Assembly (NCBI GenBank): GCA_030681525.1
Contig: JAUXSD010000344.1
Coordinates: 1,342 to 65,341, forward strand
From: Solirubrobacteraceae bacterium
GTDB taxonomy: Bacteria; Actinomycetota; Thermoleophilia; Solirubrobacterales; Solirubrobacteraceae
Length of the DNA stretch: 64,000 nt
Direction of reading: 5' to 3'
In this document: positions 1-64,000 of the stretch, in pieces
Numbering within the stretch: position 1 is the stretch's first letter
Layout: the number at the start of each line of letters is the position of its first letter
Notes under the pieces: model-generated
What the model saw: only the letters and a program-made list of their open reading frames with translations
What the model was told of the DNA's origin: nothing
Database searches by the model: none
Program-made: the position numbers and the translations under genes

Positions 1-1227
1 TCGGTCTGGTTCGACGCCGACGCCGAGGTCTCGGCGCGGTCGGAAGCGCCGTTCGAGCCGACCGAGCCGGGCACGGTGCTCGAGGACGACGCCCTGTCGC
101 GGGACGCCGCGCCGCCGCCGCCGGCGGAGCCGCCGCCACCGCCGCCCGGGTCGTCGCCGGCCGGCTCGCCGGCGTCGGGCTCGCCCCGGAAGCGGATCCC
201 CGTCGGCGCGCGCGTGCTGCTCGGCCTCGCCGCGCTCGGCAGCGTCATCGCGCTGGCGCTCGTGCTCCTCGGCGGGGATGGTGACGACACGGAGCGCGCC
301 GACCGCCCGACATCGCCCCGAGCGGGAACCGACGCGAACGCCGGACCCTGGCGCGAGATCGGCGCCGCGCCGACGGCACGCCAGCAGGTCGCGACGGCCG
401 TGGTCGACGGCCGCATCTGGGTCGTCGGCGGCCTCGTCGGGACGAAGAAGGCCGCCGCGACGAACCGCGTGGAGTCCTACGATCCGACGATCAACTCGTG
501 GAGCAGCGCGACGCCGCTGCCGCGCCCGCTGCATCACGCCACCGCCGTCGCCTACCGCGGCGAGCTCGTCGTGATCGGCGGCTGGGAGCCGAAGGGCTCC
601 AACCTCACCGCCGTCGCGTCGCGCGAGGTCCTCGCGCTGCGCGACGGGCGCTGGGTGCGCTACGCGCCGCTGCGCCATCCGCGCGCCGCGGCGGCCGCGG
701 CGGTCGTCGACGACAAGATCGTCGTCACCGGCGGTCAGGCCGACGGCAAGCTCGTCCGGCAGACGGAGTTCCTGCCCGGGGGCGTCGTGTGGAAGCAGGG
801 CGCGGACCTGCCGACGCCGCGCGAGCATCTCGCGGTGGCGGCGGACGAGGACGGCCGCTTCCTCTACGCCGTGGGCGGGCGCGACCTGTCGCCCGACAGC
901 AACACGCGCGCGCTCGAGCGCTACGACATCCGCGACGACCGCTGGACGAAGCTTCCGAGCATGCCGGTCGCCAGCGGCAGCCTCGGCGCGGCGTTTCTCA
1001 AGGGCCGGGTCGTCGCGATCGGCGGCGAGACCTCGACGGGCGTGATCAAGAGCGTGCAGTCCTACGGCGTGAAGTCCCGGCGCTGGTCGCAACTCGCCGC
1101 GCTGCCGACGCCCCGCCACGGGCTCGGGGTTGCCGCCCTCGGCGACACGCTGTACGCGATCGGTGGCGCGCTCGGCGCGGGGCATCTCGCGTCGACCGAC
1201 AAGGTCGAGGGCCTCGACCTGCGGTGA
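1..1227 (+). CDS. Membrane-anchored Kelch-repeat (beta-propeller) protein, 5' end outside the window
   Basis: Frame 1 is open from base 1 with G/C-ending codons, so the listed GTG at 76 is probably internal. The product has a Pro-rich linker, one TM helix (VLLGLAALGSVIALALVLLGG), then six Kelch-like blades (RIWVVGG, ELVVIGGW, KIVVTGG, FLYAVGGR, RVVAIGGE, TLYAIGGA). Confidence 0.75.
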   Translation, partial: SVWFDADAEVSARSEAPFEPTEPGTVLEDDALSRDAAPPPPAEPPPPPPGSSPAGSPASGSPRKRIPVGARVLLGLAALGSVIALALVLLGGDGDDTERADRPTSPRAGTDANAGPWREIGAAPTARQQVATAVVDGRIWVVGGLVGTKKAAATNRVESYDPTINSWSSATPLPRPLHHATAVAYRGELVVIGGWEPKGSNLTAVASREVLALRDGRWVRYAPLRHPRAAAAAAVVDDKIVVTGGQADGKLVRQTEFLPGGVVWKQGADLPTPREHLAVAADEDGRFLYAVGGRDLSPDSNTRALERYDIRDDRWTKLPSMPVASGSLGAAFLKGRVVAIGGETSTGVIKSVQSYGVKSRRWSQLAALPTPRHGLGVAALGDTLYAIGGALGAGHLASTDKVEGLDLR

Positions 1228-1325
1228 GCGCGGCCGGGTAACCGGAAGGTGGTGTGCGAGGGCGGGCGATCGGCCGGCTTGTCACAAAGCCCGCAGACGT
1301 CGTGTCTGCCTAGACTCGACGCCTC

Positions 1326-2291
1326 ATGCCACCGAGTTTCTGTCGCCACAACCGCTTTCTCCAGAACTGCCCGATCTGCAGTCCCGCCGCCACGAAGGCG
1401 CCGCCCGCGGCCCGCCGCCAGCCTGGCTCGGCCCCCACGCGCAGCACGCGGACCGGCACGCGGCCGGGCCGCAGCAGCGCCGTCCGCGTGCGCCAGCTGC
1501 ACCAGGCGGCCGACGACGGCTACCGCTCCGAGCTCGTCACCGGGATCAAGGCGACCGTCGACGCCGAGCGCCTGGCCGGCGAGCTGGCCTTCGCCACCGC
1601 GCGCCTGGCGGAGCTCGCGGTCGATCCGCCGGGGTTGTACGCCGACATCCTGCTGCTGGCGGACGAGGACCTCGAGGAGGCGCTGTGGCTGGCCTGGCTC
1701 ACCGCCTACGTCGGCCCGCGGCCCGACGGCGACGACGATCCCTTCGCCGACGTGCGCGCCGCGCACGTGCCGTGGGCATCGGGTGAGCTGCCGCGGCTCG
1801 ACGTGCAGCGCGGGCCACGCGGTGCGCTGGACCCGGCGTCCGGCGAGCGCACGATCCTGGCCTATCGCGCCTGGGTCAAGCGCGCCGGCAGCCAGCATGC
1901 CGCGATCGCCGGCGAGCCGTCATGGACGCCCGAGCGGCGCTTTGACCGCACCTTCGAACGCCTCGCCCTGCCCGGCATGACCCGCGACGCGCGCTACGAG
2001 CTGCTCGTCTCGCTCGGGCGGCTGGGCGTCGTGGAGCTGCGCCCGTCGTCGCTGCAGTTCGGCGACGGCGACACGACGATCGCCGCCAAGCGCGTGTTCG
2101 GCATCGGCGACAAGATCCTGCTCGAGCGCCGGGCCAGGACGCTGGCCGAGGCGACGGACGTGCCGATCGAGGCGCTGGACCTGGCGCTGTTCAACTGGGG
2201 GGCGCGCGGCGGAGCTCGCGCGACGTACGGCTCGCGCGCCGTGGTGGCCGACGAGCAGCGCGCGGCGATCGCCGACGTCCTGGGCGTCTGA
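1326..2291 (+). CDS. Hypothetical protein with an N-terminal Cys-rich (zinc-ribbon-like) motif
   Basis: 321-aa ORF with strong G/C third-position bias. The N-terminus reads CRHNRFLQNCPIC. I recognise no family by eye. Confidence 0.6.
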   Translation: MPPSFCRHNRFLQNCPICSPAATKAPPAARRQPGSAPTRSTRTGTRPGRSSAVRVRQLHQAADDGYRSELVTGIKATVDAERLAGELAFATARLAELAVDPPGLYADILLLADEDLEEALWLAWLTAYVGPRPDGDDDPFADVRAAHVPWASGELPRLDVQRGPRGALDPASGERTILAYRAWVKRAGSQHAAIAGEPSWTPERRFDRTFERLALPGMTRDARYELLVSLGRLGVVELRPSSLQFGDGDTTIAAKRVFGIGDKILLERRARTLAEATDVPIEALDLALFNWGARGGARATYGSRAVVADEQRAAIADVLGV

Positions 2292-2387
2292 GGGCACGCG
2301 CACTCGCACGTGCGTCCAGGCCGCGCGTGGCGTGGCTGGTCTTCGGGGATCCCCAGGCCGATGCGTCTCGTGAAGCCAAGGAAGGCA

Positions 2388-2651
2388 ATGAAGATGAACC
2401 CGCGTGTGAAGCTGCTCAAGGAGCTCGTCAACAGCGAGCTGTACGTCATCGACCACCTCGCCGTCGCCGATGCCATCCTGCTGCGCGCGATGACGCGGCA
2501 CATGCTGCCCGACATGGCGTTTCGCGGTACGCCGCGCCCGCAGCCCGAGGTGCGGTCGTTTCGCCCGCATCGCGGCGCGAAGTCGTTTCGCCTGACGCGC
2601 GCCGAGCGCCGGCCGCTGCATCGCGGTCGCGCCGTGGCCGTCACCGCCTGA
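2388..2651 (+). CDS. Small basic protein with a FlgM-like (anti-sigma-28-like) helix motif; function tentative
   Basis: High GC3. An AAGGAAGG Shine-Dalgarno-like run lies just before ATG 2388/2394. The segment NPRVKLLKELVNSELYVIDHLAVADAILL resembles the FlgM sigma-binding motif (..I..G.Y.VD...IA..LL). It lies directly upstream of a sigma-factor gene on the same strand. Confidence 0.4.
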   Translation: MKMNPRVKLLKELVNSELYVIDHLAVADAILLRAMTRHMLPDMAFRGTPRPQPEVRSFRPHRGAKSFRLTRAERRPLHRGRAVAVTA

Positions 2652-2772
2652 CGCGACCGCGAAAAGTCCGCAAAGAGCGTGCTTCTTCACTGGCGCAAGG
2701 GGCGAACTTCGTCATACGCTGCCTAGTGAGGGCAGTGGGTCCGATCGGGGCCCGGAGCGGGGGAGGCCCGCG

Positions 2773-4065
2773 TTGGACGAGGGGCAGGTACGCGGACGGC
2801 TGGGTGGGGACGTGGAGCAGATCATCCTGCGGACCGTCGCTGCGCATGCCGACTCGCTGCTGCGCACGGCGCGCCGGTTCTCGCTGTGTCCCGACGACGC
2901 GCAGGACGCCTATCAGCGCACGCTGGAGATCTTCATGGCGCACGCCGACCGGCTCGACCTCGAGTCGGCCGCGGGCTGGCTGCACGTCGTCGTCAAGCGC
3001 GAGGCGCAGGCGATCTGCCGCTCGCGGGGGCGCTGCGTCGCGTCCGACGCCGTCGACTTGGACGCCTACGAGGCGCGCTGCGCCCCCACCAGCGACGAGC
3101 GACTGGCCTCGTTGGATCGGGTCGGCCGAGCGGCCGAGGCGTTGCAGCGCCTCAAGCCGCAGGAGCTGCGCGCGCTCTGGCTGAAGGCCCAGGGCCACAG
3201 CTACAACGAGATCTGCGCGCTCACCGGCTGGTCGTACACGAAGGTCAACCGCTGCCTGACCGAGGGCCGGCGCAGCTTCCTGACGCGCTACGCGACGATC
3301 GAGTCGGGCGCCGAGTGCGAGCGCTGGCTGCCCGTGCTGTCGGCGATGGTCGACGGCGAGGCGCCATCCGAGGAGGTGGTCGCGCTGCGCCCGCACCTGC
3401 GCAACTGCCCCGGCTGCCGCGCCACGCTGCGCACGCTGCAGACGAGCGCCGAGCCGCTGGCGGCGGTGCTGCCGATCCCGCTCGCCGGCGCGGTCGTCAC
3501 CGGCGAGGATCCGCTGACGCACTTCATCACCCGCGTCTACGAGACGATCGTGGGTGGCGTGCACGAGCGCGCGATCCATTCGTTCACCAAGGCGCAGACC
3601 GCCGTCGAGGCGGCGTCGGCCGGCAAGCTCGCCGCGGTCGCGGCGTCCGCCGCCGCCGTGGCGGGCGGCGGCTACGCGACCGTCGAGCGCACGGTTCCGG
3701 CGGTCCGCGGTCACGACAAGCCGGCGAAGGTGATCTCCCGCGAGCCCGTCAGCGATCCGAGCCCGACTGTGCCGGTGGCGACCTCCTCGCCGCCGGCCGC
3801 GCGCAACGCCGCGCCGGGCAAGACGACCAAGCCGGCCAAGCGCCCCCGCGCGGAGTTCGCTGCCCCGGTGCGCCGGGCGAAGACCACGTCGCCGGAGTTC
3901 GCGACATCCGGCGCGCAGGCCACCCAGTTCACGCGCGCCGCCGCCGTCGACTCGAGCGCGGCCGCCGCGCCTTCGCGTCCGTCCACTCGGTCCACTCCGT
4001 CCCCGCCGCCGCCTCGGGCGCCCGAGTTCGGCGGGGCCGCCGCCGCGCCCGAGTTCGGCGGTTGA
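2773..4065 (+). CDS. ECF-type sigma-70 factor fused to a zinc-finger anti-sigma (ZAS, HxxxCxxC) domain, a TM-like segment and a Pro/Ala-rich tail
   Basis: Region 2 ([26 protein letters not shown]) and region 4 HTH ([36 protein letters not shown]) are both present. They are followed in the same polypeptide by [16 protein letters not shown]...[18 protein letters not shown] run sits 7 nt before the TTG start. Confidence 0.8.
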
Positions 4066-4093
4066 GCGCAGCCCCTGCACTACCCTCGACGCC

Positions 4094-5140
4094 ATGATCG
4101 AGCGGCTCGTCGAGCAGATCGAGGTGCGCTTCGCCGACGCTTCGCGCACGATGTCCGACCCCGACATCTTCGGGGATCGCAACCGCGCGGCCGCGGCCGG
4201 GCGGGCCTACCGGCAGCTCGAGCCGGCGGCCAAGCTCGCCGAGGAATGGCGCCGCGCCAAGGACGACGAGGCCGGCGCGCGCGAGATGCTCGAGGAGGGC
4301 GAGGATCCCGAGGTGCGCGAGATGCTGCAGACCGCGCGGACCGAGATCGAGCGCCTCGAGCAGGAGATTCGCCTGGCGATGGTCGAACGCGACCCCAACG
4401 ACGACAAGAACGTCATCGTCGAGATCCGCGCCGGTGCGGGCGGCGACGAGGCGAGCATCTGGGCCGGCGACCTGTTTCGCATGCTCACGAAGTACGCCGA
4501 GCGGCGCGGCTTCAGCGTCGAGGTGCTCGAGGCCTCCGAGGGCGCCTACACGTTCGCGATCAAGGGCGACAGCGCGTACTCGGTGTTCAAGTACGAGGGC
4601 GGCACGCACCGCGTGCAGCGCGTGCCGGCGACCGAGTCCCAGGGCCGCGTGCACACCTCGACGGCGACGGTCGCCGTGCTGCCCGAGGTCGAGGACGTCG
4701 ACGTCGCGATCGACCAGAACGACCTGCAGGTCGACGTCTACCGCTCGTCCGGGCCCGGCGGACAGTCGGTCAACACGACCGACTCCGCGGTGCGGATCAC
4801 GCACAGGCCGACCGGGATCGTCGTCTCGATGCAGGACGAGAAGTCCCAGCTGCAAAACCGCGAGCGGGCGATGCGCGTGCTGCGCGCGCGCCTGTACGAC
4901 GCCGCGCTCGCCGAGCAGCAGGCCGAGCTGGCCGCCGACCGCCGCTCGCAGGTCGGCACGGGGGAGCGCGCCGAGAAGATCCGCACGTACAACTACGGCG
5001 AGCGGCGCGTGAAGGACCACCGCATCAACCTGCTCGTGCACAACCTCGACGAGGTGCTCGAGGGCGCGCTTGACGAGTTCACGGAGGCGCTGCAGAACGA
5101 CGAGAAGCGGCGCGTCCTGGAGCTGCAGGCGACCGCGTAG
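4094..5140 (+). CDS. prfA: Peptide chain release factor 1
   Basis: GGQ motif ([20 protein letters not shown]) and the RF1-type PAT tripeptide ([10 protein letters not shown]). Followed by prmC. Confidence 0.97.
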
Positions 5141-5146
5141 GGGTCT

Positions 5147-5998
5147 GTGGCGGTGAGCGCGTTCGGCGGCGCCTCGGTGCGGGAGGCGCTCGACTCGGCC
5201 GTCATCGCGATCGCGGCGGCGGGGTCAGACACCCCGCGGCTGGACGCCGAGGTGCTGCTGGCGGACGCACTGGGCGTGGATCGCACCGCGCTGTTCGTGG
5301 ATCCGGCGCGCGAGGTGAAGGGGCCCGCGGTGCGGGCCTTCCAGGACGCGGTGCGGCGCCGCTCGGCCGGCCGTGAGCCGGTCGCGTACATCACGGGGCG
5401 GCGCGGCTTTCGCCACCTCGAGCTCGCGGTGGACGCCCGGGTGCTCGTGCCGCGGCCGGAGACCGAGCTGCTCGTGGAGATCGGCATCGAGTCGCTGGCG
5501 CAGGGGGCGCGGGTCGTCGACGTCGGGACCGGCAGCGGCGCGGTGGCGCTGGCGCTCGCGCAGGAGCGACCGGACCTCGAGGTGCTGGCCACCGACTCGA
5601 GCGCCGGCGCGCTCGACGTCGCGCGGGCCAACGCGGCGCGGCTGGGGCTCGACGGGGCGGTCACGTTCTTGACGGGCGACCTGCTCGCGGGCGTGGGTGA
5701 GGTCGATGCCGTGCTGTCCAACCCGCCGTACGTCGCCGAGCGCGAGCGCGCGGCCCTGGCGCCGGAGATCACCCGCCACGAGCCGCCGGGCGCGCTGTTC
5801 GCCGGCGAGGACGGCCTCGATGTCATCCGCCGCCTCGTGCCGGCCGCCGCGGACGCGGGCGCGCGGCTGCTGGCGGTCGAGGTGGGGGAGGGGCAGTCCG
5901 ATGCCGTCGCCCAGCTCATCCACCTGGCCGGCTTCGTGGCCGTCCACGGGCGCCGCGACCTGGCGGGCATCGAGCGCGTCGTGGTCGGTAAGCGATGA
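5147..5998 (+). CDS. prmC: Release-factor glutamine N5-methyltransferase (HemK/PrmC)
   Basis: NPPY motif (VLSNPPYV) and SAM-binding VDVGTGSGAVAL. Positioned after prfA. Confidence 0.9.
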   Translation: MAVSAFGGASVREALDSAVIAIAAAGSDTPRLDAEVLLADALGVDRTALFVDPAREVKGPAVRAFQDAVRRRSAGREPVAYITGRRGFRHLELAVDARVLVPRPETELLVEIGIESLAQGARVVDVGTGSGAVALALAQERPDLEVLATDSSAGALDVARANAARLGLDGAVTFLTGDLLAGVGEVDAVLSNPPYVAERERAALAPEITRHEPPGALFAGEDGLDVIRRLVPAAADAGARLLAVEVGEGQSDAVAQLIHLAGFVAVHGRRDLAGIERVVVGKR

Positions 5999-6588
5999 CG
6001 CGCAAGTTCGAGGCGTGCATCGCCGGCGGCGGCGTCGCGGTGTTCCCGGCCGACACCGTCTACGGCCTGGCCTGCGACCCGACGTCGCGCGCGGCGGTGG
6101 CCCGGCTGTACGCGCTGAAAGGCCGGCCGGCCGACAAGCCGGCGGCCGTCATGTTCTTCTCGCTGGAGCGCGCGCTGGCCGCGCTGCCCGAGCTCGGCCC
6201 GCGCACCCGAGCCGCGCTCGAGGCGCTCCTGCCGGGCGCGGTCACGCTGCTGCTGCCCAACCCCCTCGCGCGCTACCCGCTCGCCTGCGGGCACGACCCG
6301 TGGACGCTCGGCCTGCGCGTGCCCGCCCCGGGCGTGCTCGCGGACGTGAGCGTGCCGGTCATGCAGTCCAGCGCCAACCTCTCCGGCGGTGCCGACCCGC
6401 GCTCGGTCGAGGAGGTCGACCGCGCGGTGCGCGACGGCGCGGACCTCGTCGTCGACGGCGGGCCGCTGCCGGGCACGCCGTCGACGGTCGTCGACCTGCG
6501 CGCGTACGGCAGCCACGGGGCGTGGGAGGTGCTGCGCGAGGGCGCGGTCGCTCGCGATGACGTCGGCGCCGCGCTCGGCACGCGCTGA
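5995..6588 (+). CDS. tsaC: L-threonylcarbamoyladenylate synthase, short YrdC/TsaC type
   Basis: VFPADTVYGLACDP and LYALKGRPADKP motifs. ATGA overlap with the prmC stop. Same position as the Sua5-like gene in the mycobacterial prfA-hemK cluster. Confidence 0.85.
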   Translation: MTRKFEACIAGGGVAVFPADTVYGLACDPTSRAAVARLYALKGRPADKPAAVMFFSLERALAALPELGPRTRAALEALLPGAVTLLLPNPLARYPLACGHDPWTLGLRVPAPGVLADVSVPVMQSSANLSGGADPRSVEEVDRAVRDGADLVVDGGPLPGTPSTVVDLRAYGSHGAWEVLREGAVARDDVGAALGTR

Positions 6589-6594
6589 ACCCGT

Positions 6595-7128
6595 CTACCA
6601 GACGTCCGCGTCGCGCCAGTCGGCGGTGATCTCCGCCGTGAGGTCGAGCTCGACGGACACCGGCAGCACGTAGATCCCGCCGTCGTCGTCGGGCGTGCGC
6701 TCGATCCCGCGCGGCGTCAGCGCCGACGACGGTCCCTGCCAGAGCTGCCAGCCGCGCGCCGCGTAGAAGCCCATCGCCATGTCGGTGCTGCCGAGCGCGC
6801 CGAGGTCGTAGGCGCCGCGGATGACGCGCTCGATCTCGTCCAGCAGCGCGGCGGCGACACCGCGACGGCGGCGGTCGGCGCGCACGCCGACGCCCTCGAC
6901 GTAGCCCGTGCGCAGCGCCCGGCCGCCGAGCCACAGCCGCCGCTGGATGACCGACGCGTGGCCGATCAGCACGTCGTCCTCCCAGGCCAGCGCGTGGATG
7001 CCGCCGAGCGCGTGCTCCCAGTCGTCGTCGGTCATCTCCCCGCAGAAGACGTCGTCGAGCAGCGCCCGCGCCGCGCGCAGAACCACGGGCTCGACGTACG
7101 CGGTGTGGGCGGTCGCGATCTTCACCAT
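6595..7128 (-). CDS. GNAT acetyltransferase resembling aminoglycoside 2'-N-acetyltransferase AAC(2')-I
   Basis: 177 aa with full-length family resemblance: GYVEGVGVRADRRRRGV, GALGSTDMAMGFYAARGWQLW, RTPDDDGGIYVLP and a C-terminal DWRDADVW. Confidence 0.75.
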   Translation of the reverse strand: MVKIATAHTAYVEPVVLRAARALLDDVFCGEMTDDDWEHALGGIHALAWEDDVLIGHASVIQRRLWLGGRALRTGYVEGVGVRADRRRRGVAAALLDEIERVIRGAYDLGALGSTDMAMGFYAARGWQLWQGPSSALTPRGIERTPDDDGGIYVLPVSVELDLTAEITADWRDADVW

Positions 7129-7140
7129 GCGGCGAATACC

Positions 7141-7581
7141 ATGCCAGGCATGCGCATCGCAATCGCTTCAGACCATGCCGGGTTCGAGCTCAAGGAGCAC
7201 GTCAAGGCGCAGCTTCAGAGCGCCGGCCACGACGTCGTCGACGTCGGTCCCGAGACCGACGAGTCGACCGACTACCCGACCTACGCCCGGCCCGCGGCGC
7301 AGCTCGTCGCCGACGGCGACGCCGAGCGCGGCGTGCTCGTGTGCGGCTCCGGTGTCGGCGTCTCGATCGTCGCCAACAAGGTGCCGGGCGTGCGCGCGGT
7401 CAACGCCCACGACCCAGAGGAGGCACAGCTCTCACGCGCCCACAACGACGTCAACGTCGTGACGCTCTCCGGTCGCCGCATCGACCCGCCCACCGCCGAC
7501 GCGATCGTGCAGGCGTTCATCGAGGGCGAGTTCGAGGGCGGCCGTCACTCGCGCCGGGTCGCGGCGATCGAAGGCGACTGA
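7141..7581 (+). CDS. rpiB: Ribose-5-phosphate isomerase B
   Basis: MPGMRIAIASDHAGFELKEH... and GSGVGVSIVANK motifs. Start taken at the in-frame ATG 7141 inside the listed ORF 6958..7581. Confidence 0.9.
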   Translation: MPGMRIAIASDHAGFELKEHVKAQLQSAGHDVVDVGPETDESTDYPTYARPAAQLVADGDAERGVLVCGSGVGVSIVANKVPGVRAVNAHDPEEAQLSRAHNDVNVVTLSGRRIDPPTADAIVQAFIEGEFEGGRHSRRVAAIEGD

Positions 7582-7693
7582 GCTTCAGCGAGCGAACAGC
7601 GGTCGCGCGGCGGCGTTGGGGAAAGCGTCGGCCAACGACATCTCTGAGCGCGTGAGTCCCTGCGGGCGAGAGCGTCCGTTCCCCGGCCGGCGT

Positions 7694-7736
7694 CCTGGTC
7701 GGTTCGTTCATGTGGGGCATGAATAGACCGACCAGG
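7694..7736. repeat. 19-bp-stem palindromic hairpin (loop TGGGG) between convergent genes; related copy at 20354..20394
   Basis: CCTGGTCGGTTCGTTCATG-TGGGG-CATGAATAGACCGACCAGG folds with 16 Watson-Crick pairs, 2 G-U pairs and 1 mismatch by hand. It shares the core CTGGTCG..T.CATG-loop-CATGAA.AGACCGACC.GG.CTCGG with the second copy. Confidence 0.6.
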
Positions 7737-7804
7737 TCTCGGACGGAAGGCGTCGCGTGCGACCCCACGCCGGCCCCGGTGCGCCGGCCGCGACCCGCAC
7801 ACCC

Positions 7805-8854
7805 TCAGAGATGTCGCTCGCGATCGCCTGAGCGACCGCCGGCGCCAGCCGCCACCGCCCGCTCCAGCACCGCCGCCATCCGCGCCGCCTGCAAACGGAC
7901 GTCGTGCTCCGCCGCCGCCTCGCGCGCTGCCGGGTTCGGCGACGGCAACGCCGCCGCCCGCGCCAACGCGTCCGTCAGCGCGGCAGCATCGCCCGGCGCC
8001 ACCAGCACGCCGGCTGCGGGCGTGACGAACTCCGGCGGACCGCCCTCGGTGGTCGCCACGACGCTGCGCGCCATCGCCATTCCCTCGAGCGCGGCCTGAC
8101 CGAACGGCTCGGCGAGCGACGGCTGGCAGAGCACGTCGCAGGCCGCGATCCAGTCGGCCACCTCGGCGTGCGGCACTCGCCCGGCGAGCTGCACGCCGGG
8201 CCGGCCCTCCAGGCGCGAACGCAGCGGCCCGTCGCCGACGAACGCCAGGCTGCCGCGCCCGAAACGCGCGAACGCGTCGGCCAGCTCGACGACCGCCTTG
8301 CGCTCGATGAGCGAGCCGACGGCGAGGAACGCCGGGCCCTCCGCGCCCCACCCCACGCGCGCCCGCGCCACCTCCGCCGCGCGCGGCGCGAAGACCGACA
8401 GGTCGACGCCACAGTCGATGATCGCGACGTCACCGCGCACGTCACCCAGGCGGCCCGCCAGCCAGCGCGAGTTGCAGATCACCGCCGCGGCACGGTTCGT
8501 CACGACCCGCGTCGCGCGCGCCAGCACGGCCGAGCGCCGCGCGTTCTCGACGTCGGTGCCATGCGCCATCACGACGAGCGGCACGCGCGCCGCCGCCGCG
8601 GCCGCCATCCCCGCCGCCCCCGCCGGGAAGAGGAAGTGCGCGAACACCACGTCGGGCCGAAACCGCCGCGCCGCGACCACCGACGACCCGCTCAACCGCG
8701 CGTACTTCAGCGGGCTTCCGCCACGCCGGTCGATCGCAGAAACCTCGACGTCGTGCCCGAGCGCCCGCAGCTCGCGCACGATGTCGAACACGAACACCCC
8801 GAGATCCGGATCGGCCGGACCGGGCCACATCTGCGTCACGAGCAGGATCCTCAT
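7805..8854 (-). CDS. Glycosyltransferase, GT4 (group 1) family
   Basis: Starts MRILLVTQMWPGP at an internal ATG of the listed ORF. C-terminal E-x7-E region EPFGQAALEGMAMARSVV. The ATG overlaps the stop of the upstream asnB-like gene (ATGA). Confidence 0.85.
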   Translation of the reverse strand: MRILLVTQMWPGPADPDLGVFVFDIVRELRALGHDVEVSAIDRRGGSPLKYARLSGSSVVAARRFRPDVVFAHFLFPAGAAGMAAAAAARVPLVVMAHGTDVENARRSAVLARATRVVTNRAAAVICNSRWLAGRLGDVRGDVAIIDCGVDLSVFAPRAAEVARARVGWGAEGPAFLAVGSLIERKAVVELADAFARFGRGSLAFVGDGPLRSRLEGRPGVQLAGRVPHAEVADWIAACDVLCQPSLAEPFGQAALEGMAMARSVVATTEGGPPEFVTPAAGVLVAPGDAAALTDALARAAALPSPNPAAREAAAEHDVRLQAARMAAVLERAVAAGAGGRSGDRERHL

Positions 8855-10728
8855 CGCGCCGCCTCTGCCTGCTGCCACAGCACGAAGCACAGCAGACCCC
8901 ACAGCGCGCGCGAGTGGTCGTCGCGCCGCGCGACGTGCTCGTCGAGCAGCCGCGTGACCGGCCCCGGGTCCAGCACGCCGGCCCGCGCGACCGCGTCCGG
9001 CGCCAGCAGGTCGCGAGCCATCGGCAGCAGCGGGCCGCGCAGCCACGCCGCCAGCGGGATCGAGAAGCCGCGCTTGGCGCCGCGCGCGACCTCGCGCGGC
9101 AGGAGCGTCGCCGCCACCGACCGCAGCAGCCGCTTCTTCGCCAGGAAGCGCACCTTCGCCGACGTCGGCAGCGCGAACGCCAGCTCCGCGACGTGCGGGT
9201 CGAGAAACGGCACGCGCACCTCCAGGGAGTGGGCCATGCTCATGCGGTCGGTCTTCGTCAGCAGGTCGTCGGCGAGGTACGGCGCGACGTCGACGTCCTG
9301 CAGCCGCGCGAGCGGCTCGGCGCCCGCGGTCTCGGCGTAGCGCGCCCGCAGCAGGTCGACGGGATCGGACGGCGCGCGCCCGTCATGCAGTGGCGCGAGC
9401 AGTTGCGCCCGCACCCCCGGCGCGAGGATCTCCTTCCAGCCGTGGTGGCGCTCCAACGGCGGCAGCCCGGCCGCCCGCACGAACCGCCGCGCCTTGTAGT
9501 CCAGGCTGACCCGCCGCGACGAGCTCGGGACCCGCTCGACGACCGGCCGGGCCACCCGCGCGACGCGGGCCAGCCGGGGCGCCAGCAGATCGGCCGCGTA
9601 GGTCTGGTAGCCGCCGAACAGCTCGTCGCCGCCCTCGCCGCTCAGCGCCACCTTCACGTGCTGCGCGGTCAGCCGCGACACCGCGTCGGACGGCAGCGCC
9701 GAGCTGTCGGCGTAGGGCTCGTCGAAGGCGGCAGCGATGGCCGGCAACAGCTCCGCGGCTTGCGGCCCGAGCACGGCCTCGTGGTGATCGGATCCCAGCC
9801 GCGACGCGACAAGCCGCGCGCGGTCGAGCTCGTCGAAGGACTTCTCCTCGAACCCGATCGAGAACGTCCGCAGCCGCTCTCCGGACTCCTGCGCGGCCAG
9901 CGCCGCCAGCAGGCCGCTGTCCACCCCGCCGCTCAGCCACACCCCGACCGGCACGTCGCTGACGAGGTGCGCGCGCACGCTGTCGCGCAGGCGGTCGGCC
10001 AGCTCGGCGGCCAGCTCGCGGTCGTTCTCCGTGCGCACCTCGCCGGCCGCCACCGGCGCGGGCCGGCACCAGCGCCGCAGCTCCACCGCACCGCCCGGCC
10101 GCCACGACAGCAGCGTCCCCGGCTCGAGCTTGCGCACGTCGCGGTAGATCGTCATCGGCGACGGGATGCTGTTGAACGCGAAGTACGCCTCGACGGCATC
10201 GGGGTCGAGCTCGCCGCGAAAGCCCGGCATGCCGCGCAACGCCTTCAGCTCCGAGGCAAACGACAGCACGCGGCCGGCCGCGCGCCAGTACAGCGGCTTG
10301 ATGCCGAAGCGGTCGCGCGCGAGCAGCAGCCGGCGCGAGCGCGCGTCCCAGATCGCGATCGCGAACATGCCGCGCAGCCGCTCGAGCATGTCCTCGCCGT
10401 GCTCCTCGTAGAGGTGCACGAGCACCTCGGTGTCACAGCGCGTGGCGAAGCGGTGGCCCGCGCGCTGCAGGTCGCGCCGCAGCGCCGCGTGGTTGAGGAT
10501 CTCGCCGTTCTGCACCGCGACGACGCGGCCGTCCTCGGAGGCGATGGGCTGGTGGCCGCCGGCGAGGTCGATGATCGCCAGCCGCCGCGCCGCCAGCGCC
10601 ACCGGCCCGTCCACCACCGAGCCCGCGTCGTCGGGTCCGCGGTGCACGAGCGCAGCGCTCATCGCCTCCAGCGGCGCCGCATCGACCGCGCCGCCGTCGA
10701 GCGCGGCGAGCCCGCAGATGCCGCAGAT
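8851..10728 (-). CDS. Asparagine synthase (glutamine-hydrolysing)-like amidotransferase, probable ATC start
   Basis: AsnB family layout (HRGPD, SGGVDSG PP-loop). The obligatory N-terminal nucleophile sequence (I)CGICGLAALDGG is in frame upstream of the first ATG and begins 3 nt after the TGA of the preceding gene. The only start-like codon there is ATC (10726-10728). Confidence 0.8.
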   Translation of the reverse strand: MCGICGLAALDGGAVDAAPLEAMSAALVHRGPDDAGSVVDGPVALAARRLAIIDLAGGHQPIASEDGRVVAVQNGEILNHAALRRDLQRAGHRFATRCDTEVLVHLYEEHGEDMLERLRGMFAIAIWDARSRRLLLARDRFGIKPLYWRAAGRVLSFASELKALRGMPGFRGELDPDAVEAYFAFNSIPSPMTIYRDVRKLEPGTLLSWRPGGAVELRRWCRPAPVAAGEVRTENDRELAAELADRLRDSVRAHLVSDVPVGVWLSGGVDSGLLAALAAQESGERLRTFSIGFEEKSFDELDRARLVASRLGSDHHEAVLGPQAAELLPAIAAAFDEPYADSSALPSDAVSRLTAQHVKVALSGEGGDELFGGYQTYAADLLAPRLARVARVARPVVERVPSSSRRVSLDYKARRFVRAAGLPPLERHHGWKEILAPGVRAQLLAPLHDGRAPSDPVDLLRARYAETAGAEPLARLQDVDVAPYLADDLLTKTDRMSMAHSLEVRVPFLDPHVAELAFALPTSAKVRFLAKKRLLRSVAATLLPREVARGAKRGFSIPLAAWLRGPLLPMARDLLAPDAVARAGVLDPGPVTRLLDEHVARRDDHSRALWGLLCFVLWQQAEAAR

Positions 10729-10731
10729 CGC

Positions 10732-11484
10732 TCAGCCCTCCGCAACAGCCGTGTGCGTGAGCTCCGCCCGCATCCGCGCCACCAGCCGCGCGACCGTCGA
10801 CACCACGATGCGCAGGTACAGGCGCGCGGAGCGGTCGGCGAGGTACTCGAGGTCGTGCGCGAGCTTCTCCGCCCACGTCGTGTCGCGCCGCATGCGCAGC
10901 TGCGCGAACCCCGTCAGCCCGGGCCGCACGACGAGGCGCTGCCAGTACTGCGGGATGTCGACGACGAGCTCCTCGAAGAACACCGGCCGGATCGGCCGCG
11001 GGCCCACGATCGACATGTCGCCGCGCAGGACGTTGACGAGCTGCGGCAGCTCGTCGAGCTGGGTCGCGCGCAGGACCCGGCCGACGCGCGTGTGCTCGCT
11101 CTCGGTCAGCCGGTCGAGCTCGACGTCCTGCAGGCCGCGCAGGCGATCCTCGGCATCGGGCCGCAGCGTGCGCAGCTTGTACATCGTGAACGTGTGCCCG
11201 GCGCGCCCGACGCGAAGGCCCCGGTACAGCGCCGGCGACCCGGACGTCAGCCGGATCGCCAGCGCGGCGACGGCCAGGACGGGGGCGGCGGGGACCAGCA
11301 GCGCGAGCGCCAGCACGACGTCGAGCGCGCGCAGCAGGCGGTCGACCGGCCGCGGGCGCAGCGCGGGGTCGCCGAGCGCCGCGTAGCGCGCGGCGAGGTC
11401 CTGGCTGAACTCGAGCTCGGCCGAGCGCCGCCGCTCGGAGCGGCCCTCCGGCTCGGGCAGCGTGCGCAGCAGCCGCGCGTTCAC
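10732..11484 (-). CDS. Undecaprenyl-phosphate sugar phosphotransferase (bacterial sugar transferase family)
   Basis: YKLRTLRPDAE and QLDELPQLVNVLRGDMSIVGPRP motifs, with an N-terminal TM. The GTG start overlaps the DUF354 stop (GTGA). Confidence 0.85.
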   Translation of the reverse strand: MNARLLRTLPEPEGRSERRRSAELEFSQDLAARYAALGDPALRPRPVDRLLRALDVVLALALLVPAAPVLAVAALAIRLTSGSPALYRGLRVGRAGHTFTMYKLRTLRPDAEDRLRGLQDVELDRLTESEHTRVGRVLRATQLDELPQLVNVLRGDMSIVGPRPIRPVFFEELVVDIPQYWQRLVVRPGLTGFAQLRMRRDTTWAEKLAHDLEYLADRSARLYLRIVVSTVARLVARMRAELTHTAVAEG

Positions 11485-12485
11485 GCGGCCTCGAGCATGA
11501 GGTCGACGAGCGTGTCGGGATCACGGCGGACGGTCGGCTCGCGGCGGTCGTGCTTGACGATCTCGATCGCCCGCACGTCGGTCGCCGGGCGCAGCGAGCC
11601 GTTGCGGATCAGCGCCTCGTCGACGGCGCCGAGCCGGCCCCCGTAGGTCGTGTAGACCGGCGTGCCGAGCGCGACGGCCTCGCGGTTCATCGTCCCGCCG
11701 GCCGAGATCACGAGGTCGGCGAGCGCGATCAGGCTCTGTCCGTCGATCGCTCCCTCGGGGACGATCACGCTGGGCAGCGCCATCCGGCGCAGCGCGTCAC
11801 GCTGGGCCTGGGTGCGCGGGATCACGACCGCGTGCACGCCGTCGTCATGGCCGATGTGCTCGAGCACCTGCATGTACAGCGGGTTGGAACGGCGGTGGTA
11901 CAGCGAGACGTCGGGCGGCGGCCGCACGACGACGACCGTGCGGCGGCCATCGACGCCGAGCCGGCCGAGCAGCCCGCGGTCGGGCGCGAAGTCGGCGAGG
12001 TAGTACTCCTCCTTGATGCCCGGGTAGTGGCGCAGGCGCTCGGCCGTGACGCCGTAGCGGCTGAGGCGCTCGAGCGGGATCGCCTCGGGCACGAGCACGC
12101 GCCGCGCCAGCCGGCAGCCGACGTTGTGCTGCAGGGTGGCCCACTCGTAGTCGAAGGTGTTGCAGGCGGGGACGCCGAGCATCCGCGCGACGAGCGCGAG
12201 GTCGTTGGAGCCGTGCGCGACCGCCAGCGACGGGCCGAAGCGGCGCACGCGGCGCAGCAGCCGCGCGGTGCGCCCGGCCAGCGAGCCGGCCTTGCGGGCC
12301 ATGCCCGCGCCGCCGTGGGCGCCCACGACCGTCGGCTCGATCCCGTGCAGCCGGCAGAGGTCGAGCGTCTGCGCGTAGTCGCGCGCCGTCACGAGCACCT
12401 CGTGGCCGCGGGCCCGCAGCCGCGCGAGCAGCGGCCGGAAGACGACCGGATGGGCTGGGGCTGTGAGGTCGATCCAGATCCGCAT
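11481..12485 (-). CDS. DUF354-family protein (predicted glycosyltransferase/epimerase-like fold)
   Basis: Starts MRIWIDLTAPAHPVVFRPLL at an internal ATG. The 229 upstream codons of the listed 563-aa ORF are low-complexity and lie antisense to wecA. First gene of a four-gene translationally coupled unit. Confidence 0.7.
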   Translation of the reverse strand: MRIWIDLTAPAHPVVFRPLLARLRARGHEVLVTARDYAQTLDLCRLHGIEPTVVGAHGGAGMARKAGSLAGRTARLLRRVRRFGPSLAVAHGSNDLALVARMLGVPACNTFDYEWATLQHNVGCRLARRVLVPEAIPLERLSRYGVTAERLRHYPGIKEEYYLADFAPDRGLLGRLGVDGRRTVVVVRPPPDVSLYHRRSNPLYMQVLEHIGHDDGVHAVVIPRTQAQRDALRRMALPSVIVPEGAIDGQSLIALADLVISAGGTMNREAVALGTPVYTTYGGRLGAVDEALIRNGSLRPATDVRAIEIVKHDRREPTVRRDPDTLVDLMLEAA

Positions 12486-12582
12486 TGACGTGTGCCCATC
12501 CTGGCGCGACCGGCACCCTCCCGGCTGACGCGCGGGTGCGACAGTCTCGCAGGCGGGGCGTCGGCCCGCCGCTGCGGATGGG

Positions 12583-13797
12583 ATGCTGTCGGCGATGCCG
12601 CCAACGACCTGGGACGCAGTCGCGGCCGCCGCGGTCGCGGCACTCGTGGTCGTCTGCCTGACGCCGATCTCCAACCGCCTCGCCCGCCGCATCGGCGCGG
12701 TGGACGAGCCGCGCGCGCGGGGGCTGTCGGAGCGCCCGATGCCGCGCCTGGGCGGCGTCGCGATCTTCGCGGGGGTCCTCGTGGGCGCGCTGCTGTTCCT
12801 GCCGCTCGACGGTCGCTTCGGGGCGATCGTCGCCGGCGCCGCCGTCATCACGATCGTCGGCGCGGTCGACGACATCTTCGAGCTGAGCGCGCCCGTCAAG
12901 CTGGCCGGCCAGGTCGTCGCGGCGCTCATCCCGGTGCTCGACGGGGTGCAGGTCGAGAGCTTCACCCTGCCGCTGCTGGGCCGCGTCGAGCTCGGCGACA
13001 GCACCGGCATCCCGCTGACGGTCCTGGGGATCGTGCTGATCATGAACGTCGTCAACTTCTCCGACGGCATCGACGGGCTGGCGGCCGGCGTCTGCGCGAT
13101 CGCCGCGGCGGCGTTCGTCGTCATCTCGTTCGACCTCGAGCGCGCGAACGCGGCGGTCCTGTCGGCGATCATCGCCGGCGCCGCACTCGGCTTCCTCGTC
13201 TACAACTTCCACCCCGCCACGGTGTTCATGGGCGACTGCGGCTCGAACCTGCTCGGGCTGCTGCTCGCCTGCGTGGCCGTCGAGGGCACGCTCAAGACGC
13301 AGTCGTTGATCGCCCTCGTGCTGCCGCTGGTCATCCTCGCCGTGCCGTTTCTCGACACGACGTTCGTGGTGCTCAAGCGGCTGAAGTACAAGCGGCCCGT
13401 CTACCAGGCCGATCGCGAGCACTTCCATCACCGCATGGATCGCATCGGCTTCTCCGCGCGGCGCACGGTCCTGTACCTCTACGCGTGGACGCTGATGCTG
13501 GCGGGGCTCGCGATCGCGCTGCGCTTCGTCCCGTACTCCGACAACTCCGGCCGCCTGCACGCCGGCTGGGCGAGCGTCATGGCGCTGCTCGGGGTCATGG
13601 CGCTGATCGCGTCCGTCTATCTCGTCTACGTGCTGGAGATCCTGAAGTTCAAGCGGCTGGACGCGATGCGCCTGCGGCGCATCAGGCCCGACGCGACCGA
13701 GGAGGAGATCGACGCCGACGTCGCCCTGCGCATGGAGACCGGCGAGTTCGACGCGGTCCGCCGCGAGACGGAGGAGTTCGAGCGCCTGCAGACCTAG
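12583..13797 (+). CDS. wecA: UDP-GlcNAc:undecaprenyl-phosphate GlcNAc-1-phosphate transferase (WecA/Rfe, MraY-like)
   Basis: NVVNFSDGIDGLAAG and VDDIFELS motifs and about 10 TM segments. Same relative position as rfe between the prfA cluster and the atp operon in mycobacteria. Confidence 0.85.
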   Translation: MLSAMPPTTWDAVAAAAVAALVVVCLTPISNRLARRIGAVDEPRARGLSERPMPRLGGVAIFAGVLVGALLFLPLDGRFGAIVAGAAVITIVGAVDDIFELSAPVKLAGQVVAALIPVLDGVQVESFTLPLLGRVELGDSTGIPLTVLGIVLIMNVVNFSDGIDGLAAGVCAIAAAAFVVISFDLERANAAVLSAIIAGAALGFLVYNFHPATVFMGDCGSNLLGLLLACVAVEGTLKTQSLIALVLPLVILAVPFLDTTFVVLKRLKYKRPVYQADREHFHHRMDRIGFSARRTVLYLYAWTLMLAGLAIALRFVPYSDNSGRLHAGWASVMALLGVMALIASVYLVYVLEILKFKRLDAMRLRRIRPDATEEEIDADVALRMETGEFDAVRRETEEFERLQT

Positions 13798-13817
13798 ATG
13801 GTCGTGGAGTCAATCAT

Positions 13818-14492
13818 CTAGCCCGAGGCGGAGACACCGTAGACCGTCGCCGTCCAGATGCGCACGAGCGCGCGGACGAGGTCCTCGCCGCCGACGGGGT
13901 CCGCCCGGGCGAGCGCCTGGTACAGCGCGCGCTCGGTCATCCACACCAGCGAGAACGCGACGGCGTGCGGTGCGAGCGCGCCGTCGGCGCGACCGGCCTC
14001 GATCTCGGCGGCGATCCGCTCGGCGCTGGCGTCCACGAAGCGCCCGACCAGCGCGCGCCAGAACGGCCCGACGACCTCGTCGTAGGCCGCCACCTCGACG
14101 ATCGCGCAGACGAGCGGGCTGTGCGCGCGGTACAGCGCGGCGATCTTGCCCACGGCCGCCGTGAGCTGCTCGGAGCCGTCGCCCGCGCCCGACCACCAGG
14201 CGTCGGCCTCGCGGTAGAACTCGTCGGAGAGCTCGGAGGCCAGCCGCATGAGCAGCTCGCGCTTGTCGGCGAAGTAGAAGTAGAACGCGGTCCGCGAGAT
14301 GCCGGCCCGGGTGGCGATCCGCTCGACGCTCAGGGCGGCGTACGGCGTGCCCTCTCCGAGCAGCTCCTCCATTGCCGACAGGACCGCCGTCTCGGTCGCC
14401 TGGCGCTTCTCCGAGGGCGCCTCCGGTCGGCGCGACAGCGTCTGCACGTCGGTCACATCGGTCAGCCTACGCTGCGGCGGCGCGAGGGGCAT
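13818..14492 (-). CDS. TetR-family transcriptional regulator (start uncertain: ATG 14492, GTG 14456 or 14447)
   Basis: HTH region LSVERIATRAGISRTAFYFYFADKRELL. The listed start at 14531 would overlap the divergent cupin gene. Confidence 0.8.
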   Translation of the reverse strand: MPLAPPQRRLTDVTDVQTLSRRPEAPSEKRQATETAVLSAMEELLGEGTPYAALSVERIATRAGISRTAFYFYFADKRELLMRLASELSDEFYREADAWWSGAGDGSEQLTAAVGKIAALYRAHSPLVCAIVEVAAYDEVVGPFWRALVGRFVDASAERIAAEIEAGRADGALAPHAVAFSLVWMTERALYQALARADPVGGEDLVRALVRIWTATVYGVSASG

Positions 14493-14518
14493 CCACCGCC
14501 CACTACCGTTGTGCGGCG

Positions 14519-14884
14519 ATGCACGTCTCACACCTCGACGACGCCGAGGCCTTCGTGACGCTCGACGGCTCGACGATCCGCGAACTGGCCGGGCGGGTGT
14601 CGCTGCCGGCCGAGCACCAGTCGCTCGCCGAGGCGACGGTCCCGGTCGGCGGGGCGACCGCCGAGCACTATCACCGCGTCAGCGAGGAGCTGTACTTCTT
14701 CACCGCGGGAAGCGGGCTTCTGCGCGTCGGCGACGAGACGCGTGAGGTGCGCGCGGGGGAATGCGTCGTGATCGCGCCGGGCGCGGTCCACAAGCTCACG
14801 AACACCGGCGACGCGCCGCTGACGCTGCTGTGCTGCTGCGCGCCCGCCTACAGCAACGACGACACCGTCCTGACCGGCGGCTGA
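14519..14884 (+). CDS. Cupin-domain protein
   Basis: EHYHRVSEELYFFTAGSGLLRVGDE...VVIAPGAVHKLTN. Divergent from the TetR gene. Confidence 0.75.
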   Translation: MHVSHLDDAEAFVTLDGSTIRELAGRVSLPAEHQSLAEATVPVGGATAEHYHRVSEELYFFTAGSGLLRVGDETREVRAGECVVIAPGAVHKLTNTGDAPLTLLCCCAPAYSNDDTVLTGG

Positions 14885-14889
14885 GCGGT

Positions 14890-15870
14890 ATGCGCGCGGC
14901 TCGTCTGCCCGCCCTCGTGGCCGTCCTCGTGATGACCGCGACGGCATGCGCGGTCGCGCCGGCCCGCGCCGACGCGATGATGGACGTCCCGCAGTGGACC
15001 GGCGTCGAGATCGGCATCGCCGACCAGAAACCCAACATGTTCGTCGACCCGCGCTTCACCGAGCTGGGGATCCGGCACGCCCGTCTCGCCGTCGGCTGGG
15101 ACGTGCTGACGGACCGGCGCTCCGCCGAGGAGCTCGACACGTGGCTGGCCCACGCGCAGCAGCTCGGCGTCGAGCCGCTCATCTCGTTCATGCACTCGCG
15201 CGGCGCCAACCGCCGCGCGCTGCCGTCGCCGCTACGCATGCGGCGCGAGTTTCGCCGCCTGCGAAAGCTCTATCCGTGGGTCACGACGTACGCGACCTGG
15301 AACGAGGCCAACCACTGCGGCGAGCCGCTGTGTCACCGGCCGAAGACCGCCGCGGCCTACTACCGCGCTCTGCGCCGCGAGTGCCCGAGCTGCACGATCC
15401 TCGCCCCCGAGGTGCTCGACATGCCCAACATGACCAAGTGGGTGCGCCAGTTCTCGCGCTGGCTGGGCTTCACGCCGCGGCTCTGGGGGCTGCACAACTA
15501 CGTCGAGGCCAACCGCTTCAGGACCTCGCGCCTGCGCCAGCTCGTGCGCGCCACGTATGGCGCCGAGATCTGGCTGACCGAGGTCGGCGGCCTCGTGCGG
15601 CGCGACAACAACAGCCGCACGAAGATCCCCGAGGGGTCCAGCCACGCCGGCCGGGTGACGCGCTTCATCTTCGACGACGTCGTCCAGCGCAACCCCGAGA
15701 TCGCGCGCGTCTACATCTACCACTGGAACTCCTCGTCACGGCGCGACACGTGGGACTCCGCGCTGATCGCGCCCGGCGGGCGGGAGCGCACCGCCCTGCG
15801 CGTGCTCTCCCGCGTGCTGCGCTTCGGGCCGCGACCGCTGGACAGCTCGCCTACGCCGTCCGCCCGCTAG
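14890..15870 (+). CDS. Secreted protein, probable clan GH-A (TIM-barrel) glycoside hydrolase-like
   Basis: Signal peptide MRAARLPALVAVLVMTATACAVAPARA. YATWNEANH (acid/base NE-type motif) and IWLTEVGG (nucleophile TE.G-type motif). The family assignment is an inference. Confidence 0.55.
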   Translation: MRAARLPALVAVLVMTATACAVAPARADAMMDVPQWTGVEIGIADQKPNMFVDPRFTELGIRHARLAVGWDVLTDRRSAEELDTWLAHAQQLGVEPLISFMHSRGANRRALPSPLRMRREFRRLRKLYPWVTTYATWNEANHCGEPLCHRPKTAAAYYRALRRECPSCTILAPEVLDMPNMTKWVRQFSRWLGFTPRLWGLHNYVEANRFRTSRLRQLVRATYGAEIWLTEVGGLVRRDNNSRTKIPEGSSHAGRVTRFIFDDVVQRNPEIARVYIYHWNSSSRRDTWDSALIAPGGRERTALRVLSRVLRFGPRPLDSSPTPSAR

Positions 15871-15901
15871 CGCCGGCCGGCGCCGGGCACGAGCACGTGC
15901 G

Positions 15902-17215
15902 ATGACGGTCCGCCTGCTCGTCGCCTGGCTCGGGCTGAGCGCTGCGGCGCTCGCCGCGCTCGCGGCATGGCAGGGCCTGGCCTACTGGGAGTACTCCGAC
16001 GGCGTCTACGCGCTGAGCGCGCGCCAGCTGCTCGACGGCCAGGCGCTGTACCGCGACTTCGCCGGGGCTCAGCCGCCGCCGCTGTACCTGCTCGGCGCCG
16101 CCGCGCTGGCCCTGAGCGACTCGCCGGCCGCGATCCGCGGGGTCATGGCGCTGTGCGAGGCGGCGACGTCGCTGCTCGTGCTCGTCGCCGTCCTGCGCCT
16201 GACGCAGCGGCCCGGGATCGCGCTGGGCGCCGCGCTGGCGTGCCTCGTGACGCCATGGGCGCTGCGCGAGCACGCCCAGCTGCTGCCCGAGACGGTCGCC
16301 GCACCGCTGCTGATGGGCGCCGCGCTGGCGGCGGGCCGCCGCGGCGGGGCGATCGCCGCGGGCGTCCTCGGCGCGGTCGCCGTGTCGTGCAAGGTCGCCT
16401 TCGCGCTGCCGGCGCTGGCCGTCGTGCTCGCCGCGCGCGAACGGCGCCGCGCGCTGTCGGGCTTCGCGGCGGCGGGCGCGATCCTCGCGCTCGCGTTCCT
16501 GCTCGTGTTCGGCGAGCCGCTGTGGTCGAACGTCGTCGCCGCCCAGGCGCAGACCGGAATCGCGGCGCTGAGCTACGTCGGCGGCCTGTGGGCGCAGGCG
16601 GGCTGGAACCTCGCGGGGCTGCTGGTCCTCGCCGCGCTGGCGTGGCCGCAGCGCGCCGCGCTCGCCGACGCCGATCTGGCGCGCAGCCTGCTTGCGCTGG
16701 CGCTCGGCTCGCTGCTGCTGCTCGGCACGCTGCTCAAGCACGGCAGCTACCTGACGGTGCTCGTCGTCGCCGAGCCGCCGCTGCTGTGCCTCGCGGCGTG
16801 CGCGATCGCGGCCATCGCCGGCGCCCCCGGGGCGCAGCGCCGCACCCGCGCCTGGCGGGCGCGGGCGGTCGCCGCCACGGCGGCGGTGGCGCTGCTCGTG
16901 GCCCAGGGCCTGTCGCTGATCGTCGCGCCCGCCGACCCCGTCCTGTTCACCCGCCCGCTCGCGGCATCGGGACCGGCCCGCGTCATGTCCGACGCCGAGG
17001 TCGCGCGCGCCGCCGCCGCGATCCGCCGCTGCCCCGCCGGCTCGCGGTACGGGGGACCGCCGTACCTCGCCTTCGTCGCCGGTCGCGACATCGCCGGCCG
17101 GCAGCCCGACCAGTTCATGATCCACAACGCCGCGAACCTCGAGCGCTTTCGCCGCGCCGTGCAGGGCGATCACGCCGTCTGCGCGAGCGCGCCCGCGGCG
17201 CCTGCGACGCGCTGA
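15902..17215 (+). CDS. Polytopic membrane protein, GT-C-like (ArnT/PMT-type glycosyltransferase-like)
   Basis: 437 aa with at least 10 hydrophobic segments, an early YSDGVYALSARQLLDG..LYRDF loop and a soluble C-terminal tail. Function inferred only from topology and context. Confidence 0.5.
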   Translation: MTVRLLVAWLGLSAAALAALAAWQGLAYWEYSDGVYALSARQLLDGQALYRDFAGAQPPPLYLLGAAALALSDSPAAIRGVMALCEAATSLLVLVAVLRLTQRPGIALGAALACLVTPWALREHAQLLPETVAAPLLMGAALAAGRRGGAIAAGVLGAVAVSCKVAFALPALAVVLAARERRRALSGFAAAGAILALAFLLVFGEPLWSNVVAAQAQTGIAALSYVGGLWAQAGWNLAGLLVLAALAWPQRAALADADLARSLLALALGSLLLLGTLLKHGSYLTVLVVAEPPLLCLAACAIAAIAGAPGAQRRTRAWRARAVAATAAVALLVAQGLSLIVAPADPVLFTRPLAASGPARVMSDAEVARAAAAIRRCPAGSRYGGPPYLAFVAGRDIAGRQPDQFMIHNAANLERFRRAVQGDHAVCASAPAAPATR

Positions 17216-17246
17216 GCGGCGCCGGGCCCGGAGGTAGGCTCACCGC

Positions 17247-18215
17247 GTGATCCTCGACTGCGCGCACTACCGGGACGGCGCCCGCCAGAACGAGGGTCCG
17301 CTGGCCATCGCAGAGGCCGCCGAGCGCGCTCGCGAGGACGGCTTCGTCTGGCTGGGCCTGCACGATCCCGAGGATGGCGAGCTGACCGAGGTCGCGGCGC
17401 GGTTCGACCTGCCGCCGCTCGCCGTCGAGGATGCCCTGAAGGCCCACCAGCGCCCGAAGCTCGAGGACTACGAGGACGGCTACTTCCTCGTGTTGCACAC
17501 CGCCCGCTACCTCGACGACGTCGAGGAGGTCGAGTTCGGCCAGGTCCACGTCTTCGCGGGCCGGGGGTTCGTGATCGTCGTCCGCCACGGCGCCGCCAGC
17601 GAGCTGGGCTCCGCGCGCGAGCGCCTCGAGGCCCGGCCCGAGCTGCTGCGCGAGGGCCCGGCGGCCGCGGTGTGGGCGATCATGGACAAGATCGTCGACG
17701 ACTACGAGCCGGTGATGGCCGGGATCGAGAACGACGTCGAGGAGGTCGAGGTCGATGTCTTCGGCGAGCGCAGCGACGAGACCAGGCGCATCTACTTCCT
17801 GCGCCGCGAGCTGGCCGAGTTCTACCGCGCGGTGCACCCGCTGCTGGGGCCGCTGGACCTGCTCGTCTCGGCCAAGCGCCCGGACGCGTCGCCGCTGCTG
17901 CGTGAGCACATGCGCGACGTCAGCGACCACGTCAAGCGCGTCGAGGAGGCCATCACCACCCAGCGCGAGCTGCTGACGAGCGTGCTGCAGGCCAACCTCG
18001 CCGTGATCTCCGTGCGCCAGAACGACGTCGTCAAGCGGATCTCCGGCTGGGCGGCGATCATCACCGTCCCGACGCTCATCGCGAGCATCTACGGGATGAA
18101 CTTCGACCACATGCCCGAGCTGCACTGGGTCGCCGGATACCCGCTGGCGCTGGCGACGATGGTGGTCGCGGGATTCGCGCTGCACCGCTCCCTGCGCCGA
18201 GCCGGCTGGCTGTAG
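17247..18215 (+). CDS. corA: Magnesium/cobalt transporter CorA
   Basis: YGMNF signature (ASIYGMNFDHMPEL) followed by the last TM. Typical length. Confidence 0.9.
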   Translation: MILDCAHYRDGARQNEGPLAIAEAAERAREDGFVWLGLHDPEDGELTEVAARFDLPPLAVEDALKAHQRPKLEDYEDGYFLVLHTARYLDDVEEVEFGQVHVFAGRGFVIVVRHGAASELGSARERLEARPELLREGPAAAVWAIMDKIVDDYEPVMAGIENDVEEVEVDVFGERSDETRRIYFLRRELAEFYRAVHPLLGPLDLLVSAKRPDASPLLREHMRDVSDHVKRVEEAITTQRELLTSVLQANLAVISVRQNDVVKRISGWAAIITVPTLIASIYGMNFDHMPELHWVAGYPLALATMVVAGFALHRSLRRAGWL

Positions 18216-18227
18216 CAAGATCCCGCG

Positions 18228-20012
18228 ATGGGACACCTGGGAAGCCTGATCCTGATCGCGGGTCTGCTGCTCGCGCTCGGCCTCGCGGCCTCGCTGCTGG
18301 CCGGGCGCCTGCGGATCCCGGGCCTGGTCCTGTTTCTCGGCGTCGGCATGCTCGTCGGCTCAGACGGGCTGGGGCTCATCGAGTTCACCGACTACGAGCT
18401 CGCGCGCACGATCGGCATCATCGCGCTGGCGCTGATCCTGTTCGAAGGAGGCCTCGCCGCCGGCTACTCGGAGATCAAGCCGGTGCTCGGCTCGGCGGTG
18501 GGCCTGGCCACCCTCGGCACGCTGATCACCGCGATGGTCACCGGCATCGTCGCCCACTGGCTGCTGGACGTGACCCTCCTGCAGGGGATGTTGATCGGCG
18601 CGATCGTGTCCGCCACCGACGGCGCGGCGATCTTCGCCCTGCTGCGGGGGTCGACGCTCAAGCGCCGCCTCGCACGCACGCTGGAGGGCGAGGCCGGCAT
18701 GAACGACCCGGTCGCGGTGCTGCTCGTGCTCGGCTTCATCGAGTGGATTCTGCACCCCGACTACGGCGTCGTGGACATGGCGCTGCAGTTCGTGCAGGAG
18801 CTCGGCATCGGCGCCGTCGTCGGCGGCGCCGTCGGCTGGCTGGCGGTGCAGGCCTTCCGCCGCGCGAAGCTCGCGACCGGCGGCCTGTACCCGGTCGCCT
18901 CCCTCGCGGTCGTCGCGATCGCCTTCGGCGGCGCCGCCGTCCTGCACGGCTCGGGCTTCCTCGCGGTCTACCTCGCGGGCCTCGCGATGGGCTCGTCGGC
19001 GCTGCCGGCGCGGCAGACCGTACATGCCTTCCACGACGGCTTGGCGTGGGTCGCGCAGCTGGCGATGTTCCTCGCGCTCGGGCTGCTCGTCTTCCCCCAC
19101 GAGCTGCGCGACTTCGTCTGGCAGGGCACGCTGATCGCGCTCGTGCTCGTATTCGTCGCCCGACCGCTGGCGGTCACCGTCGCGACGGCGTTCTCGCCGC
19201 TGAGCTTCACCGACCGCCTCGTGCTCGGCTGGGCCGGGCTGCGCGGAGCGGTCCCGGTCGTGCTCGCGACGTTCCCGGTCATCGCCGGCGTGCCGGGCAG
19301 CGAGACGTTCTTCAACATCGCGTTCTTCGCCGTGCTCGTGTCCACCCTCGTGCAGGGCTCGACCTTCGAGCCGCTGGCCAAATGGTTGGGCGCGACGACC
19401 GAGGAGCCTGCGCTGCCGCGGCCGCTCGTCGAGGTCGGCACCATCCGCCAGCTCGGAGCCGATGTCGTCGAGGTCGAGATCAACGACGGCGACGCGGCGA
19501 TCGGCGTGCGCGTGCGCGACCTCGGGCTGCCGCGCGAGGCGCTCGTCAACGTCCTCGTGCGCGGCGAGGAGGCGCTGCCGCCGCGCGGCTCCACACGTCT
19601 GGAGGCCGGCGACCGGCTCTACATCGTCGCGCGCCAGGGTGCGATGACGGCGATCGAGGAGGCCCGCCAGCGCTGGCGCACCGGGCCCGTCGGCCCGGCG
19701 CCGCGGCCCCCGCGCCAGCCCTCCACCGGCGCGCCGATCTTCACGACGCGGCCCTGGACGGAGGAGGACGGCGACGCCGACGCGCCCGAGCGCGTGCTCG
19801 GCCTCGACGTCATCGAGCGGCTCAACACGCGCTGGGACGTGCCCGGCGCGCTCGTCGTGCTCGCCGACGGCCGCTACGCGGTCACCGGCCCGCACGTGCT
19901 CGTCGGCTCGCGCGAGCAGGTGCAGTGGCACGCCCGCCGCCGGCTGCGGTCGGCGCAGAGCGACGCCGAGCGGGCGTGGTGGCAGGAGGTCATCGGCGCT
20001 TCTGCTTTGTAG
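18228..20012 (+). CDS. K+/H+ antiporter, NhaP2/CvrA type (CPA1) with a C-terminal RCK_C/TrkA-C region
   Basis: N-terminus LLLALGLAASLLAGRLRIPGLVLFLGVGMLVGSDGLGLIEF, 12-13 TM segments, then VVEVEINDGDAAIGVRVRDLGLPREALVNVLVRGEE..PRGSTRLEAGDRLYIV. Confidence 0.85.
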   Translation: MGHLGSLILIAGLLLALGLAASLLAGRLRIPGLVLFLGVGMLVGSDGLGLIEFTDYELARTIGIIALALILFEGGLAAGYSEIKPVLGSAVGLATLGTLITAMVTGIVAHWLLDVTLLQGMLIGAIVSATDGAAIFALLRGSTLKRRLARTLEGEAGMNDPVAVLLVLGFIEWILHPDYGVVDMALQFVQELGIGAVVGGAVGWLAVQAFRRAKLATGGLYPVASLAVVAIAFGGAAVLHGSGFLAVYLAGLAMGSSALPARQTVHAFHDGLAWVAQLAMFLALGLLVFPHELRDFVWQGTLIALVLVFVARPLAVTVATAFSPLSFTDRLVLGWAGLRGAVPVVLATFPVIAGVPGSETFFNIAFFAVLVSTLVQGSTFEPLAKWLGATTEEPALPRPLVEVGTIRQLGADVVEVEINDGDAAIGVRVRDLGLPREALVNVLVRGEEALPPRGSTRLEAGDRLYIVARQGAMTAIEEARQRWRTGPVGPAPRPPRQPSTGAPIFTTRPWTEEDGDADAPERVLGLDVIERLNTRWDVPGALVVLADGRYAVTGPHVLVGSREQVQWHARRRLRSAQSDAERAWWQEVIGASAL

Positions 20013-20353
20013 GTGCGGGCGGGTGTCCCGTGGAGCGGCCCTCGGGTGATCCGTGGCCGGACCGGCCGGAGGGGACCGGGCCGGCCCTTCGGGTGATTCG
20101 CTCTCGGTCCCCCTCCGTCCGTTCCGCCACTGCCCGCGGTTGGTGTCCCGCCGCCGCGACCTCGGCTGGGATGGGGGGAGGGTGTGTCGGTTAGGTCGCG
20201 CCCAGCCGCGATGAAACCGACTCGCCAGCCAGCGGGCTTGGTGGTACAACGCGGACGCGCCGATTGACCTCCTGAACATGCACCCCCTGTGGCGCCGGTT
20301 GAAAACGAGGCCAGGCGGCTGTGGTCGCGCTGGTGCTGCGGAGTCGAGCGGGG

Positions 20354-20394
20354 CTGGTCGACTTGTACATGCACCACATGAACAGACCGACCGG
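20354..20394. repeat. Second copy of the palindromic hairpin element (loop CACCA) inside a 618-bp noncoding gap
   Basis: CTGGTCGACTTGTACATG-CACCA-CATGAACAGACCGACCGG. It is sequence-related to 7694..7736 and also lies between convergent genes. Confidence 0.55.
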
Positions 20395-20630
20395 GCCTCG
20401 GCGAAGCGATCTCGGCGGCGGCCCGGTCGAGTCAGGCCCTGCTTGGGTGCACACGTCGACCAGGCTCTCTCGACGCAAGCCCCGGCCCCGGACGACGACA
20501 CCCCAGCCAACTCACCTCCTCATCGAGGCAGGTCTTGACCCGCCACGGCCCGCACAGCCACCCCGACGGGCCGCCGCGCTCGGCACGGGTCCCGCGCCTC
20601 GCCGCGGCCGGCGACCGCCGTGGCCGCCCG

Positions 20631-21581
20631 CTACTCCCGCGGCTCGATCTGCACGAGCGGCTGCCAGGACTCGTGGTCGACCTGCAGGGTGGTGTGGCGG
20701 ATGCCGAATTGCTCGTGCAGGACCGCCTGCAGCTCGCGGCGACGCAGGTGGCAGTCGTCCTCGGGCGCGACCACGACGTGGGCGGCGACCGCGACGAAGC
20801 CGGAGGTGACCTCCCAGACGTGCAGGTCGTGGATCTCGACGATGCCGGGCATGCGGACCAGCGTGCGGCCGATCTCGTCGGGATCCAGGCCGGCGGGGGC
20901 GGCCTCGAGCAGCACGCGGGTGGAGGCGCGCAGCAGCGACCAGCCCGAGCGCAGCATGAGCGCCGCGACGGAGAGGGCGGCCAGCGCGTCGACCTCCGCG
21001 GGCCCGCCGAACGCGATGACGGCGCCGGCGGTGATCGCGGCCACGGAGCCGTAGAGGTCGGCGAGGACGTGGGCTCGCGCGCCCGCGATGTTCAGGCTCT
21101 GGCGCTCGGCGCGCGACAGCGCCCAAAAGGCGGCGATGTTGACGAGCGCGCCGACCGCGCCCACGACCACGACGACCGGCCCGTCGACGTCGGGCGGCGA
21201 GCCCAGCCGGCGCACGCCCTCCACCGCGATGACGCCGGCGAGGACGAACAGCGCGGCGCCGTTGATCTGCGCCGAGACGATCTCGGCGCGGCCGAAGCCG
21301 AACGTGTAGGAGCCGCCGGCGGGGCGCGCGGCGAGCCGGGCGGCGAACAGGGCCAGGCCGATCGCGGCGGCGTCGGTGAGCATGTGCGCGGCGTCGGACA
21401 GCAGCGCCAGCGATCCCGCGAGCAGGCCGGCCACGACCTCGACCGCCATGAACCCCGCGATGAGCGCCAGCGCCACGGCGAGCCAGCGCCGGTCGGCGTG
21501 CGCCGACGGCGCGTGCTGGTGCCCGCCGCCGGAGTGCTCGTGCCCGGCGTGTGAGTGGCCGTCGGCGCGTCCGCTGTGCAC
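20631..21581 (-). CDS. Cation diffusion facilitator (CzcD/ZitB-type Zn/Co/Cd exporter)
   Basis: His-rich N-terminus (GHSHAGHEHSGGGHQH), LLSDAAHMLTDAAA and FGFGRAEI motifs. Start set at in-frame GTG 21581 just after the stop of the upstream PP2C gene. Confidence 0.85.
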   Translation of the reverse strand: MHSGRADGHSHAGHEHSGGGHQHAPSAHADRRWLAVALALIAGFMAVEVVAGLLAGSLALLSDAAHMLTDAAAIGLALFAARLAARPAGGSYTFGFGRAEIVSAQINGAALFVLAGVIAVEGVRRLGSPPDVDGPVVVVVGAVGALVNIAAFWALSRAERQSLNIAGARAHVLADLYGSVAAITAGAVIAFGGPAEVDALAALSVAALMLRSGWSLLRASTRVLLEAAPAGLDPDEIGRTLVRMPGIVEIHDLHVWEVTSGFVAVAAHVVVAPEDDCHLRRRELQAVLHEQFGIRHTTLQVDHESWQPLVQIEPRE

Positions 21582-21591
21582 TCCGCCGATG

Positions 21592-23073
21592 CTACGCCGG
21601 TGGCGAACGGAGCAACGCCATGAGCGCCACGTCGTCGCGCAGCGGTGCATCGATGCGCCGCAGGGTGTCCGTGAGCCGCCCGACGAGGTCCGCCGCGCTC
21701 GCGCCCGCGGGCCCTGCCAGCAGGGCGCCGACGCGCTGCTCGTCGATCGGCGTGCCGTCGATCGCGGCGTCGAGGATCCCGTCGCTGTAGATGACGAGCG
21801 CGTCGCCCGGCGCGAGATGTACTTCACACGTATGAAACGCCGGCTCGTCCACGGCGCCGAGGATCGTGCCGTGCGCGGTCGTCGTCTCGACGCCGCCGCC
21901 GGCCCGGACGATCAGCGGCGACGGGTGTCCCGCGACCGCGAGGTGAATCCCGACCTCGGCGCCGCTCGTGTCGATCTGCCCGTACACCACGGTGCACGTC
22001 TGTCGCGGCTCGCCGGTGTCCATGTGCAGGGCCACGTTGAGGTCACTCAGGATCGCGGCCGGACTCTCGCGGAGCATCGCGGCGGTGCGCATCGTGTAGC
22101 GGGCCAGCGAGGCCACGTTCGCCGCCTCCGGCCCCTTGCCGCAGACATCGCCGAGGAAGAAGCCCGTCCGGCCGGGCGCGAGCGGGAAGAGGTCGTAGAA
22201 GTCACCGCCGACCTCTTCGGCCGCGAACGGCTCGTAGTGCAGGGCCACGTCGAGGCCGGCGATGCGCGGCAAGCCGGGCGGGGAGAGACAGCGCTGGAGC
22301 GTGCGCGCGAGCGTCTGCGCGCGGCGCTGATGGCGCTGCGCGGCGTCGCGACGCTCTCGCTCGCGCAGCAGTTCGCCGGCGAGCGCCTCCCGATCCTCGA
22401 GGGCCTCGAGCCGCTCCTGCGCCGCCAGCGCCCGATCGCGGGCCGCGGCGCGGCGATCCTCGGCGGCGAGCTCACGATACGCCGCCGCTTGGGCGCGGCG
22501 CAGCGCTGCGCGCCGACGCCGGCCGCGTGCCCGGATGATGGCGGCGGCCCCGGGCGGCCCATGCGCGTCCGCGTCCTCGATCTCGCTGTCGAGCGCGGCC
22601 ATCTCGAGGTTGCGTGCGGCGGCCTCCTCGTCGCGCCGCTGCGCGGCGGCGTCGCGGTCGTCGGCCGCGGCATCGCGCCGGTCGGCAACCTCCAGCCGGA
22701 CTCGCGCACCGGCATCGCGCTCGCGCGCGGACCGCTCGCGCTGACGGGTGGTGTGCTCGCGCACGTCGTGGCTCTGCGCGTAGACCCGCGGATCGACGCC
22801 GCGACCGCGGTCCCGGTCGCTGTCGCTGGCCGCCTGGTCACGATCGGCCGCGAGCTGGTCTGAATCGGCGCTCGTCTGGTCGTCGTCGGCGGTGGTCTGG
22901 TCGGCCTCCGACAGCGTCTGATCGCGGTCGCCGAGCGTCTGCTCGGAGTCGCTGAGCGTCTGCTCGTCGACGGACGAACTCGGAGCCGAGGCGGCGCTGT
23001 CCTGCTGTCCGTGTCCCGCGACCCGCCCGTTCGTGGAGCCCACGGGTGAATCGCCTGACGTCGAGTCGGCCAC
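21592..23073 (-). CDS. PP2C/SpoIIE-family phosphatase with an Asp-rich repeat and coiled-coil N-terminal region
   Basis: C-terminal GGDFYDLF...GDVCGKG...LVIYSDGILD motifs. Start set at GTG 23073, preceded by GGAGG at 6-nt spacing. Confidence 0.8.
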   Translation of the reverse strand: MADSTSGDSPVGSTNGRVAGHGQQDSAASAPSSSVDEQTLSDSEQTLGDRDQTLSEADQTTADDDQTSADSDQLAADRDQAASDSDRDRGRGVDPRVYAQSHDVREHTTRQRERSARERDAGARVRLEVADRRDAAADDRDAAAQRRDEEAAARNLEMAALDSEIEDADAHGPPGAAAIIRARGRRRRAALRRAQAAAYRELAAEDRRAAARDRALAAQERLEALEDREALAGELLRERERRDAAQRHQRRAQTLARTLQRCLSPPGLPRIAGLDVALHYEPFAAEEVGGDFYDLFPLAPGRTGFFLGDVCGKGPEAANVASLARYTMRTAAMLRESPAAILSDLNVALHMDTGEPRQTCTVVYGQIDTSGAEVGIHLAVAGHPSPLIVRAGGGVETTTAHGTILGAVDEPAFHTCEVHLAPGDALVIYSDGILDAAIDGTPIDEQRVGALLAGPAGASAADLVGRLTDTLRRIDAPLRDDVALMALLRSPPA

Positions 23074-23223
23074 GATCGGCCTCCGGTCGGCCAAGCGGCG
23101 AGTCTCCGGTGAGCCCCGCGCCTGTCCAGTTGACGAGGTCAGCCTAGCGCCCGTCGGGGCCCGACCAACCGATCGCCTCGCGCGCGCCAGACCCACGACA
23201 GCGTCGTACCGGCTGTCACTAAG

Positions 23224-23253
23224 TTGTTACAAAGTCTCGCGCTTGGCTATCGT
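23224..23253 (+). promoter_or_regulatory. Candidate sigma-70-type promoter in the only AT-rich patch upstream of the atp operon
   Basis: TTGTTA-N18-TATCGT within ctaagTTGTTAcaaagtctcgcgcttggcTATCGTgag. Sequence match only. Confidence 0.25.
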
Positions 23254-23431
23254 GAGGGCGCGTCACCCGCACGTCGTGGCCGCGCTCCCCTGCCGGACGC
23301 GCCCGTGTAGGGTGCTGCCCCTCAGCCATGCCCTTTTGCGCAAACACCGAGACGCCATCGCACGAGCCGACCTCCGGCGCCGCCCACCGCGGGCTGCTCG
23401 CATCGACCCTCCGGCGGGAACGTCCTTGGCG

Positions 23432-23842
23432 GTGAGCACCGTGTCCGCGCCTTCTGAGCGTGAGCACGGCTCCGTGGCACTGCTGTACCTCGACATGATC
23501 CTGGTGGCGCTCGCCGTCCCCATCGCGCTGGCGGCCGGCGCGCCGACGGTCGGGGTCACGGCCGGCGCAGCGGCCTGGATCGTGCTGCGTCTCGCCCAGA
23601 TCGCCATGGACAAGCAGCTCGTCAACGTCCACGACCTGCGCCGCCGGCTCGGGCTCGGCGTGGCCTTCTCGATGCTCCGGGTCTGGCTGCTGGCCAGCGT
23701 CATCATCGTCTGCGGCCTGGCGGTCTCGCGGGCCGACGGCCTGACCGCTGCGCTCGTCATCTTCGGCGCGTTCTCCGTGAACTTCCTCCGGAACGCCGTC
23801 TCCCACATCAGCCAGGCACAGGCAAGGAGCACCAACGGATGA
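23432..23842 (+). CDS. AtpI-like small membrane protein preceding atpB (start uncertain: GTG 23432/23441 or ATG 23495)
   Basis: Four predicted TM helices. The stop overlaps the atpB ATG (ATGA). Same position as the small membrane gene between rfe and atpB in mycobacteria. Confidence 0.6.
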   Translation: MSTVSAPSEREHGSVALLYLDMILVALAVPIALAAGAPTVGVTAGAAAWIVLRLAQIAMDKQLVNVHDLRRRLGLGVAFSMLRVWLLASVIIVCGLAVSRADGLTAALVIFGAFSVNFLRNAVSHISQAQARSTNG

Positions 23843-24735
23843 GCACCCGCCGCAAGCTGACCTTCGGCCTTCTCGGGGTCTACATCCTGGGCTTCCTCGT
23901 GATCATCGGGATCTTCGGCGCCAAGCGCCAGGACAACACCGAGTTCCTGCCGCAGAACGAGTTCAAGCTCGACACGTGGCTGGCCCTGCCGGGTCCGATG
24001 GATCTCAACAAGGGCGTCCTGTACCTGCTCATCACCACCGCGCTGACGATGGGGACGATGCTCTACGTCTCCAAGCGCATGCAGGCGCATCCGAACCGGC
24101 TGCAGACCGCCGTCGAGTGGCTGTACACCGGCATGAAGGACAAGCTCGTCAAGGACAACATGGACGACGACATGGCGCGCAAGTGGTTTCCGCTCGTCTG
24201 CACGCTGTTCGTCTTCATCTGGTTCTCGAACATGATCGGCTACCTGCCGCTGCCGGTGAACACCGAGCACACGGTCAGCGTCTTCGGCTACGACATGCCG
24301 GCGTTCCAGCTCTACGCTGCCACCGCGAACGTCTCGATCCCGCTGGTCCTGTCGCTCATCGTCTTCTTCGCCTACAACATCGAGGGCCTGCGCGCGAAGG
24401 GCCTGTGGGGGTACACGAAGAGCATGATCCCGCCGGGCGTCAAGGGCCCGATCCTCATCATGATCTTCCCGCTGGAGATCCTCTCGCACTTCCTGCGGCT
24501 CATCTCGCTGACCGTCCGGCTGTTCGCCAACCTGCTGGCCGGCCACATGCTCATCCAGTTCATGTCCGGCGGCCTCGCGGTGCTGCTCGGCCTCGAGGTC
24601 CTGGCCTGGTTTACGCTGCCCGCCGGCATCGCCATCTTCCTGTTCGAGGTGACGCTGATCGCCACCTTGCAGGCGTTCATCTTCGCCATCCTGACGTGCA
24701 TCTACCTCGGTAGCGCCGTCTCCGAACACCACTAG
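23839..24735 (+). CDS. atpB: F0F1 ATP synthase subunit a
   Basis: Essential Arg region LTVRLFANLLAGHML. Polytopic membrane protein. Confidence 0.95.
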   Translation: MSTRRKLTFGLLGVYILGFLVIIGIFGAKRQDNTEFLPQNEFKLDTWLALPGPMDLNKGVLYLLITTALTMGTMLYVSKRMQAHPNRLQTAVEWLYTGMKDKLVKDNMDDDMARKWFPLVCTLFVFIWFSNMIGYLPLPVNTEHTVSVFGYDMPAFQLYAATANVSIPLVLSLIVFFAYNIEGLRAKGLWGYTKSMIPPGVKGPILIMIFPLEILSHFLRLISLTVRLFANLLAGHMLIQFMSGGLAVLLGLEVLAWFTLPAGIAIFLFEVTLIATLQAFIFAILTCIYLGSAVSEHH

Positions 24736-24757
24736 TACAAGGAGCCTCACCACCCCC

Positions 24758-25048
24758 ATGCCACTCGATCTCGACACCATCAACGTCATCGCGCAGGGCG
24801 GCGCGGCGGCCAACGAAGTCATCGGCCAGAAGGCCGGCCGCGCGATCGCCCTCGGCGTCGGCGCAGGCGGCGGCGCCGCGGGTGCCGGAGCGGGCATCGG
24901 CATGCTCTTCGGCAAGGTCATCGAGTCGGTCACGCGCCAGCCGGAGATGCGCGACGAGATCGCCTCGATCCAGTGGCTGGGATTCGCGCTCACCGAGGCG
25001 TGCTTCTTCTACGGCCTCGTCGGCGGTCTCATCGCCTTCTTCCTCTAG
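24758..25048 (+). CDS. atpE: F0F1 ATP synthase subunit c
   Basis: Gly-rich helix 1, RQPE loop, and the carboxylate in FALTEACFFYG. Confidence 0.93.
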   Translation: MPLDLDTINVIAQGGAAANEVIGQKAGRAIALGVGAGGGAAGAGAGIGMLFGKVIESVTRQPEMRDEIASIQWLGFALTEACFFYGLVGGLIAFFL

Positions 25049-25052
25049 ACCG

Positions 25053-25649
25053 ATGGACCTCATCAGCCTGATCGCCGCACTGCCGCTCGCGACCGAGGAA
25101 GGGGGCGCCGCCGCCGAGGAGGGCGGATCGTTCCTCGTCTCCCCGAACGTCGGGCTGATGATCTGGACGCTGATCGTCTTCACGATCTCCCTCTACGTCC
25201 TCAAGAAGGTCGTGTACCCGCGCATCCAGGAGATGCTCGACAAGCGCCAGCACGCGATCGACGAGTCGATCGACGCCGCCGCGCGCACCCGCGAGGAGGC
25301 CGAGGAGCTGCTCAGCGAGTACCGCGAGCGCCTCGCCGAGGCGCGCGAGCAGGCGGAGGACATCCTCGCTCGCGCCCGCAAGGCGGCCGATGCGACCGAG
25401 GCTGCGGCGAAGAAGGACGGCCAGGCCCAGCGCGAGGAGATGCTCGAGGCGACCAAGCGCGAGATCGAGGCCGAGACCCGGCGTGCGATCCAGGACATCC
25501 GCAACGAGGTCGCCGACCTGACGATCCTCGCGACGGAGAAGATCACCCGCAAGACGCTCACCGACGACGACCAGAAACGCCTCGTCGAAGAGGCGCTCAG
25601 CGAGCTGGACTTCACCGCGCTGGCCGGAGAGCGAGGAAGCAACAACTAA
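25053..25649 (+). CDS. atpF: F0F1 ATP synthase subunit b
   Basis: Internal ATG of the listed ORF. One TM (MIWTLIVFTISLYVL) followed by a long charged helix. Confidence 0.88.
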   Translation: MDLISLIAALPLATEEGGAAAEEGGSFLVSPNVGLMIWTLIVFTISLYVLKKVVYPRIQEMLDKRQHAIDESIDAAARTREEAEELLSEYRERLAEAREQAEDILARARKAADATEAAAKKDGQAQREEMLEATKREIEAETRRAIQDIRNEVADLTILATEKITRKTLTDDDQKRLVEEALSELDFTALAGERGSNN

Positions 25650-26182
25650 TGGAGGAGATCGCCGAGGTCTACGGCCGGTCGCTCTTCGCGGTCGCACAGG
25701 AGCAGGACAAGCTCGACGAAATCCGCGAGCAACTCGGGCAGTTCGCCGACGCGCTGAACGACAACCGCGACCTCGCCGTGTTCTTCTTCTCCCCGTACTT
25801 CTCCACGCCCGAGAAGAAGGACGGCCTGACGAAGACGGTCGAGGGCGCCGACGAGACGCTGATCAACTTCCTCGAGCTGCTCATCGAGAAGCACCGCATG
25901 CCGGCGGTCTTTCGCATCCGCCGCTACTACGACGGGCTCTGGGAGCAGGAGAACAAGATCCTGCCCGTGTCGATCTCCACCGCGACGGAGCTCGACCAGG
26001 CCACCGTGGAGCAGATCGGCGACCGCATCGCCAAGGACACCGGCCAGAAGATCGAGCTCACCGCGGACGTCGATCCCGACATCCTCGGCGGCATCGTCCT
26101 GCGGGTCGGCAACTCGATCCTCGACGCCTCGATCCGCAACCGCCTCGACAACCTGAGAAAGCACGTCGCCCGCGGCGCTTGA
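25649..26182 (+). CDS. atpH: F0F1 ATP synthase subunit delta
   Basis: OSCP-like, 177 aa. TAATG overlap with atpF. C-terminal ILGGIVLRVGNSILDASI. Confidence 0.9.
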   Translation: MEEIAEVYGRSLFAVAQEQDKLDEIREQLGQFADALNDNRDLAVFFFSPYFSTPEKKDGLTKTVEGADETLINFLELLIEKHRMPAVFRIRRYYDGLWEQENKILPVSISTATELDQATVEQIGDRIAKDTGQKIELTADVDPDILGGIVLRVGNSILDASIRNRLDNLRKHVARGA

Positions 26183-26221
26183 CGCCAACCGCGGACAACG
26201 CAAGGAGCTGACACGACCTCC

Positions 26222-27852
26222 ATGAAGATCAAGCCAGACGAGATCACCTCCATCCTCAAGAGCCGCATCGAGGGGCTGGACGCCGGCGACGCCGAGCTGA
26301 CCGAGGTCGGCACCGTCCTCTCGGTGGGCGACGGCATCGCGCGCGTCCACGGCCTCGAGGACGCCATGTCCTTCGAGATGCTCGAGCTGCCCCACGGCGT
26401 GACCGGCCTCGCGCTGAACCTCGAGTCCGACAACGTCGGCGTCGTGCTGTTCGGCGAGTGGGACAAGATCGTCGAGGGCGACACGGTCAAGCGCACCGGC
26501 TCGCTGCTCGAGATCCCCGTCGGCGAGGAGCTGCTGGGACGCATCGTCGACCCGCTGGGCAACCCGCTCGACGGCAAGGGCGACATCAACACGGACACCA
26601 AGCGCCCCGCCGAGTTCAAGGCGCCCGGCGTCGTGCAGCGCCAGCCGGTCATCGAGCCGCTGCAGACCGGCATCAAGGCGATCGACGCGATGATCCCGAT
26701 CGGCCGCGGCCAGCGCGAGCTCATCATCGGCGACCGCCAGACCGGCAAGACGACGATCGCGGTCGACACGATCATCAACAACCGCAAGAGCGGCGTCATC
26801 TCCGTCTACGTCGCGATCGGCCAGCGCATGGCCACCGTCGTCGCGCTCGCCGAGACGCTGTCGGAGGCGGGCGCGATGGAGAACACGATCATCGTCGCCG
26901 CCGGCGCCGACGAGGCCGCCCCGGTGAAGTTCCTCGCGCCGTACGCGGGCGCCGCGATGGCCGAGTACTTCCTCTACGACGGCAAGGCCGCGCTGTGCGT
27001 CTACGACGACCTCACCAAGCACGCGTTCGCCTACCGCCAGATGTCGCTGCTGCTGCGCCGCCCGCCGGGCCGTGAGGCCTACCCGGGCGACGTCTTCTAC
27101 CTGCACAGCCGCCTCCTCGAGCGCGCCGTGAAGCTCTCGGACGAGCTCGGCGGCGGCTCGATGACCGCCCTACCGATCATCGAGACGCAGGCCGGCGACG
27201 TGTCGGCCTACATCCCGACGAACGTCATCTCGATCACCGACGGCCAGATCTTCCTCGAGCCGAAGCTCTTCTTCTCGGGCGTGCGGCCGGCCATCAACGT
27301 CGGCATCTCGGTCAGCCGCGTGGGCGGCAACGCGCAGATCAAGCCGATGAAGAAGGTCGCCGGACGGTTGAAGCTCGAGCTGTCCCAGTACCGCGACCTC
27401 GAGGCGTTCGCACAGTTCGGCTCCGACCTCGACGCCGACACGCAGGCGACGCTGGCCCGCGGCGAGCGGCTCGTCAAGACGCTCAACCAGAACGAGCGCT
27501 CGCCGATGGCCGTCGAGGAGCAGGTCGTCGTCATCTACGCGGCGACGAACGGCTTCCTCGATCGCATCTCGGTCGACCGCGTCCCGGAGTTCCACCAGGA
27601 TCTCGTCTCGCGCATGCGCGCCGAGGAGGCCGACACCCTGGAGAAGATCGCCGGCGGGTCGTGGGACGACGACGTCGTCGAGAAGGTCCACGCGGCGGTC
27701 GAGGAGTTCACGAAGGACTTCGGCCAGGACCTCGACGAGGACGGCGTCGCGGTCGACTCGGACTCCGGCGACACGCCGGCGTCCAAGCGCGACGACGACG
27801 GCGACGCGGCATCCGCACCCGAGTCGGAGCCCGAGAAGGAGGCGGCACCGGC

Positions 27853-27856
<4 letters not shown>
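26222..27856 (+). CDS. atpA: F0F1 ATP synthase subunit alpha (with an acidic C-terminal extension)
   Basis: Walker A GDRQTGKT. Full-length alpha subunit plus a tail of about 40 aa, [36 protein letters not shown]. Confidence 0.97.
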
Positions 27857-30286
<2,430 letters not shown>

Positions 30287-30287
<1 letters not shown>

Positions 30288-30709
30288 TGGCACAGACCCC
30301 GTTCCGCGTCGAGGTGCTGACCCCCGAGGGGTCGGTCTTCGACGAGGAGGTCACGATGGTCTCCACGCGCACGGAGGTCGGCTCGATCGGCATCCTCGCC
30401 CGCATGCAGCCGCTGCTGGGCATGCTCGTGCCGACCGAGCTGCGCCTGTACCGCAGCGAGTCCGACGTCGTCCGCTACGCGCAGGGCGAGGGCTACGTTC
30501 AGGTCTCCGCCGACGGCGTGCTCGTGCTCGTCGAGGAGGCCCACACGCCCGACGAGCTCGACGTCGCGGATCTGCGCGAGAAGCTCAAGGCGGCCGAGGA
30601 CGGGCTGTCGTCGGCCGAGGAGGGCTCCGAGGAGCTCAAGCGCTGCTCGCGCGACAAGCGCCGCTGGGAGTCGTTCATCGCCATCGCCGAGGGCAAGTCG
30701 CCGAGCTGA
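30287..30709 (+). CDS. atpC: F0F1 ATP synthase subunit epsilon
   Basis: The GTG overlaps the atpD TAG by 1 nt. 140 aa with beta-sandwich plus helical hairpin layout. Confidence 0.88.
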
Positions 30710-30769
30710 GCCTGGGTCCGGGCTGGCGATGCGTCTTCGAGCTGGCGCTCGGACCGCATCGGTGAGGGC

Positions 30770-31207
30770 TCAGTCCGGCGTGCGCAGCCTGCCGCTCGAC
30801 CACGTGGCGTAGGCGCGCGCCGCCGAGCGGTCCTGGCGCTCCTCGGTGTGCTGGATGCCGACGCCGTTGCCCTCGTCCTGGTCGATCAGGCCGACGTACT
30901 GCTGCTCCACCGAGCTGACGCCGACGAGGTTCGGCGGCGCGGCGGCGCGCCACACCTCCAGCTGGGCGATCGCGCGCTCGTGGACCTTGTCGCGGGTGAA
31001 GCGCAGCTCGAGCTCGCCGTCGATCCCGTCCGGGGCCTCGGAGCGGATCCAGCCATCGGGTCCGGCGTCGGGGTGGCCGGGCTCGCTCCACTCCACGCGC
31101 GTCGCGCGGATCGACACGTACAGCGGCTCCCCGGCGCCGGATTCGAGGACGCCGCGGATGCTGACGCCGTAGAACGCGCCGTCGCGCGTGACGCGAAGGT
31201 CGCCCAT
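30770..31207 (-). CDS. Hypothetical protein
   Basis: 145-aa ORF with high GC3. No recognisable motif. Confidence 0.55.
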   Translation of the reverse strand: MGDLRVTRDGAFYGVSIRGVLESGAGEPLYVSIRATRVEWSEPGHPDAGPDGWIRSEAPDGIDGELELRFTRDKVHERAIAQLEVWRAAAPPNLVGVSSVEQQYVGLIDQDEGNGVGIQHTEERQDRSAARAYATWSSGRLRTPD

Positions 31208-31250
31208 GGCGCGAGGATATCGGCGGCGCGCGCCGCGTGGGGCAGGGCGC

Positions 31251-31784
31251 TCAGGCGCCGGCGCGCCGGGCGCCCGCGCCGAACGTCGTCGACCAGTACC
31301 ACCCGAGCGTCGAACCCTCGCCGTAGGCGCGGCCGATCCCGATCAGCCGGAGGTTCGCGCGCAGCATGGTCCGGCGATGCGACGCCGACCCCTTCAGCAT
31401 CGCGAACGTGGCGGCGGCGTCGGGCGCCCCGCCCGCGAGGTTCTCGCCCTTCGTCGGGCCGCGGAAGCCGAACGCCGCGATGCGCCGGTCGAAGTCCCGT
31501 CCACGGCTGTCGACGTGGTCGAGGTAGTCCTTGGCGGCCATGTCGCGGCTCAGCCACTGCGCGGAGCGGGTCAGCGGCGCCGAGACCCGCAGCGGTGCGC
31601 GGCCGCGCGCGGCGCGGTAGGCGTTGATCTGACTGCGCAGCGCCCGCTCCTCGGCGTCGAGCACGGGACGCGCGGCGGCGGCCGCCGCCGGCAGGGCGGC
31701 GCCCGCGCCGCAGGCGGCGGCGAGCGTCAGCGCCGCCGCGGTCAGGTACGTCCGGGTGCTGCGCAAGGCAGCCGAGATCGGCAT
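31251..31784 (-). CDS. Secreted CAP/SCP (PR-1, YkwD-like) domain protein
   Basis: Signal peptide. INAYRAARGRAPL, AKDYLDHVDSRGRDFDRRI, SASHRRTML and GWYWSTTFG motifs. Confidence 0.8.
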   Translation of the reverse strand: MPISAALRSTRTYLTAAALTLAAACGAGAALPAAAAAARPVLDAEERALRSQINAYRAARGRAPLRVSAPLTRSAQWLSRDMAAKDYLDHVDSRGRDFDRRIAAFGFRGPTKGENLAGGAPDAAATFAMLKGSASHRRTMLRANLRLIGIGRAYGEGSTLGWYWSTTFGAGARRAGA

Positions 31785-31869
31785 CGGTCAGGTCCCCCTG
31801 CCGGCGTTTCTAGCGAACCCCCCGCGCGCGGTCCCGCCGTCGCAGCCTTTGCAGCGCTTTGTGCGCATA

Positions 31870-31891
31870 GCCCTACGCCGCGGCGTAGGGC
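31870..31891 (-). terminator. Perfect 22-nt palindrome (9-bp G+C stem, CGCG loop) just after the stop of the upstream CAP gene
   Basis: GCCCTACGC-CGCG-GCGTAGGGC lies 10 nt downstream of the TGA at 31901-31903 (minus strand). There is no U-tract. Confidence 0.5.
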
Positions 31892-31900
31892 GTCCGGCGC

Positions 31901-32452
31901 TCAGCAGGCCGCCGTCGTGTCGACGGTGCCGCCGAACGTCGTGGACCAGTACCACCCGAACCACGTTGCGGCTCCGTAGGCGCGCCCGACGCCGATGACC
32001 TTGAGCTGGGGTCGCAGCATGTTGCGGCGGTGCGCGGGCGAGCTCTTCAGCACGCGGAAGATGTCCTGACCGCGGCCCTCGCCGGCGGCGAGATTCTCGG
32101 CCATCGTCGGTCCGCTATAGCCGAACGACATGATCCGGGCGTCGAAGTCGCGGCCGCGGCTGTCGAGGTGGCTGAAGCGATCGTGGCGCGCCATGTCGGA
32201 GCTGTGCCACCGCGACGCCTTCGTCAGCCTCGGCGAGAGGCGCAGCGGCGGCGCGCCCGCGTGGGACCGGAGGCGGTTGATCTGCCGGCACAGCGTCCGC
32301 TCCTCGACGTCGAGCACGGTGGCGGCGGACGCTGCGTGGGCGCTCCGCGGTGCGGCGAACGGGAGTGTCAGCCCGGCGACGGCGAGCGCAGGCAGGCAGG
32401 CGGCGACGAGCCCGTGCGGCGTCGCGACGACGTTCGGCATGGAGTCCCCCAT
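31901..32452 (-). CDS. Secreted CAP/SCP domain protein, tandem paralogue
   Basis: Same motif set as its neighbour (INRLRSHAGAPPL, HDRFSHLDSRGRDFDARI, SPAHRRNML, GWYWSTTFG). Start at an internal ATG (32452 or 32440). Confidence 0.8.
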   Translation of the reverse strand: MGDSMPNVVATPHGLVAACLPALAVAGLTLPFAAPRSAHAASAATVLDVEERTLCRQINRLRSHAGAPPLRLSPRLTKASRWHSSDMARHDRFSHLDSRGRDFDARIMSFGYSGPTMAENLAAGEGRGQDIFRVLKSSPAHRRNMLRPQLKVIGVGRAYGAATWFGWYWSTTFGGTVDTTAAC

Positions 32453-32721
32453 GGTTCGGCCCGCGTCCGTGCGCGTCCCTGTCTCTGACCCGAGCACAGG
32501 ACGGCGCCGCCACGCGAGGAGTGGTCCGAGGTGATCAGCCAGGCGGCACCTGGTGCGACGCCGCGCTGCCCACTCCCGGCTGCGGGGTCCATCCTGCTTG
32601 GCGCGGGAGTCCTCGTCTTCGTCGCCCGGTCCCAGATCGGCGCATCGGGTTTCGCCCGGTGGGCGAGCCCCTGGAGGATCTGCATCGGTTTTCCGCGCTC
32701 TTGCCCGCAGACTGCGCGGCG

Positions 32722-32928
32722 ATGCGCCGGCGGGCGCCATCTGCGAGCCTGCGCGCCGTGCTCGATCGCCTGCGTGAGCTGTTTCCCCTCGCCCTCGCGG
32801 TCGCGCTGCCGCTCGTCGGCGCCGTCTTCGCGATCCTGCGCTTCTCCGACGGCCACCGCGACGAGGGCCTGCGCATCGGCGCGGCGACGCTGCTCGGGCT
32901 GGCGCTGTACGCCCTGCTGCTGCTGTAG
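32722..32928 (+). CDS. Small (68-aa) two-TM membrane protein, hypothetical
   Basis: Internal ATG of the listed ORF. Uniformly G/C-ending codons. LFPLALAVALPLVGAVFAIL and IGAATLLGLALYALLLL. Confidence 0.4.
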   Translation: MRRRAPSASLRAVLDRLRELFPLALAVALPLVGAVFAILRFSDGHRDEGLRIGAATLLGLALYALLLL

Positions 32929-32935
32929 CCGCTCG

Positions 32936-35068
32936 CTACGCCTCACCGAGGCGCAGCCGCGCGTGCAGGCGCGCGAGCGGACGCGGCGCCCACCAGTTGC
33001 GCTCGCCCAGGAGCTTCATGAGAGCCGGCACGAGCAGCGCACGCACGATGAACGCGTCGATCAGCACGGCCGCCGCCGCACCGACCCCGAGCTGCTTGAT
33101 GAAGACGATCTGCGACGTGGCGAACGCGCCCAGCGCGACGACGAGCAGCAGCGCAGCCGCCGTCACGATGCGTCCGGTGCGCTGCAGCCCGAGCGCGATG
33201 GCCTCCTCGTTCGTCGCGCCGGCGTCGCGTGCCTCCTTGATGCGGGTGAGCAGGAAGACGCCGTAGTCCGTGCTCAAGCCGAAGACGATCGCCAGCAGGA
33301 CGAGCGGCTGGGTGAGCTCCAGCGCGCCCTGGCTCGTGTAGTCCAGCAGCCCCTCGAGGCGGCCGTCCTGGAAGACGAGCACGAGCACGCCGAACGCCGC
33401 GCTGATGCCGAGCACGTTCATGAGCAGCGCCTTGAAGGGCAGCACGACCGAGCCGGTCATCGCGAACAGGATCAGCAGCGTGGTGATCGCCAGCACGGCG
33501 AGCGCGAGCGGCAGGCGGTCGGCCAGGCCGGCGCGCTGGTCGACGAAGCGGGCGGACTCGCCCGCCACGCGCACCTCGCCCGGCGCCGGACCGTCGCGGA
33601 CGGCGCGCACGAGATCCACGGCGCGCTGGTCCAGCGCGCTTCCCTCGGGCGCGACGCTGACCAGCCACGTCTCGTCGCCGACGAAGCGCGGCGGCTCGAC
33701 CGCCGCCACGCCGTTCAGGCCCTGCAGGCGCTGCGCGTAGGCGCGCAGCTCGCCGCCGCTGCCGCGCGGCGCGTCGACCGCGACGTGCAGCGGCGACGCG
33801 CGGCCCGGCGGGAACTCCGTGCGCAGGGCGGTGTCGACCTGCTTGGGCACCGCGCTGTCGGGCAGCACGCTGGCGTCCACGCCGGTGAACTCGATCCGGG
33901 TGAACGGGATCCCCGCCGCGATGAGCACGAGCGACGTGGTGACGGCGATGATCAGCGGCCGGCGCATGACGCCGTGCGAGAGGCGGTACCAGAAGCCGCT
34001 CTGGGTGGCCACGGCGCGGTGGCGCCAGCGCTTCGGCGCGAGCGCGTTGACGCGAGGGCCGAGCAGCATGAGCACGGCGGGCAGCGCGATGAGCGAGATC
34101 GCCCCCGCGCTCAGCGCCGTCAGCGAGCCGCTGATCGCCATGGAGTACAGGAAGCGCTGGGGAAAGACGAGCAGCGAGAGCATCGCGGCGGCTACGGTCA
34201 GCGAGCTGAACACCACGGTCCGGCCGGCCGTGCGCAGCGTGGCCGTCAGCGCCTCGCGCCCCGGCCCGTGGCGCTCCATCTCCTCGCGGTAGCGCGACAG
34301 GACGAACAGCGAGTAGTCGATCGCCAGCCCGAGGCCGAGGCCGATCGCGAGGTTCAGCGCGAAGATCGACAGCGCGGTCGCCTCGTTGAAGAGCCGCAGC
34401 CCGAGGAACGTCATCATGATCGTCAGCAGGCCGACGAACAGCGGCAGCAGGGCCGCGATCGCGCCGCGAAAGACGACGAGCGTCAGCAGGAACAGCAGCG
34501 GGAACGCCAGCATCTCCGCCTTCGCGAGGTCCTCGGAGACCTGGTCGCCCACCACCGGCCCGGCGACTGCGCCGCCGCCGACGAGGACGCCCCGCAGGCC
34601 GTCGAGCGCCTGCTCGATCCGGGCCCCGGCCTCCTCGCCGTCTTCGCCTGAGCGCAGGTAGACGGCGACGAAGCTCGAGCGTCCGTCGCGCGAGACGAAC
34701 GGGCTCGCCGGCCGGGGATCGCTCAGCGCGGAGGCCGTCTGCGCCACCGCCGGATCGGCCTCGACGCGGCGCACGACGCCACGCACCTTCGCCTGCCCGC
34801 CGGGGCTGCGAACGGGGTCCTCGCCGCGCACGAGCACGACGACGCCGGGCCCCAGGCCGCGGCCGATCGCCTCGCGCAGCTCGACGCCGGTGACGTTGCT
34901 CTGCGCCGCCGGGTCGACGAAGTCCAGGTCGGGGTCGACGGAGAGCATCCCGGTGACCGGCGCGCCGAAGCCGATCGCGACGGCGAGCAGGGCGATCGTC
35001 GCGACGAGGACGCGACGCGGCTGCGCGGTGACGAGGCGGGCGATCGCGGCGAGCATCGGGACGCGCAC
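32936..35068 (-). CDS. MMPL-family (RND superfamily) membrane transporter
   Basis: 710 aa in two 6-TM bundles, each preceded by a periplasmic loop. LGLAIDYSLF and GLSTDYGVF motifs. Confidence 0.88.
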   Translation of the reverse strand: MRVPMLAAIARLVTAQPRRVLVATIALLAVAIGFGAPVTGMLSVDPDLDFVDPAAQSNVTGVELREAIGRGLGPGVVVLVRGEDPVRSPGGQAKVRGVVRRVEADPAVAQTASALSDPRPASPFVSRDGRSSFVAVYLRSGEDGEEAGARIEQALDGLRGVLVGGGAVAGPVVGDQVSEDLAKAEMLAFPLLFLLTLVVFRGAIAALLPLFVGLLTIMMTFLGLRLFNEATALSIFALNLAIGLGLGLAIDYSLFVLSRYREEMERHGPGREALTATLRTAGRTVVFSSLTVAAAMLSLLVFPQRFLYSMAISGSLTALSAGAISLIALPAVLMLLGPRVNALAPKRWRHRAVATQSGFWYRLSHGVMRRPLIIAVTTSLVLIAAGIPFTRIEFTGVDASVLPDSAVPKQVDTALRTEFPPGRASPLHVAVDAPRGSGGELRAYAQRLQGLNGVAAVEPPRFVGDETWLVSVAPEGSALDQRAVDLVRAVRDGPAPGEVRVAGESARFVDQRAGLADRLPLALAVLAITTLLILFAMTGSVVLPFKALLMNVLGISAAFGVLVLVFQDGRLEGLLDYTSQGALELTQPLVLLAIVFGLSTDYGVFLLTRIKEARDAGATNEEAIALGLQRTGRIVTAAALLLVVALGAFATSQIVFIKQLGVGAAAAVLIDAFIVRALLVPALMKLLGERNWWAPRPLARLHARLRLGEA

Positions 35069-35072
35069 CGTA

Positions 35073-35082
35073 AGTGATCACT
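35073..35082. promoter_or_regulatory. Perfect 10-bp palindrome AGTGATCACT in an AT-richer patch 5 nt upstream of the mmpL start
   Basis: Read directly from the sequence. The operator/promoter role is only inferred from position. Confidence 0.25.
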
Positions 35083-35207
35083 CACTCACGAGTCAAGGGC
35101 GGCGGGCGCGGGTCGCCGGTTCTCTCAGCGACCTCACGCGCCGCGGTCGTGGCGCGCCCGGTGCGGTGTCCGCACTCGGCGCGCCAGCACGGAGTTCGTA
35201 CGAGCGG

Positions 35208-36305
35208 TCAGTCGCGGCGCGCGATGCCGGCCTGCGCGACCCCCGCCTGCAGCTCGTCGAGGCCGAACGCCTCGACCGGGCCGAGCGCGCCGCTGCCGCG
35301 CAGCCCGCCGGCCGCCGCCGTCATCGCGCCCCAGGCGAGCACCGCGCCTGTGAAGTCGTAGGGGTTGTCGCCCTCCAGCCGGACGGTCACGAGCGGCGCG
35401 CCGGCGGCGTCGGAGGCCACCGCGACGATGTGCGACCGCGTCCGCGCGCGGCTCGCCGCGTCCGGCCCGCCGGTCGATCCCTTCACGAGCCGCGCGGTGG
35501 CGGCGCCGATCGCGCCGCGCACGCCGGGCAGCTTCGTCGCCACGGCGGTCGCGGCCGACAGCGCCTGCAGCGGGCGTGAGGCCGGGCCGAACCAGCCCAG
35601 CCACACGCGTACGTCGCGAACGCCCGGGTGCACGCGCGGCAGCCCGAACTGCTCGGTCGCGCCGATCGACACCGCGGGACGGCCGTCGAAGGCGTGCACG
35701 TCGCGCGCCGTGCGCTGGGTGACGAGCCGTCCGCCGATGAACGCGTAGGCCGGCTCGGCCAGCATCCCCGCCGCGGACGCCTGGGTGCCGCCGCTGGCGC
35801 GGGCGCCCCTGCCGCCGACGAAGTAGCCGACGTCGACGCTGACCGCCCGCTCGCCGGCCTCGCGCAGTGCGAGCGCGCCGGCGAGGTTGCCGGGCACGTA
35901 GTCGTAGCCGAACGCCGTCAGCAGCCCGACGCCGGCCGCCGCCGCGTCCGGGCCGTGGCGATCGAAGACCGTGCGGATGAACGACGGCTCGCCGGTCGAG
36001 TCGAGGTAGTGCGCGCCTGCGTCGATCGCCGCGCGCAGGGCTGGCTCGCCCCAGCGCGCGAACGGCCCGACCGTCGAGACGAGGACGTCACCGGCCTCGA
36101 CGAGCGCGCGCACCGTCGCGGGCCGCGCGACGTCGGCGACGGCGGACTGCAGCCCGCCGAGCTCCGCGGCGAGCGCCTCGACGCGTGCCTGCGAGCGCGC
36201 CGCCAGCACGGGCGCCGCGCCGCGCTCCACGAGCGCGCGGGCGACGAGCTGCCCCGTGAACCCGGTTGCTCCGAACAGGACGATGCGGCCAACCACGCCG
36301 CGCAC
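35208..36305 (-). CDS. Saccharopine dehydrogenase-like NAD(P)-binding oxidoreductase (trans-acting enoyl reductase-like)
   Basis: Start at in-frame GTG 36305. Rossmann N-terminus IVLFGATGFTGQLVARAL, then LVSTVGPFARWGEPALRAAIDAGAHYLDSTGEP. Confidence 0.8.
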   Translation of the reverse strand: MRGVVGRIVLFGATGFTGQLVARALVERGAAPVLAARSQARVEALAAELGGLQSAVADVARPATVRALVEAGDVLVSTVGPFARWGEPALRAAIDAGAHYLDSTGEPSFIRTVFDRHGPDAAAAGVGLLTAFGYDYVPGNLAGALALREAGERAVSVDVGYFVGGRGARASGGTQASAAGMLAEPAYAFIGGRLVTQRTARDVHAFDGRPAVSIGATEQFGLPRVHPGVRDVRVWLGWFGPASRPLQALSAATAVATKLPGVRGAIGAATARLVKGSTGGPDAASRARTRSHIVAVASDAAGAPLVTVRLEGDNPYDFTGAVLAWGAMTAAAGGLRGSGALGPVEAFGLDELQAGVAQAGIARRD

Positions 36306-36359
36306 GCTACATAACCGCGTCCCGCCTGTGGCCGTGGCCGGGTACCCTGACGGGCAGAG

Positions 36360-37499
36360 ATGGACGAACGGGTCCTGGCCGAGAGGCTCATCACCTACGA
36401 CACGTCCACCAGCGACGGCCTGCGCGCGGCGGTCGGGTTCGTGAAGGGCTGGCTCGAGGCCCGCGACGTCCCCGTGACCGGCCGTGAGTTCGGCGGTCTG
36501 CCGGTGGTGCTCGCCGAGATCGGGCCGGCCGCGGGTCCGTGCGTGATCCTGCACGGCCACGTCGACGTCGTCCCGGCGCACGCCGACCAGTTCACGCCAC
36601 GCATCGACGGCGACCGCCTCATCGGGCGCGGCGCGTACGACATGAAGGGCGGCCTGGCGGCGATGATGTGCGCCGTCCACGACTGCGCCCAGAACGGCAA
36701 GGTCCGCGTCCGCTTCATCTGCGTCCCCGACGAGGAGTCCGACAACCTCGACTTCCGCTGCACGGACGCGCTCGTGCAGGAGGGCCTGACCGCGGACTTC
36801 GCGATCACCGGCGAGCCGACGGACCTGCACATCGGCGTCCAGGCGAAGGGGGTTCTGGCCGTCCGCGTCGAAGTGAGCGGGACCGCCGCCCACGGCTCCA
36901 CGCCATGGCTGGGCGACAACGCGATCCTCAAGGCCTACGACGTGTTCCGACGGATCGAGACCCTACGCTTCAGCCGCGAGTCCTCGGACCTGTTCGACCG
37001 CCCGTCGATCAACGTCTCGCGGATCCTCGGCGGCGACGCCTTCAACAAGGTGCCCGACCGCTGCACGATGGACGTCGACATCCGCTTCCTGCCCACCCAA
37101 GACGCCGGCGAGATCCTCGGCGAGATCCGCGCGCTCGACGACGTGCAGATCGTCAAGACCTTCCAGCGCGCGCCGGCCCACGTCTCGCGGTCCAACCCGT
37201 TCGTGCGCGCGCTGCGCGACGCGGTCTCCGCCTCCCTGGACGACGAGGCGCTGTCGATCGGCCGCGACGGCGCCTCCGACGCGATCTCGTTCCTGCAGGC
37301 CGGCATCCCGGCCGTCGAGTTCGGTCCCACCGGCGGCGGCCACCACGGCCCGGAGGAGTGGGTCTCGATCGAGTCGCTGGCCCGCTACCGCCAGGCGCTG
37401 CGCGACTTCGTGCTCGACCTGCCCGGCTGGCTCGAGCGTGACGATGACGACGCGGTCCGCGCGCCGCTGCGCGCCGTCGACGGAGGCCTCGCGTCGTGA
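36360..37499 (+). CDS. M20-family metallopeptidase (DapE/ArgE-like)
   Basis: ILHGHVDVVPA, GRGAYDMKGG, PDEESD and HGPEEW motifs. Confidence 0.85.
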   Translation: MDERVLAERLITYDTSTSDGLRAAVGFVKGWLEARDVPVTGREFGGLPVVLAEIGPAAGPCVILHGHVDVVPAHADQFTPRIDGDRLIGRGAYDMKGGLAAMMCAVHDCAQNGKVRVRFICVPDEESDNLDFRCTDALVQEGLTADFAITGEPTDLHIGVQAKGVLAVRVEVSGTAAHGSTPWLGDNAILKAYDVFRRIETLRFSRESSDLFDRPSINVSRILGGDAFNKVPDRCTMDVDIRFLPTQDAGEILGEIRALDDVQIVKTFQRAPAHVSRSNPFVRALRDAVSASLDDEALSIGRDGASDAISFLQAGIPAVEFGPTGGGHHGPEEWVSIESLARYRQALRDFVLDLPGWLERDDDDAVRAPLRAVDGGLAS

Positions 37500-38995
37500 G
37501 CGTCTACGAGGGCGGCGGCGAGGGCGTCACGCGCATGGGCTGGGACATGTGGAAGCGCTTCCTGCTCGGCGGCCTGATCGTGATGCTGCTCAGCGCGACC
37601 GCCGTCGCCAGCATCGCGCTGCTGCAGGTTCACGAGACGATCGAGGTCTTCCAGAACGAGTCGACGCCCATCCCCGGCATCAAGAACGAGCTCGACAAGG
37701 TCGACCCCGGCGGACCCCAGACGATCCTCGTGCTCGGCTCAGACGGGCGCTACGGCGAAAAGGGGATCCCGGTGCGCTCGGACACGATGATCGTCGTGCG
37801 GCTGGATCCGGACAAGAACGCCACGGCCGTCATGTCGATCCCGCGCGACCTGCGCGTGGAGGTGCCGGGCTACGGCCGGCGCCGCATCAACGAGGCCTTC
37901 GCGCTCGGCGGGCCGCGCCTTTCCGTGCGGACCGTCAAGCGGCTGCTGAACATCCCGATCAGCCACGTCGTCAACGTGAACTTCAACGGCTTCCAGCGCG
38001 CCGTCAACCGACTGGGCTGCGTGTTCATCGACATCGACCGGCGCTACTTCAACGACCGCGGCGGCCCCGGCGGCTACGCCACGATCGACCTCAAGCCCGG
38101 CTACCAGAAGCTCTGCGGCTCGGACTCGCTGGACTACGTCCGCTACCGCCACACCGACGACGACTTCGTGCGCGCCGCGCGACAGCAGGACTTCCTGCGC
38201 CAGGCGAAGGGCCAGATCGGCTTGGGCAAGGTCTTCGGCGACCGCGAGGAGCTGCTGAAGATCTTCGGCCGCTACACCGACACGGACATCGCCCGCGACA
38301 ACGACGCGGCGATCCTGCGGCTCATCAAGCTCGCCTACGAGTCGACGAAGAACCCGATCCACGAGGTGCGCTTCCGGGCCGGGCAGTCCGAGGACCCCGC
38401 GTTCGTCGAGATCTCGGAGGAGAACCGGCTCAAGACCGGCGACGAGTTCATCGACGTCGGGCTCGGAGCGGCGGCCGAGAAGGCCGCCGACGCGCAGGCC
38501 GAGCGCAAGAAGCCCAAGAGCATCAAGAACACCGGCCGGCTCGCGCCCGGCCTCGTCGAGCGCAAGGAGTCCGGCGAGGACCACGTCCTGACGATCACCA
38601 CGAAACAGAGGACGCTGCCGGTCTACTTCCCCAAGGCGATCTACGCGCGCGGCGGCTACCAGCGCGAGAGCCCGCGCATGTACGACATCTACGACCGCAA
38701 CAAGAACAAGTACCGCGCGTACCGCCTCGTGCTGTCGGCGGAGGGCAAGGGCAACGGCCAGTACTACGGCGTGCAGGGGATGACCTGGAAGGCGCCGCCG
38801 ATCCTCGACAACCCGACCGACGAGGTCCGCATGCGCAAGCGCACGTACAAGCGCTACTTCGACGGGCGCAAGATCCGCCTGATCGCGTGGGAGACCCCGA
38901 GGGCCGTGTACTGGGTGTCAAACACGCTGTCGCAGACGCTGACGAACCGCCAGATGATGGACATCGCGCGGTCGCTGCAGCGGATCGGGCAGTAG
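37496..38995 (+). CDS. LytR-CpsA-Psr (LCP) family glycopolymer ligase with a large C-terminal domain
   Basis: N-terminal TM. ILVLGSDGR...RSDTMIVVRLDP...SIPRDL...INEAFALGG. The GTG start overlaps the M20 stop. Confidence 0.88.
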   Translation: MSVYEGGGEGVTRMGWDMWKRFLLGGLIVMLLSATAVASIALLQVHETIEVFQNESTPIPGIKNELDKVDPGGPQTILVLGSDGRYGEKGIPVRSDTMIVVRLDPDKNATAVMSIPRDLRVEVPGYGRRRINEAFALGGPRLSVRTVKRLLNIPISHVVNVNFNGFQRAVNRLGCVFIDIDRRYFNDRGGPGGYATIDLKPGYQKLCGSDSLDYVRYRHTDDDFVRAARQQDFLRQAKGQIGLGKVFGDREELLKIFGRYTDTDIARDNDAAILRLIKLAYESTKNPIHEVRFRAGQSEDPAFVEISEENRLKTGDEFIDVGLGAAAEKAADAQAERKKPKSIKNTGRLAPGLVERKESGEDHVLTITTKQRTLPVYFPKAIYARGGYQRESPRMYDIYDRNKNKYRAYRLVLSAEGKGNGQYYGVQGMTWKAPPILDNPTDEVRMRKRTYKRYFDGRKIRLIAWETPRAVYWVSNTLSQTLTNRQMMDIARSLQRIGQ

Positions 38996-39054
38996 GCCTG
39001 CTGCGACGCCGGCACGCGCGCAGCGCGGCGCAGGCGCGGCGGCCGGGGCGTGAG

Positions 39055-40503
39055 ATGGGCTTGCGGTTCGCGGTCGGCAGCCTGCTCGTCGTGGTGCTGA
39101 CCGTGGCCGGCGTCGTCGGCGTGGCGCTGACGATCCTGCACGAGGAGTTTCGCCACTTCCGACCCAAGCCGGTCGACCCGCGGATCGTCGACGTGCTCGA
39201 GCCCGTCGCGGCCGGCGAGCCGCAGACGATCCTCGTCCTCGGCAGCGACAAGCGCTGGAGCGATCGCAGGACGGGCCGCCCGGTGCGCTCGGACACGATG
39301 ATGGTCGTACACCTCGACCCCGATCGTGCGGCGACGGCGGTGCTGTCGCTGCCGCGCGACCTGCTCGTGGAGGTCCCCGGCCACGGTCGGCGCCGGATCA
39401 ACGAGGCGTACTCGCTCGGCGGCTCGAAGCTCGCCGTCGACACCGTCAACGGGCTCGGCCTCGGCGTCAACCACGTCATCGGCGTCGACTTCGGCGGCTT
39501 CCGGCGCGCGGTCAACCGGCTGGGCTGCGTCTACGTCGACGTCGACCGGCGCTACTTCAACGACAACGACCCGCCGGTGGCGAGCAGCGACAACTACGCC
39601 ACGATCGACCTGCAGCCCGGCTACCAGCTGCTCTGCGGGCAGGACTCGCTGGACTACGTGCGCTTCCGCCACCTCGACGACGACTTCGTGCGCGCGGCGC
39701 GCCAGCAGGCCTTCCTGCGCCAGGCGAAGGGCCAGATCGGCGTGAGCCAGGCGCTCGGCGATCGCCGAGCGCTGCTGAAGATCTTCTCCGACTACTCCGA
39801 GAGCGACCTCGCCGGCGCCGGCGACGCCGAGATCTTCGGGCTGCTGAAGCTCGCGTACGCGTCCTCCAAGCACCCGGTGCGCCAGGTCCCGTTCCCGCCG
39901 ACGGAGCGCCAGGCCGACGAGACGCTCGTCGTCTCGCCCGCGCGGCTGCGGCGGACGATCGCGACGTTCGAGCGCGTGGGGGCCAGGCCGCCGGGCTCGC
40001 GCCCCCGGCCGCGGTCGCGCCGCGCGGCCGACGCCGGCGACTCGCCCCGCGCGGCCACCGGCGTGGTCGAGGATCGGATCGGGGGCGAGAACCACGTGCT
40101 CGTGCTGGCCACGAAGCTCGGCGACCGGCTGCCGGTGTACTTCCCCCGGACCCGCCTGGCGAGGGGCGGCTACGTCCGCGAGAGCCCGCGCGGCTACGAG
40201 ATCGAGCATCGCGACGGCAGCTCGCACCCGGCCTACCGGATCGTGCTCGCGCACGGCGACAACGGCCAGTACTACGGCGTGCAGGGCACGACCTGGCGCT
40301 CGCCGCCGATCCTCGGCGAGAGGAGCACGCAGCGGCGCATGCGCGGGCGCACCTATCGCGTCTACCGCGAGGGCGCCGCCATCCGGCACGTGGCCTGGCG
40401 CACGAAGCGCGCCGTGTACTGGGTTTCCAACACGCTCTCGGGGCGCCTGACCGACGCGCAGATGCTGGCCGTCGCGAGGTCGCTGGTCCGGGTCGGCCGG
40501 TAA
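39055..40503 (+). CDS. LCP family glycopolymer ligase, tandem paralogue
   Basis: Same architecture and motifs (ILVLGSDKR...RSDTMMVVHLDP...SLPRDL...INEAYSLGG), including the shared C-terminal YYGVQG.TW..PPIL...VYWVSNTLS module. Confidence 0.88.
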   Translation: MGLRFAVGSLLVVVLTVAGVVGVALTILHEEFRHFRPKPVDPRIVDVLEPVAAGEPQTILVLGSDKRWSDRRTGRPVRSDTMMVVHLDPDRAATAVLSLPRDLLVEVPGHGRRRINEAYSLGGSKLAVDTVNGLGLGVNHVIGVDFGGFRRAVNRLGCVYVDVDRRYFNDNDPPVASSDNYATIDLQPGYQLLCGQDSLDYVRFRHLDDDFVRAARQQAFLRQAKGQIGVSQALGDRRALLKIFSDYSESDLAGAGDAEIFGLLKLAYASSKHPVRQVPFPPTERQADETLVVSPARLRRTIATFERVGARPPGSRPRPRSRRAADAGDSPRAATGVVEDRIGGENHVLVLATKLGDRLPVYFPRTRLARGGYVRESPRGYEIEHRDGSSHPAYRIVLAHGDNGQYYGVQGTTWRSPPILGERSTQRRMRGRTYRVYREGAAIRHVAWRTKRAVYWVSNTLSGRLTDAQMLAVARSLVRVGR

Positions 40504-40504
40504 C

Positions 40505-41824
40505 GTGGCCAGCCGCATGAGCAACGATCGTCAACCCATCGGCGTCATCGGGACCGGCTACGTCGGCCTGGTCACCGCCGCCGGCTTCGCGCACCTCGGC
40601 AGCGACGTCTACTGCATCGACATCGACGCCGACAAGATCGCCCGCCTGCAGGCCGGCGAGATCCCCATCTACGAGCCCGGCCTGGCCGAGATGGTCGCGG
40701 AGAACCGCGAGCGGCTGCACTTCTCGACGAACATCGCCGAGGCGCTCGAGCACGCCCGGCTGCTGTTCGTGGCCGTCGGCACGCCGCCGACCTACTCGGG
40801 CGACGCGGACCTCAGCGCCGTGCACTCCGTGGTCGATGCGATCCCCGCGTCGGACCGCCACGCGCTCGTCATGAAGTCGACCGTGCCCGCGGGGACGGGC
40901 GCCTCGATCAAGCGCGTCCTCAAGACGGAGGGCAAGGAGGGCCTGTCGTACGTCTCGTGCCCGGAGTTCCTCAAGGAGGGCTCGGCGGTCAAGGACTTCC
41001 TCAACCCTGACCGCGTCGTCATCGGCGACGACGGCGACTGGGCGGGCGACGCCGTCGTCGAGCTCTACGCGCCGCTTGACGCTGCGCTCGTGCGCACCGA
41101 CATCGCCTCGGCCGAGATGGTCAAGCTCGCCTCGAACGCCTTCCTGGCCACGAAGATCTCGTTCATCAACGAGATCGCCAACGTCTGCGAGGAGACCGGG
41201 TCGGACGTCATCGAGGTCGCCCGCGGGATGGGCCTCGACGACCGGATCGGCCAGAAGTTCCTGCAGGCCGGGATCGGATTCGGGGGCTCATGCTTCCCGA
41301 AGGATGTGAATGCGTTAAAGCAACTTGCTGGTAATTCCGGTTACCACTTCCAGTTACTGAACGCCGTTATTGAAGTGAACGAGCTGCAGAAGCGGCGGGT
41401 CATCTCCAAGCTGCAAAAGCACCTCGGCTCGCTCGTGGGGCGGACGGTCACGCTGCTCGGCCTGGCCTTCAAGCCCAACACAGACGACATGCGCGAGGCG
41501 TCCTCGCTCGTGCTCAGCGCGCGGCTGCAGGCCGACGGCGCCAAGGTGCGCGTCTTCGACCCGATCGCCGAGGAGGAGGCGCGCCACCTCATCCGCGGCG
41601 TGCACTTCGCCACCGACGCGATGGATGCGATCGAGGGCGCCGATGCCGTCGTCCTCGTGACCGAGTGGGACGAGTTCATCACGCTCGACTGGGCGCAGGT
41701 CGCCGAGCGGATGGCCGGCACGCTCGTCCTCGACGGCCGCAACGCGCTCGATCGCGAGGCGGTCGCCGCCGCGGGGCTGACCTACGAGGGCATCGGACGC
41801 GGGACGCTGACATCCTTGCGCTGA
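40505..41824 (+). CDS. ugd: UDP-glucose 6-dehydrogenase (alternative start ATG 40517)
   Basis: IGVIGTGYVGLVTAAGFA and catalytic GFGGSCFPKD. 439 aa. Confidence 0.92.
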   Translation: MASRMSNDRQPIGVIGTGYVGLVTAAGFAHLGSDVYCIDIDADKIARLQAGEIPIYEPGLAEMVAENRERLHFSTNIAEALEHARLLFVAVGTPPTYSGDADLSAVHSVVDAIPASDRHALVMKSTVPAGTGASIKRVLKTEGKEGLSYVSCPEFLKEGSAVKDFLNPDRVVIGDDGDWAGDAVVELYAPLDAALVRTDIASAEMVKLASNAFLATKISFINEIANVCEETGSDVIEVARGMGLDDRIGQKFLQAGIGFGGSCFPKDVNALKQLAGNSGYHFQLLNAVIEVNELQKRRVISKLQKHLGSLVGRTVTLLGLAFKPNTDDMREASSLVLSARLQADGAKVRVFDPIAEEEARHLIRGVHFATDAMDAIEGADAVVLVTEWDEFITLDWAQVAERMAGTLVLDGRNALDREAVAAAGLTYEGIGRGTLTSLR

Positions 41825-41852
41825 TGGCCCCCATGGCAGCGCGGCTGGTCTC

Positions 41853-42962
41853 ATGCAGGCGGTGATCCTCGTCGGCGGCGAGGGGACACGCCTGCGGCCG
41901 CTGACCTCGACCGTGCCCAAGCCGGTGGTCGCGCTCGTCGACCGCCCGCTGATGGCCTACATGTTCGAGTGGCTGCACGGCCACGGCGTCGACGACGTGA
42001 TCATGTCGTGCGGCTTCAAGGCGACGAAGGTGCGCGACGTGCTCGGCGACGGGTCGCAGTACGGCATCTCGCTGCGCTTCGTCGAGGAGCCCGATCCGCG
42101 CGGCACGGCGGGGGCGCTGAAGTTCGCCGAGGAGTTCCTCCAGGAGCGCTTCCTCATGCTCAACGGCGACGTGCTGACCGACCTCGACCTGTCCGCCCAG
42201 CTCGCGCAGCACGAGTCGACCGGCGCGACCGGGACGCTGGCGCTCGTGCCGGTCCCAGACCCGTCGAGCTACGGCCTCGTGCGGCTGCGCGGCGACCGGG
42301 CCGTCGAAGAGTTCCTCGAGAAGCCCTCGGCCGACACGGTGCTCGACACGAACCTCATCTCGGCGGGCGCGTACGTGCTGGAGCGCTCGGTGCTCGACCT
42401 CATCGCGCCGGATCGCAACGTCTCGATCGAGCGTGAGATCTGGCCCGCGCTCGTCGACCAGGGTCTGTACGGCTACGTCGACGACGATGCCTACTGGATC
42501 GACGTCGGCACGCCCCAGCGCTACCTGCAGGCGACCTTCGACATCCTCGAGGGCAAGGTGCGCACCGGGGTCGTCGCGAAGCTCGGCGAGGCGTATCTGT
42601 CCGTCGACCCGTCGGCGCAGGTCAGCGGGCGTGCGGTGCCGCCCGCGATCGTCGGCGCGAACTGCACGATCGGCGACGGCGCCCACGTCGGCAGCCTCGC
42701 CGTCCTCGGCGACGACGTCGCGATCGGTACGGGATCGATCGTCGAGCGCGCGGTCGTCCTGGCCGGCGCGCGGGTCGGCGAGGGCTGCGTCCTGCGCGAA
42801 TGCATCGTCGGTCCCGGCGCCCGCATCGGCGACCGCAGCCAGATCATCGGTGGGTCGATGATCGGCGAGGGCGTCATGATCGGCGCAGACAACGTCGTCG
42901 CGCGTGGTGCGCGCCTGTTCCCCGGCATGGAGGTACCCGATGGCGGCCTCGCCTTCGCATGA
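41853..42962 (+). CDS. NDP-sugar pyrophosphorylase (mannose-1-phosphate guanylyltransferase-like) with a C-terminal left-handed beta-helix
   Basis: MQAVILVGGEGTRLRPLTSTVPKP, then hexapeptide repeats at the C-terminus. Confidence 0.85.
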   Translation: MQAVILVGGEGTRLRPLTSTVPKPVVALVDRPLMAYMFEWLHGHGVDDVIMSCGFKATKVRDVLGDGSQYGISLRFVEEPDPRGTAGALKFAEEFLQERFLMLNGDVLTDLDLSAQLAQHESTGATGTLALVPVPDPSSYGLVRLRGDRAVEEFLEKPSADTVLDTNLISAGAYVLERSVLDLIAPDRNVSIEREIWPALVDQGLYGYVDDDAYWIDVGTPQRYLQATFDILEGKVRTGVVAKLGEAYLSVDPSAQVSGRAVPPAIVGANCTIGDGAHVGSLAVLGDDVAIGTGSIVERAVVLAGARVGEGCVLRECIVGPGARIGDRSQIIGGSMIGEGVMIGADNVVARGARLFPGMEVPDGGLAFA

Positions 42963-44019
42963 TGTGACCGAGCTGCGCCTCGACGCCGAGACGATCGCCG
43001 CGGTCGACCGCTCCGACATGCTCGCCGACATCGTCGGCCTGCCCGAGCACCTGCGCGACGCCCTGTGGAAGATCGAGTCGGCCGGTCTCGACCCGTGGGA
43101 CAGCCCGGGCGGCCTCGTCGTCGCCGGGATGGGCGGCTCGGCCGTCGGCGGGGCGCTCGCGCGGGCGATGCTCGGCGACCATGCGTCGCGGCCGGTGCTC
43201 GCCTCGCGCCAGTACGGCCTGCCGGCCTGGACGACGCCCGAGACGACGATCCTGTGCGCCTCCTACTCGGGGAACACCGAGGAGACGCTGGCCTGCTACG
43301 AGGCGGCCGGCGCGCTCGGCGCGCCCCGCGTGGTCGTCACGAGCGGCGGCCGGCTCGCCGAGCTCGCGCGCGCCGACGGCGTGCCGGTGATCCCGGTGGC
43401 GGGCGGCTTTCAGCCGCGCGCGGCGGTCGCCTACATGACGGTCGCGGCGCTCGAGGCAGCGTGGCTGTGCGGCGCCGGGCCGCGGATGGGCGCCGAGATC
43501 GACGTCGCCGCCGACCACCTCGAGCAGCTCGTCGTCGAGTGGGGCGCCGACGGCGCGGAGGACTGCGAGGCCAAGACGCTCGCGCGGGCGCTGCACGACA
43601 GCGTGCCGGTCATCGGGGGCGCCGGGCTGACGACGCCGATCGCCTACCGCTGGAAGACGCAGTTCAACGAGAACGCGAAGATCCCGGCGTTCACGCACGA
43701 GCTGCCCGAGCTCGACCACAACGAGCTCGTCGGCTGGCGCGACGCGTCGGCGCTGGGGCGCTTCGCCGCGATCTTCCTCGACGACAGCGACACGCATCCG
43801 CGGGTGAAGGAGCGCATTGCGCTGACGGCCGAGCTGATCGGCGACGGGGCGACCGGCACGCACGTCGTGCACACGCGCGGCCACCAGGCCGTAGAGCGCG
43901 TCCTGTCGCTCGTGCTGCTCGGCGACCTCGTCTCGCTCTACGTCGCGGTGCTGCGCGGCACCGACCCGACCCCGGTCGACGCGATCGAGACGCTGAAGCA
44001 GCGGTTGGCCGCCTCGTAG
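42940..44019 (+). CDS. SIS-domain bifunctional phosphoglucose/phosphomannose isomerase-like protein
   Basis: GLVVAGMGGSAVGG, CASYSGNTEETL, and C-terminal WKTQFNENAK...HELPELDHNE. Confidence 0.8.
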   Translation: MAASPSHDVTELRLDAETIAAVDRSDMLADIVGLPEHLRDALWKIESAGLDPWDSPGGLVVAGMGGSAVGGALARAMLGDHASRPVLASRQYGLPAWTTPETTILCASYSGNTEETLACYEAAGALGAPRVVVTSGGRLAELARADGVPVIPVAGGFQPRAAVAYMTVAALEAAWLCGAGPRMGAEIDVAADHLEQLVVEWGADGAEDCEAKTLARALHDSVPVIGGAGLTTPIAYRWKTQFNENAKIPAFTHELPELDHNELVGWRDASALGRFAAIFLDDSDTHPRVKERIALTAELIGDGATGTHVVHTRGHQAVERVLSLVLLGDLVSLYVAVLRGTDPTPVDAIETLKQRLAAS

Positions 44020-44020
44020 C

Positions 44021-44078
44021 ACGCTCCGCAACCTTGACACGGTCGTGGTACGCTCCGCAACCTTGACACGGTCGTGGT
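44021..44078. repeat. Perfect tandem duplication, 2 x 29 bp (ACGCTCCGCAACCTTGACACGGTCGTGGT), upstream of merR
   Basis: Copies at 44021-44049 and 44050-44078 are identical. Each carries a TTGACA hexamer. The second copy runs into an imperfect 24-nt palindrome ACCTTGACACGG/TCGTGGTAAGGT (18 of 24 self-complementary) and a TAAGGT box 10 nt before the ATG. Confidence 0.9.
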
Positions 44079-44093
44079 AAGGTTTGCCCGACC

Positions 44094-44471
44094 ATGGACG
44101 CTCTGACGATCCAAGAGGCCGCGCAGACGACCGACTGGTCGCCGCGCATGCTGCGCTACATCGAGCGCGCCGGGCTCATCGAGCCCCAGCGCTCGGAGGC
44201 CGGCTACCGGCTCTACGGGCCGGGCGAGCTGCAGCGTCTGCGGACGCTGCGCGAGCTCGCGACGCGCTTTGACATCGGGCTCGCCGAGATCGGCTTCGCG
44301 AAGCGGCTGTGCCGCGACGAGGAGCTCGCGAGCGCCGTCGACGCGTGGTTCGCGGCCGAGCCGCGCCGTCCCGAGGACGTCCCGCCGGCCGAGTGGCTGC
44401 GCTGGGAGCAGGACAAGCACACCAAGCTGCTGGCGCTCGCCAGAGCCACACCGGCGACAACGCACGCCTGA
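44094..44471 (+). CDS. MerR-family transcriptional regulator
   Basis: N-terminal [41 protein letters not shown]. 125 aa. Confidence 0.85.
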
Positions 44472-44488
44472 CCGAGGAGAAGCCCCGC

Positions 44489-45952
<1,464 letters not shown>

Positions 45953-45986
45953 ACCCAAGCAGCAGCCGCCGAAGGCTGCGCACGCT

Positions 45987-47219
45987 GTGGCGGATCTGGC
46001 CCTGGCCGAACAGGGCCGGGTCCGCATCGCGTGGGCCGACGGGCAGATGCCCGTCCTGCGCTCGATCCGCGAGCGCTTCGCGCGGGAGCGTCCGCTCGAC
46101 GGCGTGCGGGTGGCGGCCTGCCTGCACGTGACGTCGGAGACCGCGAACCTCCTGCGCACGCTGATCGCGGGGGGAGCCGAGGCACAGCTGTGCGCCGCCA
46201 ACCCGCTGTCGACGCAGGACGACGTCGCCGCGGCCCTGGCCGATCGGTACGGCGTCGGCGTCTACGCGATCCGCGGCGAGGACGCCGACACGTACGCCGC
46301 GCACGTCGTCGGCCTCGCCTCGCGAACGCCGCACGTCACGCTCGACGACGGCGCCGACCTGCTGAGCGTCCTGCACGGCGGCGACGAGTCGTGGCGCGGC
46401 TCCCTGCTCGGCGGCACCGAGGAGACCACCACCGGGCTCGTGCGCCTGCGCGGCCTCGAGCACGACGGCCTGCTGCGCTGCCCGGTCCTCGCCGTCAACG
46501 AGTCGCTCACCGAGCGCACGTTCAACGACCGCTACGGCACCGGCCAGTCGACGCTCGACGGCATCCTGCGTGCGACGAACATGCTGCTCGCCGGCCGCAC
46601 CGTCGTCGTCTTCGGCTACGGCTGGACGGGCAAGGGCGTGGCCCTGCGCGCCAAGGGCGCCGGCGCGTCGGTGATCGTGTGCGAGGTCGACCCGATGCGC
46701 GCGCTCGAGGCGCGGATGGACGGCTGCGAGGTCATGCCCGCGCTGGAGGCCGCCGCGCAGGGCGACGTCTTCATCACCGTCACCGGCGGGCGCGACGTGC
46801 TCGTGCGCGAGCACTTCGAGCGGATGAAGGACGGCGCGATGCTGGCCAACGCCGGCCACTTCGACGTCGAGATCGCGGTCGACCAGCTCGCCGGGCTGGC
46901 GTCGAGCCGCCGCCAGGTCCTCCCGCTCGTCGAGCAGTTCGAGGTCGGCACGCGGCGCCTGAACCTGCTCGCCCAGGGCCGCGTGGTGAACCTCGCCGCC
47001 GCGGAGGGCCACCCGGCCGCGGTGATGGACATGTCGTTCGCCGGCCAGGCCCTGTGCGTCGAGCATCTCGCCCGCCACGGCGCCTCGCTCGAGCCCCGCG
47101 TGCTGCCGGTGCCGCACGAGATCGATCGCGAGGTGGCGCGCCTGAAGCTGGCCTCGCTCGACGTGCGCATCGACGAGCTGAGCGAGGCGCAGCGCGCGTA
47201 CCTGACGAGCTGGGGGTAG
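45987..47219 (+). CDS. Adenosylhomocysteinase-family paralogue, short (archaeal-like) form
   Basis: 410 aa. MPVL, EETTTG, NDRYGTGQS, GYGWTGKG (versus GYGDVGKG in its neighbour) and HFDVEI motifs. It lacks the internal insertion of the long form. Confidence 0.85.
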   Translation: MADLALAEQGRVRIAWADGQMPVLRSIRERFARERPLDGVRVAACLHVTSETANLLRTLIAGGAEAQLCAANPLSTQDDVAAALADRYGVGVYAIRGEDADTYAAHVVGLASRTPHVTLDDGADLLSVLHGGDESWRGSLLGGTEETTTGLVRLRGLEHDGLLRCPVLAVNESLTERTFNDRYGTGQSTLDGILRATNMLLAGRTVVVFGYGWTGKGVALRAKGAGASVIVCEVDPMRALEARMDGCEVMPALEAAAQGDVFITVTGGRDVLVREHFERMKDGAMLANAGHFDVEIAVDQLAGLASSRRQVLPLVEQFEVGTRRLNLLAQGRVVNLAAAEGHPAAVMDMSFAGQALCVEHLARHGASLEPRVLPVPHEIDREVARLKLASLDVRIDELSEAQRAYLTSWG

Positions 47220-47220
47220 G

Positions 47221-48618
47221 TTGCCCGCCGTGAGCGAGAACGCCCGGAGCACGGCCGTGGAGAAGATGCGCGCCGACGGCGTGGCCGACGTCGCGGTCAA
47301 GACGTTCGCGCACTACTACGAGCTGCTGCAGGCGGGGGAGACCGGGACCCTCGCCGAGTCCGAGATCGAGCCGGTCGAGACGCTCCCGGACGCCGACGAG
47401 CTGGCCGACGACGACGAGGGCGCGAACGACGCGCTCGCACGGACGGTCGTCGTCAAGCTCAACGGAGGCCTGGGCACGAGCATGGGGATGACCGGGCCCA
47501 AGTCGCTGCTGGAGGTCAAGGACGGGCTGACGTTCCTCGACATCACCGTGCAGCAGATCCGCGACCTGCGCGAGCACACCGGCGCCCGCCTGCCGCTCGT
47601 GCTCATGAACTCCTTCGCCACGCGCGACGCGTCGCTGGAGGCCCTTGCGCCGTACCCGGACCTACCGGTCGACGGCGTGCCCGCGGACTTCCTGCAGAGC
47701 AAGGTCCCCAAGCTCGCCGCCGACGACCTGACCCCGGCCACGTGGCCCGGCGACCCGGCGCTGGAGTGGGCGCCGCCGGGGCACGGCGACCTGTATCCCT
47801 CGCTGCTGAGCTCGGGCCTGCTCGAGGCGCTGCTCGACGGCGGCTACCGCTACGCGTTCGTCGCCAACGTCGACAACCTCGGCGCGGTGCTCGAGCCCAG
47901 GATCCTCGCCTGGTTCGCGCGCGAGGAGATCCCGTTTCTCATGGAGGTGGCCGACCGCACGGCGGCCGACCGCAAGGGCGGACACCTCGCGCGGCGATCC
48001 GATGGCGGCCTCGTCCTGCGCGAGATCGCGCAGACGCCACAGGAGGACGTAGAGACCTTCCAGGACACCGCGCGCCACCGGTTCTTCAACACGAACACGC
48101 TGTGGATCGACCTGCGCGCGCTGGCCGACGTGCTCGATACGCGCGACGGGGTGCTCGGGCTGCCGATGATCGTCAACCGCAAGACGGTCGACCCGGGCGA
48201 CGCGGACTCGCCGGCGGTCATCCAGCTCGAGACGGCGATGGGCGCGGCGATCGACGTCTTCGACGGCGCGCAGGCGATCCGCGTCGGGCGCGAGCGCTTC
48301 GCGCCGGTCAAGACGACCGACGACCTGCTCGCGCTGCGCTCCGACGCCTACGAGCTCACCGAGTCCGGGCGGATGGTGCTCGCCGCGGGGCGCACGGAGG
48401 CGCCGCTCGTGGAGCTCGACGCGCGGTTCTTCAAGCTCGTGCGCGACTTCGAGGCGCGCTTCGCGTCGGGACCGCCGTCGCTCGTGCAGGCGCAGCGGCT
48501 GACCGTGCGCGGCGACGTCGCGTTCGGCGCCGGCGTCGTGGTGCGCGGCGAGGTCACGGTCGAGCACGACGGCGACGGGCAGCGGCGCATCGAGGACGGG
48601 ACGGTGCTCGAGGGCTGA
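47221..48618 (+). CDS. UTP--glucose-1-phosphate uridylyltransferase, UDPGP (eukaryote-type) family
   Basis: VVKLNGGLGTSMGMTGPKSLLEVKDG signature. Start at TTG 47221 or GTG 47230. Confidence 0.85.
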   Translation: MPAVSENARSTAVEKMRADGVADVAVKTFAHYYELLQAGETGTLAESEIEPVETLPDADELADDDEGANDALARTVVVKLNGGLGTSMGMTGPKSLLEVKDGLTFLDITVQQIRDLREHTGARLPLVLMNSFATRDASLEALAPYPDLPVDGVPADFLQSKVPKLAADDLTPATWPGDPALEWAPPGHGDLYPSLLSSGLLEALLDGGYRYAFVANVDNLGAVLEPRILAWFAREEIPFLMEVADRTAADRKGGHLARRSDGGLVLREIAQTPQEDVETFQDTARHRFFNTNTLWIDLRALADVLDTRDGVLGLPMIVNRKTVDPGDADSPAVIQLETAMGAAIDVFDGAQAIRVGRERFAPVKTTDDLLALRSDAYELTESGRMVLAAGRTEAPLVELDARFFKLVRDFEARFASGPPSLVQAQRLTVRGDVAFGAGVVVRGEVTVEHDGDGQRRIEDGTVLEG

Positions 48619-48876
48619 CTTCGGCCGGCTTGGTGCGCTTCGCGCTGCGTTCGCTCCGCCGTCGGCGAACTGCACCTCTGAGTGTGAGTCTGTCGCTGCC
48701 GTTGGCCCCGGCCGGACGGCCCGCACCGACCAGACCCACGCCCTCGGTGATGTGGTTTCAGCGCGGTCGCCTCCGAAACAGACGTCGCGCGCGCAGCGCC
48801 CGCCACGCCGGCGCACCTCCACCCCGCAGAACTCGATGGGGCATCCTGAACGCGTGACCGACGAGCGCACATCGCG

Positions 48877-49620
48877 ATGATCGACCCCGCCACCGGCGTC
48901 GGGGTGCTCGCCGCGCTGGCGGCCGGGCTCGTGTCGTTTCTCAGCCCGTGCGTGCTGCCGCTCGTGCCCGGCTACCTGTCGGCCGTCTCCGGCGTCAAGC
49001 CGTCCGAGCTCGAGGAGGCGTCGCTGCGGCGCGTGCTCGTGCCGGCGCTGTTGTTCGTCGCGAGCTTCTCGGCGATCTTCATCATCCTCGGGCTCGGCGC
49101 GACGAAGCTCGGCGCGACGCTCAACGACCACCGCGAGACGCTCGAGCGCATCTCGGCGGTCGTGATCATCTCGCTCGGCCTGTTCTTCCTGGCCACGCCG
49201 TTCATCGCCCGCCTCGGTCGCGAGTGGCACATCGACGCGCTCGTGGAGCGCGCCGGGCACGGCGGGCCGCTCGTCGTCGGCGCGGCCTTCGCGGTCGCGT
49301 GGACGCCGTGCGTGGGGCCGACGCTCGGCGCGATCCTCACCGCCGCCTCGCTGTCGGACTCCGCCGCACACGGGGCCTACCTGCTGGCGTGGTACTCGGC
49401 CGGCCTGGCGATCCCGTTCCTGCTGACCGCGATCGCCTTCAGCCGGATGACGACGCTGTTCGCCGTCGTCAAGCGCCACTACGCGGCGATCGTCGCGACG
49501 GGCGGCGCGATCCTCGTCGTCATGGGCGTGCTCATCTGGACCGGCGAGCTCACCCAGCTCAACATCGAGGCCCAGCGCCTGCTCGACAACGTCGGGCTGG
49601 ACTTCCTCAACGGTCTTTAG
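48877..49620 (+). CDS. ccdA: Cytochrome c biogenesis thiol-disulfide transporter CcdA (DsbD family)
   Basis: LSPCVLPLVPGYLS and WTPCVGP motifs. 6 TM. Confidence 0.88.
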   Translation: MIDPATGVGVLAALAAGLVSFLSPCVLPLVPGYLSAVSGVKPSELEEASLRRVLVPALLFVASFSAIFIILGLGATKLGATLNDHRETLERISAVVIISLGLFFLATPFIARLGREWHIDALVERAGHGGPLVVGAAFAVAWTPCVGPTLGAILTAASLSDSAAHGAYLLAWYSAGLAIPFLLTAIAFSRMTTLFAVVKRHYAAIVATGGAILVVMGVLIWTGELTQLNIEAQRLLDNVGLDFLNGL

Positions 49621-50410
49621 TGCGCGCGGCGGTCGCGGCCCGGCGCGCGGCGTCGGCCGCCGCCTCGGCGTCGTCCTCCAGGCGCTCCCGGCGCTGGTCC
49701 TCGCGCTCGCTCTCGCTCAGCGCGCGCGTGAACAGGAACACGAGCGCCACGCCCATGACGATCGACTGCTCGAGCGCCATGATGAGCCCGCCGACCGCCT
49801 GGTCGGTGCCCGGGGAGAGGCCCCAATACCCCGGCTGGCGCTCGTAGAAGTCGTAGATCGCGTCGGGCGAGAACGCGAGCAGGATGCCGAGCAGGCCGAC
49901 GAACACCTTCGTGGCGAGCATGTAGACGACCGGGCCCATCCCGCCCAGCCGCTGGCGGGCGCGGATCGGCGAGAGCAGATGCCACCAGTACAGCCCGCCG
50001 GCGATGGCGAACGACACGTGCTCGAGGACGTGCAGGACCGGGCTCTCGAGCGCCGCGTCGTACATCGCGGGGATGTGCCAGACCGCCATCGTGACGACGT
50101 AGAGCACGATCGCGAAGACCGGGTGGGCGAGCGGGCCGGCGCGGCGCTCGATGCGCACGAGGCGGCGCGTCAGCGGGCGCAGCAGCACCTTCGAGAGTCC
50201 GAGCAGCACGAGGATCGGGGCGAGGTCGAGCAGCAGCAGGTGCTGGACCATGTGCATGAGAAAGAGCTGCTCGCCGAGGCGGTCGACGGGTGAGCACAGG
50301 GCGAACAGGATCAGCGCCATCCCGGCGAGGAAGCTCGTCAGCCGGCCGGCCGAGCCGTCGATCTGCCGCCAGCGGCGCACGTAGAGGAACGTCAGCGCCG
50401 CCACGAGCAC
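49607..50410 (-). CDS. ctaG: Cytochrome c oxidase assembly factor CtaG (caa3 type); true start probably upstream at a non-canonical codon
   Basis: FLMHMVQHLLLLDLAPILVLLG motif. Polytopic membrane protein. A coding-like in-frame extension with the family-typical WSFEPGP motif lies upstream of the first GTG. Confidence 0.75.
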   Translation of the reverse strand: MLVAALTFLYVRRWRQIDGSAGRLTSFLAGMALILFALCSPVDRLGEQLFLMHMVQHLLLLDLAPILVLLGLSKVLLRPLTRRLVRIERRAGPLAHPVFAIVLYVVTMAVWHIPAMYDAALESPVLHVLEHVSFAIAGGLYWWHLLSPIRARQRLGGMGPVVYMLATKVFVGLLGILLAFSPDAIYDFYERQPGYWGLSPGTDQAVGGLIMALEQSIVMGVALVFLFTRALSESEREDQRRERLEDDAEAAADAARRAATAARTKDR

Positions 50411-50563
50411 GATCGGGCCCGGCTCGAAGGACCAGCTGGCGTCGGGGGCGACGGCGAGGGACGCGGCCAGGATGCCCGCGATTGTGCCATCCGTGTGAGT
50501 GCCTGCGCAGAATCGTCACGATCCGCGTGTCCGCCGGCCCACGATCCGCGCGACGATCATCGC

Positions 50564-51295
50564 ATGCTCGCCGAGGTCGTCGCGCTCGTCACGCCGCCGC
50601 GCTGCGCCGCCTGCCGCGCCCCCGCCGGCCGCGCCGCCGAGGTCCTCTGCGCGGGCTGCCGGCGGGCGCTGCCGTGGCTGCGCGGGCCGTGCTGCGAGCG
50701 CTGCGCGCTGCCGCTGCCCCACGCCCGCGGCCGCTGCCCGGCGCGCGACGCGGCCTTCGACCGCGCCTGGGCGGCCGTCGCCTACGCCGGCGCCGCCCGC
50801 GACGCGATGCACGCGCTGAAGTTCTGCGCCGCGCGGCCGCTCGCGTCCGTCATGGCCGCCCAGATCGCCGCGAACGCGCCGCCGGCGCTGCTGCCCGCCG
50901 GGCCGTCGGACACGGTGCTCGTCGCAGTGCCGCCGCACCCGCGCCGCCGGCGCACGCGCGGCTTCGATCCCGCCGAGCTCATCGCGGTCGCGCTGGCGCG
51001 GCGCACCGGGCTGCCGCTGCACCGCGCGCTACGCCGCGGGCGAGCCGCGTCACACCAGCTCGGCGCCTCGCGCGAGGCCCGCCGCGACGCCGCCAACCTG
51101 CACTTCGCCGCCCGCGGCCCGGCGCCGCCACGCGTCGCGCTCGTCGACGACGTCCACACCACCGGGGCCACGCTGAGCGCCTGCGCCGCGGCGCTGCGCC
51201 AAGCCGGCAGCGAGCACGTCGCCGCCGTCACCTGGGCGCGGACCCTGGACGAACGGCTCGTTGAATCCGACCAGGCCGAGGCGTACCATCGATAG
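50564..51295 (+). CDS. comF: ComF-family phosphoribosyltransferase-like protein
   Basis: N-terminal double CxxC (PPRCAACRAP...CAGCRRAL...CERCALPL) and PRTase motif VALVDDVHTTGATL. comF-hpf-secA synteny. Confidence 0.85.
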   Translation: MLAEVVALVTPPRCAACRAPAGRAAEVLCAGCRRALPWLRGPCCERCALPLPHARGRCPARDAAFDRAWAAVAYAGAARDAMHALKFCAARPLASVMAAQIAANAPPALLPAGPSDTVLVAVPPHPRRRRTRGFDPAELIAVALARRTGLPLHRALRRGRAASHQLGASREARRDAANLHFAARGPAPPRVALVDDVHTTGATLSACAAALRQAGSEHVAAVTWARTLDERLVESDQAEAYHR

Positions 51296-51328
51296 TTCGC
51301 ACGTCCGTTCGACAGAGAGGACTTCGAG

Positions 51329-51667
51329 ATGCAGATCGAGGTCAAGGGCCGCAACGTCCCCGTCAACGACGAGCTGCGCGAACTGGTGGAGCGCAAGTTC
51401 CGAAAGGTCGCCGCACAGGTCTCCGACCTCGCCCGCATGGAGGTCGAGTTGCACGAGGAGCGCAACCCGTCCATCGCCGACTCGCAGGTCGCCGGCGTCA
51501 CGCTCTACCTCAAGGGCGTCACGCTGCACGCCGAGTGCGCGTCCCGCGAGATCGAGCACTCGATCCGCCTCTGTTCCGACGAGCTCGCGCGCCAGGTCAA
51601 GCGCCACCGCGAGAAGCGCCGCCGCCGCCGCGAGGCGCGCGGCCCGCAGGCGCAAGCCGCGACCTAG
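51329..51667 (+). CDS. hpf: Ribosome hibernation-promoting factor, short form with a basic tail
   Basis: MQIEVKGRNVPVNDELRELVERKF... with a sigma-54-modulation/S30AE fold pattern. Confidence 0.88.
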   Translation: MQIEVKGRNVPVNDELRELVERKFRKVAAQVSDLARMEVELHEERNPSIADSQVAGVTLYLKGVTLHAECASREIEHSIRLCSDELARQVKRHREKRRRRREARGPQAQAAT

Positions 51668-51684
51668 TACTCCCATCCGAAAGT

Positions 51685-51812
51685 TCTGCGGGTTTTCCCG
51701 GCGCCCGATCCGCGCCTGACGGCCGCCGTCGCCCGCCCCCGTGCCACCAGCACGAAGGCGGGTCACCGGCGACCGTCAGATCACGGCCGGGCATCCGGGA
51801 AAACCTCGCAGA
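51685..51812 (+). promoter_or_regulatory. 128-nt nested imperfect hairpin in the hpf-secA spacer (terminator/attenuator or structured RNA)
   Basis: Outer stem 51685-51701/51795-51812 (17 bp, 1 bulge). Inner stems GCCCG/CGGGC, CTGACGG/CCGTCAG, TCGCC/GGCGA and CGCC/GGCG. Apical GTGC-CACCA-GCAC. Hand-folded. Confidence 0.5.
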
Positions 51813-51886
51813 GCTTCCGGCCGGGTGTACCAGTACGGCTGCCGACGCGGCGGGCCATCCCCGTCGCGTCGGTATCCTCCAGCGCT

Positions 51887-54700
<2,814 letters not shown>

Positions 54701-54733
54701 CCGCGCCGCGCTGCTGACCGGCGCCGGATCGCG

Positions 54734-54751
54734 GGCCGCCGACTGGCGGCC
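54734..54751 (+). terminator. Short G+C hairpin after secA
   Basis: GGCCGCC-GACT-GGCGGCC lies 34 nt after the TGA. There is no clear U-tract. Confidence 0.35.
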
Positions 54752-54802
54752 AGTTCCCCGCCGTCGCATCAAGGCCGGTCCGTCGGCTGCCGATACACCC
54801 GA

Positions 54803-57508
54803 GTGCCGCAACGCCGCCATGGCTTCAGGGCCGAACGTGCACCGCTGCGCGGGGCCACCCCGGCGCTCTGGATCGCCGCGCTGCTGACGCTCGCCGCGCT
54901 CGTCGGCCTGGGTACGTCGCTGCACAGCTCGCAGACGCAGGCGCGCCAGACGATCGAGGATCGTTTCGCCGAGCGCGCGCGGCTCAGCGCCGCGCTGATG
55001 GACTCGCTCTTCTCTTCGTCAGCGAGCGCCTCTCAGCCTCGCAACGCGCAGCGCTTCGGCGGCGCACGCGTCACCGCCGCCCAGCTCGGCGCGGAGGCCA
55101 GGCGCGGCCAGCTCGGCAGCCTCGTGCTGCTGCGCGCCGACGGCAGCGTCATCGCCCGCTCTCCGAACACGCCGGATGCGATCGTGCGCGCGCTCGCCGC
55201 GAAGCCGTCGTTCGTGCGGGCGGCGCTGACCGGCAACCACATCGCGCTGGGTGACCTGACCCCCGGCGCCGGCGGCAAGGACACGATCCAGTACGCGCAG
55301 CCGTTCAACACCCAGGCTGGGCGCCGCGTGCTCGTCAGCGGCATCGGCCCGCAGGTGCTCTACGGGTTCATCGGCGGCTACCTCGCCCAGATCCCCGAGA
55401 AGACCGGCGGTAGCGCCTACCTGCTCGACGGGCGCGGGGCGCTCGTCGCCGGCCCGAGCAGCGGGCTGCCGATCACCGAGCGCGGCCTGCCCCAGGCGGT
55501 CCGCGCCACGTCGAACGGCGCCTTCGGCAACGGGCGCTGGTTCGCCGCCAGCCGGCTGAAGAACTCGCAGTGGAGCGTCGCCCTCACGGCACGCGAGAAG
55601 ACGCTCTTCGCCTCGGTCACCGGCGAGGGGCGGTGGGTCCCCTGGCTGCTGTTCGCGGCGTTCGGCCTCGTCGCCGCCGCCGCCCTGCTGCTCGTGACCC
55701 GCGTGGTGCGCGGCGCCGCCGCGCTGCACGTCAGCCAGGAGCGCTACGCGCTCGCCGTCGAGGGCGCCAACGACGGGATCTGGGACCGCGACTTCGTGAC
55801 CGGCGTCACCTACTTCTCTCCGCGCTGGAAGGACCTGCTCGGCTACACGCCCGAGCAGGTCGGCGACGATCCCGACGAGTGGATGGCCCGCGTGCACCCC
55901 GACGACGTCGCCGGCGTGCTGGCGGCGTTCGACGCGCACCTGCGCGGCGACGAGCCGTCCTTCGTGAGCGAGCACCGCATGCGCCACAGCGACGGTGAGT
56001 ACCGCTGGTTTTTGACCCGTGGCGTGGCGATCCGCGATCGCCACGGCAAGCCGACCCGGATGGCGGGCTCGACGTCGGACATCACGATCCGCAAGGCGGC
56101 CGAGGAGCTGCTGCGCCGCAGCGCGCTGCACGACGCGCTCACCGGGCTGCCCAACCGGGCGCTGTTCCTCGACCGCCTGGCGTCGTCGCTGGAGCGCACG
56201 ACGCGCGAGCCCGGGCACCGCTGCGCGGTCATGTTCCTCGACCTCGACCGCTTCAAGCGCATCAACGACAGCTTCAGCCACGCCGTCGGCGACGAGCTGC
56301 TCGTCGTGCTCGGCCAGCGGCTGACCGCCATCCTGCGCCCCGACGACACCGTCGCGCGCGGCGGCCCCGACGGGTTCATCGCCCGGCTCGGCGGCGACGA
56401 GTTCACGATCCTCGTCGAGAACCTCGACACGCCCGACCGGGTGACGGAAATCGCGCTGCGCATCGAGCGCGCGATGCAGGAGCCCTTCCAGGTCCTCGAC
56501 CGCGAGCTGTTCGTCAGCACGAGCATCGGGATCGCGGTCAGCGACCCGGCGGTGACCGCGCTCGAGCTCATGCGCAACGCCGACATCGCGATGTACGACG
56601 CCAAGCGCAAGGGTACCGGGCGCTGGTCGGTGTTCAGCAGCGAGATGCACAGCCACGTGCTCGGCCAGATCGAGCTCGAGACCGAGCTGCGCGCGGTCAT
56701 CGAGGAGCGCCGCCTGCGCGTCTTCTACCAGCCCGTCGTCAGTCTGCTGACCGGCGAGCTCGAGGGCTTCGAGGCGCTCGCCCGCTGGCCGGCCGGGCCC
56801 GATGAGGTCTCGCCCAGCCGCTTCGTCGCGATCGCCGAGGACACGGGCCTCATCGCCGATCTCGGCCAGCTGGTCCTCGACGAGGCCTGCGAGCGCCTCA
56901 GCGACTGGCGCCGGCGCGGAATCGCCGGGCCGCACATGACGATGAGCGTCAACGTGTCAGGCCGCCAGCTCAGCCATCCGCAGCGGCTCGTCGGCGATGT
57001 CGAGGCGGCGTTGCGCCGCAGCGGCCTGCCGGCGACCTGCCTGTGCCTGGAGATCACCGAGAGCACCGTGATCAGCCGGCCGGAGCGCGCCCGCGTCGCA
57101 CTCGATCAGCTCGCGCGGCTCGGAGTCCGGGCCGAGATCGACGACTTCGGCACGGGCTACGCGTCGCTGACCGTCCTGCAGTCCTTCTCGGGCGACACGC
57201 TGAAGATCGACCGCTCGTTCATCGGCACGATGCACGAGGACGCCGGGCACGGCGCGATCGTGCGCGGGATCGTGGCGCTCGCCCACAACCTCGGCATGCA
57301 CGTCGTGGCGGAGGGCATCGAGCACCCCGAGCAGCTTTCGCTGCTGCGCTCGATCGGCTGCGAGTTCGGTCAGGGCTACCTCTTCGCGCGGCCGATGGAC
57401 GCCGGTGAGCTCGAGCCGACGATCATGGCGTGGGAGCCGGAGCGCTTCGCGGCCGGGGAGCTGCGCATCACACCGCCCGCGCCGCTGCCGCAGCTCAGGT
57501 CGGTCTAG
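54803..57508 (+). CDS. Membrane-bound c-di-GMP signalling protein: periplasmic sensor - TM - PAS - GGDEF - EAL
   Basis: Two TM segments flank a loop of about 260 aa. PAS (YALAVEGANDGIWDRD). RLGGDEFTIL (GGDEF). FEALARW...DDFGTGYAS...KIDRSF...EGIE (EAL). Confidence 0.88.
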   Translation: MPQRRHGFRAERAPLRGATPALWIAALLTLAALVGLGTSLHSSQTQARQTIEDRFAERARLSAALMDSLFSSSASASQPRNAQRFGGARVTAAQLGAEARRGQLGSLVLLRADGSVIARSPNTPDAIVRALAAKPSFVRAALTGNHIALGDLTPGAGGKDTIQYAQPFNTQAGRRVLVSGIGPQVLYGFIGGYLAQIPEKTGGSAYLLDGRGALVAGPSSGLPITERGLPQAVRATSNGAFGNGRWFAASRLKNSQWSVALTAREKTLFASVTGEGRWVPWLLFAAFGLVAAAALLLVTRVVRGAAALHVSQERYALAVEGANDGIWDRDFVTGVTYFSPRWKDLLGYTPEQVGDDPDEWMARVHPDDVAGVLAAFDAHLRGDEPSFVSEHRMRHSDGEYRWFLTRGVAIRDRHGKPTRMAGSTSDITIRKAAEELLRRSALHDALTGLPNRALFLDRLASSLERTTREPGHRCAVMFLDLDRFKRINDSFSHAVGDELLVVLGQRLTAILRPDDTVARGGPDGFIARLGGDEFTILVENLDTPDRVTEIALRIERAMQEPFQVLDRELFVSTSIGIAVSDPAVTALELMRNADIAMYDAKRKGTGRWSVFSSEMHSHVLGQIELETELRAVIEERRLRVFYQPVVSLLTGELEGFEALARWPAGPDEVSPSRFVAIAEDTGLIADLGQLVLDEACERLSDWRRRGIAGPHMTMSVNVSGRQLSHPQRLVGDVEAALRRSGLPATCLCLEITESTVISRPERARVALDQLARLGVRAEIDDFGTGYASLTVLQSFSGDTLKIDRSFIGTMHEDAGHGAIVRGIVALAHNLGMHVVAEGIEHPEQLSLLRSIGCEFGQGYLFARPMDAGELEPTIMAWEPERFAAGELRITPPAPLPQLRSV

Positions 57509-57738
57509 ATCGCGAGCACGATTGCGAGGACGGCGCCGAGCGTGGTGGCGCCCAGATGCGCCAGCCGCCACGGCATGACGCCCGGGAACTCGCGCCGCAG
57601 GCGTGCGGCGGTCGAGACGGTCGTGCGCCGCTCGAGCGGCACGTCCAGCCCGGCGGCCAGGCGCTCGACGTCCTGATCTCCCCAGCATCGCGGATCGAGG
57701 CGAAGGACCCCCGCCCAGCTGCGTCCACGATGACCCAC
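57505..57738 (-). CDS. Possible small C-terminally TM-anchored protein (start uncertain)
   Basis: The 3' two-thirds has uniform G/C-ending codons and ends in LGATTLGAVLAIVLAI. The 5' third is less coding-like. Confidence 0.3.
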   Translation of the reverse strand: MGHRGRSWAGVLRLDPRCWGDQDVERLAAGLDVPLERRTTVSTAARLRREFPGVMPWRLAHLGATTLGAVLAIVLAI

Positions 57739-57812
57739 AGCTCGCCGCGATCGCGCCGGATCGCCGACACCCTGCGTTTGACGACCGCCGGCTCGGGCAG
57801 AGCGGTGGAGGC

Positions 57813-58136
57813 ATGCGCGTGGTCGTCGACAACAGCAGCGGGGGCGACACCCAGCTAGCGATCAGCGTGACCGCAGGACTGCGCGGCTGCGGCCACACCG
57901 TCGAGGTCGTCGAGCCCGAGCCGTCCTCGATGTTCGACACGGCGGTGCACGTCGTCTCGACGGGGATCGTGCTGCGCGTCGACGAGCGCCCGGCGCCGGC
58001 CGAGCTCGAGGAGATCGCCGAGGTCGTGCGCGAGGCGCTGCTGCGCCACCCCAGCCAGCGGCGGCGCACGCGCGCCGTCCCGGTGGCGCTCGGCACGGGC
58101 GGCCAGGTGCTGACCTGGATCGACGTCTTCGGCTGA
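57813..58136 (+). CDS. Hypothetical 107-aa protein
   Basis: Internal ATG of the listed ORF with high GC3. Converges on the NYN gene with a 1-nt gap between the stops. Confidence 0.5.
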   Translation: MRVVVDNSSGGDTQLAISVTAGLRGCGHTVEVVEPEPSSMFDTAVHVVSTGIVLRVDERPAPAELEEIAEVVREALLRHPSQRRRTRAVPVALGTGGQVLTWIDVFG

Positions 58137-58137
58137 C

Positions 58138-58509
58138 TCAGGCGTCGATCTGCGCGCGAAACGCCGACGCGGGGAACGTGCTCGCGCCGGCGGCATGGAC
58201 CTGCTGTGAGAGCACGCCGTCGGAGGTGACGACGCGCACCGACGCCGGGTCCGGCGCCGCGCGCACGCGCCGGACGATCTCGTCGTCGGCCGAGTTGGCC
58301 CGCGGGCGCTTGGCGTGGGCGACCTCGATGACGCTCGACACGATCGGCGGGCGCGGCGGCTGCTCGAAGACGACCATGACGTCCTCGCCCTCGGCGGCGG
58401 CCCAGCGCTCGAGCCGGTCGACGAGTGCCACCATCGCGGCGTGGCGGTCGCGCCACCAGCCGTCGGGACGGGTCCCGATGACGTTCATGCCGTCGACGAT
58501 CCAGCGCAT
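58138..58509 (-). CDS. NYN-domain (YacP/Rae1-like, PIN-related) predicted ribonuclease
   Basis: MRWIVDGMNVIGTRPDGWW... then a SADDEI acidic motif and VVTSDGVL near the C-terminus, which is the YacP-like pattern. Confidence 0.7.
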   Translation of the reverse strand: MRWIVDGMNVIGTRPDGWWRDRHAAMVALVDRLERWAAAEGEDVMVVFEQPPRPPIVSSVIEVAHAKRPRANSADDEIVRRVRAAPDPASVRVVTSDGVLSQQVHAAGASTFPASAFRAQIDA

Positions 58510-58530
58510 CGTGAGCCGTGCGGAGCGCGG

Positions 58531-59040
58531 CTACCGGCGCCGCAGGCGGGCGAGCAATCGCGTCTTGGCGTTGAACGCGGCCTTCATCGCGCGATCGGCG
58601 CGCGATCCGTCGGGCGCCAGCAGCCCGATCTGGCGCGCGAACTGCATCTGGTCGAAGACGACGAAGTTCGTCGCGATCGTGCCGTCGCGGATGACGAAGT
58701 GGTCCATGCCGTCGATCGCCACGGTGCGCCCCGTGGCGTCGATGCCCTGAAACGGCGCGCCGGTGTGCGTGCCGGTCAGGTGCCAGTGCACGAAGACGTC
58801 CTCGCCGTCCTCGGCGACCGCGACCACGCGCATGTGCAGGTCCGGCAATGCCGCGAAGAGGGTCTCGAAATAGGCGGCCATCGCGTCGGCCCCACGGACG
58901 GTCGTCTCCGGGAAGCGCTCGACGGTCGCGTCGGTCCAGACGGCCCGCAGGGCTGCTGCGTCGCGCTCGTTGATGACCGCGAACGTCCAGCGCACGAGCT
59001 CGCCGTTGCTCGCGCCGGCGGGTGGCTTGGCGATCGGCAT
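58531..59040 (-). CDS. SnoaL/NTF2-like fold protein (ester-cyclase-like)
   Basis: VRWTFAVINERDAAAL...MAAYFETLFAALPDL...VFVHWHLTGTHTGAPFQGI.ATG pattern. Confidence 0.65.
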   Translation of the reverse strand: MPIAKPPAGASNGELVRWTFAVINERDAAALRAVWTDATVERFPETTVRGADAMAAYFETLFAALPDLHMRVVAVAEDGEDVFVHWHLTGTHTGAPFQGIDATGRTVAIDGMDHFVIRDGTIATNFVVFDQMQFARQIGLLAPDGSRADRAMKAAFNAKTRLLARLRRR

Positions 59041-59090
59041 GCCCGAAGGCTAACCGCCCCGGCCGGCGCGTCGCGGCGGACCGGACGCGC

Positions 59091-59435
59091 TCAGCGATCA
59101 TCCTGGTCGCGCACCGCCACGGCGATCTCGTCGGCGTTCCAGGTCAGCGTGATGTCCCAGTGCCGCGCCCCGACCTCGATCAGCGGCGCGACGTTCGCGA
59201 GCGCCACGCGCGCGCCCTCGCCGGGATCGCCCGTCCGCACGAAGCGCAGGCTGAGCTTCGTGTCGAGCACGAGCGCCACGAGCACGCGCTGGTAGGGCGT
59301 GCACATGAGCATGCGGTCCATCGTGGGTCGATCGGTGAGCGAGGCCGGGCAGGTGTAGCGCACGGAGACGCGGCCCGCGGGCGCCTGCAGCGCGGCGGCC
59401 ACGTCGGGCGGAAACGCCGGCGCCGCCCGGCTCAC
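59091..59435 (-). CDS. Unknown 114-aa protein, co-transcribed with rtcB
   Basis: The GTG start lies 4 nt after the rtcB TGA. Uniformly G/C-ending codons. No motif recognised, and it is not archease-like. Confidence 0.6.
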   Translation of the reverse strand: MSRAAPAFPPDVAAALQAPAGRVSVRYTCPASLTDRPTMDRMLMCTPYQRVLVALVLDTKLSLRFVRTGDPGEGARVALANVAPLIEVGARHWDITLTWNADEIAVAVRDQDDR

Positions 59436-59439
59436 CGCG

Positions 59440-60777
59440 TCAGTCCTTGTAGGGATCGAACGTGTCCGCGCCGGCCATCGCGACGCCGATCGGCGTCAGC
59501 CGGTGGAGGATCTCGACCGAGTCGCCGTGCATCGCGAGCACCGCGTCGAGGCGCTTGTACGCCGCGGGCGCCTCGTCGGCGGCGCCGCCGCGCAGCTCCA
59601 CACCCGCCGTCGCGAGCTGCTCCTGCACCAGGGCGAAGTCGATCTCGCCGGCCTTGATGCGCCCGCGGCGCTTGACCATCCGCCCGCCGGGGTGCCGCGG
59701 GCAGAGCGTGAAGCGGTCGTGCTCGCCGACGCCGGCGCGGTCGCGCTCGTGGCGGTACTGCGCCCACGTCACCCAGGTGGGGCAGTCGCGCTCGGAGCAC
59801 TCCGCGCGGTTGCCCATCCGCCCGGCCGCCTTCGTGCGGGACATGACGCGACCCGCGCCGTGGACCGTCGAGAACAGCAGGCCGGCGCTCTCGTCGCTCG
59901 CGGTGCCGCGCAGGATCACCGACGGCTCGCCCATCGTCGCGCCGACGAAGCCCTCCTGGCCGGGGAACGCCGGCGTGCAGCCCTTGCGGATGACCCAGGC
60001 ATCGACGCCGTGGTGGCGCTCGCGCCAGGCGAAGTTGTGGTGGTTGTGGACCTCGTAGGTCGCCGTCGCGCCGAGGATCTCGAGGACCTTGTCGACGACG
60101 ACGTCGCGGCCGGCGTAGGCGTACTCGCCGGCGAGGCTCATCGCCGCGATGTAGTCCTGGCCGAGCTGCGAGTCGACGTGCAGCAGGACCGGCGGCGAGT
60201 CCATCTCGCCGTCGGGGCCGCGCTCGTCGAAGCGCCGTCCGGCGGCGAGCGCGAGAAAGCCCGACGCGGTCTTGTGACCGAACCCGCGGGAGCCGAAGTG
60301 CACGCCGACCCAGACGTTGCCGTCATCGCCCGCGAACAGGTCGACGTAGTGGTTGCCCGCGCCGACCGTGCCGAGCTGGTTGCGGGCCATCTGCACCATC
60401 CGGCGCTGCGGCGCGAAGTCGGCCTTGTGGATGGCGTCGAGCACGGGGTGGTCGACCGGCTCGGCGTTGTTGCGCCCGACGCCGAACGAGATCCGCGCGA
60501 ACACCTCGTCCATGATCCGCGGCAGGTCGTCGCGGATGTCGTCGACGCGCACGTCGGTGCGGACGGCCTTGTTTCCGCACGCGATGTCATACCCGACGCC
60601 GGACGGCGAGACGTGCTCGGGGTAGGCGACGACGCCGCCGATCGGCTGGGAGTAGCCGACGTGGCCGTCGGCGCAGATCGCCGCGGCGACGGCGTCGCCG
60701 GCCTCCGCGCAGCGGCGCAGCTGGTCGACGGCGCGCGGCTCGATGTCGCCGCGGACGGTGATCGGGATCTCTGCCAT
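59440..60777 (-). CDS. rtcB: RNA 3'-phosphate/2',3'-cyclic phosphate ligase RtcB (with a Cys/His-containing insertion)
   Basis: Start at the internal ATG (MAEIPITVRG). CADGHVGYSQPIGGV, GYDIACGN, GTVGAGNHYVDLF, HFGSRGFGHK and VHNHHNF motifs. Insertion ECSERDCPTW...LCPRHPGG. Confidence 0.92.
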   Translation of the reverse strand: MAEIPITVRGDIEPRAVDQLRRCAEAGDAVAAAICADGHVGYSQPIGGVVAYPEHVSPSGVGYDIACGNKAVRTDVRVDDIRDDLPRIMDEVFARISFGVGRNNAEPVDHPVLDAIHKADFAPQRRMVQMARNQLGTVGAGNHYVDLFAGDDGNVWVGVHFGSRGFGHKTASGFLALAAGRRFDERGPDGEMDSPPVLLHVDSQLGQDYIAAMSLAGEYAYAGRDVVVDKVLEILGATATYEVHNHHNFAWRERHHGVDAWVIRKGCTPAFPGQEGFVGATMGEPSVILRGTASDESAGLLFSTVHGAGRVMSRTKAAGRMGNRAECSERDCPTWVTWAQYRHERDRAGVGEHDRFTLCPRHPGGRMVKRRGRIKAGEIDFALVQEQLATAGVELRGGAADEAPAAYKRLDAVLAMHGDSVEILHRLTPIGVAMAGADTFDPYKD

Positions 60778-60803
60778 GCGGTCATCGTGGCAAGCGCGGC
60801 GGC

Positions 60804-60884
60804 GCGCGGCGAGCGGATTCGAACCGCAGCGGACGAGGGTTCGAACCCACGGGCGTCTGGACCGGCGTGCCAACCGTTCCGCGC
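60804..60884 (-). ncRNA. tRNA-like element with two T-loop motifs in the rtcB 5' leader (not a canonical tRNA)
   Basis: On the minus strand, GGGTTCGAACCC (60837-60848) and GCGG-TTCGAAT-CCGC (60813-60827) are followed by an acceptor-like GCCGCGC that can pair with the 5' GCGCGGA. No anticodon arm can be drawn by hand. Confidence 0.35.
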
Positions 60885-61073
60885 ACGAATTTCGCCTTGC
60901 CACGCGGCGACACGTGCTTTACCGTGAGCGCAGTCATGCTCTCCCAGGCCGACACGACGATGCTGCTCATCCACGGCGCCCTCAGCGCCGGGTTCGTCTC
61001 GTGCAAGCCGGTTGACGAGCCTGCACAGCGCACCAACGACGCGGCCGACGCGGCTTAGCGGGAGACCTCTCAC

Positions 61074-62261
61074 ATGGCTCCCGCGACGATCGCGGGAGCT
61101 GCGCCTCGTGCCCGGACCGGGCGTGGGGCGGGGTGGGACCGCGACTCCATCATCATCGCCATCCGTGAGTGGGTGGCCACATACGGCGAGCCGCCTCGTG
61201 CGGCCGACTGGAACCCCTCCTCGGCGAAGTGGGCCGGCCAGCTGTGGCGCGTGGAGCGCTACCGCGAGGGCCGTGCCGACGGGTCGCCCTGGCCCGCGCT
61301 GAACTCGGCCAAGCGCCCGTTCGGCGGGTCGCTGAACGAGGCGATCCGGGCGGCCGGCTACGAGCCGGCGCGGCCGGGTCCGATGCGGCGTGCCGACGTC
61401 GATCCGCAGCAGGCGCACCGGGCGGTCATCAGCCCGGAGGGTCGGGCGATGGTCGCGGCGGCACTCGCGCAGGCGCGTGACGCCGAGCGGCGCGTGGCGC
61501 AGCTCGAGGCGCGGCTGGATCGGGCCGGCGAGCGGGCGCTGCGGGCAGCCGCGGAGCGCGACGCCGCACGGCGGGCCGGCGGCCGATCGGCGGCCACCAA
61601 GCCGAAGGTCGTTCGTGAGCGCGTCGTCGACGACGCGGCGCTCGCCCGCGCCCAGCGCCGGGCGGCCGCCGCCGAGGCGAAGGCCGAGACGACCATCCGT
61701 GACGTCCGCGAAAAGTGCGCGGAGGCGCGGATGGACGCGGCCGAGGCGCGCACGGCGGCCAAGCGGATGGCGGCGAAGCTCGAGCGGGCGGAGGCGACGA
61801 TCGGGACGCTGCGCGGCGAGCGCCGCGAGCTCAAGGCGGCCGGCGACCGGCTGGCCGACGAGCTCGTGGTCGCCGAGCGGCTGCTCGAGCGGGCGCGCGC
61901 CGACGCCGAGCAGGCACCGGCGGTCGTCACCGTGCGCCAGCAGGCGCCCGAGGCGGCCGAACTGCACGCCGCGCGCGTCGCGGCGGCACGTGACCGCCGG
62001 GCCGCCGCCGAGGCCGAGCTGCGGGCCGCCCGCGCCGAGCGCGAGCTGCGCGAGACGGTGTCGGCGCTGCGCGGCGAGGCGCGGCGGCTGACGCCGGCGG
62101 AGCTCGCCGAGCTGCGGATGACCGGCCCGAGCGGCCCCGCCGTCATGGCGGAGGCGCTGCGGCTGCTCGCCGCGGCCCGCAAGACCAACAACCCGACGCA
62201 CATGCAGGAGGCCCTGCGGCGCGTCGCCCAGGCCGCCGTCACCTGGCAGGAGCGGATCTAG
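61074..62261 (+). CDS. Homing-endonuclease-associated-repeat (HEAR) domain protein with a long Ala/Arg/Glu coiled coil
   Basis: WDRDSIIIAIREWVATYGEPPRAADWN...RPFGGSLNEAIRAAGYEP matches the HEAR pattern. About 300 aa of heptad-like AEAR-rich sequence follow. GGGAGA lies 9 nt before the ATG. Confidence 0.7.
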   Translation: MAPATIAGAAPRARTGRGAGWDRDSIIIAIREWVATYGEPPRAADWNPSSAKWAGQLWRVERYREGRADGSPWPALNSAKRPFGGSLNEAIRAAGYEPARPGPMRRADVDPQQAHRAVISPEGRAMVAAALAQARDAERRVAQLEARLDRAGERALRAAAERDAARRAGGRSAATKPKVVRERVVDDAALARAQRRAAAAEAKAETTIRDVREKCAEARMDAAEARTAAKRMAAKLERAEATIGTLRGERRELKAAGDRLADELVVAERLLERARADAEQAPAVVTVRQQAPEAAELHAARVAAARDRRAAAEAELRAARAERELRETVSALRGEARRLTPAELAELRMTGPSGPAVMAEALRLLAAARKTNNPTHMQEALRRVAQAAVTWQERI

Positions 62262-62377
62262 CCCCCCGGGGTCCGCTCCTGCCGGGGCGGCGGACCAGCG
62301 GTGTGTCGAATGCTTCGCGCCCAGCGCGAACGATTCGACACACCACCCGCCGCAACCGAACCGACCTGGTGCACGGC

Positions 62378-62839
62378 ATGACCTCTCGCCTGACCGAAGA
62401 CTTCCTCCGAGACGACGCGGGCTCACCGCTCGGCCCCGGCATGCCGAGCGGTGCGCCGCTGCGCGCCGACGGCCAGTCGCACTACGACGCCTGGCAGGCG
62501 CTGCTGCGGCGCGATCCCTGCTCGTACTGCGGGGCGATCGGCGCCGCGGGCACGGTCGACCACGTCGACCCGCGCTCGCGCGGCGCGCGCGGCCTGGGCA
62601 CCGTGCACGGCTGGATCAACATCGCCGGCGCGTGCTCGCGCTGCAACGGGTCCAAGCGCGACCTCGAGCTGCTCGTGTTCCTCTATCGCCGTCGCTGGCA
62701 GGGCCACGCCGCCCGCCCCGGCGAGCCCGCGCGCGCGCCGCGGCGCAGCGTGCGCCGGTGGCCCCATGAGGCCACCGCCCACCTGCGGGTGGGGCGGGCC
62801 GGCCGCCGCGCGCGCGTCGATACGGTGACGCCACCGTGA
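62378..62839 (+). CDS. HNH endonuclease (start ATG 62378 or 62441)
   Basis: CSYCG...VDHVDPRSRG...HGWINIAGACSRCNGSKRD (Cys4/HNH pattern). Confidence 0.75.
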   Translation: MTSRLTEDFLRDDAGSPLGPGMPSGAPLRADGQSHYDAWQALLRRDPCSYCGAIGAAGTVDHVDPRSRGARGLGTVHGWINIAGACSRCNGSKRDLELLVFLYRRRWQGHAARPGEPARAPRRSVRRWPHEATAHLRVGRAGRRARVDTVTPP

Positions 62840-63618
62840 CCGGATCGATCCACAGCCGCGAGGCAGACGACGAGCGCGCCAGGCAGGTCGCCGAAGGCGG
62901 GCTGATCCTGCGCGGTCTGGTCGGATCGACCGTGCACGGGCTGGCGAACCCCGGCACGGACGACCGCGACGAGATGGGCGTCTGCATCGAGCCGCCCGCC
63001 TACGTCATCGGGCTGCGCGGGTTCGAGCACTACGTCTCGCGCACGCAGCCCGAGGGCGTCCCGTCCGGTCCCGGTGACCTCGACCTGACGATCTACGGCC
63101 TGCGCAAGTTCTGCCGTCTCGCGCTGAAGGGGAGCCCGACGGTGCTGCTGCTGTTCTTCGTCGAGGGTGAGCATGTGCTGACGCGAACGCCGACGGGCCA
63201 GCGGCTGCAGCAACTCGCGCCGGCGTTTCTCTCCCAGCGCACGGGGCGGGCGTTTCTCGGCTACCTCGAGGCGCAGCGGCGCAGCCTGCTCGGCGAGCGT
63301 CACGCGACGCGCACCCGCGAGCTGTCGGCGCAGCACGGCTACGACACGAAGTACGCGATGCACGCGCTGCGGATCGGCGTGCAGGGCATCGAGCTGCTGC
63401 GGACGGGTCGCATCACGCTGCCGGTGCCCGAGCCCGATCGCGACCGCCTGCGCGCTGTCCGCGCCGGCGACGTGCCGCTGGGCGACGTGATCGAGCAGCT
63501 CGACGACGTGACGGCACGCCTCGAGCAGCTCACCGCCGAAAGCGGGCTGCCCGCGTTCGCGGACGCCGAGCGGGTCGACCGCTTTCTCGTCGATGCCTAT
63601 CGCGAGGCCTGGGACTGA
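62836..63618 (+). CDS. Minimal Pol-beta-fold nucleotidyltransferase (YcgL/PF10127-like)
   Basis: GS-x-DxD pattern LVGSTVHGLANPGTDDRDEMGV, followed by a helical domain (YDTKYAMHALRIGVQGIELL). The GTG overlaps the HNH stop (GTGA). Confidence 0.65.
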   Translation: MTGSIHSREADDERARQVAEGGLILRGLVGSTVHGLANPGTDDRDEMGVCIEPPAYVIGLRGFEHYVSRTQPEGVPSGPGDLDLTIYGLRKFCRLALKGSPTVLLLFFVEGEHVLTRTPTGQRLQQLAPAFLSQRTGRAFLGYLEAQRRSLLGERHATRTRELSAQHGYDTKYAMHALRIGVQGIELLRTGRITLPVPEPDRDRLRAVRAGDVPLGDVIEQLDDVTARLEQLTAESGLPAFADAERVDRFLVDAYREAWD

Positions 63619-63653
63619 CCTACACGTTCGCGTCAGGCCGTGATTCGCCAGCC

Positions 63654-64000
63654 CTATCCCGGTGAGCTCCCCGCGGGCAGGCCGGCGCGCACGTACCCGG
63701 CGATCGCGCTCGCGGTGGCCGGCCGCAGGTCCGAGAACGTCCAGCGCTTGCCGCCGAACTTCGGCTCGACGCTCAGCCGCGCGCGCGTGCGGCGCGGCCA
63801 GACGAGCGACTGCTGCGCCCGGGCCGTGTCGCGAAACCGCAGCGAGCGGACGCGGTTGCCGACCGCGTCGTCGAGCAGCCACAGCAGGCGGCGGTCGGTG
63901 ACCGCCAGCAGCGTGCTGGGGCTGGCCCACGTCGCGGTCGGGGTGACGAGCGCGACGGGCTCGTCGGACTCGAGCGCCTCGAGCAGCTCGCGGCCGAGCG
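63654..64000 (-). CDS. Partial CDS (C-terminal 115 codons), bacterial PH-like pattern; N-terminus outside the window
   Basis: Open frame with G/C-ending codons running into the window edge: ...LLAVTDRRLLWLLDDAVGNRVRSLRF...KRWTFSDL... then TAG at 63654-63656. Not in the ORF track because its start lies outside the window. Confidence 0.5.
   Translation of the reverse strand, partial: LGRELLEALESDEPVALVTPTATWASPSTLLAVTDRRLLWLLDDAVGNRVRSLRFRDTARAQQSLVWPRRTRARLSVEPKFGGKRWTFSDLRPATASAIAGYVRAGLPAGSSPG

Follow-up and report, generated by a model that had tools for sequence, protein, structure and literature searches.

Which of the genes gathered around an RNA ligase gene work with it, and which only lie beside it on the chromosome, is the question raised by an rtcB locus in a Solirubrobacteraceae bacterium. 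Within the window analysed here (the whole 64-kb stretch of contig JAUXSD010000344.1), rtcB is flanked on both strands by closely packed genes, in which the initial annotation saw a single ensemble combining nucleases with a ligase, a nucleotidyltransferase and an RNA mimic. This ensemble is not supported, because co-occurrence with rtcB fails for most of its parts. We favour, with slightly better than even confidence, the reading that the locus derives, in reduced form, from a known kind of tRNA-array/RNA-repair island: RlaP, the HNH endonuclease and a putative DNA-binding coiled-coil protein make up the accessory set known from mobile tRNA-gene arrays, present here without tRNAs. The undescribed part of the locus is the control region shared by rtcB and the coiled-coil (HEAR) gene, with its palindrome and 40-aa upstream ORF.

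A published RNA-repair pair in the core chromosome

The rtcB gene (59440-60777, minus strand) encodes a 445-aa 3'-phosphate/2',3'-cyclic-phosphate RNA ligase, with a PF01139 match (1.6e-64, 219 bits) and with its catalytic motifs YDIACG, GAGNHY, GSRGFG, HNHHNF and VHGAGR all intact. On the plus strand, the RlaP nucleotidyltransferase gene (62836-63618; PF10127, 4.3e-26) begins with a GTG overlapping by 4 nt the stop of an HNH endonuclease gene. RtcB (PF01139) and RlaP (PF10127) are an already published RNA-repair pair; the annotation of an RNA-repair locus, with a PF10127-type nucleotidyltransferase as RtcB partner, was thus sound, as were its positions for rtcB, the 114-aa ORF, NYN, the coiled-coil gene, HNH and RlaP. 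RlaP corresponds to PF10127 in Pfam, and its name is traced to earlier comparative work by both PMC12776372 and PMC7824862; it adds 1-2 nucleotides to RNA 3'-OH ends and is encoded in rtcB-rlaP operons in Pseudomonas (PMC12776372). At the window locus, its coupling to rtcB is presumed by family precedent only, because RlaP is separated from rtcB by three opposite-strand genes and is missing in most assessable rtcB-bearing relatives (L095/L111, Patulibacter).

The locus is set in core chromosome, the window also containing genes for ATP synthase, SecA and a hibernation factor, and no phage genes are evident near it. As first annotated, the 64 kb hold no recognisable rtcA, rtcR, archease or Ro60: tblastn found neither RtcA nor RtcR with the E. 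coli proteins, nor Ro60 with that of a relative, and the 10 small ORFs of 106-207 aa scanned outside the locus, with a lower length limit of 70 aa, gave no archease match. ARAGORN finds no tRNA gene in the 64-kb window, and no PADLOC defence model fits the locus, bar generic HNH similarity. Arrays or Ro60 may be present elsewhere in this genome, beyond the window.

Genes outside the system

Downstream of rtcB on the same strand, and separated by short gaps, lie genes for a 114-aa protein (59091-59435), a SnoaL-like protein (58531-59040; PF07366, 2e-25) and a NYN/YacP-like protein (NYN_YacP, 58138-58509; PF05991, 3.6e-11). The NYN gene annotated 0.9 kb downstream of rtcB is present, but the SnoaL gene between it and the 114-aa ORF had been overlooked. 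The partial ORF at the window edge (63654-64000), convergent with RlaP and with a GC3 of 0.97, exists as described, but it reads on the minus strand (stop at ~63654) and a PH assignment has no Pfam support. Pfam profile searches, which assigned rtcB, SnoaL, NYN, HNH and RlaP, gave no match for this ORF or for the 114-aa protein.

Such packing could suggest one seven-part cleavage-and-repair or toxin/immunity system, in which NYN and/or HNH would cut, RtcB would ligate and RlaP heal ends, the 114-aa protein would serve as adaptor or immunity factor and a leader RNA as mimic; the 4-nt gap between rtcB and the 114-aa ORF, the 4-nt HNH/RlaP overlap and the run of four same-strand genes all speak for it. 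We nevertheless judge it very improbable, as in nearly all relatives the 114-aa ORF, NYN, SnoaL and the PH-like ORF are present with no rtcB, and none of them accompanies rtcB in L110, L111, Patulibacter or 80/80 GTDB loci, apart from a weak SnoaL match in L018. Against it also stand the silence of PADLOC beyond generic HNH similarity, the DNA homing-type character of the HNH family and an RNA element without conserved structure. In the co-occurrence test set in advance for the ensemble, the HEAR and HNH genes did recur with rtcB, while the 114-aa ORF, NYN and the PH-like ORF were found without it, and HNH and RlaP were sporadic.

The individual genes give the same picture. The 114-aa ORF (GC3 0.95), a backbone neighbour, is probably co-transcribed with rtcB in the window but is not its evolutionary partner; its 70 homologues lie away from any rtcB in 5/5 long contigs. 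AlphaFold2 models the protein as a beta-sandwich (pLDDT 90.9), to which no PDB entry is significantly similar. For SnoaL, a separate conserved -10-like hexamer, TAGCCT, stands 6 nt before the ATG, a further point against the seven-part system; the gene is present in many rtcB-less relatives, with deletion stubs in L109, L100 and L093. NYN adjoins the HEAR gene at ~20 loci without rtcB, and at ~20 rtcB-less related loci NYN, SnoaL, LytR_C and the PH-like ORF belong to the backbone, the last directly following the HEAR gene in 6 relatives without HNH and RlaP. Judged by these distributions, the 114-aa ORF, SnoaL, NYN, LytR_C and the PH-like ORF are ordinary chromosomal neighbours, outside the system.

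Linkage of rtcB and the HEAR gene

The HEAR gene (61074-62261, plus strand) encodes a 395-aa protein with a HEAR-like N-terminal domain and a long coiled coil. The earlier HEAR-repeat/coiled-coil call holds at family level, 15/28 homologues matching PF18780 (best 1.3e-5), and is weak in the window protein itself (13.5 bits, E = 0.09). Found at 28 close loci and intact in many genomes without HNH, the gene is the constant core of the unit in close relatives. By contrast, rtcB is a single-gene presence/absence polymorphism among these relatives: in L222 exactly the rtcB ORF is missing and the 114-aa ORF is kept, and deletion scars are seen in L092 and L096, which retain sequence as far as the rtcB start.

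Where both genes are present, their divergent arrangement is kept from the window to Patulibacter and L020, and the pair occurs in L020, L110, L111/L095, L116 and L223. Identities to the window RtcB and HEAR proteins are 79/80% in L110, 75/63% in Patulibacter (P. minatonensis for RtcB) and 58/61% in L020; the two genes diverge in step across three families. The HNH/HEAR unit recurs with the window's rtcB lineage in L020 and L095/L111, the HEAR gene alone in Patulibacter, and in L095/L111 the trio of rtcB, HEAR gene and HNH stands in a second, flagellar genomic context.

This linkage weighs against a plain mosaic, in which rtcB, HNH and RlaP would have come separately into a plastic chromosomal spot, with no common history or function beyond their own activities. 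In close relatives each of the three genes comes and goes independently of the others, HNH and RlaP being sporadic, the surroundings are core chromosome and the region is rich in insertions and deletions, all of which a mosaic would accommodate; yet with the parallel divergence of rtcB and the HEAR gene, the recurrent trio and the independent ties of RtcB, RlaP and window-type HNH to tRNA arrays elsewhere, we regard it as decidedly unlikely.

tRNA arrays around the relatives of RtcB, RlaP and HNH

RtcB relatives were surveyed at 80 GTDB loci, with one genome per species. A same-strand tRNA gene lies at most 200 nt upstream of rtcB at 13/80 loci, with L020 as a 14th locus seen by Rfam only, and arrays near these relatives reach 18-24 tRNA genes. 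Ro60 precedes rtcB at 10/80 loci (TROVE 1.8e-41, vWA_Ro60 6e-61). In more distant Thermoleophilia relatives the cassette order is tRNA array, Ro60, RlaP, RtcB; RlaP lies inside the array in 3 GTDB loci, and the RlaP homologues of such cassettes in L015, L027 and L035 share 53-54% identity with that of the window. No Rfam Y RNA family passed the gathering threshold in the 11 array-bearing loci scanned. On viral contigs, 11/80 RtcB loci have 3 or more tRNA genes within 8 kb, several viral rtcB genes being inside arrays of 19-32 tRNA genes. The window RtcB clade itself (with L001-L004 and Patulibacter) is mostly not array-adjacent; RtcBs linked to arrays, at 55-59% identity, group in a sister clade.

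The HNH gene (62303-62839, plus strand; PF01844, 2.1e-6) is of the tRNA-array-associated kind. It has 28 plasmid matches, mainly cyanobacterial and actinobacterial, and the relatives inspected are located, in 4/4 cases, at or within tRNA arrays of 24-41 genes; in pCC7120delta a homologue heads the 24-tRNA trn operon, the published Anabaena operon. The likeness to the cyanobacterial proteins is confined to the 56-aa catalytic core. These matches place the enzyme in the DNA-level homing-endonuclease family of tRNA arrays, and nothing was found tying it to RNA cleavage. An HNH upstream of long tRNA arrays, with rtcB in the neighbourhood and co-regulated with them, has been reported (PMC8421152).

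L020 (Thermoleophilaceae) is the only locus where the HEAR gene and HNH are joined with tRNAs, Ro60 and rtcB: the order is HNH, HEAR gene, tRNA-Phe/Lys/Met, Ro60, tRNA, rtcB, with orientations as in the window. In L108, the order is HEAR gene, HNH, RlaP.

The shared control region

Between the divergent rtcB and HEAR genes lies a 12-nt palindrome, GGGTTCGAACCC (60837-60848), which belongs to the HEAR-gene unit as a conserved cis element. The window contains a single copy (0.13 expected). The palindrome is near-invariant in 18/18 aligned relatives whether rtcB is present or absent, and precedes the start of the HEAR gene by 223-238 nt at 19/27 of the CC395 loci searched; a variant is present in Patulibacter. 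It thus tracks the HEAR gene and not rtcB, and may be an operator or a site recognised by an endonuclease. A candidate promoter (60897-60925, plus strand; -35 TTGCCA, 17-nt spacer, -10 TACCGT), both hexamers of which fall within near-invariant stretches of the relatives' alignment, CGCAAG and ACGGTAA, would drive an operon of the HEAR gene and a conserved 40-aa upstream ORF (60936-61058, plus strand). The TAG stop of this ORF and the HEAR gene's ribosome-binding site, GGGAG, overlap; ORFs of 36-41 aa, conserved in length and divergent in sequence, occupy the same position in ~20 relatives, and Patulibacter has a 47-aa equivalent.

Such an architecture would also fit a dedicated rtcB transcription regulator: the HEAR/coiled-coil protein would bind GGGTTCGAACCC as a functional analogue of RtcR, its synthesis coupled to translation stress by the upstream ORF, and would have this as its main role instead of being a homing-endonuclease subunit. 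The divergent pair conserved to Patulibacter and L020, the fixed distance from palindrome to HEAR promoter, the upstream ORF with its overlapping stop, the HEAR gene's integrity in HNH-less genomes and the induction of Anabaena rtcB by translation stress (PMC8421152) lend this reading some weight. It remains unlikely in our estimate, as the HEAR gene, upstream ORF and palindrome persist unchanged at ~20 loci that lost rtcB, the palindrome goes with the HEAR gene, and the HEAR protein is missing at 79/80 GTDB and 80/80 viral RtcB loci. Foldseek with its structure model gave no significant hit to a DNA-binding protein (best E = 1.2; DsrC and LexA among the weak matches). Since the HEAR gene persists where rtcB is lost, its protein has a role not needing rtcB. 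Likewise the palindrome, conserved far beyond what a decaying relic would be, has a present function, one that the array-descent explanation does not specify.

The tRNA-like stretch upstream of rtcB

The same control region contains an 81-nt tRNA-like stretch (60804-60884, minus strand), previously taken as a leader acting as RNA mimic. As a tRNA gene it was rejected: ARAGORN calls none, the best cmscan match is sub-threshold (tRNA-Sec, 18.6 bits, E = 0.59, against a gathering score of 47) and covariation is lacking. Bacterial Y RNAs beside rsr and rtcB have tRNA-like domains. A working structured RNA, either a Y-RNA-/tRNA-like module released from the 5' leader of rtcB or one that serves as decoy or sensor for nucleases attacking tRNAs, would agree with this precedent, with the place of real tRNAs 20-70 nt upstream of rtcB in relatives, and with the presence of two motifs of the GGTTCGAA type and of a 6-bp stem like that of an acceptor. 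The second T-loop-like motif, GCGGTTCGAATCCGC (60813-60827, minus strand), is canonical (GGTTCGAnTCC) in the rtcB-bearing window, L110 and L111, and in L096, and decayed in most rtcB-less loci. However, the folding energy is no better than that of shuffles (z = -0.02), Rfam gives no support for the element in relatives, and RNAalifold on 6 homologous leaders returns a positive, unfavourable covariation term, the two TTCGAA motifs merely pairing with each other. The first 'T-loop' is the palindrome GGGTTCGAACCC, conserved as DNA with or without rtcB, and Ro60 was not found in the window; a working RNA thus seems a most doubtful proposition, and the mimic did not stand. The stretch aligns to the tRNA-Arg(TCG) directly upstream of L023 rtcB with a score of 37 (shuffle maximum 30), a single local alignment driven by the two TTCGAA motifs, and is possibly a degenerate tRNA-Arg(UCG)-like relic.

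A reduced island and its known counterparts

RtcB joins 5'-OH RNA ends to ends that bear a 3'-phosphate or 2',3'-cyclic phosphate, and RlaP restores one or two nucleotides on trimmed 3' ends; under the island-derivative reading, both would act most plausibly on ribotoxin-cut tRNAs. The palindrome, promoter, upstream ORF, HEAR/coiled-coil gene and HNH would form a DNA-level homing-endonuclease-type unit, of the sort found with long tRNA arrays on replicons of cyanobacteria and actinobacteria. In the window lineage the tRNA genes and Ro60, both retained between the HEAR gene and rtcB in L020, would have been lost, leaving at most a tRNA-Arg(UCG)-like scrap in the divergent control region, and piecemeal loss of rtcB, HNH and RlaP would have continued in close relatives. 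Several observations speak against this reading: the window's RtcB clade is mostly away from arrays, L020 alone joins the HEAR gene and HNH with tRNAs, Ro60 and rtcB, the tRNA-relic alignment is weak, the palindrome is too well conserved for a relic, the HNH likeness to cyanobacterial proteins stops at the catalytic core, and RlaP is set apart from rtcB.

The closest systems are the Anabaena trn operon-type arrays (PMC8421152, 2021), grouped with those of the actinobacterial megaplasmids pCBMA213_1 and pACHL01, which share an HNH of the same kind, rtcB in the neighbourhood, enrichment of RNA-processing genes and evidence of horizontal spread and decay. Unlike them, the window has no tRNA gene and lies in a chromosomal core region; its HNH is preceded by the HEAR/coiled-coil gene, upstream ORF and palindrome, not described in PMC8421152, and followed by RlaP. 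In Pseudomonas fluorescens and P. aeruginosa, the operons rtcB-rlaP-rtcA (2025 preprint by Carruthers, Fatma and Huang, PMC12776372) share a PF10127 RlaP near rtcB and the expected chemistry, 1-2 nt added onto damaged RNA 3'-OH ends before ligation, whereas the window RlaP lies on the opposite strand, 2 kb off, overlapping HNH and outside the rtcB operon, and RtcA and RtcR are missing.

In Salmonella and other bacteria, rsr (Ro60), Y RNA, rtcB and rtcA reportedly form an operon controlled by RtcR. Likeness to this operon type (Hughes et al. 2020, PMC7790460) lies in the RtcB-Ro60 linkage of distant relatives (10/80) and in a tRNA-like sequence between partner genes and rtcB; the window has neither Ro60, RtcA nor RtcR, its tRNA-like stretch is not a supported structured RNA, and its relatives carry real tRNA arrays instead of Y RNAs. 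SegB of phage T4 is a GIY-YIG enzyme, not an HNH. The T4 tRNA region (cited in PMC8421152) nevertheless likewise sets a free-standing homing-type endonuclease beside tRNA and RNA-repair genes. In phage tRNA arrays with RtcB or RlaP (Iyer et al. 2021, PMC7824862), the shared trait is rtcB inside viral arrays of 19-32 tRNAs; by contrast, the window is core chromosome without evident phage genes, and neither the HEAR gene nor the window-type HNH was found in IMG/VR.

Gene content of the rtcB locus

In this 72% G+C window, coding frames are clearly marked by the G+C of third codon positions. A weak LytR_C-like ORF recovered by profile search (about 57813-58136, +) is followed on the opposite strand by a NYN_YacP protein (58138-58509, -; 3.6e-11), a SnoaL-like protein (58531-59040, -; 2e-25), a 114-aa ORF without Pfam or NCBIfam match (59091-59435, -) and rtcB (59440-60777, -; PF01139, 1.6e-64). 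An intergenic region of 297 nt (60778-61073) separates rtcB from a divergent gene encoding a 395-aa coiled-coil protein (61074-62261, +), an HNH endonuclease (62303-62839, +; PF01844, 2.1e-6), a PF10127 nucleotidyltransferase, or RlaP, whose GTG start overlaps the HNH stop (62836-63618, +; 4.3e-26), and a partial, convergent PH-like ORF (stop at about 63654, -). The remainder of the window is core chromosome, including ATP synthase subunits, Sua5, RpiB, a hibernation factor, SecA and a GGDEF/EAL protein. From these frames and profile matches and the absence tests below, the gene list of the initial annotation is therefore essentially correct, the SnoaL-like gene having been overlooked. A scan of positions 57500-64000 yielded neither consensus sigma-70 promoters nor intrinsic terminators, as expected because of the 72% G+C genome.

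RtcB scored 219.2 bits against PF01139 (cut-off 27) and fell below the NCBIfam equivalog cut-offs for PRK09588 and for the PrfH-linked TIGR03073. All five catalytic motifs were intact (residues 63, 139, 162, 244 and 305, including YDIACG, the His motifs and HGAGR), and we take them to be the metal-binding and GMP-histidine sites of established RtcB structures. Enzymes of this family use GTP and Mn2+ to join RNA ends bearing a 3'-phosphate or 2',3'-cyclic phosphate to those with a 5'-OH. RlaP, located 2 kb from rtcB, scored 92.5 bits against PF10127 (cut-off 23) and its translation displays the Pol-beta GS...DxD motif (GSTVHG...DDRDE); a sequence search of the PDB with this protein returned nothing useful. 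Homologues lie within the rtcB-linked tRNA arrays of L015, L027 and L035 (L-numbers designate loci with relatives of window genes in GTDB genomes, metagenome contigs or IMG/VR). The association between nucleotidyltransferase and RtcB proposed at the outset holds, but it is already known: Pfam currently names PF10127 "RlaP, RNA repair pathway DNA polymerase beta family", a 2025 preprint shows that RlaP extends damaged RNAs at their 3'-OH by one or two nucleotides and describes rtcB-rlaP-rtcA operons in Pseudomonas (PMC12776372), and in jumbo phages RlaP accompanies RNA ligases and sets of tRNAs (Iyer et al. 2021, PMC7824862).

The canonical partners of RtcB are missing from the window, in agreement with the first reading of the locus. 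No match to the E. coli RtcA and RtcR proteins was obtained by tblastn over the 64 kb, no Ro60/TROVE gene was found, and no archease was detected among the 8 locus proteins and 10 small ORFs (106-207 aa) scanned elsewhere in the window, the scan taking ORFs of 70 aa and above. ARAGORN predicted no tRNA gene in the 64 kb, and Rfam retrieved no family, Y RNA or tRNA, at gathering score. Because these defining genes were searched for and not found, two described classes are excluded: the Rsr/Y-RNA/RtcB operon, which unlike the window holds a TROVE gene and a Y RNA that combines a tRNA-like domain with a Ro-binding stem, and the RtcBA/RtcR operon, in which the RtcA cyclase and the RtcR activator are adjacent. 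The locus also differs from archease-RtcB pairs, where the archease gene is nearby.

Presence and absence among close relatives

Querying metagenomes with the coiled-coil protein recovered 28 loci (68-95% identity), onto which all window proteins were mapped. Most are metagenome contigs or MAGs, with presence/absence counts that are phylogenetically non-independent and, in long-read MAGs, apparent frameshifts that may be assembly errors. The backbone order runs SecA ... LytR_C (+), NYN (-), SnoaL (-), 114-aa ORF and rtcB (-), coiled-coil gene (+), HNH and RlaP (+), PH-like ORF (-), of which SnoaL, the 114-aa ORF with rtcB, and HNH with RlaP are variably present. Among these close loci, rtcB is restricted to the window's own species (L084-L086), L095/L111, L110 and L116, while HNH is found in L095/L111, L103 and L108 (the latter also with RlaP), with fragments of it left in L109 and L090. 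The PH-like ORF directly follows the coiled-coil gene on its 3' side in six loci. Traces of deletion are preserved: exactly the rtcB ORF is missing in L222, where the 114-aa ORF starts at the expected position of the rtcB start codon, the sequence of L092 and L096 is kept up to the rtcB start and then passes into SnoaL, and N- and C-terminal SnoaL stubs remain in L109, L100 and L093.

The initial annotation had joined rtcB and its neighbours into a seven-part, candidate undescribed RNA damage/repair (conflict) module, four parts of which are removed by this presence/absence analysis. A second set of loci, from an RtcB scan with one genome per species (80 GTDB loci, 49-74% identity, the best mostly Thermoleophilia), contained neither the 114-aa ORF nor NYN by tblastn, and SnoaL only weakly in L018. 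The 114-aa ORF, put forward as an RtcB partner, was dismissed since its homologues (55-71% identity) occur away from rtcB, in unrelated neighbourhoods in 5/5 long contigs, and since L222 carries the ORF without rtcB. AlphaFold2 predicts it, with very high confidence (pLDDT 90.9), to be a beta-sandwich, for which no significant neighbour was found in the PDB (best E = 0.1, lectin-like beta-sandwiches); the family comprises about 70 proteins (P0001-P0070), seemingly restricted to Solirubrobacterales-like soil metagenomes. The suggested NYN-RtcB partnership likewise lacks co-occurrence in related genomes: about 20 loci have NYN without rtcB, and NYN is absent near rtcB in L110, L111, Patulibacter minatonensis (L223) and the 80 GTDB loci. 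A TAGCCT hexamer (59046-59051, -) lies 6-8 nt before the SnoaL ATG, or before the NYN ATG where SnoaL is deleted, and is conserved at equivalent positions from L090 to L114; this motif suggests leaderless SnoaL/NYN transcription, independent of rtcB. An rtcB surrounded by unusual neighbours should thus not be taken for a new conflict system before presence/absence has been checked in close relatives.

rtcB and the coiled-coil gene form an old pair. RtcB and coiled-coil identities to the window fall together, from 79/80% in L110 through 75/63% in Patulibacter minatonensis, a cultured species, to 58/61% in L020, and in L095/L111 the trio of rtcB, coiled-coil gene and HNH stands among flagellar genes, a different chromosomal context. 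A profile search showed the coiled-coil family to adjoin rtcB only in these lineages. The RtcB ORF of L111 (5952-9722; also L095:1-269) reaches 1256 aa with two large insertions, the first immediately after the active-site cysteine of YDIAC, a placement that fits putative inteins; RtcB of L110 is missing 31 aa at this first insertion point. In yet another genomic context (L107:1702-3047), a coiled-coil homologue (68% identity) is immediately preceded by an IS3-type transposase pair, consistent with a unit that is mobile or has been rearranged.

An HNH endonuclease of the tRNA-array-associated kind and its HEAR-like neighbour

The window HNH (28.2 bits to PF01844, cut-off 21.4) had 28 tblastn matches among 72,556 plasmids, mainly plasmids of Nostoc, Tolypothrix, Calothrix and Acaryochloris and megaplasmids of Mycobacterium, Mycolicibacterium and Pseudarthrobacter. 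In all four plasmids inspected, the homologue is placed at the head of, or inside, a long tRNA array, with 24 tRNA genes in pCC7120delta, 32 in pCBMA213_1, 41 in pACHL01 (tmRNA included) and 26 in an M. intracellulare plasmid. The window protein aligns with the HNH of pACHL01 at 39% over 114 aa and with that of pCC7120delta at 45% over 56 aa. The pCC7120delta array is the published trn operon, upstream of which an HNH homing endonuclease is conserved, and rtcB occurs in array neighbourhoods, where it shares the regulation of the array during translation stress (PMC8421152). In PADLOC, which covers anti-phage defence and toxin-antitoxin systems, the HNH core shows only a generic resemblance to the HNH domains of PtuB and PDC-M01B (8.7e-7), and the other seven locus proteins match nothing.

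The coiled-coil protein carries a predicted HEAR-like N-terminal domain: the window protein scored 13.5 bits against PF18780 (HEAR/HNH_repeat; cut-off 26), and 15 of its 28 homologues match this profile at E <= 0.1 (best 1.3e-5). Only Solirubrobacterales-type genomes carry members of the family. The domain was modelled as a confident helical bundle without significant Foldseek neighbour in the PDB, and sequence searches of the PDB with the protein and the family profile gave nothing useful. A phage origin of the HEAR/HNH unit is unsupported, both genes being absent from IMG/VR and HNH having only two weak matches among GenBank phages; RtcB and RlaP do have viral relatives.

tRNA arrays and Ro60 around distant rtcB genes

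Among the 80 RtcB loci, RlaP was present in three and the coiled-coil protein with HNH in one (L020). A same-strand tRNA gene lies less than 200 nt upstream of rtcB in 13 of them, most often tRNA-Cys(GCA) or tRNA-Arg(TCG), and a 14th, recognised by Rfam only, is added by L020. This last tRNA (L020:5869-5973; Rfam 45.5 bits, ARAGORN negative) bears an insertion of ~33 nt in the anticodon region directly 5' of rtcB; as a disrupted or intervening-sequence tRNA beside an RNA ligase, it is worth a look. Truncated tRNA 3' halves occupy the same place in L022 and L026.

Arrays ending at rtcB contain up to 24 tRNAs (L016; 21 in L019 and 18 in L017), and the long gene within them encodes Ro60 (TROVE 1.8e-41, vWA_Ro60 6e-61), present in 10/80 loci. 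The recurring order is tRNA array, Ro60, tRNA-Leu, RlaP, a gene here called c13, sometimes a BTAD regulator, tRNA-Gly/tRNA-Arg, tRNA-Cys and rtcB. This same-strand cassette was observed in Thermoleophilia MAGs (L016:414-7299, L019:200-6513, L017:15-7293, L015, L027, L035 and L049), where the apparent Ro60 frameshifts of L035, L049 and L017 may reflect long-read assembly errors and are not taken to mark pseudogenes. As far as the literature was searched, we found no description of this Thermoleophilia cassette, nor of any bacterial tRNA array with Ro60 and RlaP inside it. The c13 protein (~122 aa, MGMPYRARINERT...NSLHKLDTL) has no Pfam match and occurs in one or two copies per cassette (L028:210-578, L015:3932-4294, L027:4466-4831, L017:5285-5647, L035:4355-4720), the second paralogue being upstream of Ro60 (L015:916-1209, L016:3149-3466, L035:1150-1416). 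With no tblastn match to c13 anywhere in the window, no link between c13 and the 114-aa ORF was found.

At least three tRNA genes within 8 kb of RtcB were counted in 11 of a separate 80 RtcB loci on viral contigs, several inside arrays of 19-32. In IMG/VR loci L172, L168, L173, L169 and L149/L150 (G+C 36-60%), RtcB sits in the middle of arrays of 19-32 tRNA genes.

A proposed reduced tRNA-array island

Relatives carry the full arrangement of array, Ro60, RlaP and RtcB. The window resembles such islands in its HNH, which is of the array-associated kind, and in rtcB and RlaP, which flank the HNH unit; in contrast to the roughly 15-43 tRNA genes of a long-array island, it has none in 64 kb, and is therefore not a member of this class but at most a derivative. 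The locus is best filed as a reduced form of the known RtcB/RlaP repair sets of array islands and, by analogy, is predicted to work like them. RtcB and RlaP would be working RNA-repair enzymes, the former ligating and the latter restoring 3' nucleotides, with cleaved tRNAs as most likely substrates judging from these families, whereas the HEAR/coiled-coil gene and HNH would form a DNA-level unit accompanying tRNA arrays. L020, with tRNAs and Ro60 between the HEAR gene and rtcB, may represent a fuller state; the window lineage would have lost both, and its relatives would be losing the remainder. In a neighbour-joining tree, the window RtcB and L001-L004 form a sister clade mostly not array-linked, which weakens a direct line of descent. 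Arrays or Ro60 could be located elsewhere in the genome, beyond the window.

Read as a reduced island, the window would capture a late decay stage, and would tie the rtcB of Solirubrobacterales to a growing view that RtcB, RlaP, Ro60 and HNH endonucleases accompany arrays of supernumerary tRNA genes, serving as back-up or for repair when nucleases attack tRNAs.

The control region between rtcB and the HEAR gene

Alignment of 18 homologous intergenic regions, completed by Patulibacter and further locus comparisons, revealed a constant layout tied to the coiled-coil gene. The start of this gene is preceded, at a distance of 223-238 nt, by a 12-nt palindrome, GGGTTCGAACCC (60837-60848), whichever of rtcB, the 114-aa ORF, SnoaL or NYN is the divergent neighbour. 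The palindrome is followed by a conserved, predicted promoter-like pair (TTGCCA, 17 nt, TACCGT; 60897-60925) and by a 40-aa upstream ORF (60936-61058, +), whose length is kept across about 20 loci (36-41 aa) and whose TAG stop overlaps the ribosome-binding site GGGAG of the coiled-coil gene. This ORF, a possible leader peptide, starts 7-10 nt after the -10-like hexamer TACCGT, and the transcript is therefore predicted to be nearly leaderless.

The palindrome, a second motif GCGGTTCGAATCCGC and a terminal helix of 6 bp make up the 81-nt element (60804-60884) initially taken for a tRNA-like leader and RNA mimic. This interpretation was not upheld: the top cmscan match in E-value mode, tRNA-Sec, reached only 18.6 bits, no cloverleaf was found by ARAGORN nor any tRNA at Rfam gathering score, folding z-scores were about 0 and no better than those of shuffled sequence, an E-value scan of 14 relatives produced no tRNA-like counterpart, and RNAalifold detected no covariation or compensatory changes across six homologous leaders, and on these results a tRNA or Y RNA identity was rejected. 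The best local alignment of the element is with the tRNA-Arg(TCG) immediately preceding rtcB in L023, from anticodon loop to T-arm, with a score of 37 against a shuffle mean of 22.9 (SD 2.5, maximum 30). Given this score and the failed RNA tests, a tRNA-derived origin is plausible, if weakly supported, and a structured-RNA role today is not supported.

Since the HEAR gene, upstream ORF and palindrome persist without rtcB or HNH, they must have a function of their own. The leading alternative to a reduced island is that the HEAR unit acts in transcription, regulating itself or the divergent gene, rtcB included; Solirubrobacterales appear to lack RtcR, and the small, testable unit that the HEAR/coiled-coil gene forms with its upstream ORF and the palindrome, transcribed divergently to rtcB and conserved to Patulibacter minatonensis, could explain rtcB control without it. 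To be weighed with this are the constant spacing of the palindrome beside other divergent genes and the few lineages in which the family adjoins rtcB. Alternatively, the same unit could explain target finding by array-linked homing endonucleases. We consider it improbable that the divergent pair and its shared ~300-nt region constitute an undescribed RNA-repair control circuit of Solirubrobacterales, in which one DNA-recognition module would let the HEAR protein attach to the T-arm-like palindrome and would also guide its HNH partner to tRNA genes, and ribosomes stalled on the upstream ORF would signal damaged tRNA; if true, one protein family would link tRNA-array homing and stress-induced ligase expression. 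Within the literature searched, no description of the shared control region was found.

The Patulibacter control region has the same layout with a palindrome variant, GGGTTCGAATCC, and harbours three tandem units of ~60 nt (GCCGTCCAGCCGCAGGAACCTGCAGCGCGCC...) between palindrome and rtcB (L223:9440-9700, KI912613.1) that are absent from the window. Different perfect palindromes occur just 5' of rtcB in other RtcB relatives, GCACTTGAATTCAAGTGC in L004 (about 5900-5960) and repeats of GGCTAACAnnGTTAGCC in L012 (about 5900-5990), which suggests lineage-specific repressor control of rtcB.

Follow-up and report, generated by a model that had tools for sequence, protein, structure and literature searches.

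The window, the stretch of 64,000 nucleotides analysed here, comes from a genome of about 73% G+C that belongs to Solirubrobacterales-like Thermoleophilia, and carries on its minus strand the gene of the RNA ligase RtcB. More than 120 protein homologues of RtcB exist, and those with an equal length of 445 aa reach 95% identity. Divergently from rtcB, and read from the plus strand, lie a small open reading frame of 40 aa, ORF395, a gene for an HNH endonuclease domain protein and the gene of RlaP (Table 1). The 40-aa ORF is matched by calls of 38–42 aa at the same site in the relatives (L081–L092 and L175; tblastn identity from 46 to 94%), and ORF395 is divergent from rtcB in all clade loci (RtcB identity of at least 77%) with enough upstream DNA. 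ORF395 belongs to no Pfam or NCBIfam family, and its AlphaFold2 model consists of a coiled coil and a low-confidence N-terminus (pLDDT 32–57). RlaP is known to add one or two nucleotides to damaged 3′ ends of RNA and to help restore repaired tRNA (PMC12776372); the neighbourhood of rtcB and RlaP thus marks the locus as an RNA-repair module. Both flanks are syntenic across the clade, the housekeeping genes dnaJ, prfB and secA included, and neither the window nor the 4-kb flanks of the relatives contained an integrase or an intact partner tRNA. A tblastn search with a Thermoleophilia Ro60 query returned no match in the 64-kb window or in the clade loci, which agrees with a first-pass annotation that had recorded the lack of Rsr.

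Table 1. Genes and sequence elements around the rtcB start in the window.
Feature	Position	Strand	Description
tRNA-like element	60804-60884	minus	81 nt; 3′ end 27 nt before the rtcB ATG (60777)
Element nt 1-25		minus	Unconserved; variable, with an indel
Element nt 26-75		minus	Apparent remnant: D-stem 3′ strand, anticodon arm, variable loop and T arm of a tRNA-Arg(UCG)-like gene
Box 1 (M1)	60834-60851	minus	CGTGGG-TTCGAA-CCCTCG; near-palindrome or hairpin with 6-nt centre; apparent former anticodon-arm position
Box 2 (M2)	60812-60828	minus	TGCGG-TTCGAAT-CCGCT; T-arm-like, 4-bp stem
Putative rtcB −35	60807-60812	minus	TCGCCG (TGGCCA/G/C in most relatives); starts 2-3 nt after box 2
Putative rtcB −10	60784-60789	minus	CACGAT, 6 nt before ATG
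Putative divergent promoter	60897-60925	plus	TTGCCA-N17-TACCGT; predicted for the 40-aa ORF/ORF395 operon
rtcB	59440-60777	minus	RNA 3′-phosphate/5′-OH ligase, 445 aa; Pfam PF01139, E=1.6e-64
40-aa ORF	60936-61058	plus	Called in relatives; stop overlaps the ORF395 Shine-Dalgarno sequence
ORF395	61074-62261	plus	395 aa; conserved N-terminal domain and long coiled coil
HNH endonuclease domain protein	62303-62839	plus	PF01844, E=2.1e-6
RlaP	62836-63618	plus	RNA-ligase-associated Pol-beta nucleotidyltransferase; PF10127, E=4.3e-26

The 81-nt string that had been annotated upstream of rtcB was recovered at exactly the position, strand and distance from the ATG given for it, and so were its two copies of the tRNA T-loop consensus. 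Exact matches to GGTTCGAAYCC are GGTTCGAACCC in box 1 (60837-60847) and GGTTCGAATCC in box 2 (60815-60825); the two boxes lie 22 nt apart within 60815-60848 and hold the only exact matches in the 64 kb. Counting the palindromic box 1 on both strands and adding box 2, three matches were observed in the window as compared with 0.06 expected, and none of 100 shuffles reached three; the motifs are thus real and beyond chance. No extra site appeared in the window when one mismatch was allowed, so no regulon of such boxes is present there. In L090 and L092, a candidate for a further GGTTCGANYCC box is located between ku and gltB. The A/T-rich core of the boxes stands out at this G+C content and persists in 15 of 16 lineages. 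The fold annotated for the second box, GCGG/TTCGAAT/CCGC, is also present, with a stem of 4 bp.

The upstream regions of rtcB from relatives with 77–95% RtcB identity, 16 of them distinct, were then compared. The boxes persist in nearly all close relatives, in contrast to their diverging flanks: the 7-mer GGTTCGA is found in 15 of the 16 rtcB–ORF395 intergenic regions, where it ties as the most widespread 7-mer, and the pairwise identity of the boxes is 91%, as compared with 71% at fourfold-degenerate sites of rtcB (chance identity there, 49%). Thus, the boxes are under constraint. Of the 16 distinct relatives, 11 have box 2 at −48 to −51 relative to the start codon; ten of the 11 positions in this box are nearly invariant, with the equivalent of tRNA N59 taking all four bases; in its profile G53, T54, T55, C56, R57 and A58 are kept, N59 is free, Y60 is semi-free and C61 is kept. 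The core of box 1, GGTTCGAACC, is retained in eight of the nine relatives that have M1; box 1 is located 8–11 nt upstream of box 2 in eight distinct sequences, the window among them, and the spacing of the two boxes across relatives is 19–22 nt.

Departures from this arrangement were found in several lineages. In L093, 117 nt separate box 1 from box 2; L094 and L095/L175 have box 2 but lack box 1; L089, L091 and L092 have a degenerate box 2; L090 and L176 carry an extra box copy on the opposite strand; and in L001 (74% identity) the only box copy is inverted. Box 1 forms a perfect palindrome of 20 bp in L089 and of 16 bp in L173, and the other lineages carry single uncompensated mismatches. 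Between the same genomes, the spacer on the 5′ side of box 1 resists alignment and includes a 13-nt indel; the annotation had put the D loop and the 5′ acceptor strand there. On the other side, all relatives measured keep a fixed 25–26 nt between box 2 and the −10 hexamer, the indels falling in the remaining spacer. The boxes are therefore constrained, whereas the proposed cloverleaf is unconstrained. A coding origin of the boxes was considered in the form of an in-frame GTG extension of rtcB (an ORF of 487 aa) and of ORFs on the opposite strand; it was rejected because the spacer indels between close relatives measure 13, 1, 2 and 3 nt, so the ORFs over the boxes are not real.

Searches with tRNA and RNA-family models gave no support for an intact RNA of a known kind. 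ARAGORN detected no tRNA gene in the 64-kb window and none in the relatives, and at the gathering threshold Rfam reported no tRNA, tmRNA or Y RNA in the window; for the upstream regions of the relatives, the tRNA clan yielded no match at E values up to 10. A permissive Rfam search of 601 nt returned one relevant match, to tRNA-Sec (18.6 bits, E=0.59, gathering score 47), with no Y-RNA family matching there at E up to 10. This sub-threshold match covers exactly 60804-60884, yet it puts box 1 on the anticodon arm and not on the T arm.

The individual parts of the proposed fold were examined as well. The acceptor-like pairing, six of seven between GCGCGGA and the 3′ end, is present as annotated but at chance level: it was equalled or bettered by 45% of shuffles of the upstream stretch, no consistent partner was found for it among seven relatives, and the helix is paired in 52% of cells as compared with 39–49% for slid controls. 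Folding of the element was no better than that of shuffled sequences (z = −0.98 for 81 nt and −0.50 for 111 nt). No D arm with a conserved D loop was found in the unalignable region 5′ of box 1, and no anticodon arm with a 5-bp stem and a 7-nt loop in box 1, where the 7-nt register gives two to three pairs and the conserved register is a stem of 6–8 bp around the 6-nt centre TTCGAA. For the T arm, the loop consensus GTTCRANYC is present and conserved; its stem is 4 bp in the window and 2–5 bp in the relatives, with no compensatory changes across them.

Across relatives, the box 1 hairpin is paired in 87.5% and the box 2 stem in 75% of pair counts, the box 2 pairs outside GG/CC being kept in about half of the cases. 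Mismatches in the stems, read on the rtcB-sense strand, are more often G.T (15) than A.C (three), a difference confounded by base composition (T exceeds A). No covariation was detected for the annotated structure of an acceptor helix and two hairpins: a score as high as that observed arose in 157 of 500 shuffles. The alignment of the relatives bore out the conservation of the boxes but not their fold. RNAalifold on eight relatives proposed a pairing between box 1 and box 2 and nothing else, which is trivial because box 1 is self-complementary, and its covariation term was unfavourable; no conserved closing helix of the Ro60-binding type was found in the alignments of the relatives. At about 73% G+C, a T-loop consensus with G+C-rich ends is thus no proof of a tRNA-like fold.

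The origin of the element can be read from its similarity to tRNA genes of related genomes. Nucleotides 26–75 of the element align with nucleotides 20–68 of the tRNA-Arg(TCG) of locus L129 with 37 of 49 positions identical, a score that none of 300 shuffles reached, and tRNA-Arg(TCG) was the top match among 380 tRNAs both for the window and for L173. The resemblance of the element to tRNA-Arg is owed largely to its two TTCGAA-type loops. The spacing of 22 nt between the boxes is that of the anticodon loop and the T loop in the L129 tRNA-Arg(TCG). When the two-box pattern was sought in 2.9 million viral contigs, 14 matches were found, all within real tRNA genes; in 12 of them the boxes are the anticodon arm and the T arm, and in the other two (a tRNA-Ser) box 1 falls in the variable arm. 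The Rfam alignment, the 22-nt spacing, the viral matches and the 37/49 identity thus place box 1 on the anticodon arm and box 2 on the T arm of one class-I tRNA, and not, as annotated, on two T loops in tandem.

The similarity of the element to tRNA is collinear, and relatives carry an intact tRNA at the same site, as is expected of a pseudo-tRNA. L002 and L097 (71% and 67% identity, respectively) still have an intact tRNA, and in L022 the tRNA-Arg upstream of rtcB is cut back to its portion between the anticodon loop and the 3′ end; these three loci are intermediate states. By these comparisons, the element is a remnant of a tRNA-Arg(UCG)-type gene that has no cloverleaf. The claim that it is tRNA-related and conserved upstream of rtcB therefore stands, and so does one half of the alternative that had been offered with it: it is a relic of a tRNA gene, but of a single tRNA rather than of two 3′ halves, and its boxes are constrained.

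Intact tRNA genes next to rtcB are widespread in sister Thermoleophilia. In 32 related loci (RtcB identity to the window mostly 56–61%), a real tRNA gene ends 15–50 nt before rtcB on the same strand, and these rtcB-proximal tRNAs score 50–68 bits on the Rfam tRNA model. The adjacent tRNA is mostly Cys(GCA), preceded by Arg(TCG) or Gly, and Leu(CAG); Arg(TCG) itself adjoins rtcB in L023, L113, L129 and L136, and in other loci the neighbour of rtcB is tRNA-Gln, -Pro, -His or -Tyr. Some sister loci hold arrays of 7–17 tRNAs, and in 25 of the 32 the Ro60 gene rsr (TROVE and vWA domains) is located upstream. The context of Rsr, Y RNA and rtcB that had been invoked for the element is thus apt, since the sister lineages carry rsr, tRNAs and rtcB in this order. 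Intact sister tRNAs (for example, in L016, L019, L023 and L129) resemble the element in position, strand, T-loop offset and loop spacing: their T loop lies at −37 to −69 from the rtcB start, mostly at −42 to −52, and box 2 at −48 to −51. They differ in being full cloverleaves, whereas the element has lost its 5′ third, has a 6-nt loop, matches no model and lies in a locus without rsr. Moreover, rtcB of the sister clade has the Shine-Dalgarno sequence AGGAGG; co-transcription of tRNA and rtcB is likely there because rtcB follows with this sequence 15–50 nt later, whereas rtcB of the window appears to be leaderless and to have a promoter of its own.

Between box 2 and the start codon, the relatives share the pattern CT(G/C)GCC-N17-CA(C/G)(G/C)AT-N6-7-ATG/GTG, in which a −35-like hexamer (TGGCCN) is exactly 17 nt upstream of a −10-like hexamer, and no Shine-Dalgarno sequence precedes rtcB in the window clade. 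The −10-like geometry (NANNAT, 6–7 nt, then ATG or GTG) is found in 17 of 18 sequences, with the variants CACGAT, CAGGAT, CACCAT, GAGGAT and TATGCT; only in some genomes does the ATG within CACGATG fall in frame. Such spacing of hexamers and start codon, with no Shine-Dalgarno sequence, is the architecture of actinobacterial leaderless promoters. A generic scan for sigma-70 promoters and terminators reported nothing at its threshold. Given the conserved hexamers and the lack of a Shine-Dalgarno sequence, we infer that the rtcB mRNA is probably leaderless and that the remnant is upstream of the transcription start. If this promoter is right, the remnant would occupy about −38 to −80 rather than the rtcB leader, where it had been located. 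In every relative measured, 2–3 nt separate the end of box 2 from the −35-like hexamer. On the other side of the intergenic region, the putative promoter of the divergent operon is supported by the blocks GCAAG and ACCGTAA, both conserved in two alignments of relatives.

Other readings of the boxes as regulatory sequence were rejected. When read from the sequence, the spacing is wrong both for a LexA/SOS box (TCGAAC-N4-GTTCGA) and for −35 and −10 elements of the ECF sigma type. ORF395 was considered as a regulator acting on the boxes and was dropped, as Pfam, NCBIfam and AlphaFold2 gave no recognisable DNA-binding domain for it; by the same three resources, no DNA-binding protein is recognisable near the boxes.

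With both boxes under purifying selection, a role as cis elements at the DNA level appears most likely, and the reading we tentatively favour, at somewhat less than an even chance, is that rtcB has taken over the remnant as a promoter-proximal DNA element. The ancestral state would have been an intact tRNA-Arg(UCG)-type gene just upstream of rtcB, as in sister Thermoleophilia. The lineage of the window would then have lost rsr along with the D arm and the acceptor 5′ strand, which formed the 5′ third of the tRNA, the divergent operon of the 40-aa ORF, ORF395, HNH and RlaP now standing on the side of the lost rsr. The anticodon arm would have survived as the TTCGAA-centred palindrome of box 1, and the T arm as box 2. 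The remnant would no longer be a tRNA, nor part of the rtcB mRNA: rtcB would be transcribed leaderless from −35 and −10 elements that start 2–3 nt after box 2, with the box centres near −43 and −64, and the boxes would act as promoter-proximal cis elements controlling rtcB, either as putative regulator sites or as UP-like A/T patches. Consistent with a DNA-level role are the fixed distance of 2–3 nt from the −35 hexamer, the conservation above neutral sites, the near-palindromic form and the occurrence of the boxes in either orientation in outlier lineages; the inverted copies of L001, L090 and L176 could be tolerable for a near-palindromic DNA site. Against it stands the conservation of box 2, which is exactly the profile of an RNA T loop, one that a DNA site would match by coincidence only. 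The variable spacing of 19–22 nt, the 117 nt of L093 and the lack of box 1 in L094 and L095 are, moreover, loose for cooperative binding. The generic scan, which reported no promoter at its threshold, and the lack of a further box copy in the window also count against it, as does the fact that the likeness to tRNA-Arg comes mostly from the two loops.

The position-by-position agreement of box 2 with T-loop constraints, N59 alone being free, is also an argument that the boxes work as RNA, which we consider unlikely but the next most probable reading. A second, distal promoter would then yield either a long rtcB leader or a small RNA that contains the remnant; a weak A/T-rich patch 5–12 nt past the GCAAG block could be its −10 element. 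The T-loop hairpin, with or without the hairpin resembling an anticodon arm, would mimic a tRNA fragment and serve as a sensor, a decoy, a nuclease substrate or a handle for RtcB or RlaP, a reduced form of what the first-pass annotation had suggested. The consistent pairing of the box 1 hairpin and the prevalence of G.T among the stem mismatches, part of which composition can explain, fit this reading, as does the fact that RtcB and RlaP are tRNA-repair enzymes; in addition, bacterial Y RNAs carry T arms, and Yrn1 of D. radiodurans has a 6-nt ‘anticodon loop' (PMC4201824). However, covariation is absent, the box 2 pairs beyond GG/CC are kept only about half the time, folding energy is no better than that of shuffles and the generic scan found no terminator. 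The remnant has neither an acceptor nor a D arm and so would offer no handle to RNase P, RNase Z or the CCA-adding enzyme. The relatives preserve the geometry of a proximal leaderless promoter from box 2 to the ATG, and the opposite-strand copies of L001, L090 and L176 would not be T loops in an rtcB-sense RNA. A fuller version, in which the remnant is a minimal working RNA derived from tRNA-Arg, with a hairpin like an anticodon arm and a genuine T loop, made from the distal promoter, that reports or absorbs attack by tRNA nucleases or recruits RtcB or RlaP, is a shade less probable.

It is rather improbable that the remnant is a neutral relic with no present function, its conservation stemming from the youth of the clade or from mutational or gene-conversion effects. 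The single uncompensated stem mismatches in each lineage, the degenerate box 2 of L089, L091 and L092, the missing box 1 of L094 and L095 and the comparable truncated tRNA remnants before rtcB in sister loci (L022) speak for it; yet the boxes are more conserved than synonymous sites and than the unalignable spacer next to them, their A/T-rich core persists at a high G+C content, and in box 2 repeated change at one position contrasts with near invariance at the other ten. Integration of mobile elements was also considered: they often insert into tRNA genes, and an attR scar looks like a remnant that starts in or near the anticodon arm. That the boxes are two separate tRNA 3′ halves left as att-site scars by successive integrations could draw on the breakpoint of L022 in the anticodon loop and on the HNH gene nearby, but it is very improbable: the 22-nt spacing is that of arms within one tRNA and not of two T arms, box 1 aligns to the anticodon arm, neither an integrase nor an intact partner tRNA was found in the window or the 4-kb flanks, and both flanks are syntenic across the clade down to the housekeeping genes. 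Finally, a working non-canonical tRNA or a Ro60-binding, YrlA-like Y RNA, for which the T-loop consensus, the weak tRNA-Sec match over the exact 81 nt and the neighbourhood of rtcB would speak, is effectively refuted as far as sequence can tell, with nothing from ARAGORN, from Rfam at gathering thresholds or from the relatives at E values up to 10, with a 6-nt loop in the conserved register, with acceptor pairing at chance level, and with rsr absent from the window and the clade.

Several known systems resemble the reused remnant in part. Bacterial Y RNAs (YrlA, YrlB and Yrn1 of D. radiodurans) are likewise tRNA-derived T-arm modules encoded beside rsr and rtcB, and the anticodon-like arm of Yrn1 has a 6-nt loop, as has box 1 (PMC4201824); operons of rsr, Y RNA and rtcB, and Y RNAs that mimic tRNA, were known from that work (Chen et al. 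2014). Y RNAs differ in having a helix that binds Ro60, a D arm or acceptor-like stem, stable transcripts and a location within about 4 kb of rsr; none of these features is evident in the element of the window. In Anabaena, the TrcR regulon has direct-repeat operators upstream of rtcB and of a long tRNA array (PMC8421152, PMC10272220); both the link between rtcB and a tRNA array and the control of rtcB by short promoter repeats are thus known in cyanobacteria (PMC8421152). In both cases the rtcB promoter carries short repeated boxes and rtcB is linked genomically to tRNA genes, but the repeats of Anabaena have a different, unrelated sequence, extend over the −10 element and the transcription start and have a known repressor, whereas the boxes of the window appear to be derived from tRNA and to lie upstream of −35.

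Like the element, att-site scars and tRNA pseudogenes are partial tRNAs, devoid of the 5′ portion, that sit at a rearrangement breakpoint; the element of the window differs from them in having no integrase, island or partner tRNA and in being under purifying selection. Remnants of tRNA genes at rearrangement breakpoints are commonplace. In the RNA polymerase III system of eukaryotes, the B box (GGTTCGANNCC) is T-arm-coding DNA that is bound by TFIIIC; the same T-loop-encoding DNA works there as a protein-binding promoter element, and such a box can therefore act at the DNA level. To our knowledge, the B box has no bacterial counterpart.

What is new here is modest: a conserved remnant of a tRNA-Arg gene, as its sequence indicates, set against the rtcB promoter in Solirubrobacterales. 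For the rsr–tRNA–rtcB layout in Thermoleophilia, no description was met in the literature consulted, which leaves aside the main comparative work on RNA-repair operons, and novelty is claimed with equal modesty. The finding bears on rtcB control beyond the RtcR system of proteobacteria, a matter of which little is known. Throughout Thermoleophilia, rtcB has a physical link to tRNA genes, 25 loci also having rsr upstream, and in one order the rtcB-adjacent tRNA appears to have been reduced to two boxes that are protected by selection and abut the rtcB promoter. Should the boxes act as RNA, they would amount to a minimal mimic of tRNA that is coupled to RNA repair, and the remnant as a working RNA would be a Ro60-independent counterpart of Y RNAs within an RNA-repair locus. 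Should they be regulatory DNA, they would offer a clean bacterial case in which part of a tRNA gene has become promoter architecture of a tRNA-repair gene.

Several relatives of the window carry variants of the two T-loop-consensus boxes (box 1 and box 2) found 5′ of rtcB. Two loci, L090 and L092, in which rtcB is closely followed by ku, harbour a further box 130-140 nt upstream of gltB; it is conserved in both, has differing flanks, and could be another copy of the rtcB cis element. The enlarged rtcB-ORF395 spacer of L091 is filled by three tandem repeats, and its T-loop box is degenerate (GGTTCGGTTCC). At a fourth locus, L093, an insertion containing a long hairpin of its own (GGTGGGTGTGTCG…CGACACACCCCC) is accommodated with box 1′ and box 2 both kept around it; the boxes are thus separable, neither having been lost.

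Features at and around rtcB in the window and in the loci of relatives
Feature	Position	Strand	Context
Further box GGGTTCGAGCCC	L090:6594-6605; L092:6776-6787		between ku and gltB
Three tandem ~60-nt repeats (…GTGCACCCATTGGGCTGCCTGCCCAACCAGTGCACACGCC…)	L091:~3560-3760		rtcB-ORF395 spacer
~95-nt insertion	L093:2845-2945		between box 1′ and box 2
tRNA-like gene, 105 nt	L020:3869-3973		directly upstream of rtcB
Truncated tRNA-Arg(TCG)	L022:~3900-3975		upstream of rtcB
Operon-like tRNA/Ro60/rtcB layout	L019:1-5335; L016:1-5302; L104:2020-7025		sister-clade loci
ORF395	window 61074-62261	+	
40-aa ORF	window 60936-61058	+	gene called in most relatives
Cys/His-containing insertion	RtcB residues ~325-395 (window 59440-60777)	-	
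YacP-like NYN nuclease-domain gene (PF05991)	window 58138-58509	-	downstream of rtcB

ORF395, for which no family assignment was obtained, is confined to the window's clade and is divergent from rtcB in every case. Its N-terminal ~125 residues are nearly invariant (76-94% identity among >120 homologues); the rest of the protein is mainly a long coiled coil rich in Ala, Arg and Glu. The stop codon of the 40-aa ORF overlaps the Shine-Dalgarno sequence of ORF395 (TAGCGGGAGG). The coding status of the 40-aa ORF is uncertain because the protein diverges fast (46-58% identity where RtcB is 85-87% identical). The Pfam model aligns to this RtcB in three stretches and lacks the insertion (…CSERDCPTWVTW…CPRHPGG…), which may be a clade-specific zinc-binding insert. 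The YacP-like NYN gene, often preceded by a SnoaL-like gene, is shared by the window and 11 of the 18 closest-relative loci whose sequence extends downstream of rtcB; it lies on that side of rtcB in each and is possibly another RNA-processing partner of the module.

A tRNA-like gene and a truncated tRNA gene precede rtcB in one relative each. The L020 gene combines acceptor, D and T arms of the tRNA-Arg type with a long insertion where the anticodon arm and variable region would normally be. Its score against Rfam tRNA is 45.5 bits, but ARAGORN misses it; the gene may encode a tRNA with an intron or a derivative resembling a Y RNA. At L022, only the portion from anticodon loop to 3′ end is left, identical from CGAACCCGG on to the intact gene of L019 and L023 and adjoined on its 5′ side by unrelated sequence next to an opposite-strand gene: the same tRNA is truncated there independently.

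The sister-clade loci show an operon-like order of a 7-17 tRNA array, Ro60/Rsr, tRNA-Leu(CAG), tRNA-Arg(TCG) or Gly, tRNA-Cys(GCA) and rtcB. The final two tRNAs are sometimes separated by just 1 nt, and rtcB, with a Shine-Dalgarno sequence, starts 15-50 nt 3′ of the last one; at L104 it is flanked by tRNAs on both sides. No Y-RNA family was detected in the layout loci L019, L016 and L104. Mycobacterial VapC toxins cleave targets that include tRNAs Leu-CAG and Cys-GCA; the rtcB-linked tRNAs of the sister clade may therefore be spare tRNAs coupled to repair.
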